From Xenococcaceae cyanobacterium MO_188.B32 (GTDB lineage Bacteria > Cyanobacteriota > Cyanobacteriia > Cyanobacteriales > Xenococcaceae), in NCBI GenBank assembly GCA_030065635.1, contig JASJDJ010000056.1, positions 1 to 29,967 of the forward strand: DNA of 29,967 nucleotides. The letters are read 5' to 3'. Of the stretch, positions 1 through 29,967 are shown in pieces. Under the pieces are notes generated by a model, which ran no database searches, had not been told where the DNA came from, and worked only from the letters and a program-made list of their open reading frames with translations. How positions within the stretch are numbered: the first letter of the stretch is position 1; every line of letters starts with the position of its first letter. The position numbers and the translations under genes were made by a program.

Positions 1-701
1 CTACTATTCAGTCAGATTTGGATATACCCGACCCATTGCCTCACGGTCACTGTATTGGGTTAGACGTGGGTTTGTTATCCTATTGTGCGACAAGTGATGG
101 TTTTGTTGAACCTGGACGTAAATTTTTCAAGACGCTGTACCGTCGGCTGAAAGTGCTACAAAGCAGACTGTCTAAAAAACAAAAACGCTCCAAGAACTAC
201 GAAAAAGCCAGAAAAAAAGTAGAAGCAATGCACAATCATATTGCCTTCAAGCGTAAAGATTACCAGTTCAAGCTTGCTCATAAACTCTGTGATATGGCAG
301 ATACTATCTTTGTAGAAGATATAGACTTTCGTATCATGGCTAAAGGGTTTCTAGGCAAGCATACGGTTGATGCTGGATTCGGTCAGTTTCGTTCTCTTCT
401 CAAATATGTAGGTAAACGACGCAATGTCTTTGTGGCAGAAGTTGACCACAGAGGCAGTAGTCAGACTTGTCCTAACTGTCGCATTTCTGTCAAGAAGGAG
501 TTAGAGGATAGAGTCCACTCATGTCCTGAGTGTTTGTATGAAACCGACAGAGATATCGCATCGGCTCAAGAACTGTGTAATCGAGGCATAGAAATGCTTA
601 GTACCCAAGGGCTTTGGGGGAAAGAAATAGGCTGTCAAGTCGGGCTGTCGGGGGCATTTTGCCTAGATAAGTGGCGCGGGGCAGCAAAGTCTCTAGCGTG
701 A
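1..701 (+). CDS. tnpB: IS200/IS605-family TnpB (OrfB) RNA-guided endonuclease, C-terminal part. The reading frame is open to the window edge, so the N-terminus lies outside the window.
   Basis: RuvC-I motif GLDVGL, RuvC-II IFVEDI, zinc finger CPNCR...CPEC, RuvC-III DRDIASAQ. Stop codon at 699-701. No in-frame stop between position 1 and the listed ORF start at 18. Confidence 0.8.
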   Translation, partial: TIQSDLDIPDPLPHGHCIGLDVGLLSYCATSDGFVEPGRKFFKTLYRRLKVLQSRLSKKQKRSKNYEKARKKVEAMHNHIAFKRKDYQFKLAHKLCDMADTIFVEDIDFRIMAKGFLGKHTVDAGFGQFRSLLKYVGKRRNVFVAEVDHRGSSQTCPNCRISVKKELEDRVHSCPECLYETDRDIASAQELCNRGIEMLSTQGLWGKEIGCQVGLSGAFCLDKWRGAAKSLA

Positions 702-773
702 GCTGGAGAAGCCCGCTCTCTATCCAAAGGATGAGAGTCGGGAGTAGTCACTTTTAAATTTAATTCTGCTTCG
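560..773 (+). ncRNA. Putative TnpB omega-RNA (right-end RNA): 3' end of tnpB plus the IS right end, with terminal hairpin 712-742 and a possible guide of about 20 nt at 754-773. Boundaries are approximate.
   Basis: Hairpin cccgCTCTCTATCCaaaGGATGAGAGtcggg lies just after the tnpB stop. The same hairpin and the flanking motif ...tcgggagYagtcact recur in the inverted copy at 12612-12662. Sequence diverges from that copy exactly after ...agtcact at 753, which marks the element end. Confidence 0.3.
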
Positions 774-1280
774 GTCTCACTCTTAAACTTTTGCTGGGAT
801 AGCTTGGTTATTTTTTTTTGAATTGATTCAGATTCTTTGGCAATCTTTTTCTCTAGAGAAGCCAAATCTGATTCAGTTCTCGCTTCACTTTTGACTACCA
901 ACCATCTTTGGCGTATTCCTCCATAATTACTTTCTCTTTCTACCCAGCTATAACCAGGTATTTCACTGCTTTTAAATTCTGAATTCAATTGAGTGCTGAC
1001 CAGATTTTTTGCCTCTTTTATTGATAGGGGAACTCTAGGCACGCCATTGGATTTGTTTCAGTAATTCTAAATTCTCTTTACTGTATAAAGCACTATCTCC
1101 TACTATCGTTGTTTCTAATTTCAGTTGTTGGTGATAGTTTTTAGCTATTTGGCCAAACGCTTTTTTATCATTTTGATTCCCCGATGCTATTTCATTAATA
1201 TTGGTATATTGCCATCTCCTGTGACGATTAAATCTAAAATAAATTGTTTTAAATCTGGTCGATGGTGAGTCAGCGCGGTC
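754..1280 (-). pseudogene. IS1634-family (IS4 superfamily) DDE transposase fragment. It is frameshifted and truncated at both ends, and interrupted at about 754 by the tnpB element.
   Basis: ORFs 635..1042 and 1035..1382 on the minus strand read IVGDSALYSKENLELL and GIRQRWLVVKSEARTESDLASLEKKIAKE...QQKF, typical IS1634 motifs, in two different frames. Neither end is intact. Confidence 0.5.
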
Positions 1281-1302
1281 TTGGGGGTTTCCCCCATGAG
1301 CA

Positions 1303-1585
1303 ACTGCGAACCCGATTATTATAAAGACCCTAACCAGGGAGTTAACCCCGATGAAGTAGTTGCTGTGGGTGCCACAATTCAAGCAGGTGTACTAGCAGGA
1401 GAAGTCAAAGACGTACTTTTACTCGATGTTACTCCTCTATCTCTGGGGGTAGAAACCCTCGGTGGCGTGATGACTAAGTTAGTTCCCCGCAACACCACCA
1501 TTCCCGTACAAAAATCAGAAATTTTCTCTACTGCTGCGGACGGACAAACTAACGTGGAAATCCACGTGTTCACCACGGAGTTAAA
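1303..1585 (+). pseudogene. dnaK: dnaK (Hsp70) internal fragment covering the end of the nucleotide-binding domain, the linker and the start of the substrate-binding domain.
   Basis: Translation [75 protein letters not shown] matches the Hsp70 linker region. Only about 95 codons are present, with no credible start or end. Confidence 0.6.
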
Positions 1586-2680
1586 ATATCCGATACTGCT
1601 TTAGTCGCAGCAGCCGTATTTTCCACTCGCTATATTAGCGACCGCTTCTTACCCGATAAAGCGATCGACCTGGTGGACGAGTCAGCAGCTAAATTGAAGA
1701 TGGAGATTACTTCCAAACCAGAAGAACTCGACGAGATCGATCGCAAAATTCTTCAGTTGGAAATGGAAAAACTGTCATTGAAAAAAGAAACAGACAGTGC
1801 CTCGCTCGAACGTTTAGAAAAACTAGAAAAAGAACTGGCAGATCTTAAAGAACAGCAATCTGCTTTAAACGCCCAATGGCAAGCTGAAAAAGAATTTATC
1901 GCTCGCATTCGCGCCATTAAAGAGGAAATCGAGCGTGTTAATGTCGAAATTCAACAAGCAGAACGGGATTACAACCTCAATCGTGCAGCCGAACTCAAAT
2001 ACGGTACCGTTGCTCGTCTGATCGGTGCGCCTCCAGGATACGTCGGTTATGACGAAGGGGGACAACTCACCGAAGCAATTCGCCGTCGTCCCTATGCAGT
2101 AATTCTCTTTGACGAGATTGAAAAAGCCCATCCCGATGTATTCAACACTATGCTGCAAATTCTCGATGATGGTCGCCTTACCGATGCTCAAGGACATACG
2201 GTGGACTTTAAAAATGCGGTGATTATTATGACCAGCAACATTGGGTCACAATATATACTGGATATTGCGGGAGATGACAGTCGCTACGAAGAAATGCGCG
2301 ATCGCGTAATGGATGCCATGGGTGGTAGTTTTCGTCCTGAATTCCTCAACCGCATCGATGAAATTATTATCTTCCACAGTCTCACCAAAGAACAATTACG
2401 CGAAATCGTCAAGCTGCAAGTTCAGTTCCTCGAACGACGACTGGAAGACAAAAAAATGTCCCTCAAGCTATCCGATGCTGCCCTCGATTGGTTGGCAGAA
2501 GTAGGTTACGACCCCGTTTACGGTGCGCGTCCTCTTAAGCGGGCAATTCAAAAAGAGTTAGAAACCCAAATTGCCAAGAAAATTCTGCGCGGTGAGCTTA
2601 AAGATGGAGATACTATTTTTGTGGATGTAGAAAACGAGCGTTTAGTTTTCAAGCGTCTAGCTCGAGAATTAGTAAGTTAA
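1586..2680 (+). pseudogene. clpB: clpB fragment: end of NBD1, the M-domain, and the C-terminal part of NBD2. About 150 codons, including the NBD2 Walker A, are deleted in frame.
   Basis: [39 protein letters not shown]...RAAELKYGT is joined directly to [46 protein letters not shown]...[14 protein letters not shown]. There is no N-terminal domain and no Walker A GPTGVGKT. It is fused to the dnaK fragment in a different frame. Confidence 0.65.
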
Positions 2681-2738
2681 GTAAAATCCTAATTCGGAGT
2701 TTGATTCATTACCAGTAATTAAAAATAAGGAGAGAGCC

Positions 2739-3191
2739 ATGTTACAACAATCTTTAACCGATCGAGTCCCCACCAAAATACCTTGGTTTTGGTTATTTAT
2801 AATCGCAGTAATTGGTAGCTCCTATGGCTGGATGCTAGCTCAATATAACAGCCTATTTGCCTTGATGGTAACTTTGAGTATTACTCTAGCTATAGCGGTC
2901 GTTCGAGCTAGCCATCGGGCCGGGTTTCCTGTTTGGGCAGGGCTGTGGTCATTGACTTTTGGTACTGTATTTATTGCCATAGGAACTTTAATTTCTATCG
3001 GTGCGTTCGGCTGGGCGATCGCAGTTTTTGCCTGGGGAGCAGGGATTTTTCTCTTGGAACTCGCGATCGCAAAGGTTTCAACTGCGATGAATTTACTCGG
3101 GTTCGAGCCAAGCCAAAGCTCACGGATTTTGGCTACCGTTGCAGCAGGAGGGATTATCTCAGGTTGGATCGCACACCTAATTTTAATTTAG
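2739..3191 (+). CDS. Hypothetical integral membrane protein, about four TM helices.
   Basis: 150-aa ORF with good RBS aaggagag 6 nt upstream. Hydrophobic helices. No family recognised. Confidence 0.55.
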   Translation: MLQQSLTDRVPTKIPWFWLFIIAVIGSSYGWMLAQYNSLFALMVTLSITLAIAVVRASHRAGFPVWAGLWSLTFGTVFIAIGTLISIGAFGWAIAVFAWGAGIFLLELAIAKVSTAMNLLGFEPSQSSRILATVAAGGIISGWIAHLILI

Positions 3192-3253
3192 AGTACTTTC
3201 CTGCAAATAAGACTAAATTGAATTTTTGAATTAGAAGATTGGGAGACCTAACT

Positions 3254-3664
3254 ATGACTAAAAATACCTCTGAAACTAAAGAAACAAATATAGTTCCCGT
3301 CAGTACCGAAACCGATGCCCTGGTAGAAAAAGAAATGGCAGGGGAAAGCGAGCAAATCAAGCAAGAAACTAAAGCTTTAGTCGAAGCAATCAAAAAACGG
3401 GCGCAGTCGGAAATTGAAAATGCTCAAACTCTAACACGGTATGCTTACTTAACAGCTGTCCGCAATGCTAGAGAGGCAGTTGAAAAGAACAAACTAATTG
3501 ACCCCAAACGGATCGAACATTCGGTTGAAATTATTCAAAAAGATGCCCGAGAAAATTGGCAAAAAATCGTTGATGAAATCTCCGATTTGGGCGATCGCCT
3601 CCAAGAAGCTGCTCGGGTTGCTTGGGATATCTTAATGGGTAAAAATTCCTCGGGCAAGAAATAA
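3254..3664 (+). CDS. Hypothetical soluble protein rich in charged residues and alpha-helix. The ORF track starts it at TTG 3239.
   Basis: ORF with GGAGA RBS 7 nt before ATG 3254. No recognisable domain. Confidence 0.5.
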   Translation: MTKNTSETKETNIVPVSTETDALVEKEMAGESEQIKQETKALVEAIKKRAQSEIENAQTLTRYAYLTAVRNAREAVEKNKLIDPKRIEHSVEIIQKDARENWQKIVDEISDLGDRLQEAARVAWDILMGKNSSGKK

Positions 3665-3752
3665 TTGCTCTGGGAAAATACCCTAATCAACTAGGGTATA
3701 GGTAGAGACAAGTCCAATGCAGAAAAATGTCAAGCAAGCATAATTACCAACT

Positions 3753-5072
3753 ATGAGTGCCAACATCAATTCCGATACTAACAAGTTAGGCATTTTCTCC
3801 TTAGCAACCTTACTGGTATCCGCTCACTATGGCTTGGGGTTTCTCTTGGGAACTGCCGAACAAGCTAGGCACCAGGGTATACAGGGTAGTCTCTATGCTA
3901 TTTCTATTGGGTTGGGATTTTTGGCTCTGTTAATTTTGGCAAAATTCTACTGGCAGCAAGTAGAACCAATCTGGACTTTATTGGGCAACCGCTATGGTAA
4001 ATCAGTCAAAGTCGGAGTTGGTTTAATGTCCTGGATGTCGTTAATTGGTATTGAGGCGGTACAAATTATCGCAGGGGCAGCAATTCTGGCTGTGGTAGGT
4101 ATCCCTAAAATAACCAGTATGCTGATATTAGCCCTATTATTTTGTTTACTTTCCCTGCTGCCTGTAGAAAAGTTAAGCTGGGTTTTACGGGGCTTATTGT
4201 TGCTCAATATACTGGTTTTAATTTACAGCCTCTGGGCATTACAGGGTTTATCGGTTATGGCACGAGCGCCCGTTGAATTTCTTACTTCCCTGCCTCAAAT
4301 TGCTCCTGGAGATGTCATTGGCATTATCTTCTGCACTATTATGTTAGTGGCGATCGACATGAAGTGTCAGCAATATCTAGTCCGAGCTAAAGATGTGGGT
4401 ACTGCTATCTGGAGTTGCTTTCTTACTGCTGTAACTCTGATTGCTTTAGCTTTACTAGCGGGAACTATGGCGATCGCTGCTCACCAGGCAGGCATTTTAC
4501 CCCCAAATTTAGATGACAAAGAAACGATCCCCTATATTTTAGCTTGGGTGAGCGGTGGCACAGAGAGGTTTTTAGGCATAGTGGCGATTGCTACTTTAGC
4601 AGTTCCCGCCCTGGGTTTGGGTAGTAGCGTGTTGCGGGTACAAACTAGAACTTTTTTCGATCTAGAGATTTTACCTTTCTGGTTGAGCCAGCGCATCTTA
4701 GTAGCAGCTATTAATGTGCTATTAGCCCTAACAATTGCCATCAGAGGCGGAGAAATTGTCGGTTTAATTCTTTTATTTTACGCTGCTTATCTTTCTGCTG
4801 CTTGGATTCCCTTTATTGCCTACCTGCTAGATTATTTTGATGTTTATGCTTTTTCTAATAACAGCGTCAGGTTTTCTTTAATCATAGGCAGCATCTCTGC
4901 TTTAGTCAGTCTCTTACTAATATTAGTTCGACCTGAAGCCGTATTTCTAGGGAGCGATCGCTTAACTATAACAGTCTTAGGTATGGGTATGGCAACTATG
5001 AGTCTTGTAGTTAATGAATTGGTAGAAAAATTACTTCTTGCTCCTGCGGTAAAAAAAGAAACTGACAACTAA
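3753..5072 (+). CDS. Polytopic membrane transporter with 12-13 TM helices, possibly a sodium:solute symporter-like or other secondary carrier.
   Basis: 439-aa ORF, very hydrophobic with regularly spaced helices. The family is not resolvable by eye. Confidence 0.55.
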   Translation: MSANINSDTNKLGIFSLATLLVSAHYGLGFLLGTAEQARHQGIQGSLYAISIGLGFLALLILAKFYWQQVEPIWTLLGNRYGKSVKVGVGLMSWMSLIGIEAVQIIAGAAILAVVGIPKITSMLILALLFCLLSLLPVEKLSWVLRGLLLLNILVLIYSLWALQGLSVMARAPVEFLTSLPQIAPGDVIGIIFCTIMLVAIDMKCQQYLVRAKDVGTAIWSCFLTAVTLIALALLAGTMAIAAHQAGILPPNLDDKETIPYILAWVSGGTERFLGIVAIATLAVPALGLGSSVLRVQTRTFFDLEILPFWLSQRILVAAINVLLALTIAIRGGEIVGLILLFYAAYLSAAWIPFIAYLLDYFDVYAFSNNSVRFSLIIGSISALVSLLLILVRPEAVFLGSDRLTITVLGMGMATMSLVVNELVEKLLLAPAVKKETDN

Positions 5073-5105
5073 TAATTAACCTTAACTCGAGCGATAATAC
5101 AAAAA

Positions 5106-5273
5106 ATGTTGGTAGAAATCGGTAAAACCCCGGTCATTCTTGGTATAGGAATTGTAGTTCTGGGAGGATTATTGTGGCTCAGTGGGGGAACTTTAAAAAA
5201 CTTGCCCCTCGATCGTCTTCCAGGAGACATTTTAATTCAAATACTATTGTCGCCCCGACAGTTGGTCTATTAA
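5106..5273 (+). CDS. DUF2905-family small membrane protein, 55 aa. It is below the ORF-track size cutoff.
   Basis: MLVEIGKTPVILGIGIVVLGGLLWLSGGTLKNLPLDRLPGDILIQILLSPRQLVY has two TM segments and the LPGDI motif typical of DUF2905. Its 3' end overlaps the convergent gene that ends at 5244. Confidence 0.5.
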   Translation: MLVEIGKTPVILGIGIVVLGGLLWLSGGTLKNLPLDRLPGDILIQILLSPRQLVY

Positions 5274-6497
5274 TTCTAATTGACAATGGATTTCTTGTCG
5301 AACTTTTTTCAGTTCGGAGAGGTTTTCTATTTCTGAAGAGTTAAAACAGGTACGCATTGTAGTTAGAGTTTTTGTGAGTTTTTGAGCGAGTAGTAAGGCT
5401 CGATCGCTCATTTTTTTGATTTGTTGCCGTTCGTGGAGTTTTAAAGCTTTCCCTCTTAAAACCTGAATGGTAATTTCATCTCCCCATTGACTGGGACAAG
5501 CATCAATACGTAACTGTAAACGCTCCTGTTGATAGTGTCTTTCGATCGCTACTTTCTTAGTTTTTTGTAGTGGTTCTAGAGGGAATTTAGCTAAAGTTTT
5601 AATTTCGTTAATTAGGGCTTGAAAAATAGACAGAGATACATCATCTACAGAAGATTGAACAATTCCATCTTGACTCCAGAGGATACGACCTCGATCGCGA
5701 TTTCGCTCTAAATTTAATTTACTTATACTACCATTGAGGATATTGGCGAACAGCTCTTGCCATAATTGTTGAGGAGTCAGCGTTTTGAGAGATTCATGAG
5801 TTAAGCAGTAATTCTCAGATAGTGTCGAGATATCAAAATCTAAAAAGGGGTCTAAATCTAGATTTGGCACCCGTTCGCGATTTTGGTCGGACTCGGATTT
5901 CTTGGACTGACGATTTGGTTCGGTCTGAACTTCGGGTACTAAAGCTAGATCGAGAGTTAAATCGGCAAAAAGTTGTGAGAAAGAATCGGCTTCGGCAGTA
6001 TCTTCCTGAATAGGAGCATAGATAGTAGATTTACTATCTTCGGCTGATATTTCTGGTCTACTTGTCGGGTTTTCTAAGTCTTCGGCTATTATAGTTTCTT
6101 TACTATCAAGGTCATTCTCTTGACTGTTTAGATTAGACTCAAAGGGCATATCGACCACAGTCATTGCTGAATCCTGAGATTTTTTGACAGAAGTTTGAGG
6201 TGAAATATCTGCCTGTGTTTGCTCCATAGTATGGTTCTGTTTGAGATAGGCAGCTAAAACCAACTGATGAGCGTAAGAATCTATACGCTGAATATTAAGA
6301 GTGTAACCTAAAGCACGAACTATTGGACGGACAAAGTCTAAGGCAGTTTTGTCTTCAGGATTGACCATACCCAAGGTCAAACAATCCTGTTCGAGAGATA
6401 AGGGTATAATCTGATACTGTAAACAATGTTCTAAACTCAAAATAGACTGTATTAAATTGATTATTTGTTCATAATCAATATCTGAAGTTTCATTCAT
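5244..6497 (-). CDS. GspE/PilB-like protein with N1 (T2SSE_N) and N2 domains, an acidic linker and no ATPase core.
   Basis: N-terminus IIPLSLEQDCLTLGMVNPEDKTALDFVRPIVRALGYTLNIQRID matches T2SSE_N. C-terminus RILWSQDGIVQ...RLQLRIDACPSQWGDEITIQVLRG resembles the N2 domain of PilB/GspE. No Walker motifs. Confidence 0.5.
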   Translation of the reverse strand: MNETSDIDYEQIINLIQSILSLEHCLQYQIIPLSLEQDCLTLGMVNPEDKTALDFVRPIVRALGYTLNIQRIDSYAHQLVLAAYLKQNHTMEQTQADISPQTSVKKSQDSAMTVVDMPFESNLNSQENDLDSKETIIAEDLENPTSRPEISAEDSKSTIYAPIQEDTAEADSFSQLFADLTLDLALVPEVQTEPNRQSKKSESDQNRERVPNLDLDPFLDFDISTLSENYCLTHESLKTLTPQQLWQELFANILNGSISKLNLERNRDRGRILWSQDGIVQSSVDDVSLSIFQALINEIKTLAKFPLEPLQKTKKVAIERHYQQERLQLRIDACPSQWGDEITIQVLRGKALKLHERQQIKKMSDRALLLAQKLTKTLTTMRTCFNSSEIENLSELKKVRQEIHCQLELIDQLSGRQ

Positions 6498-6689
6498 GGG
6501 AATATTTTATAGTAAATAACACAGTTGAAAATCTGTGAGCTTTAGCTGTTGGAGTATCAAATTAAAGATTATGAATTTAATTTACCCAGATCGACCAAAA
6601 AATCGATCGAACTAACTCTTATTTGTTACTAGCGAGTAGCGTAATAGTGATTAAATAAAGCTAATCTCGATATTTTAATTTTTTAACTT

Positions 6690-7517
6690 ATGACTAATTC
6701 ATCTTCCATCCCAGTTGTAGTCAATGGTGCTGCCGGTAAAATGGGGCGCGAGGTAATTAAAACTGTTTCTCAGGCAGAAGATATGATGCTTGTCGGTGCG
6801 ATCGATCGCAACCCTGATGTTCTCGGTCAAGATGCAGGGGAAATAGCTGGTTGTGGTGAGATAGAAGTTCCCATCGTTAACGATCTTCAAAGTGTTTTGG
6901 TTTTAGCTACTCAGGAGAAAATTCAAGGGGTAATGGTAGATTTTACCCATCCTGATAGTGTCTATGATAATGTACGTAGCGCGATCGCCTATGGTGTACG
7001 TCCAGTAGTAGGGACAACAGGGTTGAGTGACGAACAACTGCAAGATTTGGCTGAATTTGCGGAAAAAGCTAGTACGGGAGCTTTAGTAATTCCTAATTTT
7101 TCCATTGGTATGGTTTTACTACAGCAAGCAGCCATTCAAGCTTCTCAATATTTCGATCATGTAGAGATTATTGAGTTACATCATAATCAGAAAGCAGATG
7201 CTCCTAGTGGAACGGCTATTAAAACGGCGCAAATGTTAGCAGAGTTAGGTAAAACTTATAATCCTCAAGTGGTTGAAGAAACAGAACCTTTAAAAGGTGC
7301 AAGAGGTAGTATAACAGAAGAGAATATTCGTATCCATAGTGTACGGTTACCTGGTTTAATCGCTCATCAAGAAGTTATTTTTGGCGCACCCGGTCAAATT
7401 TATACTCTCAGACACGATACCAGCGATCGATCTTGCTATATGCCAGGAGTTTTACTCGCTATCCGTAAAGTCACTCAACTTACTTCTTTGGTTTATGGTT
7501 TAGAAAAAATATTGTAA
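6690..7517 (+). CDS. dapB: 4-hydroxy-tetrahydrodipicolinate reductase.
   Basis: [16 protein letters not shown]-binding motif, [18 protein letters not shown], and the overall length are typical of DapB. Confidence 0.9.
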
Positions 7518-7537
7518 TAACTCCGAACTCCGAACTA

Positions 7538-8236
7538 ATGCTAATATCTCTTACTCGCGAAAAATTCGAGCAAATAATTCCCCTAATTGCTACGGGCCCT
7601 CAATATGCCTATTATTGGGGTAAATGGCAAGATTTATTAAATCGTTTACTTGTTTCTGTAGTAGCTATAGTCGTAATCTTACTCTTCAACAGCATAGTAG
7701 GGGAAGGCGCACACGCTTTAGTGTTGTTGTTAGCGGTAATTGGTGGTTTGTATTGGCTTTGGGCTCCTGTTTATTGGGCTAGTTTACGCAATACTAGTTA
7801 CCGCAAGTATAAATATTGTGGCTTTTGGCAAGCTAGGATCCTAGAAATATTTATCACTGAAGACTTGCTTAGGGAAGAAGAGACTGTCAATGAAAGAGGA
7901 GAGCTAGTAATTATTGAGAATCGGGAAAGACGAATTAATCTTGTACTTGGTGATGAAACTGGATTTGAAGCAGAAGTAAATGCTCCTTTGCAGCGTATTC
8001 ATAAAGCAATTAAAACAGGTCAAACTGCTCAATTATTAGTGCTGTCGAATCAACCTAACCTTGCCAGAATTGATAAAATTACCGATGCTTATATTCCTAG
8101 TCAAAATCTTTGGATTGGCGAATATCCTTGGCTACAAAGGGATGTTTTCAGTGAAGTAAGTTTGGAATTAGAGAGGAAAAAAAGACCGCAATATGGCGAT
8201 CGCCCTCGTGGTAGATATAATCAACGTCGTCGGTGA
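7538..8236 (+). CDS. Hypothetical protein with two N-terminal TM helices and a basic C-tail. It resembles conserved cyanobacterial hypotheticals, but I cannot name the family.
   Basis: 232-aa ORF immediately downstream of dapB on the same strand. Confidence 0.5.
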   Translation: MLISLTREKFEQIIPLIATGPQYAYYWGKWQDLLNRLLVSVVAIVVILLFNSIVGEGAHALVLLLAVIGGLYWLWAPVYWASLRNTSYRKYKYCGFWQARILEIFITEDLLREEETVNERGELVIIENRERRINLVLGDETGFEAEVNAPLQRIHKAIKTGQTAQLLVLSNQPNLARIDKITDAYIPSQNLWIGEYPWLQRDVFSEVSLELERKKRPQYGDRPRGRYNQRRR

Positions 8237-8273
8237 TAGAATGGTTTTTGAGTAACAAAGAAAAAAAATTACA

Positions 8274-8336
8274 CTAACTACTAACTACTAACTACTAACT
8301 ACTAACTACTAACTACTAACTGCTAACTACTAACTA
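8274..8336. repeat. Tandem heptanucleotide array (CTAACTA) with 9 copies, one of them variant CTAACTG. It is of the STRR type.
   Basis: Seen directly in the sequence. It fills the gap between convergent genes 7538..8236 and 8339..9100. Confidence 0.9.
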
Positions 8337-8338
8337 GT

Positions 8339-9100
8339 TTATTTAATCCAACCAAGTCTTGTAGGTTGCTGATATATCTTTTTAAGAGTATTGATATCTC
8401 TAGCAGAAATCGGCGGAAAGTCGCGAACTTGAGAGAAATAAAGAGCATCATTTTGATGGGGACTATGACCCCAAATTCCTAAGGCATGACCGAGTTCATG
8501 ACGAGTAGCAGCTAAAATTGCCTGCTGACTTAAATTGGGAGAAACTTTAATAGTCATGCGATGGGATAGAATTTTGTGGTCTTGCCAATAAAATTGGTAG
8601 CTAGTTTGGGCAGTTATAGCGCGAGGAATATCATAAAGTCTTGTAGCTGGATTGTATTTAACTTTCCTTTCTGGGGTCGATCGCGTGATGATAATATCAG
8701 CTAGTTCTGGATTTTCTATTTCTTGTAGAGGTAGATAGATATTCCATTCGGCGATCGCTTTTTTGACGGCTTCTAACCATTGCTGCTGACGAAGGTTACT
8801 AGCAGAATTATCTGGTGATTCGGTTGGTTTGGCCAAATAAATTTTAACGGGAAATTGTGACCAAATTAAATAACCCAAAGGAGTTGGTTTGATTTGGGTA
8901 AAGTAATCTTCTTGGTTATTTTTATTGTCCCAGTGAGCTAGAGAAGTAGGTAGAGGGTGTACTTTCGCCAGAGGTAATAAACTGCTATCTAGATTATTTA
9001 ATTTTTGCTCTGCTTTTAAAACATTGTGATTTAAAATTATGACCAATATAATTGTCGCGATCGCTATAAATTTGATTCTTAATGACCACCCTAGAATCAT
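8339..9100 (-). CDS. Secreted or membrane-anchored zinc metalloprotease of the metzincin/M10-like type.
   Basis: HELGHALGIWGHS matches the HExxHxxGxxH zinc-binding motif. Hydrophobic N-terminal signal or anchor. Confidence 0.65.
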   Translation of the reverse strand: MILGWSLRIKFIAIATIILVIILNHNVLKAEQKLNNLDSSLLPLAKVHPLPTSLAHWDNKNNQEDYFTQIKPTPLGYLIWSQFPVKIYLAKPTESPDNSASNLRQQQWLEAVKKAIAEWNIYLPLQEIENPELADIIITRSTPERKVKYNPATRLYDIPRAITAQTSYQFYWQDHKILSHRMTIKVSPNLSQQAILAATRHELGHALGIWGHSPHQNDALYFSQVRDFPPISARDINTLKKIYQQPTRLGWIK

Positions 9101-9285
9101 AAACTAACCCTGAAAAGCTAAACCCTCTGTCACAATTGCCTACAAGTATTTTGAAGAATTGTTTTCCCCACTCCATCGTTTTCAAAATTTTATCCTATAC
9201 GGCTAAGCGGAAAGTATCTATTAAAGCCTTAGTATTACTGGCAATTATTATCAATTTAGTGAATCAGTGACACACTTACCATTTT

Positions 9286-10116
9286 ATGAAATCTAAATTA
9301 TTACAAAATCTCGCTGCCAAATTGAGTAAGGCTTCTTCAATAGTCAGGATAGTATTTTTACTAATTTGCTTAGTTTTAATATGGTTGCCTTTGGCAGCAC
9401 CAATCTATTTATTACTGAATGAAGACCCGAATTTAGTAACAATCTTAACAATGGGATTGTTATTTGTTGAGTTTTTATTTTTACTGCAATTTTGGGGTAA
9501 ATATGTCGATCGAGAAACCAATTTATTAGTCAAGTATGGTTTAGTCCGCACAAAAAAAAATGGTATTGAGTTAGTTAATGGTTTAGCGATTGGTTTTTCT
9601 TTTTGTATTAGTTTATTTATTCTGGAAGCAATTTTGGGTTGGGTTAAATTTAATACTCCTTCAGTTTTTTTTGTCAAAATAGTTGTAGAAGGATTACTGA
9701 GTGCTTTGGGGATTGGTTTTGCGGAGGAGTTATTTTTTCGCGGTTGGATACTAGAAGAGTTGCAAAGAGACTATACAAGAGAAATTAGTGCTTGGATTAA
9801 TGCTGTAATTTTTGCTTTGGCTCATTTTATTAAACCACTAGCAGAAATACTTCGTACTTTTGTTACTTTTCCTGCTCTAGTTGTTCTAGGGTTGACTTTA
9901 GTATGGGCAAAATGGAAAGGGGGCGATCGCCTGGGTATGTCTATTGGTCTTCATGCAGGTTTGGTTTGGGGTTACTATATTCTCAATATAGGACAGCTAT
10001 TGCAATATACTGAGAAAGTTCCAGTTTGGGTTACAGGCATTGACGGTAACCCGATCGCGGGTTTAATGGGATTATTTTTTTTGAGTATATTAGCTTGGTG
10101 GATGAGGGGAACTTAG
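9286..10116 (+). CDS. CPBP-family intramembrane glutamic protease (CAAX protease, Abi-like).
   Basis: FAEELFFRGW motif and FALAHF motif in a polytopic membrane protein. Confidence 0.75.
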   Translation: MKSKLLQNLAAKLSKASSIVRIVFLLICLVLIWLPLAAPIYLLLNEDPNLVTILTMGLLFVEFLFLLQFWGKYVDRETNLLVKYGLVRTKKNGIELVNGLAIGFSFCISLFILEAILGWVKFNTPSVFFVKIVVEGLLSALGIGFAEELFFRGWILEELQRDYTREISAWINAVIFALAHFIKPLAEILRTFVTFPALVVLGLTLVWAKWKGGDRLGMSIGLHAGLVWGYYILNIGQLLQYTEKVPVWVTGIDGNPIAGLMGLFFLSILAWWMRGT

Positions 10117-10195
10117 GAGCTTCAGGGGCAGAGGGACAGGGGAGCAGAGGAGCTTCAGGGGCAGGGGAGAGCAGAGAGGCAGAGGGAGAAATAAA
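10116..10195. repeat. GA-rich low-complexity stretch with a duplicated 16-mer ggagcttcaggggcag at 10116 and 10149.
   Basis: Seen directly. It follows the CPBP stop. Its translation is low-complexity and it does not look coding. Confidence 0.7.
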
Positions 10196-10228
10196 TAATT
10201 TTTATTCTAGCTACTTAAATTAATTAAA

Positions 10229-10705
10229 ATGCGATCGCAAAAACACAAAATCGATTATTCTACAAGTAAATTATTAATTATTGGTTGGCGAGAAATTGTT
10301 GCTTTACCCAATTTAGGTATTAGTCAGATTAAAGTAAAAATTGATACAGGGGCGCGATCTTCTGCTTTACACGCTTTTCATCTACACAAATTTCAGCGTG
10401 ATGGTCAAGAAATGATTAGTTTTCAAGTTCATCCCTATCAGCGAGATAGTAAGCAGACTGTAACTACAGAAGCAAAATTATTAGAACATAGAGAAGTACG
10501 TAATTCTGGTGGAGAAGCTCAACTTCGCCCCGTAATCCTTACTAATGTAGAATTAGGTGGTAAGCAGTGGGAGATCGAACTTACTCTTACAAATCGTGAT
10601 GTCATGGGATTTCGGATGTTATTGGGTAGACAAGCAGTGCGCGATCGATTTCTGGTCGATCCAGGAAAATCATTTATCCAAAGTCGCCAGCATAAAGAAA
10701 AATAG
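10229..10705 (+). CDS. RimK-associated ATP-dependent zinc protease family protein (retropepsin-like, DUF785).
   Basis: [35 protein letters not shown] and the position immediately upstream of rimK. Confidence 0.7.
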
Positions 10706-10731
10706 TAGAAGTCAAAAATAAAGTATACAAG

Positions 10732-11637
10732 ATGAAAATTGCTATTCTATCGCAAGACCCTTGTCTTTACTCAACTAGAAGGCTTAGAGAAGCAGGAGAA
10801 GCCCAAGGACACGATATGCGGGTGATTAATTATCTGCGCTGCTATATGAATATTACTTCCCACCGACCGTCCGTTGCTTACAATGGTAAACCTCTAGAAG
10901 ATTTTGATGCCATTATTCCCAGAATTGGTGCATCTAAAACCTTTTATGGTACGGCAGTAGTCCGTCAATTTGAAGTGATGGGAGTTTTTCCCACTAACGA
11001 ATCTCAGGCAATTTCTCGTTCTCGCGATAAGCTACGCAGTATGCAAATTTTAGCTAGAGAAGGAGTAGGCTTACCCGTAACCGGATTTGCCCACGCTACC
11101 CAAGATATTGACGGTTTAATCGAAACGGTAGGAGGTGCGCCTTTAGTAATTAAGTTACTCGAAGGAACACAGGGAATAGGGGTAGTTTTAGCAGAAACTT
11201 ATCAAGCAGCTAAATCGGTAATTGAAGCCTTTCGCGGTTTAGATGCCAATATTTTAGTACAAGAGTATATTAAAGAAGCTCAAGGAGCAGATCTACGCTG
11301 TTTTGTGATTGGAGGCAAAGTGATAGCAGCCATGAAACGTCAAGGGGCTGAAGGAGAATTTCGTTCTAATCTTCATCGGGGAGGAAAAGCCGAAAAAATT
11401 AAATTAACCCCAGAAGAAAGAAGTACTGCTATTCGGGCTGCTAAAGCTATGGGTTTGCGAGTAGCTGGAGTAGATTTATTACGTTCTAATCATGGTCCGG
11501 TAGTGATGGAAGTTAATTCTTCTCCTGGGTTAGAAGGTATTGAAAAAGCAACAGAAATAGATGTAGCTGGCAAAATAATTGAATATGTAGCCAAAAATGC
11601 TATTTCAGGGAAAACTCGCGATCGCATTCAGTATTAG
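10732..11637 (+). CDS. rimK: Ribosomal protein S6 L-glutamate ligase (ATP-grasp).
   Basis: MKIAILS...[21 protein letters not shown]...[23 protein letters not shown]...[10 protein letters not shown] are RimK ATP-grasp motifs. Confidence 0.9.
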
Positions 11638-11657
11638 GGATTGGGGATTAGGGAAAA

Positions 11658-12611
11658 TTGGAAGCGAATACCATTGAAATTGCCAAAGAAATTATAGAAC
11701 CAGGGCGATCGCGTCGTTTCGATATTCCCGTCAGTCGTCTACCCACCCAAACTTTATTATCTCTACCTGTTACTGTTGTTAATGGTATTGAAGCAGGGCC
11801 TAAATTATGGCTTAGTGCAGCAATTCACGGTGATGAACTCAACGGTGTAGAAATTATTCGTCAGGTATTAGCCCAAATACAACCAGAACAGTTGCGGGGT
11901 ACTCTAATTGCCGTCCCCATTGTTAATGTTTTTGGTTTTATCGAACAATCTCGTTATTTACCTGACAGAAGAGATTTAAATCGTTCCTTTCCTGGTTCGG
12001 AAACTGGTTCTTTGGCATCTCGTTTGGCAAATTTATTTGTGAGAGAAATAGTAAGCAAAAGTACTCACGGCATTGACTTACATACGGCTGCTATTCATCG
12101 CATTAATCTACCGCAAATTCGGGCTAATCTTGAGGATGGGGAAACTTATCGCTGTGCCAAGGCTTTTGGTACGCCAATTATTATACACGCCACAACTAGA
12201 GATGGTTCTTTACGACAGGCAGCAACCAAAAAAGGTATTCCGATCTTACTTTACGAAGCAGGAGAAGCTTTACGTTTCGATCCTATAGCTATTCGCGCTG
12301 GAGTAGAAGGCATCCTCAGAGTTATAGAATATTTGCAAATGTATCAATTTGATTCTCTTTCTATTCCCTCTACTCCTACAGAAATAAGACAGAGTAAATG
12401 GATTAGGGCATCTAGAGGAGGAATTTTTCATCTAGAAGTTACCTTGGGGGAAAAAGTTGCCAAAAAACAATCGTTAGGCTTTATTACCGATGCCTTTGGC
12501 GAAAATAAAGTTATAGTTCGTGCTAACGTCGAGGGGATAGTTATCAGTCATATTCAGAATCCTCTGGTTAATCAAGGGGATGCGATCGTACACTTAGCAG
12601 TAATCGAATAG
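11658..12611 (+). CDS. Succinylglutamate desuccinylase/aspartoacylase (AstE/AspA) family zinc hydrolase, the third member of the rimK module. It has a TTG start.
   Basis: AAIHGDELNG, DLNRSFPG and DLHTA motifs. 317 aa. The TTG at 11658 is preceded by gggaaaa. Confidence 0.75.
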   Translation: MEANTIEIAKEIIEPGRSRRFDIPVSRLPTQTLLSLPVTVVNGIEAGPKLWLSAAIHGDELNGVEIIRQVLAQIQPEQLRGTLIAVPIVNVFGFIEQSRYLPDRRDLNRSFPGSETGSLASRLANLFVREIVSKSTHGIDLHTAAIHRINLPQIRANLEDGETYRCAKAFGTPIIIHATTRDGSLRQAATKKGIPILLYEAGEALRFDPIAIRAGVEGILRVIEYLQMYQFDSLSIPSTPTEIRQSKWIRASRGGIFHLEVTLGEKVAKKQSLGFITDAFGENKVIVRANVEGIVISHIQNPLVNQGDAIVHLAVIE

Positions 12612-12895
12612 AGTGACTGCTCCCGACGCTCTATCCGTAGGATGAGCGCGGGCTTCTCTAACTCACGCTAGAGATTTTGCTGCCCCGCGCCACTTATCTA
12701 GGCAAAATGCCCCCGACAGCCCGACTTGACAGCCTATTTCTTTCCCCCAAAGTCCTTGGGTACTAAGCATTTCTATACCTCGATTACACAGTTCTTGAGC
12801 CGATGCAATATCTCTGTCAGTTTCGTATAGACACTCAGGACAGGAGTGGATTCTATCCTCTAGTTCTTTCCCTACACTTTGGATTTGTCGTAAAC
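12612..12895 (-). pseudogene. tnpB: Second copy of the IS200/IS605 element, right end (12612-12662) plus the last ~70 codons of tnpB only. It is inverted and truncated by the adjacent MITE-like element.
   Basis: The reverse complement is about 90% identical to 500-753, reading ...LEDRIHSCPECLYETDRDIASAQELCNRGIEMLSTQGLWGKEIGCQVGLSGAFCLDKWRGAAKSLA*. The hairpin 12622-12652 is conserved. The right end abuts the stop of the AstE-family gene. Confidence 0.8.
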
Positions 12896-12897
12896 AC

Positions 12898-12998
12898 TAA
12901 TTATAATGGCATCGCCGGGAGGGGGCTTGAAAACAAAGTTATTCAATTGGGCAGCACAACCAGGGTCTGATTAAGCCCCCTTCCCGCCATTATAATTA
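12898..12998. mobile_element. MITE-like 101-bp non-autonomous element with perfect 13-bp terminal inverted repeats (taattataatggc / gccattataatta) and inner inverted repeats atcgccgggagggggctt / aagcccccttcccgcc.
   Basis: Seen directly. The ends can be read as TA plus attataat TIRs (Tc1/IS630-like) or as an 8-bp palindromic target duplication. A degenerate relative lies at 21690-21771. Confidence 0.6.
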
Positions 12999-13067
12999 GT
13001 TTGGGGGAGTCCATGGATCCCGACTCCTATCCGAAGGATAGGAGCGGGACTTATAGCTCCCCCAAAC
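12999..13067. repeat. 69-bp palindromic element with 11-bp inverted ends gtttgggggag / ctcccccaaac. It encloses a hairpin (13019-13048) related to the tnpB right-end hairpin.
   Basis: cccgaCTCCTATCCgaaGGATAGGAGcggg compared with the right-end hairpin cccgCTCTCTATCCaaaGGATGAGAGtcggg. This is the third copy of this hairpin family in the window. Confidence 0.55.
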
Positions 13068-13146
13068 CCCCTCAAAGGTTAAAAGTCAAACGTTTATTTC
13101 GGTAGAGTTACTTATCTAATCTGTTTGCCAAAATTTTGATGAATAA

Positions 13147-14049
13147 TTGAGGTTGAACGATTTACTGGTTAACAAAAATAAAATGACTCTCCAACAAAAT
13201 CTGGAAAATCATCTCAGACAAATTGTAAGGGAACGCGACCCCTATCTTGCTTCTGGAGGACATTTTTTCGTTAAAGAATATATTCGCCAGCAATTAGAAC
13301 AATGGGGAGACGTAGAAACTCATGAATTTGAGGTCAGAGGAAACAAATATCAAAATCTTATTCTCAATCTTATTTCCGAACAAAATAAAAATTTACCTCC
13401 AATTTTAATCGGCGCACATTATGATGCAGTACCAGGAACACCTGGTGCAGATGATAATGCTACAGGGGTAGCCGTATTATTGGAGTTGGCATCAGCTTTT
13501 GTCTGTAATCCACCTCCCTATCCCATTCAATTGGTGGCTTTCGATCTCGAAGAATGTCTACTGTTTGAGGGCGAAAACTATTGTTTATCGGGAAGTAGGG
13601 CTTATGCAGAATATCTTTATCACCAGAAACAACCTTTGCGTTTGATGTTGTCTTTGGAGATGTTAGGATATTGCGATCGCACCAATAATTCCCAACAATA
13701 TCCAGCCGACTTTCTCAAATACTTCTATCCAAACCGCGGTGACTTTATTGCTTTAGTAGGCAATCTCAAAACTCTTCCCGATTTGATTCGCCTAGATAGA
13801 AAAATTCGTCACTCTGGTACTCCCTGTCGATGGTTAGCTTCACCTAATAACGGTAATTTTATTAATGCAACTAGAAAGAGCGATCATAGTCCTTTTTGGG
13901 ATCGGGGTTATCGCGCCATAATGGTGACAGATACAGCTTTTTTACGCAATCCTCACTACCATAAAGCTAGCGATACTATAGAAACATTGGATTTCGATTT
14001 TCTTACTAGCGTCTGTCAGTCTTTGATTGCAGCCATACCCTATCTTTAA
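13147..14049 (+). CDS. M28-family zinc aminopeptidase. The alternative start is ATG 13183.
   Basis: GAHYDAVPGTPGADDNATGVAVLLELA, the M28 metal-ligand region, and DHSPFWDRG. Confidence 0.75.
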   Translation: MRLNDLLVNKNKMTLQQNLENHLRQIVRERDPYLASGGHFFVKEYIRQQLEQWGDVETHEFEVRGNKYQNLILNLISEQNKNLPPILIGAHYDAVPGTPGADDNATGVAVLLELASAFVCNPPPYPIQLVAFDLEECLLFEGENYCLSGSRAYAEYLYHQKQPLRLMLSLEMLGYCDRTNNSQQYPADFLKYFYPNRGDFIALVGNLKTLPDLIRLDRKIRHSGTPCRWLASPNNGNFINATRKSDHSPFWDRGYRAIMVTDTAFLRNPHYHKASDTIETLDFDFLTSVCQSLIAAIPYL

Positions 14050-14050
14050 G

Positions 14051-14914
14051 CTAATATTTCGTAGCACAAATTAATCCAAAACGAATTAATCCTCTGTCAT
14101 AACCTCGACTCATTAGACTTAGAGATAATGCACCCTGAATAGTTTGCCAGCCAGCTTTAAATAGCCCCAACATTGCTTGGGGGTTAAACGCTGAATCTAT
14201 AACCACATCCCAAAAAGGTGCAACTGCTGTTGACCAATCATCTGAACGTATATTTTTAAAACCACACTCAAGGGCGATCGATCTATATTCAGATAGAGAA
14301 ATAACATAGGGTAAGCAATACACTCGATAAATCTCTTTAAGATGTCTTACTTCATCGGTGGTTAATTCTCCTGCTAAGGAATTAGTCTCGCGATGACACC
14401 AAGTAGCCAAAATTAACTTACCTCCTGGTTGCAGCACTCGGTAACACTCCTGCAAAAATTTGGTTTTATCGGGCATATGTTCGCCACTTTCTAAAGACCA
14501 GACCAAATCAAAGCTATTATCGACAAAAGGCATCTCTAAAGCGTTATCAACCTGAAATTGTCCTTTTTTGGCTAAATTTGCCTCTTTCGCTCTTTCTGTT
14601 GCTCTAGATGCTTGTACGGGAGATAAAGTAATTCCTGTAGCATTGGCACCAAACTTCTCGGCTAAATAAAGGGTACTCCCGCCAATACCACAACCGACAT
14701 CAATAATATTTTTAGGTACATTGGCTGTATTTTGATAACCTGCCCAGATGAGTAATTCTTCGATCAGCTCGATTTGTGCCTGACGACGTTCCATTTTATA
14801 GTTACCAGCCCTACCATAGTAACCATGGTGCATATGCTCGCCCCAAATCTGTTCCCACAATCCACTAGAAGCATCATAGAATTCTTGAATTTGTTGATAT
14901 AAGCTACTACTCAT
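14051..14914 (-). CDS. Gamma-tocopherol methyltransferase (SAM-dependent, VTE4/slr0089-type).
   Basis: LYQQIQEFYDASSGLWEQIWGEHMHHGYYG...DVGCGIGGSTLYLA...LATWCHR...YCLPYV...WSTAVAPFWD are near-collinear with known cyanobacterial gamma-TMT proteins. Confidence 0.85.
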   Translation of the reverse strand: MSSSLYQQIQEFYDASSGLWEQIWGEHMHHGYYGRAGNYKMERRQAQIELIEELLIWAGYQNTANVPKNIIDVGCGIGGSTLYLAEKFGANATGITLSPVQASRATERAKEANLAKKGQFQVDNALEMPFVDNSFDLVWSLESGEHMPDKTKFLQECYRVLQPGGKLILATWCHRETNSLAGELTTDEVRHLKEIYRVYCLPYVISLSEYRSIALECGFKNIRSDDWSTAVAPFWDVVIDSAFNPQAMLGLFKAGWQTIQGALSLSLMSRGYDRGLIRFGLICATKY

Positions 14915-15053
14915 CAGTTTTATGAATTAAAGTATTTACAATTGAATAGAATTCCTTTCCCCAAACAGAAAAAAGAAGTTGCTGAATTGGCGATCGCGAG
15001 TCAGAATTTATCTTAGACCTCTTGCATAAGTCTCATAGACCTCGGTTAAGTTG

Positions 15054-15081
15054 AGGTAAAAGGTAAAAGGTAAAAGGTAAA
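15054..15081. repeat. Heptamer tandem repeat (AGGTAAA) with 4 copies.
   Basis: Seen directly. It is embedded between 13-bp inverted repeats tagacctcttgca at 15014-15026 and tgcaagaggtcta at 15113-15125. Confidence 0.85.
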
Positions 15082-15094
15082 AAGGATTAATTTT

Positions 15095-15282
15095 GATTTC
15101 TTATTTATTTTTGCAAGAGGTCTAATTTTTGGCTTTCCCTTTTCTCCTTTCAGACGGGCAATTTCATCTTTGAGTTCTTGAATACACTCTTCCCTCTCTC
15201 GTAGTAACTGCCACAGGAGAGTCTCACGGTTGGAGAGGTCTTCGTCGGATAGCTGGGGGAGTTTAGATAGTTTTATGCCCAT
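15095..15282 (-). pseudogene. Transposase N-terminal fragment (leucine-zipper plus basic region, IS66-like style). It is truncated, and the C-terminus of the listed ORF is encoded by the heptamer repeat.
   Basis: MGIKLSKLPQLSDEDLSNRETLLWQLLREREECIQELKDEIARLKGEKGKPKIRP, then FTFYLLPFT, which is the translation of the ttttacc repeats. Confidence 0.35.
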
Positions 15283-15506
15283 AGCTGAAAATCTTACCAG
15301 TTCACGATGGAGATGGGAAGTCTGGGCTTACTCGCCCTCTTCCTATCTGACCTGCCCGTCCCCATTTCTCGCGGCGAGTCCTCCCAGACTTATTGAGAAG
15401 GTTCCAATTTCCCAACGACTGAGAAGCGCGACAGTTGAAATTACCACTCGCTATGGTGGGGGTTCGGGAGTAATTTGGTAGAATATTTTATCAAGACAAT
15501 CGCCCG

Positions 15507-16181
15507 ATGATTCGGATTGCAGTATATCAATCTAACTCGATCGCGACCGCTGGTTTAGTTAGCATCCTCTCTCGTTTTAGCGAGACTTGCACTTGTCAAA
15601 ACAACCTCGAAAGGTGTCCTCGCTCCGATTTACAAATAGTGGGGAGTTTTGACGATGAAACTAGTCTAATATCGATGAGCGATCGCGCTTTCGATTTATT
15701 GCTACTAGAGCGAATGCCTGAAGAGGATTTGTGGTGGTTAGAGCGATGGATGTTAACAGTAGATTTTGAGATTGCAGGAATTTTATTAACTGATTCGATA
15801 GCTACTGAAGAGATAGGTGAATATCTTAGTTTGGGTTTTAAGGCTTTTTTACCTCGTCTGACCAATATTGAAGAAATTATTGCTACGATCGATGCTGTCA
15901 TGGCTGGTTTAATTGTAATTCATCCAGAGTTAGGATGTTTTGAAGAAAGGGATTCGGCAATTACTCCAGAACCTCAATCGGCAATTTATTTAACTTCTAG
16001 AGAATTAGAAGTATTGCAGTTACTCGGGGCTGGTTTAAATAATAAGGCGATCGCCTCACGACTTCAAATATCCAAACATACAGTTAAATTTCACATCAGT
16101 TCAATTCTATCTAAGCTTTGTGTATCCAGTCGCACCGAAGCGGTTACATTGGGATTGCGACAGGGACTAATTAGGCTTTAA
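15507..16181 (+). CDS. LuxR-family transcriptional regulator with an atypical (pseudo-)receiver domain.
   Basis: C-terminal HTH LTSRELEVLQLLGAGLNNKAIASRLQISKHTVKFHISSILSKL. N-terminus IRIAVYQSN lacks the acidic pair. LLLLERMPEE has Glu where the phospho-acceptor Asp is expected. Confidence 0.75.
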   Translation: MIRIAVYQSNSIATAGLVSILSRFSETCTCQNNLERCPRSDLQIVGSFDDETSLISMSDRAFDLLLLERMPEEDLWWLERWMLTVDFEIAGILLTDSIATEEIGEYLSLGFKAFLPRLTNIEEIIATIDAVMAGLIVIHPELGCFEERDSAITPEPQSAIYLTSRELEVLQLLGAGLNNKAIASRLQISKHTVKFHISSILSKLCVSSRTEAVTLGLRQGLIRL

Positions 16182-16393
16182 TCATCTGTGACAAGTTAAG
16201 AAACTACGTTGTTTGTCAATAGCGTGATTGGACATGGCGAAAAAGCACAAATCAGTGATGTTATAAATTTAAAATGAAAGCTAGATTTATTCATGGGTAG
16301 TTCAAATGGATATTTAGTCGTAATTACAACTCATCTGTAACACTAGTTGAAAAATCATTCGACTCAGTTATAGGATGAATTAAACCCAGAAAG

Positions 16394-16654
16394 ATGAAGA
16401 CAATTCTGATCCTATCAGCTAACCCTAAAGGAACATTTAGTCTGGAGCTCGATCGAGAGATTCGCGACATCCGAGAAGCAGTGGACAAGCAGGGTTCAGA
16501 TTATCAAGTCAAATCTAGAGTGGCTGTCCGACGCAAAGACTTGGAATCTGCCTTGCTCAATAAAAAATCATCAGATCTTTTAAAATTATTCTCGGTCAGG
16601 ATTTTTCATTTATTAACGATCGCTTGTGCAATACGGCTAAGCTATTACCATTAG
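16394..16654 (+). pseudogene. Degraded 5' remnant of a caspase-like (CHAT-type) effector domain gene.
   Basis: MKTILILSANPKGTFSLELDREIRDIREAV...RVAVRRKDLESALL matches the conserved start of cyanobacterial caspase-like domains (ILILAANPKDT..LRLDEEVREI...VHFSGHG). The His motif region is garbled and the frame stops. There is no downstream continuation. Confidence 0.45.
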
Positions 16655-16864
16655 TTCCTCTAGTAGAAGGAATGGAATCTGTAAGCAGCAGACTGGCAAA
16701 TGTTCAAAAATTTCAGGAGGGAATTAGTTCTTTAAAAGAACTGAAAGATCGCTTAATCCCACATTCATCAGCCCCCTTTATGTAATAAAACAGATTACGC
16801 CATTTAGAGGGTTTGGCGTACGCTATTTTCTCTTGGCGATCGCGCTTGGCGTAATTACCGCCAA

Positions 16865-17128
16865 TTGGCGATCGCCAAATCAAAGTTCTCCCTTTTTGGC
16901 GATCGCGCTCTTTGTGATCTACTGAAAGTAGGTTCTCTTGACAGTCGCGGACTGGCTAGGGCTTTAACAGGAAATATTCAAGGAGCGATCGATGACTTTC
17001 AAGAGTATGTTAAGTCTCCTCACAGAGCGGAAAGGTATAAAAGCAAGCGTCAACAATGGATTGAGGCTCTTAAAAAGGGAGAAAATCCGTTTACCGATGA
17101 GGTTTTAGAGGATTTGAAGAATGAGTGA
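16865..17128 (+). CDS. Hypothetical 87-aa ORF, possibly a C-terminal relic of the degraded gene upstream. Its coding status is uncertain.
   Basis: It begins inside a cluster of three extended HIP1 sites. The C-terminal half ...RQQWIEALKKGENPFTDEVLEDL looks protein-like. Confidence 0.25.
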   Translation: MAIAKSKFSLFGDRALCDLLKVGSLDSRGLARALTGNIQGAIDDFQEYVKSPHRAERYKSKRQQWIEALKKGENPFTDEVLEDLKNE

Positions 17129-17416
17129 CTACTAATCTCGTCGTGATTTCAGTTTGCTCCCACACCTTCCCAAACTGAGTCAGATAAACTTTAGACAGCT
17201 TTAATCACTGACTAATTTTTTACCATTGGAGACAGAGGAAAATACTATCTAAAATGGAGGAAGAGGACTCCCGACTAAACCGACGTAGTCGGTTAGCGGG
17301 AGACGGGGCTTTTAAAGTGCTTAAGTAAATTCAGCACGCAGCCCCTCATGAATTCCGACAAAAAAACAAACGGCGAGAGTCGTCAATAAGTAAACATGGC
17401 TAGATAATCGATAATC

Positions 17417-17683
17417 ATGAATCGCGCTATCAAACCAGTCCTCGGAACAATTTCTCTGTTTGGTTTAATTTTGACTGTCCTGGTGCTACAAGCTGGAGGA
17501 TGGAATAATTTTAAACTGCGCTATTTTCATCTAACTAGCTATTTTCACAGCCAAGAGCGAGAGTTAGAAGATATTCGCGCTGATAATCTCAATCCAGTTG
17601 AATCTAGCCGTATCGATCTATCGGAACTACTCAATGTCGCGCTGATAATACCCTCTACTCTCAACCTTGGGGGATGGGCATAG
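17417..17683 (+). CDS. Hypothetical small protein with one N-terminal TM helix. Its coding status is uncertain.
   Basis: 88-aa ORF whose composition looks natural. It lies in an otherwise ORF-poor region. Confidence 0.25.
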   Translation: MNRAIKPVLGTISLFGLILTVLVLQAGGWNNFKLRYFHLTSYFHSQERELEDIRADNLNPVESSRIDLSELLNVALIIPSTLNLGGWA

Positions 17684-18698
17684 TCGGTAAAGCAGTCAAT
17701 TCCCATCTCGTTAGAATTCCCGCATTCAAAACTACTCTGGGCAATTGGTTAAAACAATACCCTGATAGTCAAATTTTAGCTTGGCGAGTGGGAAGCCCCG
17801 CTCCTTGTCGCTCTGCGACAGGAGTCGGGATGAAAACGAGCGCGACAACTTATCGGTCATCGGTTGACAATTTTGAGACAAAATCTTTATGGAACAAGGA
17901 TTCTGGTCGTTGTATAATACATTTGAGCGTATCAATGGGTCGCTAGCTACCGAAGATCGGATAAACAAAAACCTAAAGCTAGCAAGCACCTTGACAATCA
18001 AACATATGGGGTTGCAACCAAAAAATAGTCTCGGTTGGGGACTCGGTGGTTGCGTAAAATGTTTGCCGTACAAAGGAAGCATTTTTAAAACTGTACCCAG
18101 GGACGCTGGGGAATGGAAACTGCCTGCTGACAGCGTACTGTCGGAGATGCATGATGCTTGCATTGTTCATCTAGATAAGTGCTACGCAGGAATACCTAGG
18201 TCGTGAGTCTAGGGAAGCCAGCACCTTATCCGTTAGGATAGGTGTATGGAGAACGTCACCAACAGATACGGGCTACAACCGTGATTATCAACGCTATCCC
18301 TATGGGACTTATTATACGGATGAGCGAATTATTTTCCCCGTTCGCAACCAACGCAATCTAAAATATCATCCCAAAACCATTGTTAGTTACATCTGGGAAA
18401 CGGATACTCAAACACCAAAGAATCAGTTTTCTGGTGCAAGCACTCGATTTAACCACGGGCAACTACAACAAATTGGCGAAAAAATAGTCGAATTTAATGG
18501 TCGTCAAATTAAAGCATATTGGGATAAACAACTAGAAACCGTCGTCGTGACAGAAATGGACGGTACAATTATTCGCAGTTCGACAGCTTTTGCTTTTGTT
18601 TATCCTGCTTACTTCGAGCGATAAAATTCGTTTTACACAAACCGCTTCCTCTCTCATATTTACCAGGGCTATTTCATTCTCAGCAGCCAGATAATAAA

Positions 18699-19448
18699 TT
18701 ATCTGTCTAAGTGTACTAAGTCGTCTTTTTTGTTCCAGTCACTCAATATATCTTTTATCAAAACTTCTTCAATCCATACTCGGGCGACAACCGCTAGTGG
18801 TAATGCTAAAAATAAACCAATAAAACCGAAAAAGACGGCAAAAGTAGCTTGTGCTAGTAAGGTAACTGCTGGCAGCAAAGAAACCTGCCGTTTCATAACT
18901 AAAGGAGTAAGAATGTTACTCTCAGCCTGTTGAATTAAAATATAAAGTATTAGCACCGCCACCGCTTTCCAGGGTGCATCACTCAAAGCTAGAACTATTG
19001 GCGGGATACAGCTTATAGTAGGACCTAAATTGGGTATAAAAGTTAACAAGCCAGCTAAAAGTGCATTAGCCAAAGGAACTTGCACTTGCAAAATTGATAA
19101 ACCCAGCCAGCTAAGAATGGTAATAACTAGCATATTAAACAGAATTCCCCGAGTCCAACCGACTAAAGCTATTTCACATTTTTTGAGAATTCTGGCAGCA
19201 CGACGACGATAGAAGGAAGGGAAGAAAACTAAAAACAAACGTATATAGGGACGAGGGTTAGCTAGTAACATAATCATGACTACCGTAACCAGAAGTATAT
19301 TTAAAATAACTCCTAGCGAACCCGAAAAAATATCATAAAAATTACCTACAAGCTGAGTTGCCACGCTAGGTAAATTACGAGTAATATTTTCTAGCTTTTG
19401 AATTTCTCCTACTAGCTGTTCGGGAACTTTCTTTTGTAACCACATCAA
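18699..19448 (-). CDS. AI-2E family transporter (UPF0118/PerM-like). The short form of 249 aa appears to lack the usual N-terminal ~100 aa.
   Basis: The C-terminal two-thirds show the AI-2E pattern (...LLTFIPNLGPTISCIPPIVLAL...). TTG start. The upstream frame is open, but it is not hydrophobic. Confidence 0.65.
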   Translation of the reverse strand: MMWLQKKVPEQLVGEIQKLENITRNLPSVATQLVGNFYDIFSGSLGVILNILLVTVVMIMLLANPRPYIRLFLVFFPSFYRRRAARILKKCEIALVGWTRGILFNMLVITILSWLGLSILQVQVPLANALLAGLLTFIPNLGPTISCIPPIVLALSDAPWKAVAVLILYILIQQAESNILTPLVMKRQVSLLPAVTLLAQATFAVFFGFIGLFLALPLAVVARVWIEEVLIKDILSDWNKKDDLVHLDR

Positions 19449-19715
19449 CCAAACTTCTATTTTGTCTACTGCTTGAGGTAATAGCTCGAGCGATTGCTGG
19501 TTAATTGGACTATTGTTGTTAGGAGTAACTTTCGGTTCGGGATGGATTAATCGTCTACCCCTTTCTTATGCCCTAATTTATTTAACTTAAGTTGCCTGCT
19601 TAACTTCTCATCTTGACTGGTAAAAACATGGTAGTCGCTGCAAACTAAAAGTATGAACTAGAAATTTTTTTTTTTTCTCAGTCTAAATTCGCTCGACATT
19701 AGAAGAGGTTATGAT

Positions 19716-20756
19716 ATGGTTCCCAACTATTGGTACGCCATCATCGAATCAAGCAAAATTCGGCATAAGCCAGTCGGCATTAAGCGGATGGATACAGATT
19801 TAGTTCTCTGGCGAGATGCTAATAGAAAAGTAATTTGCATGGTAAATCGCTGTCCTCATCGGGGAGCAGCACTTAGCCTGGGCAGAGTTAGAGATAGTTG
19901 TATTGAGTGTCCTTATCACGGCTTTCAATATAATACTGAGGGGCAATGCACCTTAATTCCTTGTAATGGCAAGAATGCTAAGATTCCTTCAGGATTGGAA
20001 GTTAAAACCTTTTCTGTCCGTGAAGCTCGAGGTTTTATCTGGATTTGGTGGGGTGAAGAGCGATCGGGCGGAGCCTGCCAGTCAAGCTGGGCGCTATTAC
20101 CCGAACTACCTAAATTTGAACAACTTCCTACCAATCTAGCCCATACCGCCGAGTCATCTCAGGTATGGAATGTTAATTACGCTCGAATTATGGAAAGTAA
20201 TTTTGACGTTCATCATCTTCCTTTCGTACACCGTTCGGTTACTCCTGGTGTGGGTACTCTAATCGATCCCTACCAGGTGGAAGTCCAGGGGGATGTAATT
20301 AGTACGTGGGGACAATTACGTCAAGATAATGGTAAATCCGCGGAAGAATCCCCAGGTTGGTTTTTTAGAATCACGGGAATCTTTCCCCAATTAACCTTAA
20401 TTGAATTATCTCCAAAAGTACGTCTTTTGGTCGTAGTTACGCCCATTGATGAAGATAATTCTTGGGTGGCGATTCGCTACTACCAAGATTACGTCAAAGT
20501 ACCGTTGCTCGGTCGTTTGGTAGCATGGCTAATTCTAATGGTTGAGTTTAAGGTATTCCAAGAACGACAAGATTTACCAGTCCTGCGATCTCTAAAACCC
20601 AAGTACGCCAAACTCAGAGCCAACAAATTCGTAGCTGCCGATGGTGGAAGTGCGCAATACTTAAAGCGATACGAACAACTTATGGGTCAAGTAATTGAGC
20701 AGAAGAGGAAAGCAGAGAATATCCCAGCAGGAAAAGAAAACTCGTTTTTAGTTTGA
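19716..20756 (+). CDS. Rieske [2Fe-2S] non-heme iron oxygenase (PaO/Tic55/CAO-like family).
   Basis: CPHRGAALSLG...CPYHGFQY Rieske motif. ESNFDVHHLPFVH mononuclear iron site. Confidence 0.8.
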   Translation: MVPNYWYAIIESSKIRHKPVGIKRMDTDLVLWRDANRKVICMVNRCPHRGAALSLGRVRDSCIECPYHGFQYNTEGQCTLIPCNGKNAKIPSGLEVKTFSVREARGFIWIWWGEERSGGACQSSWALLPELPKFEQLPTNLAHTAESSQVWNVNYARIMESNFDVHHLPFVHRSVTPGVGTLIDPYQVEVQGDVISTWGQLRQDNGKSAEESPGWFFRITGIFPQLTLIELSPKVRLLVVVTPIDEDNSWVAIRYYQDYVKVPLLGRLVAWLILMVEFKVFQERQDLPVLRSLKPKYAKLRANKFVAADGGSAQYLKRYEQLMGQVIEQKRKAENIPAGKENSFLV

Positions 20757-20847
20757 TATCAAAAATCTGGTTGAAAGCCCTGAACAAAAATAGCTGACGA
20801 CTTGAGTTTCACATCTTAAATAAAAACGTTATAGAGGTTAGTCACTG

Positions 20848-21567
20848 ATGAAAGTTACAATACTGCTCTACCCGGGACTAACAGCCTTAGATGCTATTGG
20901 TCCATACGAGGTATTCAATTCACTGCGAGAGTTTGAGATCCAATTTGCTTGGAAGGAAGTTGGACCAGTTGTTACCGATAGCGGAGTCTTAGTGCTGGGT
21001 GCGACCCATTCTTTGGATGAAATATCGGATTGCAATATCCTGGTCGTTCCTGGTTCTGGGACTGATACTTTAACGTTAATGGCAGACCATGAAGTCTTGG
21101 GTTGGTTGCAAAGAATTCATCGTACAACCAGTTACACAACTTCTGTCTGCTCTGGTGCTTTAATTCTGGGTGCAGCAGGTTTACTGAAAGGTTTACCTGC
21201 CACGACTCATTGGGCTGGAATGCCCATTCTCAAACAGTTTGGGGCTATTCCAAAACCCCAAAGTCGTATCGTAAGAAATGGAAAAATTATCACGGCGGCT
21301 GGGGTTTCAGCAGGTATCGATCTGGCACTGTTATTGATTTCTGAAACTCTCGGAGCCGAACGAGCAAAAATTGCTCAGCTCTTAATCGAATACGATCCGC
21401 AACCTCTGTTTAATGCAGGTCATATGAGCAAAGCTGAAGCCCCTGTAGTAAAGAAGGCCAGAGCAAAAATTACCAAAATTTCAGCGATGAATCCCCGCAA
21501 TATTGTCAGCGTTCCGAAATTACTCTTGAGCCAATGGGGTCAATCTCTCAAGAAGGCTCGTAAATAA
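20848..21567 (+). CDS. DJ-1/PfpI family protein (class I glutamine amidotransferase-like).
   Basis: Nucleophile-elbow motif SVCSGALILGAAGLL, VVPGSG, and the overall length. Confidence 0.8.
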   Translation: MKVTILLYPGLTALDAIGPYEVFNSLREFEIQFAWKEVGPVVTDSGVLVLGATHSLDEISDCNILVVPGSGTDTLTLMADHEVLGWLQRIHRTTSYTTSVCSGALILGAAGLLKGLPATTHWAGMPILKQFGAIPKPQSRIVRNGKIITAAGVSAGIDLALLLISETLGAERAKIAQLLIEYDPQPLFNAGHMSKAEAPVVKKARAKITKISAMNPRNIVSVPKLLLSQWGQSLKKARK

Positions 21568-21689
21568 CCCAATCGACCACTGCCTAATGCTTAAGACACA
21601 TCTAGTTAAACGCTTTATCTATGTCTGATATCAAATCCGCCTAATTGCCCACAATACTCACTCTTTAAAGAAAATCTTTCTCCCCCTGC

Positions 21690-21771
21690 TTCCTCTGCCG
21701 GAAAGGGGGGAAATATTCCCACAAACAAACTGCCGAGTTCAACAGATAAATTAAAGTCCCCCCTTCCCGCC
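21690..21771. repeat. Degenerate relative of the 12898-12998 MITE-like element. It is flanked by direct repeats ccctgcttcctc and ccctgcttccctc.
   Basis: tgccggaaagggggg...aaagtccccccttcccgcc parallels atcgccgggagggggctt...aagcccccttcccgcc. The 13-mer cccccttcccgcc is shared. The flanking direct repeat resembles a target-site duplication. Confidence 0.4.
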
Positions 21772-21825
21772 CCTGCTTCCCTCATTAGGAAGTATGGTTA
21801 TTCAACCGGATTTGATATGACTTCG

Positions 21826-22015
21826 CAAACTTAATGCTGTTAGCCTGTTTGGGAATATTGAGACACAGAATTCGCTAGTGATTCGATCGCTTACCCCCAG
21901 GCAAGCCGAACTCAAATCGAATAAATTAGTTGCTGCTGATGCTGGCAGCGCACAGTATTTGAAACGACATGAACAATTAATTAGCAAGTACAAATCTAGC
22001 CTCAAAGATCCCTAG
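21826..22015 (+). pseudogene. Relic of the 3' end of a second Rieske oxygenase paralog, the last ~60 codons only.
   Basis: Translation ...SLVIRSLTPRQAELKSNKLVAADAGSAQYLKRHEQLISKYKSSLKDP* aligns with the C-terminus of 19716..20756 (LPVLRSLKPKYAKLRANKFVAADGGSAQYLKRYEQLMGQ). Confidence 0.6.
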
Positions 22016-22020
22016 TTATT

Positions 22021-22048
22021 CTCGATTTATATCTACAAAGAAATCGAG
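22021..22048 (+). other. Perfect stem-loop with an 8-bp stem CTCGATTT/AAATCGAG and a 12-nt loop, lying between the Rieske relic and the ndhA start.
   Basis: Seen directly. It could be a residual terminator of the decayed upstream gene or a 5'-UTR element of ndhA. Confidence 0.4.
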
Positions 22049-22090
22049 ACAAATTTACAGCCACCAAACATTAATAAGAAGGTGATTGAA

Positions 22091-23227
22091 ATGAATCCAA
22101 TTTTGCTCTTAACTATCAGTCAAGAGATTGACTTTCAAGCAAGTTTTGTCAGAATCCTCACAGATTGGGGTTTTACTCCTGGTATCGCTAAAACTATTTG
22201 GCTACCAATCCCCATGATTCTGGTCATTGTCTTAGCTACCTTATTAGCATTGGTAGCAACTTGGTTAGAGCGTAAAATCTCCGCAGCAGCCCAACAAAGA
22301 ATTGGTCCAGAATATATCGGTCCTCAGGGAATACTAGTACCTGTTGCAGATGTAGTTAAATTAGTGTTTAAGGAAGCAGTAGTTCCAACACAAACCGACA
22401 ATTTCCTGTTTACTTTCGGTCCTTTGTTAGTAATTATTCCCATTTTTCTCTCTTTTTTAATTATTCCTTTCGGGCAAACGCTAATTATCAGTAATATTGG
22501 GATAGGAATTTTTCTGTGGATTGTGCTTTCGAGTATTGTGCCTATTGGTGCGCTGATGGCTGGCTATGCTTCCAACAATAAGTATTCCCTTTTGGGAGGA
22601 TTGCGCTCGGCTGCCCAGTCGATTAGTTACGAAGTTCCTCTGGCTCTATCAGTTTTAGCCATTGTGATGATGTCTGATAGTCTTAGTACTGTAGAGATTG
22701 TGGCACAACAGTCCAGTCAGGGAATTTTAAGTTGGAATATATGGAGACAACCTATTGGAGTAGCTATTTTCTGGATTGCTGCTTTAGCTGAAGCAGAACG
22801 CCTTCCTTTTGATTTACCAGAAGCAGAAGAAGAACTGGTAGCAGGATACCAAACCGAGTATGGTGGCATTAGATTTATGCTTTTTTACGGTAGTTCCTAC
22901 CTCAATCTAGTTCTTTCCTCTTTAATCTTTGCTGTCCTTTACCTTGGTGGCTGGAGTTTTCCTATCCCTGTAGAGCTATTAGCCAGTTGGTTTGGAGTAA
23001 GCGAAACTGCCGTCTGGTTACAACCCATCGTCTTAAGTTTGGGTATAATCGTGACTCTTTTCAAAGCTTATCTAATGATTTTCTTAGCAATTTTGCTACG
23101 CTGGACAGTCCCTAGAGTGAGGATCGATCAACTGCTAAATTTAGGCTGGAAATTTCTTTTACCTATTTCTTTACTCAACTTGCTTTTAACTGCTGCCTTT
23201 AAACTATTTGTGCCCATTCTTTTTTAA
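22091..23227 (+). CDS. ndhA: NAD(P)H-quinone oxidoreductase subunit 1 (NDH-1 subunit A, NuoH homolog).
   Basis: [18 protein letters not shown]...[24 protein letters not shown]...[24 protein letters not shown]...[12 protein letters not shown]. Start placed at ATG 22091 (MNPILL), which has an aaggtg RBS. The ORF track starts at GTG 22082. Confidence 0.9.
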
Positions 23228-23356
23228 TAGATCGATCTTAGAGCTTAATTATGAACTACTCAGCCCTGCTTCGCGAGGACTGAGTTTCTAGCTTCACTGG
23301 GTGCTGCCTTACCTTAATCTTGCGACCAAGGCTTGGTCTTACGCTCCCTCCACTAG

Positions 23357-23386
23357 CAGAGACGGCTATTCCATCCGTCTGTTTTT
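23357..23386 (+). terminator. Candidate intrinsic terminator: stem cagaGACGG/CCGTCtg followed by a T5 run.
   Basis: Seen directly, about 130 nt downstream of the ndhA stop. No ndhI follows. Confidence 0.4.
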
Positions 23387-23536
23387 CATCCCATGCCTAA
23401 AGGCGATGGGCGCATCATTCTGCGACAATTTCTGTAATACCTAATTTCTTGGCTTTTTGTCTCGTGCTACAACTATCTTTGGTAATAGTTACAGTTTACT
23501 AATGAGAATGGCGAAAAATTATCTAAGATTTTAAAA

Positions 23537-24178
23537 ATGTATAGACAAATTATCGATCCAACCAAATCTTATACTTTCAGTGATTACGGCAAGCTAACCT
23601 GCGAAGCGATCGATCTAGTTGAATATTTCGGCTACAAGTTAAACAAAGAAATAATCAATTTCCCCGAACCAAGCATAACCCTACCTCCAGAGTTTTGGAA
23701 AGAAATTGAAACTTTAAAAAGCAGGTTCGTCAAGCGTCTATCTAAATTTTATTTTAGTGCTGAGATTGCCAGAAGAGAAGTATACGTTGCACCAATTCTG
23801 CTTACTCTAGCTGACTGGATTGATTTTACTGCTAGGTTGGAATATGCGATCGCTGTTTCCGAGCAGCTTAAGGGAACGTTAGACTATATGTTGCTCTCAA
23901 ACAGTAATACTGTAGTAATAATCGAGGCAAAGAAAGACGATCTAGAGAAGGGATTCTCTCAATTAACAGTGCAAATGATTGCCGTATCTACCGACAGGGG
24001 AGATGAGCAAAAAATTTATGGAGCAGTAACAACTGGGAATATTTGGCAGTTTGGCATTTTAGACCCTGCCAAGAAAATAGTAACTCAAGATATTGAGGTC
24101 TATCGAGCGCCCGCCGACCTAGAGCAGTTAATCAATATTTTCCTTTCAATTTTGTCGGAAAAAAATACTTCAATTTAA
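23537..24178 (+). CDS. Hypothetical protein with a PD-(D/E)XK-nuclease-like core motif.
   Basis: ...GTLDYMLLSNSNTVVIIEAKKDDLEKGFSQL matches the D...(I/V)IEAK pattern of restriction-endonuclease-like folds. No other domain recognised. Confidence 0.45.
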   Translation: MYRQIIDPTKSYTFSDYGKLTCEAIDLVEYFGYKLNKEIINFPEPSITLPPEFWKEIETLKSRFVKRLSKFYFSAEIARREVYVAPILLTLADWIDFTARLEYAIAVSEQLKGTLDYMLLSNSNTVVIIEAKKDDLEKGFSQLTVQMIAVSTDRGDEQKIYGAVTTGNIWQFGILDPAKKIVTQDIEVYRAPADLEQLINIFLSILSEKNTSI

Positions 24179-24404
24179 AATGTCCGAACAATAAGGGATT
24201 CTAGACGGAGCGCGATCGCATCTTTTAGCACTTTAGCTCGTTGCACCTTCAGGTAAGGGTCTTGGTTCGATCCATAGCTAGTTAACTAAGAGTGTTCTTT
24301 TTAGGGTGAACAAAATACTGCACACCCATCGTAAAAACTTCATTTGTCATATCATGGGATTAAATTGAGAACTGATGTAGTATAAATAATCTCTACGCAA
24401 AATC

Positions 24405-24893
24405 ATGACCGAGTCAATACTCACACAAATACATTCTGAATGGATTACTAAGGAAAAGTTTCAACCTTATGGTCAATTAATTACTCCTGCCCAAGACGGA
24501 AAATCCTATGATGTTGATGATGCCCAGCTAAACCTCCAAAACGGTACTCCTCGTTTTTATATTATGCGTTTGCATCATAGAGGGAGAAAATTTCATCAAA
24601 TTACTCGTCACAGCCTTTGTACTCAATGCTTGGGTTCTTTGGAGGGAAAAGATTGGTTTATCGCTGTTGCACCTCCTTCAACAACATCTAAGCCAGATTT
24701 AGACAAAATGGCTGCATTTCATATTCCTGGCAACTGTTTTATTAAACTAGAAGTGGGTACTTGGCACGCAGGGCCTTATTTCGATCGCGAAGTTGTTGAT
24801 TTTTATAATTTAGAATTGAGCGATACTAATGTAGTCGATCATTTTACCTACAATTTTTTGACCAATGATAATTTAGAATTTGAAATTATTTAA
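24405..24893 (+). CDS. Ureidoglycolate lyase (AllA)-like cupin family protein.
   Basis: FQPYGQLI...RLHHRGRKFHQITRH...WFIAVAPP...AFHIPGNCFIKLEVGTWHAGPYF resembles the AllA/ureidoglycolate hydrolase fold. Confidence 0.5.
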   Translation: MTESILTQIHSEWITKEKFQPYGQLITPAQDGKSYDVDDAQLNLQNGTPRFYIMRLHHRGRKFHQITRHSLCTQCLGSLEGKDWFIAVAPPSTTSKPDLDKMAAFHIPGNCFIKLEVGTWHAGPYFDREVVDFYNLELSDTNVVDHFTYNFLTNDNLEFEII

Positions 24894-25068
24894 TCGCGGG
24901 AAGTGGGTCAAAAATAGTTTTTACAAACTACCTGAATTTTTCCCCTGCTACTGACCAGAAGCTACCCGCATAATAAGAACAACTCAAGAAAACTTTGAAA
25001 CAACCCTGGGGGAAGCAGGGGGAGAAAAAAATAAAGCTTATCCAAATAGTATTGGCCGATCGATACTG

Positions 25069-25107
25069 CCCCATCTCCCTAATCTCCCCCATCTCCCCCA
25101 TCTTCCA
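25069..25107. repeat. Imperfect tandem repeat with about 4 copies of (ATCTCCCCC).
   Basis: Seen directly in the convergent intergenic gap between 24405..24893 and 25139..25981. It generates the spurious minus-strand ORF 24928..25110 (GEMGE repeats). Confidence 0.8.
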
Positions 25108-25138
25108 CAACCAGAAAATTAAGTTTGAGCAGTTTAGC

Positions 25139-25981
25139 CTACTGTACGTCTCCTAAATTAAATAGGAAAGGTACGCTACTTTTAGAATCACCACCCATTA
25201 CTAAAACTTTAGGCATTTGTGCTCCTCCTTCTCGCCAAGCTTCGATCGCTTCTTTTTGTAATACGAGTTCCCCACCTTGGGCTTTGAGGGTTTCGGCTAA
25301 TAGTTTTTGGGCTTCTGCTTTACCTTTAGCACGGTTGATATCAGCTTGTGCTTGTTGTTCTGCTTCTTTAGCTACATAAACTGCCCTTCTCGCTTTTTGT
25401 TCGGCAATTTGTTTTTCTTCTACTGCCCTAGCAAACTCAGGGGAAAAATTAAGGTCAACTACACTAGTATCTAAGACAATAATGCCGTACTTTTCTAAAC
25501 GAGAACCAAGAGCTATATCAAAATCTTCTTTCAGTTCGCTTCTTTTGGTAATTGCTTCCTCTACTGTCCTTCTAGCAGCAGCAATTTTAAAGGATTCTTG
25601 AGTTTGAGGAGCAATAATTTTAGCAACAATATTTTGTAATGTCCCTTGTTTTCTTCTAATTTCGACAATCCTAATCGGATCGAGACGAAAGTTAATGGCA
25701 AAACGAGCTTTTAAATCTTGTAAATCTTTGGTCGAACTTTCTGCGGGAACTTCAAACTTTTGTACGGTTACATCGTAAATATCCACATTAGAAACAAGAG
25801 GTGGTCGAAAGTGAAGTCCTTCTAGTAATGCTCCATCTTGTGCTTTACCTAAGATACTTAATACCCCTGCTTGACCAGGATTAATAATAACAAACGCATT
25901 AAAGGCAATTAATACAATTAAAGCAGCAATAATACCGCCTAGTAAAGGCTGCCAACTATTGGAAGGCTGATTAGTAGTCAA
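25139..25981 (-). CDS. SPFH/band-7 (prohibitin-family) membrane protein.
   Basis: N-terminal TM, then an SPFH core and a coiled-coil tail rich in AEQKA/EAEQQAQ. Typical prohibitin architecture. Confidence 0.8.
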   Translation of the reverse strand: MTTNQPSNSWQPLLGGIIAALIVLIAFNAFVIINPGQAGVLSILGKAQDGALLEGLHFRPPLVSNVDIYDVTVQKFEVPAESSTKDLQDLKARFAINFRLDPIRIVEIRRKQGTLQNIVAKIIAPQTQESFKIAAARRTVEEAITKRSELKEDFDIALGSRLEKYGIIVLDTSVVDLNFSPEFARAVEEKQIAEQKARRAVYVAKEAEQQAQADINRAKGKAEAQKLLAETLKAQGGELVLQKEAIEAWREGGAQMPKVLVMGGDSKSSVPFLFNLGDVQ

Positions 25982-26019
25982 TCCCGTATCTCCTCTCAGT
26001 ATTTTTATATAGCTTTTAT

Positions 26020-26301
26020 TTACATACTAGAGCGTTTGCGGGTGCGAAACCAGAGCAAAATACCTGTAATTGCTAGCATCATCAGTCCAAAGGCATTTAA
26101 GAAAGGATAAATCATTTCTAGATTAATCCGTCCAAACTTACCTCTATGCCATTCTAATAGCCAAATAAACTCACTACTGTGTCCAGTTAAAACAGCAATT
26201 TGAAATAAAGAACCTGTGAGTAAAGTAAGCAATACAGGCAGAAACACGATCGGCGCGATACGAGAATGTAGTCGGCGCAAATGAACTCTACTAATTGGCA
26301 T
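26020..26301 (-). CDS. Small 2-TM membrane protein (PepSY-TM-helix-like) upstream of the prohibitin gene and co-oriented with it.
   Basis: 93-aa ORF. The LLEWHRGKFG...ITGILLW pattern resembles PepSY-associated TM helices. Confidence 0.45.
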   Translation of the reverse strand: MPISRVHLRRLHSRIAPIVFLPVLLTLLTGSLFQIAVLTGHSSEFIWLLEWHRGKFGRINLEMIYPFLNAFGLMMLAITGILLWFRTRKRSSM

Positions 26302-26314
26302 GAGAATTTGGTAA

Positions 26315-26605
26315 TTAACGCACTCTGGATTTGATCCAAGTCAAGAGAAAAGGAGTAATGATTAAACTAAACAATATTACTTCCCCTGCGATCGTAACCG
26401 CATTTACTGGAGAAGAATTGGTAATTTTTGTAACTGGTTCTGACTGAATTTCAACTGTAGTATTGGTGTCTAGAGAAGGCTGTTGCGGATTCTGTTCTTC
26501 TACAATTGATTCTGTAGACTGGGTTTTCGGGGATTCTTTGATTTCTAATTTTTGCTCGGAATGTCCTTGATGGGCAAGAATGCGTTTATTTAAGCGATCG
26601 TACAT
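26315..26605 (-). CDS. Hypothetical tail-anchored protein: a polar, acidic N-terminal part and a single C-terminal TM helix. It is the first gene of a putative 3-gene operon with the prohibitin.
   Basis: 96-aa ORF, 13 nt upstream of the next gene on the same strand. Confidence 0.4.
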   Translation of the reverse strand: MYDRLNKRILAHQGHSEQKLEIKESPKTQSTESIVEEQNPQQPSLDTNTTVEIQSEPVTKITNSSPVNAVTIAGEVILFSLIITPFLLTWIKSRVR

Positions 26606-26807
26606 AAAATTTTAGATTTAAAATTGGGGGAAAAAAGGTTAATGGTTTGATTATTCTTGCCATTAAACCTTCCCGTTTTAGCATATCCAACCACGCTGTT
26701 GAGATTCTAAAATTGGTACTTAGGGCGATCTTTCTGAGTCAAAATCGGGCTTTGGTTAAGTTCGCGACTCGGTATTAGTTGCTACTCAAACCCCAGAATG
26801 AGGAGTA

Positions 26808-27008
26808 AACTAACATCGATTCAAAGGTTATCCTCAGATTACTTGTCAAAAATTAATCTTGTGTCGCTTACCACCAGAAACCAGTTGGCAAGAACTATCT
26901 AAAGAATTTGGGATTTCTATTTCTACATTGAGTAATTTTTATCAAAGACAATGTATGCCCCGTTTGCGTAATTTTGCTAAATCTGAAGGATATATAGAGG
27001 AGAGATAA
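26808..27008 (+). pseudogene. IS630/Tc1-like transposase N-terminal HTH relic, or a small HTH ORF with a TTG start at 26859. It is about 49-66 codons and lies below the ORF-track cutoff.
   Basis: Translation ...QKLILCRLPPETSWQELSKEFGISISTLSNFYQRQ... fits the IS630 N-terminal pattern RA.IIL....S..EIA..LGVS..TV..W..R. There is no ATG start. Confidence 0.3.
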
Positions 27009-27025
27009 ATTAACCGTAGGGAAAT

Positions 27026-27952
27026 ATGAATAACCTAGAAGAGTATGGCATTGTTTTACCATTGACAGAATTAGCCTATCAGACAGCTAATCAATTCGCT
27101 GCGGAACAAGTTAGTGGGGATAAAGCAGAACGAGTTAGATTAAATACTTTAGCTGTGTGGCTGGTGCGTGACTATCTCGATCTGATGGGAATTCCTACCA
27201 ACATAACTGAAGGAGATAGTTGGAATCCAATTATGCGGATGAGTGCAGATGTGGCAGATTTAGAAGTTACAGGAGTTGGTTATCTAGAATGTATCTCCTG
27301 TCAAACCCCCGCACCTAGCTATGCCGTACCGCCTGAAGTTACTCGCGATCGCCTTGGTTATGTAGTGGTACAAATCGATGATTCTTTGCGAGAAGGTACG
27401 ATCCTCGGTTTTACTGATAAAGTGCAGAATGGCATAATTTCTCAGCTTCAGTCTTGGGATAGTTTACTGGTTCATTTAGATAGACTCAAATCTAGAGTCA
27501 CGGTAGAAGAAACGATTGTTAATTTGAGTCAATGGTTAGAAGGAATAGTTACAAGGGGATGGGAAACAACCAGAGAGTTATTCTTAGGTTCAGAAAATAA
27601 CTTGGCTTTTAGTTTTAGAAGTGCAGAAACTGAGATAGATAATACTTTAAGACTAGGCAAAAGATTAGATTTAGGAGAGGAATTAGGTAGCCTTATTCTA
27701 CTATTAGAAGTAAGAGAGACAGAATCATCAGAAAAAATTATTACCTTGCAACTTTATCCAGTAGAAACCGATCGCTTACCCGAACAAATCCAACTCCAAA
27801 TATTAGACGATTCCGATACAGTTTTGGCAACAGCTATATCTACAGATAGCGATAATTATCTGCAATTACAAATTCATGGGGCACCAGGGGAAAGATTTCG
27901 GGTGGAGATATTAGCAGGAAGTAATGCTTTAAGCGAAGATTTTATAATCTAA
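27026..27952 (+). CDS. DUF1822-family protein. This is a cyanobacterial family that is typically a neighbour of CHAT-domain genes.
   Basis: 308-aa ORF. The assignment rests on overall resemblance to DUF1822 proteins and on the genomic context immediately upstream of a caspase/CHAT-like gene. Confidence 0.45.
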   Translation: MNNLEEYGIVLPLTELAYQTANQFAAEQVSGDKAERVRLNTLAVWLVRDYLDLMGIPTNITEGDSWNPIMRMSADVADLEVTGVGYLECISCQTPAPSYAVPPEVTRDRLGYVVVQIDDSLREGTILGFTDKVQNGIISQLQSWDSLLVHLDRLKSRVTVEETIVNLSQWLEGIVTRGWETTRELFLGSENNLAFSFRSAETEIDNTLRLGKRLDLGEELGSLILLLEVRETESSEKIITLQLYPVETDRLPEQIQLQILDDSDTVLATAISTDSDNYLQLQIHGAPGERFRVEILAGSNALSEDFII

Positions 27953-27959
27953 AATATCT

Positions 27960-28535
27960 ATGCGCTCGATTACTATTAAAAGAATCACCATCGATAATCC
28001 TCTGTATCAAGCAGAAAGAGAACTGCGTAACAAAATTCTACTGCGTCCCATTGGTATTCCTGACTATGGTTGGGAAATGTACGATCGCCAGTCTTGGCAT
28101 TTTGTTGCCTTAAATCGCGATCGCCTAATTGGTTGTGTTGTACTTGTCCCTTTAGATGAAAAAAAATGGCTGGAAAATCTCCATCCAAAACAGACTATTC
28201 GCGTTTTATTACAAACAGACAATATTTTACTGCAAAGATTACCCTGGCATTTGTGGGATTTACTAGAACGTTATCCTCAAGCAGAAATTGCGCTCGCTTC
28301 TTTAGTTTACGATCCGATTCCTTCTATACCAAGAAAAGGCAAAGTCAGGATTTTAGCTATTTTAGGGCATAGTCAAGACATCGATATCGATCGCGATCGC
28401 CTGTTATTATCCCACTTACCAGATACAGAAGTTTGTTTTTTAGTCGAACCAGCTTTACAAGACGTGAGCGATCGCCTATGGTCGGAACATTGGGATATAC
28501 TCTTTTTTGCCGGGCATAGTAAACTCCATTATTAA
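27960..28535 (+). pseudogene. Truncated GNAT-like N-terminal domain plus the first ~60 residues of a caspase/CHAT-like domain. It ends 3 codons after the catalytic-His motif.
   Basis: N-terminus YQAERELRNKILLRPIGIPDYGWEMYDRQSWHFVALNRDRLIGCVVLVPL is GNAT-like. KVRILAILGHSQDIDIDRDRLLLSHLPDTEVCFLVEPALQDVSDRLWSEHWDILFFAGHS matches the start of the cyanobacterial caspase-like domain up to the FFAGHS histidine motif. There is no Cys-motif half. The start codon overlaps the DUF1822 stop region, consistent with operon coupling. Confidence 0.5.
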
Positions 28536-28553
28536 GCAATGTAAAAAAAATAA

Positions 28554-29099
28554 TCAGACAATTAACAAACGCTCGACTGCAATCGCAACATTGGGAAACG
28601 CTACAGGATTGATGATACCTGTAGTTAATTCAACGGAAGTAGCATATCCATTCTCTTGTGGTTGAGTAAACACCCAGACTTTTTTTTCAGACAGATCGAT
28701 GACCCAATATTCGCCAATTCCATTCTGGGAGTAAATCTTCTGTTTTTCGTTTAAATCTTTACTTAAAGTGGTCTTAGATATCTCAACCAACCAGTAAATA
28801 TCTTCAGCATAAGGATGATGAGTAGCATATTTGGTAGAAGGCAAACGTACAACTGCTATATCTGGCTGTGGTTCGGAGTTATTGAGGGTAACAGGTAAAG
28901 CTTGCCTAACCACTACCGAAGCAGTTAATAGTTCTCTGAGATACTCAACCACAGTATGATTAGTATAGCTATGTTCCACCCCCTCTGGACTCATTTCAAT
29001 AATTTCCCCTTCTAGTAATTCAACAGACTTATCTGCCAAAACACCTGAATTAACCAACCGATGCCAATCTAATAATGACCACTTAAAAACGGTTTTCAT
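28554..29099 (-). CDS. Uma2-family (DUF820) PD-(D/E)XK endonuclease.
   Basis: WSLLDWHRLVNSGVL...ELLEGEIIEMSPEGVEHS...PDIAVV...WLVEISKTTLSKDLNEKQKIYSQNGIGEYWVIDL is the classic Uma2 pattern. Confidence 0.8.
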   Translation of the reverse strand: MKTVFKWSLLDWHRLVNSGVLADKSVELLEGEIIEMSPEGVEHSYTNHTVVEYLRELLTASVVVRQALPVTLNNSEPQPDIAVVRLPSTKYATHHPYAEDIYWLVEISKTTLSKDLNEKQKIYSQNGIGEYWVIDLSEKKVWVFTQPQENGYATSVELTTGIINPVAFPNVAIAVERLLIV

Positions 29100-29153
29100 A
29101 ACTTTAATAACAGATATTAATCAGATTTTGTCTATAAAAGAGCAAGGTTAACT

Positions 29154-29912
29154 ATGAAATTCAATTTACGACACATCATACTCTCACTATCGTATTCTCT
29201 AATATTGACAACTTACTTCAGTCAATCAGTCTTAGCTGTCTTAGCTGCTCGAAAAGAGTCTGATGAAAACTCCCAAAAGCAAAAAATTAGTTTTAGTTTA
29301 CCCACCCCTCCCAGTCGGGGAATTCCTTTAGGTCGTCATAAAGGGGGAGGAAGTCGCAGTTCTTGCCAAGATTATCAATCTTTAACTGCTTTAGTTCCTG
29401 TAAATAATCAAATCGTTTGGGGAAAGACTATAGCTACTCATCCTGAGTTTTTATTTTATCTACCTCAAGGATCGGCGCTCGAATTCGTGCTGCAAGATGA
29501 GGCGGATAATTATATCTATCAAACCAATCTGCAAATACCTTCAGATAATCAAGGCATTGTCAGTATTCCTATTCCTCAGACTGCTATATCTTTAGAAACT
29601 AATAAAATTTATCAGTGGACTTTATCCCTCTCCTGCGATATTGATAATCCTGGTGCTTTTGTTTATGTACAAGGTTCGATCGAAAAAGTTGCTTTAGAAC
29701 CCAATATTCAAACTCAACTAGAAACAGTAGATAATACAGAAAAAGCTGTAATCCATGCCAGAGAAGGAATTTGGTACGATGCGATCGCGCTTTTAGCTCA
29801 ATTACGCAGAAATGACCCTAACGATGAGCAAATCAATACTAAGTGCCTAAGCAAAATTAATTGTATATTTTTTACCAAAGTTTATGAGGATATTTTCTAC
29901 AGCTTTTACTAA
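29154..29912 (+). CDS. DUF928-family secreted protein. This cyanobacterial family is frequently co-located with CHAT and DUF1822 genes.
   Basis: N-terminal signal peptide, then PTPPSRGIPLGRHKGGGSRSSC, a Pro-rich glycine motif with a following Cys as in DUF928. 252 aa. Confidence 0.5.
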   Translation: MKFNLRHIILSLSYSLILTTYFSQSVLAVLAARKESDENSQKQKISFSLPTPPSRGIPLGRHKGGGSRSSCQDYQSLTALVPVNNQIVWGKTIATHPEFLFYLPQGSALEFVLQDEADNYIYQTNLQIPSDNQGIVSIPIPQTAISLETNKIYQWTLSLSCDIDNPGAFVYVQGSIEKVALEPNIQTQLETVDNTEKAVIHAREGIWYDAIALLAQLRRNDPNDEQINTKCLSKINCIFFTKVYEDIFYSFY

Positions 29913-29967
29913 GGTAGAATAACTTTCATAATCTTCTGTTTCTAACCATTTGTATTTAATAAATCGC

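Follow-up and report, generated by a model that had tools for sequence, protein, structure and literature searches.

A tnpA-less IS200/IS605-type transposon end with a tnpB gene and a predicted omega-RNA scaffold in a Xenococcaceae cyanobacterium

The window analyzed here, a stretch of 29,967 nucleotides from Xenococcaceae cyanobacterium MO_188.B32, begins inside a tnpB gene. The 3′ part of this gene (3–701, plus strand) runs off the window start; its frame is open from base 3 to the TGA stop codon at 699–701 and comprises 232 visible codons without a stop or frameshift. The 232-residue fragment matches both Pfam OrfB_IS605 (PF01385) and Cas12f1-like_TNB (PF07282; residues 126–189 of the fragment) above their cutoffs, and scores 157.4 bits against the NCBIfam guided_TnpB model NF040570, the cutoff of which is 100. 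The catalytic residues, all encoded on the plus strand, were placed by phmmer alignment to ISDra2 TnpB (8bf8): (i) the RuvC-I aspartate (codon 63–65) is the D of GLDVGL (57–74) and is aligned to ISDra2 D191; (ii) the RuvC-II glutamate (codon 315–317) is the E of FVEDI (309–323) and is aligned to E278; and (iii) the RuvC-III aspartate (codon 552–554) is the second D of DRDI (546–557) and is aligned to D361. The zinc-finger cysteines (468–533, plus strand), which are arranged as CPNC (468–479) and CPEC (522–533), also align with those of ISDra2 TnpB. The ISDra2 alignment and the Pfam and NCBIfam matches thus bear out a preliminary description of this DNA, according to which the RuvC motifs and both CxxC pairs are kept. 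Judged from its sequence, the protein can be assigned to its family without ambiguity, and the catalytic half of TnpB in the window is intact.

An intact paralogue of 411 residues is located at another locus, in a related Xenococcaceae genome (L001). The 2 copies are 99.2% identical in DNA over window positions 1–751, differing at only 6 of the 751 bases, and the window fragment is 99% identical to residues 180–411 of the L001 TnpB, which matches the full NF040570 profile with 264 bits. The L001 element spans 1,439 bp (1811–3249), with the 411-codon tnpB (1964–3199) between the left and right ends, and its left end includes a promoter-like TTTACC-17-TGGTATTAT at 1929–1957. The N-terminal WED/REC half of TnpB, on whose integrity the preliminary description made any activity of the gene depend, lies outside the window for the window copy; it is present in L001 and is deleted in a sister assembly (L081, described below).

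A scan of species-representative genomes yielded 80 related loci, the titles of which are cyanobacterial except for one (L066, labelled Hyphomicrobiales). About 74 related copies have the terminus ...AAGCCC-hairpin-GGGAG(G)A(T)GTCAC, and the base that follows is A, C, G, or T. The L001 copy is unrelated to the window from 752 on. Because homology stops after ...GTCAC in the approximately 74 copies and after 751 in L001, the element ends at C751. The preliminary description had placed the right end at 753, as "defined to the base", and had started the flank, and with it the guide position, at 754. The string "agtcact", on which this end was read, stops at 752, and the approximately 74 copies together with L001 put the start of the flank at 752; T752 is common to the window copy and the copy at 12612 by chance. 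The aligned right ends of further copies, which the preliminary description had offered as a check, therefore give a boundary that differs from 753, an outcome it had itself named as speaking against it. The hairpin at 712–742 is real. It was thought to adjoin the flank directly; instead, a conserved single-stranded tail of 9 nt, AGUAGUCAC (743–751, plus strand), intervenes, the GTCAC of which closes the element at 751. The flank TTTTAAATTTAATTCTGCTT (752–771, plus strand), which lies where an omega-RNA would have its guide, extends from the first non-element base onward and is antisense to an IS1634 transposase coding sequence.

The sister assembly L081 matches window positions 183–7042 at 99.985%, and the SNPs that set the window copy apart from L001 are common to both. 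In L081, the element consists of TTTAAC and 59 nt of the left end fused to window position 70 (the junction reads GGATAG followed directly by TTTGTTATCC), by which the aspartate of GLDVG is lost; it also carries a 45-bp insert at window position 180 (L081 6861–6908). Compared with L081, the window copy keeps a further 69 nt of tnpB and is without the 45-bp insert. The 5′ continuation of the window copy was sought by an exact-protein look-up, which returned no record, and the only longer contig is L081, that is to say, the deleted version. These comparisons bear on a serious alternative, to which we give somewhat less than an even chance, namely that the window copy is a dead remnant, with its tnpB truncated at the 5′ end or broken just outside the window, no promoter, and neither nuclease nor guide RNA produced. 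The state of L081, which has the same locus and SNPs, lacks GLDVG, and carries the insert, is consistent with such a remnant, as are the gene fragments that surround the element (IS1634, DnaK, and ClpB pieces), the result of a promoter scan of window positions 1–1300, which found no promoter-like site, and the 2 other copies in the window, which are already gene-less (described below). The additional 69 nt of tnpB without the 45-bp insert argue against it, and so do the 232 codons free of stops and frameshifts, which belong to a copy with only 6 of 751 bases different from the intact L001. The locus also illustrates how rapidly such elements decay in situ between near-identical strains.

Inserts like that of L081, which are GC-rich palindromes of about 45 nt within tnpB or the scaffold and are often in frame, were seen at 8 loci (L081, L022, L044, L045, L052, L054, L064, and L070). 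One example is GAGGCGAGACCCCGCGTCGCCGATAGGCGCAAGGGAACGCTCGCC; these inserts look like very small mobile repeats. A GC-rich palindrome of 37–40 nt, GCGCGGTCTTGGGGGTTTCCCCCATGAGCAACTGC, is located at the junction of the IS1634 remnant and the DnaK fragment (1267–1307); sequences 85%–97% identical to it are found in L010 and, within tnpB, in L060, L063, and L073. The gene fragments at 1281–2680, which adjoin mobile-element debris and are also called in sister assemblies, are an Hsp70/DnaK piece (profile positions 352–440 of 599) and the C-terminal half of a ClpB-like AAA protein. Farther along the window, at 8273–8343, a tandem array of the heptamer ACTAACT, with a reported spacing of 14 nt, lies between 2 convergent ORFs.

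The right flank of the element is an IS1634-family transposase remnant (752–1220, minus strand), of which only an internal fragment with a frameshift near 1035–1042 is left. The NF033559 profile matches on the minus strand in 2 segments of different frames, with profile positions 238–317 in 752–1042 (E 3e-13) and positions 183–232 in 1035 to approximately 1220 (E 4e-9); these matches are below the whole-protein cutoff, and only about 135 of the 483 profile positions remain. Annotated IS1634 genes also match the right flank by blastn, and so do short homologues. The profile and blastn matches support the proposal that the flank is transposase DNA. The further proposal that the element is nested in the IS1634 remnant is only half supported, by the right side, where the DNA from 752 to approximately 1220 is of IS1634 origin. 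In 5 uninterrupted IS1634 relatives (L083, L086, and L091–L093), GAATTAA/G stands immediately before TTTTAAATTT; the homologous junction reads ...GAATTAA/G and then TTTTAAATTTAATTC..., and TTTAAC, the sequence that typically abuts the left end in this family (described below), is present in 0 of the 5. On the other side, the L081 DNA past the left end gave no tblastn match to IS1634 and is unrelated. As read from these sequences, the junction with IS1634 does not resemble the product of a simple canonical insertion.

One explanation would be that the junction between the right end and IS1634 did not arise by canonical insertion directed by the target-adjacent motif (TAM), and that these elements promote rearrangements between copies or integrate at non-TAM sites. 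The absence of TTTAAC in the 5 relatives and the unrelated left flank in L081 are in line with this idea, which we nevertheless regard as unlikely. If it were true, a guide from the window copy would consist of IS1634 sequence without any matching TTTAAC-flanked target, and, with 3 guide-RNA genes in 30 kb, 2 of them without tnpB, orphan guides could be common in the genome. In Crocosphaera watsonii WH 8501, distant IS1634 transposase genes are found less than 2 kb from TnpB elements of the window's TnpB family at 3 separate loci (L058, L072, and L079). These genes are about 36% identical to the window remnant, and their proximity may be due to chance in a genome rich in IS elements, or it may reflect a recurrent association.

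A predicted omega-RNA scaffold of about 150 nt (600–751, plus strand) takes in the last 34 codons of tnpB together with the right end. An alignment was made of the final 215 nt of 63 copies, and RNAalifold on these right ends gave 36 pairs in 5 helices, all of which are described here on the plus strand. Helix 1 (604–608 with 614–618) has changes on both sides in 5 of 5 pairs and is paired in 100% of cells. Helix 2 (631–636 with 680–685) encloses helix 3 (639–655 with 661–675), and the 19 pairs of these 2 helices are paired in 98%–99.5% of cells, with double changes in 6 of them and several invariant G-U pairs. Helix 4 (691–708; 691–694 with 704–708) has a GNRA-type loop, GUGA, which holds the UGA stop codon of tnpB (699–701). 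Helix 5 (712–742; 712–720 with 733–742) is the subterminal right-end hairpin, with double changes in 6 of 8 pairs. A scan for long-range and pseudoknot covariation revealed 2 extra loop-closing pairs and no convincing pseudoknot; the covarying pair 697/702 (CG 31, AU 25, and GC 4) closes the GUGA loop, and the covarying pair 623/628 closes a GAAA loop, which is also of the GNRA type. Some subfamilies have an additional covarying hairpin between helix 3 and the 3′ strand of helix 2.

Standard pairs occupy 97.4% of the cells of this alignment, as opposed to 36%–50% when the 3′ partners are slid by 1–3 columns, and 290 cells show double changes versus 24–51 in the slid controls; the observed pairing values were reached by 0 of 500 shuffles. 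At 3 positions, G-U pairs are invariant in 63 of 63 copies. Read on the opposite strand, these pairs would be A-C; the structure is therefore assigned to the plus strand, which is the sense strand of tnpB. A covariance model (R1), which was built from 58 loci with the window sequences left out, matches window positions 600–751 end to end (model positions 1–150) with 144.3 bits and an E value of 7e-29. The minimum-free-energy fold of the single sequence reproduces the scaffold helices, including the hairpin at 712–742 (z = −2.5). In Rfam 15, no family reaches its gathering score in the window, and nothing relevant was found up to E = 10 in 1–1100. Covariance analysis and structure prediction at the right end thus yielded a covarying RNA of 5 helices at approximately 600–751, which goes beyond the one hairpin of the preliminary description. 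The core of that description, that is, the 3′ half of a TnpB gene with its RuvC triad and zinc finger intact, a right-end hairpin, and a flank placed where the guide of an omega-RNA would be, holds and is strengthened by the scaffold data. The predicted structure is in keeping with an omega-RNA scaffold: it is about 150 nt long and ends precisely where the transposon does, with GTCAC at 751.

The left-end hairpin of the family, AAGTCCCGC...GCGTCGGGAT, closely resembles helix 5 at the right end, AAGCCCGC...GTCGGGAG. A close left-end counterpart of this kind is also found in the ends of IS608 and ISDra2, and the terminal GTCAC resembles the TTAAC of the candidate TAM, as would be expected if the hairpins were only single-stranded DNA signals by which a Y1 TnpA recognizes the ends, with no RNA involved. 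We consider this highly improbable, given that helices 1–4 have no left-end counterpart and reach 150 nt into the gene, that the invariant G-U pairs, the GNRA-type loops, and the extra covarying helices in subfamilies are the pattern of a folded RNA, and that TnpA recognition elsewhere requires just a subterminal hairpin. Helix 5 is probably used by TnpA as a DNA hairpin as well, and part of its conservation may be unrelated to RNA. Weak NCBIfam matches to Cas12-type models (C2c8 and Cas12f2), far below the cutoffs, could speak for a type V CRISPR effector or for a domesticated TnpB-like regulator with a dead nuclease (TldR-type) in place of a transposon nuclease. Such a reading is scarcely credible, as all 3 catalytic residues are present, the 30-kb window holds no CRISPR-like array, and the gene is bounded by transposon ends found again at many unrelated loci.

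The window contains 2 further scaffolds, both in gene-less mini elements. The preliminary description had noted an inverted copy at 12612, and this copy (12612–12870) indeed forms inverted arms with the first, 259 nt long and 90% complementary; this second copy, however, is not a mere repeat. It is part of a complete mini element (12613–13077, minus strand), which consists of a left end of about 205 nt, in which an internal palindrome is expanded, followed by the final 258 nt of the element, almost all of tnpB being deleted. A TTTAAC (13078–13083, minus strand), the candidate TAM, abuts its left end. The R1 model scores 143.5 bits on its scaffold (12613–12764), which shows compensatory changes in helices 4 and 5 relative to the first copy. 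In another assembly (L089), the same insertion site carries a longer copy with tnpB; the deletion of tnpB in the mini element therefore happened in place. L089 2199–2891 is identical to window positions 12612–12871 over approximately the first 160 nt and only 91% identical over 260 nt, a pattern that suggests gene conversion or recombination between copies. The mini element lies one base past the stop codon of an AstE/AspA-like gene (11658–12611), and its guide position is antisense to the 3′ end of this gene.

The third scaffold is more diverged (18092–18259, plus strand). It ends in ...GAACGTCAC, with GTCAC at 18259, and its flank starts at 18260. The R1 model matches it over the full model length with 85.2 bits and an E value of 1.5e-16, and its helices are compensated. 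No tnpB coding sequence is present upstream of this scaffold; a hairpin at 17794–17832 (plus strand), AAGCCCCGCTCC...GGAGTCGGGAT, resembles the left-end hairpin of the family. This second mini element (17794–18259), a diverged member of the same superfamily, was missed by the repeat searches and was found by the covariance model.

In a survey of 25 left flanks of the family, 18 have TTTAAC directly at the left end and 22 have TTAAC. The L001 and mini-element flanks show no target duplication, and terminal inverted repeats are absent. No Y1 (HUH) TnpA is encoded within the elements, where the interval from the left end to the start of tnpB is just about 150 nt. An IS608 TnpA sequence, which served as a search probe only, found just 2 homologues over the 80 loci (L037 and L053), both in unrelated neighbouring IS605 elements. 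With no tnpA inside, the element is therefore non-autonomous, which defines the IS1341-type subgroup. An empty site was sought for the mini element at 12613–13077, and all 4 of the 4 contigs with an identical neighbouring gene were occupied; a search for the joined-flank pattern in metagenomes gave no match. Because these searches found no empty site, it is by analogy that TTTAAC is read as part of the target and not of the element. Our literature searches found no paper linking a TTTAAC TAM to TnpB and no experimental study of this cyanobacterial TnpB subfamily.

Taken together, the window locus is an ordinary TnpB/omega-RNA transposon end of the tnpA-less IS200/IS605 type. We regard it as very probable that window positions 1–751 are the 3′ half of an IS200/IS605-family transposon that lacks tnpA (IS1341-type) and belongs to Pleurocapsales-type cyanobacteria, the mechanism of which can be outlined by analogy. 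By analogy with a published system (PMC10055086), TTTAAC would be the TAM and GTCAC the transposon-encoded end motif. As in the published ISDra2 and Geobacillus work, the guide RNA would be made from the tnpB transcript, with the promoter in the left end, and would extend approximately 16–20 nt into the flank (752 onward), this part being the guide. TnpB loaded with this guide would cut DNA where TTTAAC precedes the flank sequence. The TTTAAC-plus-flank sequence would be the scarless joint that is left after excision by a Y1 TnpA supplied in trans, and repair from a sister copy would then restore the transposon. At the occupied site, the flank is preceded by GTCAC in place of TTTAAC, which would protect it from cleavage. 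Such TnpB homing and retention have been described, and so have PATE-like elements whose omega-RNAs serve in trans (PMC10055086). Gene-less mini elements with complete scaffolds, like the 2 in the window, would likewise need TnpB made elsewhere.

Among known systems, TnpB of Deinococcus radiodurans ISDra2 with its omega-RNA (PDB 8BF8, 8EXA, and 8H1J) belongs to the same protein family, with the catalytic triad and the zinc finger aligned to those of the window protein. The 2 systems are also alike in the position of the scaffold, which extends over the 3′ end of tnpB and the right end, in a guide that is, or here would be, derived from the flank, and in a T-rich motif of 5–6 nt beside the left end, here a candidate TAM. 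They differ in that the protein match is distant (phmmer E 2e-16 over approximately 180 residues) and in that the window family is without tnpA, its scaffold has no Rfam match, and its stop codon is located in the loop of helix 4. The TAM of ISDra2 is TTGAT, whereas the candidate here is TTTAAC. The element resembles the IS1341 group, an ISfinder class within the IS200/IS605 family to which we assign it, in having only tnpB, a length of approximately 1.44 kb (L001 1811–3249), subterminal hairpins, and neither terminal inverted repeats nor target duplication. The ISGst and PATE-like elements of Geobacillus stearothermophilus are mostly tnpA-less copies with common ends and clade-specific TAM and end motifs, and their gene-less mini elements still encode omega-RNAs that need TnpB in trans (PMC10055086). 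The window shows the same trio of one tnpB copy and 2 gene-less copies. By contrast with Geobacillus, the window elements come from another phylum and sequence family, have yielded no candidate TnpA, and are known from sequence.

Conceptually, the locus adds little, being a transposon of textbook type whose protein family is already annotated in databases as an RNA-guided endonuclease. What it provides, for a TnpB subfamily that is widespread in cyanobacteria and matches no Rfam family, is a well-supported model of the secondary structure together with exact boundaries; the parameters are a scaffold of about 150 nt, the end GTCAC, and the candidate TAM TTTAAC. The covariance model could guide the annotation of cyanobacterial genomes and tests of TnpB as a compact editor.

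Follow-up and report, generated by a model that had tools for sequence, protein, structure and literature searches.

Chaperone Gene Fragments at the Locus

In the window (i.e., the whole stretch of 29,967 nucleotides that was analysed), one fragment of dnaK and two fragments of clpB stand head to tail on the plus strand, with insertion sequence (IS) debris confined to their left and the native 3′ flank of clpB on their right. The dnaK fragment (1323–1567, plus strand) corresponds to residues ~354–435 of a 628-aa orthologue, so that the nucleotide-binding domain is represented by its end and the substrate-binding domain by its first strands, with the linker between them. The ORF in which it resides (1281–1604) matches Pfam HSP70 over profile positions 352–440 (E 1e-36); homology to dnaK starts abruptly at ~1321–1323 and runs to ~1567. 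A dnaK piece of about 95 codons, as given in the original prediction, is thereby confirmed in its presence and shortened in its extent, as true homology covers roughly 82 codons and the first 14 codons of the ORF are an IS-derived motif, not dnaK. By blastn, the fragment (window 1323–1563) is colinear with positions 1922–2162 of contig L099, which carries an intact dnaK, at 81% nucleotide identity. Against TIGR02350 (prok_dnaK), it scores 151 bits, compared with the cut-off of 822.6 for DnaK/Hsp70 membership, and profile positions 350–432 of 596 alone are present; in total, 13% of dnaK survives in the window. A homologue search with the 89-aa dnaK piece returned short fragments alone (≤86% identity) and was uninformative for context.

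The clpB piece opens at VHHGV (1568), in a reading frame other than that of dnaK. Using the 872-aa ClpB of contig L098 as the reference orthologue, clpB fragment 1 (1568–2005, plus strand) comprises residues 361–506, i.e., the NBD1 lid and most of the M-domain coiled coil, whereas clpB fragment 2 (2006–2680, plus strand) comprises residues 648–871 and the native stop codon, i.e., the rest of NBD2 and the D2-small domain. Fragment 1 matches AAA_lid_9 and fragment 2 matches AAA_2 (profile positions 45–166, the C-terminal two thirds) and ClpB_D2-small in Pfam; the Walker B motif DEIEKAH and the sensor motifs are kept in fragment 2. Compared with the solved structure 1qvr (Thermus thermophilus ClpB), the frame covers residues 350–498 and then jumps to 631–850. 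These Pfam and structure matches bear out the earlier claims that the dnaK piece runs out of frame straight into clpB and that the clpB sequence extends from the end of NBD1 through the M-domain. At the nucleotide level, fragment 1 is 85.6% identical to L099 (5212–5650) and 86.5% identical to L094 (138–573), and fragment 2 (window 2006–2686) is 86.3% identical to L099 (6073–6752).

In total, 42% of clpB survives. The score against TIGR03346 (chaperone_ClpB) is 555.6 bits, compared with the curated cut-off of 1232.1 for a ClpB disaggregase, and the architecture of N-domain, NBD1, M-domain, and NBD2 is incomplete, with the regions equivalent to residues 361–506 and 648–871 alone being present. 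Both Walker A P-loops, GEPGVGKT and GPTGVGKT (positions 208 and 611 of the L098 orthologue), fall within the missing segments, and the NBD1 Walker B motif is also in the lost parts; a protein devoid of NBD1 and of the NBD2 P-loop cannot be ClpB. The clpB-derived frame is open for 370 codons. Gene callers start the clpB stub at an ATG, giving 326 aa and not 335 aa; for this reason, an exact look-up of the 335-aa ORF came back empty.

Breakpoints and Their Reproducibility

Junction A, where dnaK meets clpB (1563–1570, plus strand), is out of frame; the two sides share 0–3 nt of microhomology, or else the junction contains a filler of up to 4 nt. Its position follows from a register comparison with three contigs (L094, L095, and L099) and with IHVL, the consensus in other DnaKs; CACGTG fits this common DnaK motif, and therefore at most GTT (3 nt) is common to both sides of the junction. 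In comparison with an intact operon, ~3,049 nt (~3.05 kb) is lost at junction A, namely ~190 codons at the 3′ end of dnaK, dnaJ and cbpM in their entirety, and codons 1–360 of clpB; as the frames differ across the junction, no fusion protein is encoded. Junction B lies within clpB (2005–2006, plus strand) and is in frame with 1 nt of microhomology; exactly 423 nt (141 codons, residues 507–647) is missing, so that the M-domain has lost its end and NBD2 its first part, the Walker A motif (GPTGVGKT) included. The deletion previously placed at ELKYGT is clean and in frame and removes the NBD2 Walker A motif as described, and its length is corrected from ~150 to 141 codons. No direct or inverted repeats beyond chance-level 10–13-mers were found at the breakpoints, the short direct repeats considered for the deletion junction included; for example, the pair ACCAGGGAGTTAA / ACCACGGAGTTAA at 1333 and 1572 coincides with no junction. 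Similarly, no IS sequence was found at junction A or B, and no further pieces of dnaK, dnaJ, cbpM, or clpB were found, either in the 30-kb window or in the 7 kb that contig L001 adds upstream of it.

Contigs carrying the locus were retrieved via the neighbouring 150-aa gene, and three of them span the fragments: L001 (a 37-kb scaffold, ERZ23486758), L002 (GCA_013332675.1), and L003 (ERZ23486739), which represent three other metagenome assemblies from at least two biosamples. L002 is 100% identical to the window over 615–6218 and L003 over 671–6242, with every junction covered, and L001 shows a single mismatch over 183–13191 (13,009 nt); all junctions are 100% identical in the three contigs. 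Gene callers report the same stub pair on L001–L003, i.e., a 102-aa Hsp70 and a 326-aa ClpB. The assemblies disagree only to the left of ~183, inside a repeated tnpB element (window 1–183 versus L001 7215–7445), where tnpB of L001 is truncated at window position 70, a GC-rich insert of 45–48 nt follows window position 179, and the first 69 nt of the window have no match to L001. The assemblies probably incorporated different copies or variants of the IS at the left end of the window.

Mobile-Element Debris

The 5′ end of the dnaK fragment abuts a stack of IS debris. The window begins inside a tnpB gene of the IS200/IS605 family, the 3′ part of which (1–701, plus strand) matches Pfam OrfB_IS605 and Cas12f1-like_TNB as well as NCBIfam guided_TnpB (positions 191–389 of 389). 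An internal remnant of an IS1634-family transposase gene (770–1266, minus strand) follows, in which both ends are absent and a frameshift results in two ORFs; it covers positions 183–322 of 483 in NCBIfam NF033559, far below the curated cut-off, and has blastn matches to annotated IS1634 transposases on cyanobacterial plasmids. Next to dnaK stands a dispersed cyanobacterial motif of ~50 nt with the palindrome TGGGGGTTTCCCCCA (1262–1315, plus strand), which supplies the LGVSPMSN start of ORF 1281–1604. Matches of 85–97% to this motif occur on 12 cyanobacterial plasmids (Nostoc, Tolypothrix, Fischerella, Stanieria), and in Stanieria NIES-3757 it falls within the last codons of an annotated IS605 OrfB gene (…VLGVSPMSN…); the motif is probably left over from the 3′ end of a further IS605-family element, and its conservation across distant genera suggests that it functions in that IS group as an RNA or DNA element. 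IS debris is thus present beside the chaperone fragments as had been noted, in the form of three upstream remnants rather than two.

The genes that precede dnaK in relatives (a 160-aa gene, YfdX, and others) were found in neither the window nor L001. The left side is therefore rearranged and not merely interrupted, and the 5′ end of the operon together with its promoter region was lost in an IS-associated rearrangement.

Elsewhere in the window, the 3′ end of tnpB (494–752, the gene end and ~50 nt downstream) recurs as an inverted repeat at 12612–12870 with 91.5% identity. The repeated copy stands alone as a remnant, flanked by an AstE_AspA-like gene and a Peptidase_M28 gene, and is probably the right end (omega-RNA region) of another copy of the same IS605-family element. 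The stretch at 16200–18650 comprises ~2.4 kb with no ORF longer than 143 aa, and its ORF 16394–16654 (MKTILILSANPKGT…) resembles a short N-terminal stub; more decayed genes may be present there. On the minus strand at 18699–19448, an AI-2E-family transporter ORF matches only profile positions 117–326 of 327 and may be 5′-truncated. The window is cyanobacterial, with 28 HIP1 octamers (GCGATCGC) compared with 0.46 expected, and Rfam and tRNA scans of it gave no matches.

Intact Operons in Related Cyanobacteria

An intact operon on a single strand is found in L099, where dnaK (628 aa, 863–2749), dnaJ (334 aa, 2781–3785), cbpM (101 aa, 3782–4087), and clpB (4132–6750) follow one another, and the same gene order recurs in L098, L100, L101, and L095. 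The contigs with the operon were reached via a search with the small MerR_2 (CbpM/HspR-like) gene, which has many cyanobacterial homologues. The closest ClpB in the protein collection (P0010, 89% identity) is encoded on the short contig L008, where a dnaJ-like gene and a small MerR_2 (CbpM/HspR-like) gene closely precede it; a genome-contig scan with this ClpB was swamped by universally conserved patterns and yielded only some six to ten loci from cyanobacteria, all of them lacking the operon. The one-strand arrangement dnaK-dnaJ-cbpM(MerR_2)-clpB is present in a group of uncultured cyanobacteria (L095, L098, L099, L100, L101; L008). No grpE was seen in the cyanobacterial version of the operon, and a literature search on the dnaK-dnaJ-cbpM-clpB operon in cyanobacteria found nothing relevant. 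In Pleurocapsa PCC 7319 (L096), hsp20-dnaJ-cbpM occurs alone, with no dnaK or clpB alongside. In L095 (11434–13000), clpB is split by frameshifts into three called genes with the translation out of frame, and these frameshifts are probably long-read assembly errors rather than biology.

The blastn blocks of the window on L099 all follow one order on one strand, and the window is colinear with the intact operon at 81–86% nucleotide identity. Synteny with the intact clpB loci is anchored by the native downstream neighbours, a 141-aa gene and a 439-aa gene (3239–5072, plus strand). In L099 and L098, clpB is followed by a CBS-domain gene and then by a homologue of the 141-aa gene, which in L099 (7352–7786) is 85% identical to window 3238–3666 in nucleotides by blastn. 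The closest relative found, the 3.7-kb contig L094, was recovered in a metagenome scan with the 439-aa gene of the window and is 90.7% identical in nucleotides over window 3238–4525; this contig carries an undeleted clpB, immediately followed by counterparts of the 141-aa gene (83% aa identity) and the 439-aa gene (93% aa identity).

Directly after clpB, the window carries a 150-aa membrane-protein gene (2739–3191), which is not at that position in L099, L098, and L095, where the CBS-domain gene is found. No homologue of this gene was detected in L094, and a 67% identical homologue precedes the 141-aa and 439-aa genes in L089; the gene content right after clpB therefore varies among relatives.

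Sequence Evolution and Age of the Lesions

In a codon-level comparison with intact orthologues, dS amounts to 0.7–0.9, and dN/dS is 0.107 in the dnaK fragment against 0.045–0.07 in the clpB fragments. In Tajima relative-rate tests, the window lineage shows no significant excess of amino-acid changes (15 vs 11 and 14 vs 12), and where the four intact sequences in the comparison all agree, only two changes are specific to the window. Neither a raised dN/dS nor a faster lineage, by which relaxed selection on a pseudogene may be recognized, is seen; given no excess of amino-acid change and an open frame of such length, the lesions are recent relative to the divergence from relatives. Judged from the sequences, low dN/dS and flat rates would fit a very recent pseudogene, and would also be compatible with continued constraint on the 326–335-aa ORF. 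No sigma-70-like site was found upstream of the fragments on the plus strand. Moreover, in a search of 5.8 billion proteins, the deleted ClpB form (P0001) and the dnaK fragment (P0121) each occur only as the sequence of their own population, on 3 contigs each; the deleted form is confined to one clonal population.

Origin of the Remnant

With high confidence, the region represents what is left of a four-gene heat-shock operon, dnaK-dnaJ(cbpA-like)-cbpM(MerR_2/HspR-like)-clpB, at its ancestral chromosomal position in a cyanobacterium; this remnant is young and non-functional. The fragments have clear homology to functional genes but are truncated or disrupted compared with the intact orthologues, and their gene order is common to loci in which the gene is intact, as the 141-aa gene, the 439-aa gene, or both lie downstream in L094, L099, and L098. 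The operon was gutted in place by two deletions and insertion-sequence damage, which is ordinary gene decay, and a young pseudogene in an IS-rich genome is an event of a type already known. The pairing of dnaK with clpB, which the original prediction regarded as curious in view of the DnaK-interacting M-domain, arose because the two are operon neighbours that were brought together by one ~3-kb deletion, and a functional explanation becomes unneeded.

Three lesions account for the present state, in the following presumed order. The 5′ 353 codons of dnaK and the region upstream of the operon disappeared where mobile elements accumulated, i.e., the IS605-type end scrap, the truncated IS1634 transposase gene, and the tnpB element. 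A single illegitimate (microhomology-level) deletion of ~3.05 kb fused dnaK codon ~435 to clpB codon 361; with it went the rest of dnaK, both dnaJ and cbpM entire, and, from clpB, the N-domain together with the ATPase core of NBD1. A second deletion of 423 nt within clpB removed the NBD2 Walker A motif, and its in-frame state is a 1-in-3 accident. Replication slippage or end-joining is the presumed mechanism of the deletions. The remnant is presumably not expressed, and other dnaK/clpB paralogues, usual in cyanobacteria, are assumed to cover the function.

Other origins have been weighed against in-place decay of the operon. That the remnant is a decaying copy of a duplicated operon, with an intact and near-identical dnaK-dnaJ-cbpM-clpB elsewhere in the same genome, is very unlikely. 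Intact operons (L100, L101) do occur in the sample series of the window-identical contigs, and L101 and L006 both stem from ERZ23486763; however, the intact operons are merely 81–86% identical to the fragments, no protein >90% identical to the fragments was found except the fragments themselves, and L099 and L098, for which the downstream flank was recovered, carry their own 141-aa orthologue, which argues for the orthologous locus of another organism and not for a paralogue. An intact locus with >99% identity, the sign of a very recent duplication, is not found, as the nearest intact copies (85–86% DNA identity) belong to other organisms; from the earlier suggestion of a decaying duplicated chaperone locus, the decay is retained, and the duplicate is replaced by a native operon at its orthologous position. 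Still less likely is a maintained and expressed ClpB derivative encoded by the 326–335-aa ORF (1673/1700–2680), which would act as a DnaK-binding or ClpB-poisoning modulator and would consist of the M-domain coiled coil, NBD2 without its P-loop, and the D2-small domain. Although the 370-codon open frame, the in-frame deletion at junction B, the low dN/dS, and the lack of rate acceleration are consistent with such a protein, the low dN/dS mostly reflects the long pre-deletion period (dS 0.7–0.9), and one deletion in three is expected a priori to be in frame; moreover, the deleted form is limited to one clonal population, no promoter-like site lies upstream on the plus strand, and NBD1 and the NBD2 Walker A motif are lost. 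Less likely again is the variant in which a P-loop-less ClpB stub with a DnaK-docking M-domain and a C-terminal oligomerisation domain is expressed; if true, this stub would act as a modulator or poison of whatever ClpB/DnaK bi-chaperone system the cell retains.

The order, strand, and spacing of the pieces match the intact operon, and the 3′ end of clpB with its stop codon runs into the same downstream gene as in relatives with an intact clpB. In the face of this arrangement and of junctions A and B free of IS sequence, it is exceedingly unlikely that mobile elements captured or shuffled the pieces, or that these are template-switching reverse-transcriptase copies of abundant heat-shock mRNAs inserted here, even with three IS-derived remnants immediately upstream and the pieces aligned head to tail on one strand. 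A segment that is foreign to its flanks and bounded by an IS end on either side, as in a composite transposon, is not observed; the earlier option of IS-mediated capture or shuffling is abandoned, and the template-switching cDNA origin was dropped once synteny was established. The probability of an assembly chimera at the contig edge, which had also been proposed, is practically negligible: the window does start inside a repeated IS, and the assemblies disagree left of ~183, yet only one of 13,009 nt differs in L001 from 183 onward, every junction is matched at 100% identity by L002 and L003, and identical junctions in three other assemblies contradict a misassembly.

In-place decay of a pre-existing operon by deletions fully accounts for what appeared as an eye-catching chaperone “mosaic”, which is thereby a clean negative. 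The proper annotation is that of a pseudogene, as opposed to the short Hsp70 (102 aa) and ClpB (326 aa) of the current gene-caller output. Minor side values are the documentation of a dnaK-dnaJ-cbpM-clpB operon for a cyanobacterial group and the base-resolved, microhomology-poor deletion junctions from an IS-rich genome.

Comparison with Known Systems

In Actinobacteria, a dnaK-(grpE)-dnaJ-hspR operon exists together with an HspR-controlled clpB, and cbpA-cbpM/hspR chaperone clusters are also known. The operon of the cyanobacterial relatives resembles the dnaK-(grpE)-dnaJ-hspR and cbpA-cbpM clusters in that dnaK is accompanied by a co-chaperone gene of the dnaJ type and by a small gene of the MerR family (Pfam MerR_2; called CbpM/HspR in the sources), and in these relatives clpB comes directly after the cluster on the same strand. 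The window differs from such clusters in that dnaJ and cbpM are gone, and 13% of dnaK and 42% of clpB are left. Beyond cyanobacteria, dnaK lies 4–7 kb upstream of clpB on the same strand in loci L016, L026, L027, L029, L039, L044, and L045; five of them (L016, L026, L027, L029, and L045) have a dnaJ-like gene between dnaK and clpB, L044 has a dnaJ-like match downstream of dnaK, and L039 has no dnaJ-like match.

ClpB-79/80 is a natural, N-terminally shortened ClpB isoform that is produced from an internal start with both ATPase modules complete. The window ORF is likewise a shorter ClpB-derived frame with an M-domain; in contrast to ClpB-79/80, it is devoid of NBD1 altogether and of the NBD2 P-loop. 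Deletion- and IS-associated pseudogenes occur in IS-rich bacterial genomes, and the locus shares with them the truncated conserved genes beside IS debris, the clean, low-homology junctions, and the intact orthologues in close relatives. From these pseudogenes it differs in nothing substantive; what is unusual is that pieces of two famous chaperone genes were fused by one deletion and that the second deletion happens to be in frame.

Follow-up and report, generated by a model that had tools for sequence, protein, structure and literature searches.

A DUF3179 pseudogene split by a putative protein-less IS200/IS605-type element carrying a conserved RNA in a Xenococcaceae cyanobacterium

Palindrome-associated transposable elements (PATEs), first named in Haloquadratum, are non-autonomous derivatives of IS200/IS605 elements; they often encode omega RNAs, for which TnpB is needed in trans, and omega-RNA-bearing PATE-like elements have been noted in Geobacillus stearothermophilus (PMC10055086). 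For the IS605 family, TnpB cutting followed by homologous repair that restores or spreads the elements has also been described (PMC10055086). IStrons combine a group I intron with an IS605-type element (bioRxiv 10.1101/2023.11.20.567912), and the Nezha MITE is bounded by terminal inverted repeats and flanked by direct repeats (Zhou et al. 2008, summarised in PMC3184786). Here we describe a 480-nt element in a 29,967-nt stretch of DNA (the window) from the MAG Xenococcaceae cyanobacterium MO_188.B32. Like PATEs, it is non-coding, has end hairpins instead of terminal inverted repeats, lies 3' of a short conserved motif, with no duplication of the target, has a right end in common with tnpB-bearing elements, and carries an omega-like RNA for which TnpB would have to come in trans. 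Unlike known PATEs, it occurs in Pleurocapsales-type cyanobacterial hosts, follows the motif TTAG(C), terminates at its right end in GTCAC, brings a conserved extended −10 of its own and adds a highly conserved 5' RNA domain of ~165 nt not found beside tnpB; neither a partner TnpA nor an intact TnpB was found for it. It resembles Nezha in being small, non-coding, structured, recently mobile and detected by a filled/empty comparison, but has neither the terminal inverted repeats nor the flanking direct repeats; it resembles IStrons as an IS605-type element with a structured RNA able to sit inside genes, but has no group I intron core or splice-site features, and nothing indicates splicing.

The element lies in a 2.5-kb stretch, 16182 to 18698, that the original prediction had described as holding no convincing gene. 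No intact gene was indeed present, but the remnants of three (CHAT, TPR and DUF3179) were recognisable. The key comparison was with L006, a syntenic relative recovered via the cluster membership of an 88-aa fragment; the nearest named DUF3179 homologs (L001 and L002) were both non-syntenic. Positions 17172 to 18662 were collinear with the DUF3179 locus of L006 at 97-100% identity, and as L006 has an intact 339-aa DUF3179 gene, it gave exact junctions. Five differences or features stood out relative to L006: the CHAT remnant, the TPR-tail remnant, a 138-nt insertion, a 292-nt deletion and the 480-nt insertion. Scans for tRNA and tmRNA found none, and NCBIfam gave no match on the ORF fragments. 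Judged by these alignments, three genes have broken down in the gene-poor stretch, and a protein-less mobile element interrupts one of them. The gene remnants and the smaller insertion were as follows.

16394 to 16567, plus strand: remnant of a CHAT-domain gene, N-terminal 58 codons (aa 3-58 of P0206, 70% identity)
16564 to 16758, plus strand: second piece of the CHAT gene, in a different frame (tblastn with P0206, 66% identity, E = 3e-24)
16814 to 17128, plus strand: remnant of the C-terminal TPR module of a WD40/TPR-type protein (tblastn with P0121-P0149, 50-73% identity)
16836 to 16906, no strand assigned: three HIP1 sites TTGGCGATCGC, all within the degenerate stretch of the TPR remnant
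17249 to 17386, plus strand: 138-nt insertion with precise ends, absent from L006 and placed 30 nt before the DUF3179 start codon
17417 to 17636, plus strand: DUF3179 part 1, codons 1-73, signal/TM region (99.2% identical to L006 5649-5898; tblastn with P0001)
17637 to 17780, plus strand: DUF3179 part 2, codons 171-219 (100% identical to L006 6191-6334; Pfam profile positions 101-149)
18261 to 18624, plus strand: DUF3179 part 3, codons 219/220-339 and stop (97.5% identical to L006 6334-6739)

The DUF3179 gene, whose span from 17417 to 18624 makes up more than half of the region, had gone unrecognised in the earlier reading. Two fragments scored 37.2 and 53.2 bits with PF11376 (cut-off 27), and these same-frame fragments abutted at profile position 149; part 3, with 53 bits over profile positions 149-235, gave 83% identity by tblastn. 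The pieces were 82% identical to intact homologs of 338-346 aa, and nowhere formed an uninterrupted gene of ~340 codons. A 292-nt deletion between 17636 and 17637 (L006 5899-6190 missing) removed codons 74-171, including the YCPLC motif, and shifted the frame. Thus the short ORFs said to have no family resemblance were in fact frame-shifted DUF3179 pieces (PF11376, 37 and 53 bits), together with an 87-aa ORF that is the tail of TPR/WD40 proteins. The start-less open frame that had been noted was real, but instead of being an orphan it was the DUF3179 C-terminus (18261-18624). An intact gene in a related genome had been put forward as a sign that the frames were misread; L006 does carry one, but its gene is intact only without the deletion and the two insertions, and the frame reading was therefore correct. 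In a blastn search of the region against PLSDB plasmids, the sole match was to a DUF3179 gene on a Pseudanabaena plasmid. We conclude from the alignment with L006 that the DUF3179 gene is recently inactivated and that its three lesions, the 138-nt insertion, the 292-nt deletion and the 480-nt insertion, are independent and very recent.

The two other remnants lay upstream. The predicted truncated start of a caspase/CHAT-type gene at 16394-16654 held up well: this ORF matched CHAT-domain proteins over residues 1-58 only (140 representative proteins, E ≤ 1e-3), and Pfam CHAT was above threshold in nine of the ten top matches, with no match to the 86-aa ORF itself. This N-terminal piece stops short of the catalytic His/Cys region. 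A tblastn search with the CHAT protein P0206, a 550-aa homolog, revealed the second piece, corresponding to its aa 361-425; ~0.9 kb (aa 59-360) was deleted between the pieces and aa 426-550 were missing, so that the remnant, split over two frames, offered no intact ORF for the catalytic His/Cys part. The TPR remnant aligned with the last 60-100 residues of P0121-P0149, its 5' part was degenerate, and its Pfam TPR_9 match was weak. As read from these matches, the CHAT and TPR segments are two older, separate gene remnants. Within the TPR remnant, the predicted HIP1 cluster was present as three GCGATCGC sites at 16836, 16868 and 16899, but the perfect palindrome was the 14-bp TTGGCGATCGCCAA at 16865-16878 and not 16 bp long, base 16879 being A. 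The triplet falls within 71 nt (Poisson estimate ~0.06) and, because the window as a whole carries 28 HIP1 sites, is only marginally unusual.

The paired hairpins proposed earlier were also real, at 17268-17302 and 17303-17346, the 140-nt segment containing them folding at −48.4 kcal/mol (z = −4.6). Both belong to the 138-nt insertion, which contains hairpin 1 and, at 17303-17346, a repeat unit of 44 nt with nested hairpins. In L006 the site is empty, 5648 and 5649 being contiguous, and the flanks are 98.7-99.2% identical. As part of an insertion absent from the closest relative, the hairpins are not a conserved leader or sRNA, and they do not bear out the suggestion that they mark a non-coding RNA. 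The insertion had no terminal inverted repeats and no flanking direct repeats. Relatives of the 44-nt unit were found in L006, L008, L010, L017, L022 and L042; no other copy of the whole insertion was found in the sequences searched. The insertion is probably a miniature relative of the PATE kind, a classification made on architecture alone because only one copy was found.

The 480-nt insertion and its parts, given here with the RNA domains as predicted, were as follows.

17781 to 18260, plus strand: 480-nt element assigned to the non-autonomous IS200/IS605 type (PATE), in DUF3179 codon 219, after TTAGC
17781 to 17829, plus strand: left end, 16 nt TTGGCGAGTGGGAAGC and then an imperfect hairpin (17797-17829), an architecture conserved in all full copies
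17911 to 17918, plus strand: predicted extended −10 TGTATAAT, at a fixed distance in 54 distinct copies
17925 to 18090, plus strand: 5' domain of the conserved RNA, found only in the PATE family and better conserved than any other part of the element, its helices showing compensatory changes
18091 to 18259, plus strand: 3' domain of the conserved RNA, an omega-RNA-like scaffold and right end (nhmmer profile matches just 3' of tnpB)

Comparison of the empty site in L006 (TTTTAGC/AACAGAT) with the filled site (TTTTAGC[480 nt]AACAGAT) showed no target-site duplication; the boundary is ambiguous by 1 nt, 17780-18259 being equally possible. The left-end hairpin is 16 nt from its boundary and the right-end hairpin (18220-18245) 14 nt from its own, and both are conserved and co-vary across copies. 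There are ~60 related copies at unrelated sites next to unrelated genes in Pleurocapsales-type cyanobacteria, including 11 in eight GTDB genomes (Pleurocapsales/Prochloraceae-type cyanobacteria) and 44 metagenome stretches, with only one or two pattern matches per representative genome. TTAGC precedes the left end in 42 of 45 copies and GTCAC closes the right end in 31 of 33, amid diverse flanks. No tnpA or tnpB was found inside any of the ~60 copies, the internal ORFs had no Pfam match, and substitutions showed no codon periodicity. A scan of viral contigs gave no match, and a literature search for TTAGC as a target-adjacent motif gave nothing relevant. Candidates for a parent IS with an internal tnpB were rejected: L069 proved to be a PATE truncated by an IS607-like insertion, and the tnpB genes of L066 and L014 belong to separate elements. 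The 480-nt element has no terminal inverted repeats, and a classical MITE was rejected since neither terminal inverted repeats nor a target duplication occurred at either insertion. The target motif without duplication, end hairpins without terminal inverted repeats, lack of a protein gene and ends shared with tnpB-bearing elements of the same genome are those of PATEs, and from this architecture we infer that the element is a non-autonomous IS200/IS605 element.

Inside the element, a promoter-like TTGACA and TATAAT had been suggested. The TATAAT (17913-17918) lies within the family-conserved extended −10, which is 6 nt upstream of the conserved RNA start and is kept even where the sequence upstream of it differs. 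The TTGACA (17864-17869) is not its −35: the two are 43 nt apart and thus do not form a sigma-70 pair, and they were not listed by the promoter scan. Just downstream of TATAAT begins a conserved structured RNA gene, so the idea that the region hosts a non-coding RNA was right in substance, but that RNA belongs to a mobile element. The use of the promoter and the ends of the RNA are predictions. The RNA is ~335 nt long, and RNAalifold gave 85 pairs, 35 with double (compensatory) changes; 96.4% of paired cells could pair vs 33-41% with slid partners, and none of 500 shuffles reached the observed values. The alifold energy and many G-U pairs favoured the plus strand. Mean column entropy was 0.31 in the 5' domain vs 0.60 in the 3' domain, and the 5' domain was also more conserved than the element ends. 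The 3' domain contains a box GTCGTGAGTCTAGGGAAGCC (18200-18219), the right-end hairpin and GGAGAACGTCAC (18248-18259), and the conserved structure extends to GTCAC at 18259. An Rfam scan, as had been proposed, was run on the whole window at gathering thresholds and on 16150-18750 at E ≤ 10; it returned only noise, and the conserved RNA matched no family even at E ≤ 10.

The link to TnpB came from an nhmmer profile of the RNA, whose positions 167-352 only, and never positions 1-166 of the 5' domain, had counterparts beside the tnpB genes examined. These matches, at 599-747 (E = 7e-10) and 12617-12765 on the minus strand (E = 3e-10) of the window and at L014 2896-2993 (E = 4e-7), lay directly 3' of tnpB. 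The 3' ~170 nt of the RNA and the right end are thus homologous to sequence immediately downstream of tnpB genes, two of them partial genes in this window, where the matching stretches with the right end included span 599-752 and 12612-12765.

3 to 752, plus strand: N-terminally truncated tnpB (C-terminal 232 aa) with putative omega-RNA/right end (Pfam OrfB_IS605, Cas12f1-like TNB)
12612 to 12870, minus strand: second partial tnpB 3' end with putative omega-RNA/right end, an inverted repeat with 494-752

The first of these ends GGGAGTAGTCAC at 752 and lies 17 kb from the 480-nt element, and its product aligned to ISDra2 TnpB residues 181-367. In L026 the left-end hairpin of this TnpB element is fused to the middle of tnpB, and the hairpin core CTTATCCGT(T)AGGATAG is common to this left end and the PATE right end. 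On the full contig, comparison of L026 with L027 gave no clean target motif for the TnpB element of the window, which is internally deleted and lies within a complex 1433-nt block. No Y1 tnpA was found in the sequences examined. Because this contig has tnpB only in truncated copies, a working TnpB partner in this genome is assumed.

The RNA of the element resembles TnpB omega RNA (reRNA; ISDra2, PDB 8EXA and 8H1J) in ending exactly at the right end and being read towards the flank, as predicted from its structure and upstream promoter; in its 3' domain only, it is homologous to sequence that follows tnpB elsewhere in this genome, and the neighbouring TnpB remnant aligns to ISDra2 TnpB. In contrast to omega RNAs of TnpB elements, it does not overlap a tnpB ORF, has its own predicted promoter, is longer and matches no Rfam family, and its RNA-guided role is only putative. 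As ~60 copies have no tnpB between left end and RNA, a trans arrangement must be assumed, and the conserved RNA is probably a trans-acting omega RNA for a TnpB encoded elsewhere. We propose that a Y1 TnpA transposase from another locus would move the PATE in the form of single-stranded DNA; that the RNA would be transcribed outwards through the right end, with the adjacent flank (here DUF3179 AACAGATACGGGCTACAACC...) serving as guide; and that a TnpB acting in trans would cleave empty sites next to TTAG(C), after which homologous repair would restore or spread the element.

Several other explanations of the region were weighed against recent decay of separate genes. The leading idea of the original prediction, that a single large conflict-system gene of the CHAT/STAND/TPR type decayed to give all 2.5 kb, draws on a CHAT start and a TPR tail that lie 250 nt apart on the same strand and are typical of large cyanobacterial CHAT/WD40/TPR proteins. 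A wrecked CHAT gene is present, but it accounts only for 16394-16785; its model, P0206, is a 550-aa protein too small for 2.5 kb, covers 16397-16564 and 16564-16758 and has no TPR tail. The 989-nt block holding both remnants has no counterpart in L006, and the remainder is the collinear DUF3179 locus, making a single wreck very unlikely. Removal of the in-frame 480-nt interruption from the transcript or the protein, as a group I or II intron, an IStron-like element or an intein, leaving DUF3179 functional, is suggested by its length of exactly 160 codons, its position between well-conserved residues and its high degree of structure. There was, however, no Intron_gpI or Intron_gpII match even at E ≤ 10, and the boundaries C/TTGG...CACC/A lack a U ahead of the 5' splice site, a terminal G and the GUGYG...AY pattern; an intein is excluded because the frame holds stop codons. 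Other copies are mostly in intergenic DNA, and DUF3179 also carries the frameshifting 292-nt deletion, so that we consider splicing extremely unlikely. That the disruptions are assembly or binning artefacts would be a natural concern with a MAG, the more so as contig ends host many copies of the element family. But the same sequence with the same lesions recurred at 99.7-100% identity in four other assemblies or samples (L003, L004, L005 and L026), and the junctions were base-clean against L006; on both counts we regard an artefact as practically out of the question.

A different question is whether the conserved RNA might be cargo that serves a cellular or selfish function of its own, for instance as a trans-acting sRNA, a self-protecting or self-processing RNA or a TnpB decoy, with the IS200/IS605 ends merely its vehicle and the omega-like 3' part a vestige. 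The 5' domain is better conserved than both the 3' domain and the element ends and has a predicted promoter; it has no counterpart beside tnpB genes, and at least two family variants (L007 2523-3270 and L054) have a different or smaller module in its place; these features and the one or two pattern matches per representative genome would fit a cargo, and the conservation, absence beside tnpB and variable modules argue that the RNA is more than a simple left-over omega RNA. But the 3' domain helices are also kept through compensatory changes, the 3' domain reaches precisely to the right-end boundary, which a guide-RNA scaffold has to do, no target or function was identified for the 5' domain, and no Rfam family matched; a cargo RNA therefore seems improbable to us. 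We suggest only tentatively, as a speculation with the odds against it, that the nearly invariant, covariation-supported ~165-nt 5' domain, promoter-driven by prediction and swappable between variants, is a functional RNA module of a new sort, joined to an omega-RNA scaffold, in which case this RNA-only element would be more than a degraded IS. If so, the 5' module might recruit, stabilise or process the guide RNA, allowing a protein-less element to parasitise TnpB, or alternatively might be a cargo RNA with its own function. For the region as a whole, the joint explanation that includes the PATE and its omega RNA, namely recent genome decay in an IS200/IS605-rich cyanobacterium and neither a single wrecked gene nor a dedicated RNA locus, is in our judgement quite likely correct.

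As guide-RNA-bearing protein-less elements are already known as a kind, the region is mostly ordinary. In annotation, the "hypothetical protein" stretch (MDJ0689526-528 and uncalled ORFs) should become three pseudogenes and two mobile insertions, and the filled/empty pair with a 97-100% identical relative is a record of a DUF3179 gene destroyed very recently. Beyond this locus, the copies define a family of putatively guide-RNA-bearing, protein-less IS200/IS605 elements in Pleurocapsales-type cyanobacteria. Rfam has no entry for this family, whose description now includes exact ends, the TTAG(C) motif, a predicted promoter and a secondary structure supported by covariation. Cultured carriers of the element exist, among them Waterburya agarophytonicola KI4 and Pleurocapsales cyanobacterium LEGE 06147, and the family may offer a compact natural case of how omega RNAs work in trans and of what an extra 5' domain contributes.

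The interval at 16182–18698 was present at 99.7–100% identity in four other assemblies or samples (contigs L003, L004, L005, and L026, the last being the window's own full contig), and an assembly artefact was therefore ruled out. NCBI annotates it with three short 'hypothetical proteins' of 86, 87, and 88 aa, and its reading frames matched the description in the original prediction, which was confirmed in part as an observation and supported in part as an interpretation. The statement that the short ORFs lack family resemblance was wrong, as fragments matched Pfam DUF3179 and WD40/TPR proteins. We conclude that the interval is ordinary genome decay, consisting of three pseudogenes or remnants and two small mobile insertions, with the following features (P0206 is a 550-aa CHAT-protein homolog, and L006 a syntenic relative with an intact DUF3179 gene).

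Features of the interval
16397–16564 (+), CHAT remnant, piece 1: P0206 aa 3–58, 70% identity
16564–16758 (+), CHAT remnant, piece 2, in another frame: P0206 aa 361–425, 66% identity
17249–17386, lesion 1: 138 nt inserted precisely, 30 nt before the ATG at 17417; in order, 19-nt leader, long hairpin (17268–17302), 44-nt nested hairpin (17303–17346), ATGAATTCCGAC..., terminus ...GAGAGTCGTCAA
17608–17943 (+), DUF3179 fragment: profile positions 101–149
17636/17637, lesion 2: 292 nt of L006 deleted, codons 74–171 including YCPLC; frame shifted
17781–18260, lesion 3: precise 480-nt insertion in codon 219, TTTTAGC/.../AACAGAT, no target duplication
18175–18621 (+), DUF3179 fragment: profile positions 149–235

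The older remnants lie upstream. A caspase/CHAT-type gene start had been correctly recognized: the 86-aa ORF matches CHAT proteins over residues 1–58, the 140 representative proteins that matched it did so only across those 58 residues, and Pfam CHAT was above threshold in 9 of its 10 top matches, with WD40, STAND NTPase, GUN4, and others as partner domains. The best homolog, P0206, gave two separate matches, and because these comprise only aa 3–58 and 361–425, an internal stretch of about 0.9 kb, with the catalytic part, has been deleted from the gene; its last ~125 codons are also gone. Positions 16814–17128 were 50–73% identical to the final 60–100 residues of WD40/TPR and short TPR proteins and, since P0206 has no TPR-type tail, represent a separate remnant. 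The predicted HIP1 triplet (16836, 16868, and 16899) is real and lies in the degenerate 5′ part of this TPR remnant; the perfect palindrome there is the 14-bp TTGGCGATCGCCAA at 16865–16878, not one of 16 bp. With 28 HIP1 sites in the whole window, the triplet is only marginally unusual (Poisson estimate ~0.06). The 989-nt block at 16183–17171 had no counterpart in L006, which carries in its place 538 unrelated nt with an EndoIII-like ORF.

Downstream, at 17172–18662, Pfam DUF3179 matched two same-frame fragments, both above the curated cut-off. Intact homologs have 338–346 aa, the best being 82% identical, and clustering at 90% places the 88-aa fragment with a 339-aa protein encoded on L006, which shares with the window a peptidase M28, a methyltransferase, a GerE regulator, and DUF3179, at 97–100% identity over shared segments. 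Base-level comparison with L006 defined the three lesions and identified the 'start-less open frame' as the C-terminal end of this gene (120 codons). The flanking gene pieces match the intact allele at 99–100% identity, so each of the three lesions is recent and the gene is freshly broken. The right junction of the 292-nt deletion lies within the HIP1-like palindrome CGATCGCG; a HIP1 site also adjoins the breakpoint at 15015.

That breakpoint, 15015/15016, just past the HIP1 site at 14990–14997, is a three-way one. L006 continues there with two trypsin-like protease genes, of which almost nothing remains in the window. In L003, whose downstream sequence is 99.7% identical, the upstream side is instead occupied by chemotaxis genes. 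Near 15485 another 476 nt of L006 are missing. Collinearity with L006 stops at 18662/18663, a MerR gene being present at this point in L006; the AI-2E transporter ORF at 18699–19565 (−) lacks the first ~80 profile positions and so is probably another truncated gene.

The 480-nt insert corresponds to exactly 160 codons and is highly structured, so three readings of it were tested, namely an intron, an intein, and a classical MITE. An intron was rejected, as there was no group I or II match at E ≤ 10 and the boundary nucleotides were incompatible; an intein was rejected for its in-frame stop codons, and a classical MITE for the absence of terminal inverted repeats and direct repeats. Translations of the insert retrieved six spurious ORF calls from related DNA; their contigs hold 76–87% identical copies near unrelated genes. 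A search with a 21-nt degenerate pattern taken from the insert core found 11 true copies in eight species-representative genomes (Xenococcus, other Xenococcaceae, Waterburya, Pleurocapsales LEGE 06147, Prochloraceae, and unclassified cyanobacteria) and 44 stretches in metagenome contigs, many at contig ends; the pattern was not found in viral contigs. Amid diverse flanks, TTAGC precedes 42 of 45 left ends and GTCAC closes 31 of 33 right ends. At both ends a box, GAG..GGAAGCC, is followed by an imperfect hairpin, which on the left lies 16 nt inward from the boundary and on the right is followed by GGAGAACGTCAC. No copy examined contained tnpA or tnpB. The target motif is conserved on the 5′ side and not duplicated, hairpins lie close to each end, and no gene is enclosed; this is the architecture of palindrome-associated transposable elements (PATEs), which are non-autonomous IS200/IS605 elements. 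The C of TTAGC can be assigned to either side, which leaves TTAG or TTAGC as the motif and 17781–18260 or 17780–18259 as the extent of the element.

The promoter originally proposed within this element, TTGACA (17864–17869) with TATAAT (17913–17918), does not hold, as the hexamers are 43 nt apart, form no sigma-70 pair, and are absent from the promoter scan list. There is, instead, a conserved extended −10, TGTATAAT, at 17911–17918, just 5′ of a ~335-nt segment (17925–18259, plus strand) and at a fixed distance from it in 54 distinct copies, also where upstream sequence varies. The consensus structure of the segment contains 85 pairs, 35 with compensatory double changes; 96.4% of cells were paired, versus 33–41% when partners were slid by 1–3 columns, and none of 500 shuffles reached any observed measure. 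The alignment folded better on the plus strand (−141.9 versus −125.8), with many conserved G-U pairs, and codon periodicity was absent from the substitutions (variable columns per phase: 30, 32, and 28). These properties identify 17925–18259 as a predicted plus-strand RNA gene that would read out through the right end. Its 5′ ~165 nt (17925–18090) are the most conserved part (mean column entropy 0.31 versus 0.60 in the 3′ domain) and have covarying helices of their own, with no counterpart beside any tnpB examined; together with variant 5′ modules in the family, this would allow for a cargo or accessory function. In these variants, on contigs L007 (2523–3270, +) and L054 (~250–591, +), the promoter and omega-like 3′ domain are as in PATE and the 5′ module is different or reduced, respectively, L007 also retaining the PATE ends, which suggests an RNA assembled from exchangeable modules.

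The RNA profile matched contig L014 at 2896–2993, immediately past the 3′ end of a complete tnpB (E = 4e-7), and the window at 599–747 (+, E = 7e-10) and 12617–12765 (−, E = 3e-10). Positions 3–701 encode the C-terminal 232 aa of TnpB, with Pfam OrfB_IS605 and a Cas12f1-like TNB domain, and align with ISDra2 TnpB residues 181–367; the 3′ region terminates ...GCGTGAGCTGGAGAAGCC-hairpin-GGGAGTAGTCAC at 752. A second partial copy of the tnpB 3′ end with its omega-RNA/right-end region lies at 12612–12870 (−). In the alignment, the PATE 3′ domain (18091–18259) shares helices and boxes with the tnpB-linked regions, with compensatory differences, and in L026 the left-end hairpin core of the TnpB remnant, CTTATCCGTAGGATAG, is that of the PATE right end. 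PATEs often encode omega RNAs to be used in trans by the TnpB of other elements (Meers et al., PMC10055086). Architecture, RNA, and tnpB-linked homology thus make a PATE expressing omega RNA the best-supported mechanism. The guide would be the 3′ flank, here DUF3179 sequence beyond 18260, and TnpB would act in trans, cutting empty sites adjacent to TTAG(C); a TnpA would be the other partner of the element. The tnpB copies on the window's contig are truncated.

Several further arrangements of tnpB sequences were observed. Positions 494–752 (+) and 12612–12870 (−) form a 259-nt inverted repeat, 90% complementary and bracketing 11.9 kb, both arms being tnpB 3′ end plus omega-RNA/right-end region and the left arm coming from the N-terminally truncated TnpB; the arms could mediate inversion of the intervening segment. 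Relative to a close relative (L027, 2134/2135), the TnpB-remnant block (L026 6210–7642, window start to 1394) is a 1433-nt insertion within an apparent DnaK/HSP70 fragment, and its left-end hairpin is fused straight to mid-tnpB, indicating an internal deletion. On contig L069 (148–196 and 427–1700) a PATE copy is cut after 33 nt of RNA by an IS607-like element with a serine-recombinase fragment and a 400-aa TnpB, whose right end also closes with GGGAGTATGTCAC, a terminal motif thus common to TnpB lineages. L014 (1600–4260) holds a complete tnpB element (396 aa) nested within another tnpB gene, with a right end of GTCGTGAGTCTTTGGAATCC-hairpin-GGGAGGATGTCAAC and a flank, ...TTCATC/, that suggests a different target motif.

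The paired hairpins of the original prediction belong to the 138-nt insertion and are real and stable (140-nt segment, −48.4 kcal/mol, z = −4.6). Within the insertion a box is followed by a hairpin, the 44-nt unit, and ATGA..., an arrangement that parallels the left end of PATE copies, for example the one on contig L017, to which positions 42–102 of the insertion are 74% identical; the terminus is similar to GAGAACGTCAC. The insertion is probably a miniature relative whose target motif differs (flank ...ACTAT/), judging from these resemblances; it was a single copy among the sequences searched. The 44-nt unit belongs to a dispersed family in which the outer stem (GGGGC/GCCCC) is constant and the inner stem differs in every copy. 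Its members (window 17303–17346; L006 8047–8090 and 8114–8157; and others on L008, L010/L040, L017, L022, and L042) follow the pattern ACGGGGC-KTWWAAR-[stem/loop/stem]-RACAGCCCCT, with an inner stem of 8–9 bp that is self-complementary in most, and often sit inside PATE copies, immediately 3′ of the left-end hairpin. A motif, GCGGTCTTGGGGGTTTCCCCCATGAGC, recurring in unrelated contexts (L007 4440–4540, −; L014 ~2840–2880; window ~1290–1330) may be another small dispersed repeat.

The PATE family of the interval belongs to an already known class of element and carries, in addition, a conserved 5′ RNA domain that had no counterpart beside the tnpB genes examined. The sole feature of wider interest in the interval is this well-defined omega-RNA-like family, absent from Rfam, of Pleurocapsales-type cyanobacteria.

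Follow-up and report, generated by a model that had tools for sequence, protein, structure and literature searches.

Recent decay and very probable loss of function of a cyanobacterial EACC2-caspase module copy in a Xenococcaceae contig

Introduction

When an open reading frame (ORF) begins like a GNAT acetyltransferase and continues as a caspase/CHAT-type fold, the question is whether it encodes a new enzyme or is what remains of separate genes. We addressed this question for a locus at the end of one contig. The window, i.e., the whole stretch of DNA that was analysed, is the complete 29,967-bp contig of the metagenome-assembled genome 'Xenococcaceae cyanobacterium MO_188.B32'. A preliminary description of this DNA had located four ORFs (DUF1822, a truncated CHAT-like gene, Uma2 and DUF928), and the coordinates of all four were confirmed; it had regarded them as a degenerate module whose intact function was unknown, and had drawn attention to the central gene as a GNAT-like domain fused before a caspase fold.

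The intact module is not wholly uncharacterised. It is already known as the EACC2-caspase system: in 2021, Kaur, Burroughs, Iyer and Aravind (eLife, PMC8195603) reported EACC2+caspase proteins with variable C-termini, for example CHASE2, and linked these proteins to an ECF sigma factor and to DUF1822. A term search of that paper returned no occurrence of 'DUF928'. The combination of caspase-like and CHASE2 domains in cyanobacteria appears earlier still, in the 'Chase2 sensor protein' metacaspases that Jiang et al. 2010 (PMC2853523) listed as p20-type, whereas the family studied here matches Pfam CHAT.

Results

Gene content of the locus

DUF1822 lies directly upstream of a CHAT-type gene in 58/78 genome loci and DUF928 lies downstream of it in 59/67 loci, so the order DUF1822, CHAT-type gene, DUF928 is indeed a conserved cyanobacterial arrangement, as had been proposed. 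The complete order is a sigma-like gene, DUF1822, a predicted EACC2-CHAT-CHASE2 membrane sensor-protease and DUF928, with Uma2 as an optional member; Nostoc punctiforme and Fischerella are among the carriers of the intact module. While the ORFs in the window are as originally stated, the module begins further upstream, at ~26817, with a remnant of the sigma-like regulator gene (26817..27008, plus strand). This remnant comprises only the C-terminal HTH part, corresponding to aa 150-210 of a 216-aa ORF in the relative L007 (95% match by tblastn), and an orthologous gene of 215-220 aa precedes DUF1822 in L013, L090, L091 and L093. The window lacks positions 3795-4266 of L007 (472 bp), including the start codon, with the deletion junction at 26820/26821. 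The sigma-like gene itself has only weak HTH matches in Pfam and no match in a profile search against PDB sequences, and its hhalign alignment with a manually entered E. coli RpoE sequence gave an E-value of 0.049 and covered the sigma-4 HTH only.

The DUF1822 gene (27026..27952, plus strand, 308 aa) is intact. Its assignment held up against Pfam PF08852 (E 7.6e-52; 177 bits against a 25-bit cutoff) over the full profile (1-370/370), and it has the same length as orthologues at 70-94% identity, with a dN/dS of 0.18-0.39. DUF1822 was termed a TPR protein in the description of the EACC2-caspase system (PMC8195603), whereas the AlphaFold model obtained here (pLDDT 81.7) consists of an alpha/beta domain and an Ig-like sandwich; a Foldseek search of this model against PDB yielded generic Ig-like sandwich matches only and no functional lead. 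PADLOC had no match for DUF1822, CHAT-CHASE2, DUF928 or the sigma-like protein. Profile searches supported the preliminary assignments of DUF1822, Uma2 and DUF928, while neither CHAT nor GNAT was matched on the central ORF itself.

Origin of the central ORF

The central ORF (27960..28535, plus strand, 191 aa) is a chimera composed of GNAT aa 1-67, CHAT aa ~107-226, the residues KLHY and a stop codon. It has no Pfam or NCBIfam match even at E<=1; in particular, Pfam CHAT (PF12770) is not matched at E<=1, and for GNAT (PF00583) there is no Pfam match and only a 12.9-bit NCBIfam trace. Pfam CHAT does match the fuller homologues P0003 and P0005 and the genes of L090 and L091, and the CHAT and GNAT character of the central ORF is visible through homologues only. 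These homologues form two non-overlapping sets, with 150-aa GNATs aligning on aa 1-67 (90-97%) and CHAT proteins on aa 68-187 (46-78%). The nucleotide breakpoint between the two parts lies at 28160/28161, and the junction peptide reads ...VPLDEKKWLENL....

On the 5' side of this breakpoint, the GNAT-derived segment (27953..28160, plus strand) consists of 7 bp of native GNAT 5' flank (AATATCT, the native GNAT upstream sequence) and codons 1-67 of the 150-aa gene. Over these 67 residues, protein identity to the N-terminal portion of a standalone GNAT of 150 aa is 97%, and the segment has nucleotide identities of 97% to L007 5535-5736, 95% to L008 and 92% to L094. On the 3' side, a 120-codon internal fragment of an EACC2-CHAT-CHASE2 gene (28161..28520, plus strand) contains LPWHLWDL and the His motif FFAGHS. 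Chimera aa 68-187 share 92.5% amino acid identity with aa 107-226 of the intact 771-aa CHAT-CHASE2 protein of L096 (91% at the nucleotide level), 90-92.5% with both L090 copies and 78% with P0001.

The relative L007 indicates how the two parts came together. It is 96% identical to the window at the nucleotide level, is syntenic from the Band_7 gene onward and carries a complete GNAT gene between DUF1822 and the CHAT start. The last 80 bp of L007 are the native CHAT leader and start (GTGACAAAGTTAG), matching L090 and L096. An intact CHAT gene in L007 is deduced rather than seen, as the contig ends 17 bp into that gene. An assembly chimera in which L007 had switched to a native GNAT locus was considered and rejected, its last 80 bp being CHAT leader and start. 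Since L007 has a whole GNAT gene before an intact CHAT start, the window would later have lost ~0.73 kb across both genes. What had been read as a GNAT-like domain fused before a caspase fold is therefore codons 1-67 of an independent 150-aa gene, joined in frame by a deletion to the CHAT gene at codon ~107. GNAT was found at this position in 0/80 genome loci, and no other locus has the GNAT-CHAT architecture of the chimera.

Both parts of the chimera are incomplete. The GNAT part has neither the acetyl-CoA motif A (Q/R-x-x-G-x-G/A) nor the fold's C-terminal half; in P0007 the corresponding QGQGIG motif falls at ~residues 84-89, past the breakpoint. The EACC2 domain (first ~106 codons, MGKLV..LKLGEG..), which is retained at the N-terminus of relatives, is absent from the window, with GNAT codons 1-67 in its place. 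The catalytic His is present (ILFFAGHS, aa 180-187) and is invariant in alignment A1, whereas the catalytic Cys motif FNSCDG is absent from the ORF and the window as a whole contains nothing from the Cys half, so this half is missing just as the preliminary description had it. Similarly absent from the window are the transmembrane and CHASE2 C-terminal region and any other piece of the 771-aa protein beyond the 120-codon fragment. Because the chimera lacks the GNAT acetyl-CoA site, EACC2, the catalytic Cys and the protease's sensor, it is a gene remnant rather than a new enzyme, and it belongs to the ordinary class of pseudogene remnants or chimeric ORFs.

The 3' side of the locus

The ORF was said to stop three codons after its His motif. 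It does stop just past this motif, after four codons rather than three: its C-terminal end is ...ILFFAGHSKLHY followed by the stop, with four non-homologous codons past GHS. These codons lie in a 33-bp spacer (28521..28553, assigned to neither strand) that separates the CHAT fragment from the Uma2 stop codon. Although the spacer has no match to L096 by blastn, it shows a weak, positionally consistent resemblance to the CHAT-CHASE2 gene ends of L096 (TAT...TAAGCAA) and L091 (ATTAAGTAATGTAAC), which suggests that it may hold the native stop-codon region of the CHAT-CHASE2 gene. Intact CHAT-CHASE2 genes of 763-775 aa are found in the close relatives L090, L091, L093, L096 and L013 (with CHASE2 E-values of 6e-61 for L090 and 1.9e-60 for L091), and ORFs of at least 770 aa occur in 73/76 genome loci. 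In another locus, L102, a MITE splits the CHAT gene just past the His motif.

Downstream of the spacer, the Uma2-family (PD-(D/E)xK-type) gene (28554..29099, minus strand, 181 aa) is intact, and its assignment was borne out by Pfam PF05685 (E 2.9e-31; 108.7 bits against a 27-bit cutoff, profile 11-171/172); it also matches the PADLOC candidate family PDC-S03 (9e-18). It had been suggested that Uma2 occupies the place of the missing half of the CHAT gene, and one could go further and regard both Uma2 and GNAT as mobile or foreign genes inserted into CHAT, displacing its halves. Uma2 does sit directly 3' of the truncated gene, in the place of the Cys half, and GNAT occurs in at least three genomic contexts among relatives (the native locus reads ROK-GNAT-MatE in L009 and L094) and has therefore moved. 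However, L096 and L098 have the orthologous Uma2 (89% aa identity) and then DUF928 downstream of an intact 771-aa CHAT-CHASE2 gene, the Uma2-DUF928 spacer is 54 bp in the window and in both of these loci, and the GNAT of L007 is located in an intergenic region, not within the CHAT gene. Moreover, the window does not contain the missing CHAT sequence at any position, as expected if this sequence was deleted rather than displaced. Insertion is thus extremely improbable. Uma2 is a native neighbour convergent with CHAT-CHASE2, and Uma2 remnants are present at the same spot in L090 and L091.

In L091, XisH/XisI adjoin DUF928, an observation that raised the idea of a programmed-excision element; this candidate was rejected, as the window locus contains no element or recombinase and the missing sequence is simply absent.

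The native part of the DUF928 gene (29154..29841, plus strand) spans 229 codons, and the ORF (252 aa) extends to 29912. Here the earlier assignment stands for the native part (Pfam PF06051, E 6.9e-51; 173 bits against a 26-bit cutoff, profile 2-166/184 only), while the final 23 codons of the ORF are IS630 sequence and ~22 native C-terminal codons are missing. The protein has a signal-peptide-like N-terminus and is 83% identical at the amino acid level to aa 1-226 of the 248-aa DUF928 of L096. The end of an IS630-family element (29842..29967, minus strand) is inserted at TA (29840-29841), and the contig ends inside this element. The element end encodes the last 39 DDE_3 transposase codons (minus strand, 29966-29847), and its C-terminal peptide (RFIKYKWLE...KYTINFA, then the stop) matches the L001 transposase. 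In L001 and L002 the CHAT gene is truncated by an element whose end shares 80% nucleotide identity with the one in the window, and these two copies match Pfam DDE_3 (5.5e-35) and HTH_Tnp_IS630; the target is TA in the window and CTAG in L001. In addition to IS630 in its CHAT gene, L001 has a nonsense codon in its sigma-like gene.

Recurrence in other contigs

As the source is a metagenome-assembled genome and the contig terminates in an IS element, with a second GNAT copy that may exist elsewhere in the genome, the arrangement could in principle be a chimeric contig joined via repeats. We found that the 191-aa ORF and the gene order recur in four other contigs at 99.6-100% nucleotide identity, three of them from separate biosamples (SAMN14350216, SAMN14350203 and SAMN14350128) and the fourth from NCBI assembly GCA_013332675.1. 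All junctions are recovered in these contigs at the same 99.6-100% identity, and every junction is a clean breakpoint in unique sequence. With identical copies of the locus on contigs of three or more further biosamples, an assembly artefact is rejected, and the probability left for such an origin is vanishingly small.

The region 26300-29967 had no match in an Rfam search. A scan of the same region for promoters and terminators found no more sites than chance predicts (9 promoter-like sites versus 10.5 expected) and is therefore uninformative on expression.

Order of the lesions

Gene content, breakpoints and differences from the relatives are all directly observed, and from them we infer the order of events and a loss of function in the window locus. 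An ancestor would have carried the intact module with Uma2 convergent between CHAT-CHASE2 and DUF928, as in L096. Before the window and L007 split, a GNAT segment of ~530 bp (from -7 to ~+69 bp around the gene) would then have entered their shared lineage immediately 3' of the DUF1822 stop codon and 5' of CHAT's own leader. Four lesions probably followed in the window lineage. A ~0.73-kb deletion from GNAT codon 68 to CHAT codon ~106, at a GAA/AAA microhomology, would have happened to be in frame and produced the 191-aa chimera; a ~1.6-kb deletion from just past the His codon to near the gene stop would have taken the Cys half, the transmembrane segments and CHASE2; the 472-bp deletion would have cost the sigma-like gene its start and initial ~150 codons; and DUF928 would have lost its final ~22 codons to an IS630-family insertion at TA. 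The breakpoints lie at microhomologies of 2-6 nt (GAA/AAA at 28160, AT at 26820). Two deletions having joined the front third of GNAT to a 120-codon CHAT piece, the process is one of ordinary gene decay, and the locus, with its several lesions in one place, does not differ from ordinary microhomology and IS pseudogene remnants.

All four lesions are younger than the split between the window and L007 (dS ~0.065; fragment dN/dS 0.08-0.29). Relaxed constraint has therefore not yet appeared, and substitution patterns are uninformative on the loss of function. With the central gene, the sigma-like gene and DUF928 all broken, the earlier view of this copy as degenerate is well founded, and we consider it very probable that the locus is a recently decayed, non-functional copy of a conserved cyanobacterial module. 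Some features point the other way: the chimeric ORF is open, retains the GNAT start codon 7 bp past DUF1822 and may be transcribed together with it, and both DUF1822 and Uma2 are intact.

These features could instead mean that the chimera encodes a new small protein with a function of its own, for example a 'His-only decoy' or an adaptor, which uses the GNAT start and whose CHAT surface binds DUF1822 or another partner. The ORF stays in frame over the 5' junction and may use the native stop; several samples share it unchanged, and it lies just downstream of an intact DUF1822 gene. Yet it holds under half of each fold, with a GNAT part that lacks motif A and the C-terminal half and a CHAT part that lacks EACC2 and all beyond the His strand; one 5' junction in three would be in frame by chance alone; two further genes of the locus, the regulator and DUF928, are broken as well; the architecture occurs in no other locus; and the identity across samples (99.6-100% nt) reflects one clonal population, not conservation. 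A functional decoy or adaptor is accordingly very unlikely, and we retain gene decay as the explanation of this ORF.

Discussion

Compared with the EACC2-caspase system (PMC8195603), the window retains the linked DUF1822 gene, while its copy is without EACC2, the Cys half and CHASE2, and the sigma-like gene is truncated. Beyond annotation, the importance of this decayed copy is small. The annotation risk is that the ORF be recorded as a new GNAT-caspase fusion, and it should carry a pseudogene-remnant flag.

The comparison with relatives nevertheless yields a clear picture of the intact module, with DUF928 as a near-constant component (59/67 loci), and offers a testable candidate mechanism resembling Craspase/RpoE signalling. 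By analogy, and drawing on PMC8195603, we infer that the intact module may couple signal-activated proteolysis to a sigma factor. CHASE2, perhaps in concert with the secreted DUF928 protein, would detect a signal in the periplasm, and the cytoplasmic caspase-like domain would thereby be activated. This domain would cleave itself or a partner, with DUF1822 as a candidate sigma-binding substrate, and cleavage would release the sigma-like protein for transcription. In the type III-E CRISPR Craspase, the CHAT protease Csx29 cleaves Csx30, a binder of the ECF sigma factor RpoE (PMC9825189, PMC9729208), a precedent for CHAT proteolysis that is switched on by a signal and governs a sigma factor. In the module studied here, the gene for a CHAT-family protease likewise neighbours those for a candidate sigma factor and an accessory protein, whereas Cas7-11 and crRNA are absent and the CHASE2 sensor, not RNA, would be the activator. 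The analogy is one of mechanism and extends to no sequence similarity between DUF1822 and Csx30.

The module might also have been lost repeatedly and independently in Xenococcaceae/Pleurocapsales-type populations as a costly one (e.g., a suicide or alarm system), such that its loss was selected and not neutral. We regard this as improbable, with a small chance of being right. Three independent cases of loss stand behind it, i.e., the window with its four lesions, L001 and L102, and in a variant of the same proposal, the surviving DUF1822 together with the chimeric His-half ORF may restrain intact paralogous modules in a dominant-negative manner.

Two gene fragments are joined in the central ORF

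The window spans a complete contig (29,967 bp) from the MAG 'Xenococcaceae cyanobacterium MO_188.B32' and holds four ORFs at exactly the coordinates placed in the preliminary description. Its assignments of DUF1822 (27026-27952, plus strand, 308 aa; E 7.6e-52 over the full profile), Uma2 (28554-29099, minus strand, 181 aa; 2.9e-31) and DUF928 (29154-29912, plus strand, 252 aa; 6.9e-51, profile positions 2-166 of 184) were borne out by Pfam. The central ORF (27960-28535, plus strand, 191 aa) had no Pfam match even at E ≤ 1 and only a 12.9-bit trace in NCBIfam. Its C-terminus reads ...ILFFAGHSKLHY*, placing the stop four codons past GHS, not three as described.

By searching 5.8 billion proteins, we found that relatives of the central ORF form two non-overlapping sets: standalone GNAT acetyltransferases of 144-172 aa, whose matches (up to 97% identity) are confined to the initial ~35% of the query, and CHAT-domain or 'Chase2 sensor' proteins, covering only the last ~63% at 46-78% identity. 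The exact boundary was set by tblastn, with residues 1-67 of the GNAT proteins P0007 and P0011 matching 27960-28160 (97%) and residues 104-224 of the CHAT-type protein P0001 matching 28158-28520 (78%). The GNAT piece ends short of the acetyl-CoA loop (QGQGIG in P0007, whose Pfam GNAT domain spans residues 36-125), and the full-length 771-aa protein of the relative contig L096 matches over residues 107-226 only (92.5%), the rest having no match anywhere in the 30-kb window. The central ORF thus lacks the GNAT active site, and its protease part the N-terminal constant domain, catalytic Cys and sensor. In P0003, a fuller homologue, the Pfam CHAT domain spans residues 85-328, and in alignment A1 the conserved Cys motif FNSCDG lies ~50 residues past the window's stop. 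The Cys half is therefore missing, as first noted, and the tblastn search recovered no remnant of it in the window. The 'GNAT plus caspase fusion', earlier singled out as deserving attention, is a deletion scar.

The intact module is conserved in other genomes

Scanning one genome per species returned at least 596 relatives of the CHAT part, and 80 loci were kept. The expected neighbours were recovered: of 78 loci, 58 have DUF1822 directly upstream of the CHAT gene, and of 67 loci, 59 have DUF928 downstream of it. DUF1822 is itself often preceded by a conserved gene of ~215 aa whose product has an HTH at the C-terminus. GNAT was present in none of the 80 kept loci, and Uma2 within 4 kb likewise in none. 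The CHAT gene encodes 770-838 aa in 71 of 76 loci and 916 and 1758 aa in two, and is truncated in only three; the canonical set in the Waterburya locus L013 measures 215, 329, 775 and 342 aa. The large protein combines Pfam CHAT and CHASE2 (CHASE2 6e-61 and 1.9e-60 in the L090 and L091 genes).

Modules of this type have been published before. In Kaur et al. 2021 (PMC8195603), a domain named 'EACC2' was defined at the N-terminus, together with a caspase domain and variable C-termini including CHASE2; the authors reported an ECF sigma factor and DUF1822 as linked genes, and proposed stimulus-induced autoproteolytic activation leading to the sigma factor. CHASE2/DUF928 adjacency and caspase-like-CHASE2 proteins appear in earlier literature.

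Deletion probably followed GNAT insertion

Collinearity between the window and the relative contig L007 (96% nt) begins at the Band_7 gene; L007 carries the whole sigma-like gene (216 aa), then DUF1822, a MITE-like insert of ~110 bp and the whole 150-aa GNAT gene. Since its final 80 bp are the native CHAT leader and start codon (GTGACAAAGTTAG, V-T-K-L-V), matching L090 and L096, the GNAT segment was inserted between DUF1822 and a CHAT gene with an intact 5' end. In the window, GNAT-derived DNA begins right after the DUF1822 stop codon, 7 bp 5' of the ATG, and those 7 bp (AATATCT) are native GNAT upstream sequence in L008, L009 and L094, where the gene lies in ROK-GNAT-MatE (L009, L094) or M48-GNAT-LmeA (L008) order. 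Comparison with these relatives indicates that ~0.73 kb was later lost from the window, to which GNAT contributed 252 bp, the spacer 157 bp and CHAT ~318 bp. At the junction, the sequence reads GATGAA|AAAAAATGG, with GAA/AAA microhomology (GNAT ...GATGAAGTA versus CHAT ...AAGGAAAAATGG).

The MITE-like insert of L007 (5419-5534), which separates the DUF1822 stop from the start of GNAT, is bounded by the inverted ends AAGTAG...CTACTT, contains a tandem repeat of CTCCCTCTGCT and is not in the window. The same small GNAT gene (88-97% nt in L007, L008, L009 and L094) occupies at least three contexts among close relatives (after DUF1822, M48 peptidase/LmeA, ROK/MatE), and homology stops within tens of bp of the gene, which suggests that it moves as a short cassette.

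Uma2 is a native neighbour

Uma2 had been thought to occupy the place of the rest of the gene. We found that L096 and L098 contain an intact 771-aa CHAT-CHASE2 gene followed by a convergent 181-aa Uma2 (89% aa to that of the window) and a 248-aa DUF928, with the same 54-bp Uma2-DUF928 spacer as in the window, and that Uma2 remnants occur at this position in L090 (147 bp, 78%) and L091. Uma2 is accordingly a native neighbour and no replacement. Window positions 28162-28521 and 28554-29845 align to L096 at 91% and 88%, and ~1.6 kb of L096 between both blocks is absent. Between the two blocks, the spacer (28521-28553) bears a weak resemblance to the sequence around the stop codons of the L096 and L091 genes; if this resemblance is real, the deletion lies wholly within the gene and the chimera terminates at the native stop codon.

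In PADLOC, the window Uma2 also hits PDC-S03, a candidate defence family (E 9e-18), and 79%-identical relatives occur in unrelated contexts beside carbamoyl-phosphate synthase and ABC permease genes.

Lesions on both flanks are recent

A further 472 bp of L007 (3795-4266) is absent from the window, so that the sigma-like gene lacks its start together with ~150 codons and persists as an HTH tail (26817-27008). From 29842 to the contig end lies the end of an IS630-family element, inserted at TA, 80% identical to the element truncating the CHAT gene in L001 and L002. On the minus strand, the last 39 codons of its DDE_3 transposase can still be read. The odd end of the DUF928 ORF (CLSKINCIFFTKVYEDIFYSFY) thus derives from the IS element, and ~22 native DUF928 codons have been lost.

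Four further contigs carry the same 191-aa ORF and gene order at 99.6-100% nt; three of them come from different biosamples, and one belongs to NCBI assembly GCA_013332675.1. The arrangement is no assembly artefact. L007 shows none of the lesions over the length it covers, and they are therefore younger than a split with dS of about 0.065. Because they are recent, the low dN/dS of the fragments (0.08-0.29) is uninformative on present constraint.

In a related lineage, L001 (6836-7468 and 8451-9314; GCA_905148015.1) and L002, the same module has decayed independently (DUF1822 70% aa identical): an in-frame stop interrupts the sigma-like gene (YLK*RLKDF), and an IS630-family element at CTAG cuts the CHAT gene at about aa 260. 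A MITE of ~100 bp, whose inverted ends are perfect over 10 bp (GGTCTGTCAA...TTGACAGACC), lies within CTAG just past the GHSSS codons in L102 (921-1021; JGI 3300037308), and likewise in L103 and L104, which come from two further samples. It divides the CHAT-CHASE2 gene into a 251-aa part with the His and a 527-aa part with the Cys and CHASE2; this further disruption right after the His motif arose by a mechanism unlike the window's.

Functional implications

With a regulator that has lost its start, a protease stripped of nucleophile and sensor, and a truncated secreted partner, the window copy is very probably non-functional. Transcription of the chimeric ORF behind DUF1822 may persist, but the ORF covers under half of each fold. 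The initial observation and the reading of a degenerate module thus hold, regulator, protease and DUF928 all being damaged, whereas the domain fusion and the Uma2 displacement do not; the locus reflects ordinary gene decay in an IS-rich cyanobacterial genome.

For the intact module, we infer a mechanism after Kaur et al. and the Craspase case, in which it is experimentally established that the CHAT protease Csx29 cleaves Csx30, a binder of the ECF sigma RpoE (PMC9825189). CHASE2 would sense a periplasmic cue, possibly via secreted DUF928. In response, the caspase-like domain in the cytoplasm would cut either itself or DUF1822, and cleavage would free the product of the upstream, putative sigma gene.

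DUF1822 is termed a TPR protein in the 2021 paper (PMC8195603). An AlphaFold model of the window DUF1822 (27026-27952, m9e7399515387; pLDDT 81.7) predicts an alpha/beta domain at the N-terminus and an Ig-like beta-sandwich at the C-terminus; the model contains no helical repeats of the TPR kind, and Foldseek returned generic sandwich folds only.

Module variants in relatives

L090 (150-8521; ERZ893782) has two ~90%-similar CHAT-CHASE2 genes in inverted orientation flanking sigma-like/DUF1822, with IS240 transposase fragments between the copies, one of which is followed by the Uma2 remnant and DUF928. An IS605 OrfB/TnpB-like gene (432 aa; L096 4172-5470) replaces sigma-like/DUF1822 directly 5' of the intact CHAT-CHASE2/Uma2/DUF928 set. 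In L093 (1723-4731), DUF928 faces the opposite way, converging on CHAT-CHASE2 and overlapping the end of that gene. L091 (11495-13690) has two small unannotated ORFs (136 and 129 aa) at the Uma2 position and XisH/XisI after DUF928. Another type of CHAT protein, TPR-CHAT (860-940 aa), is found repeatedly at a few kb from these modules (L091 18427-18895, L093 9054-11657, L097 366-3026, L099 11637-16546), adjoining TPS/ShlB two-partner-secretion genes and HemolysinCabind proteins.
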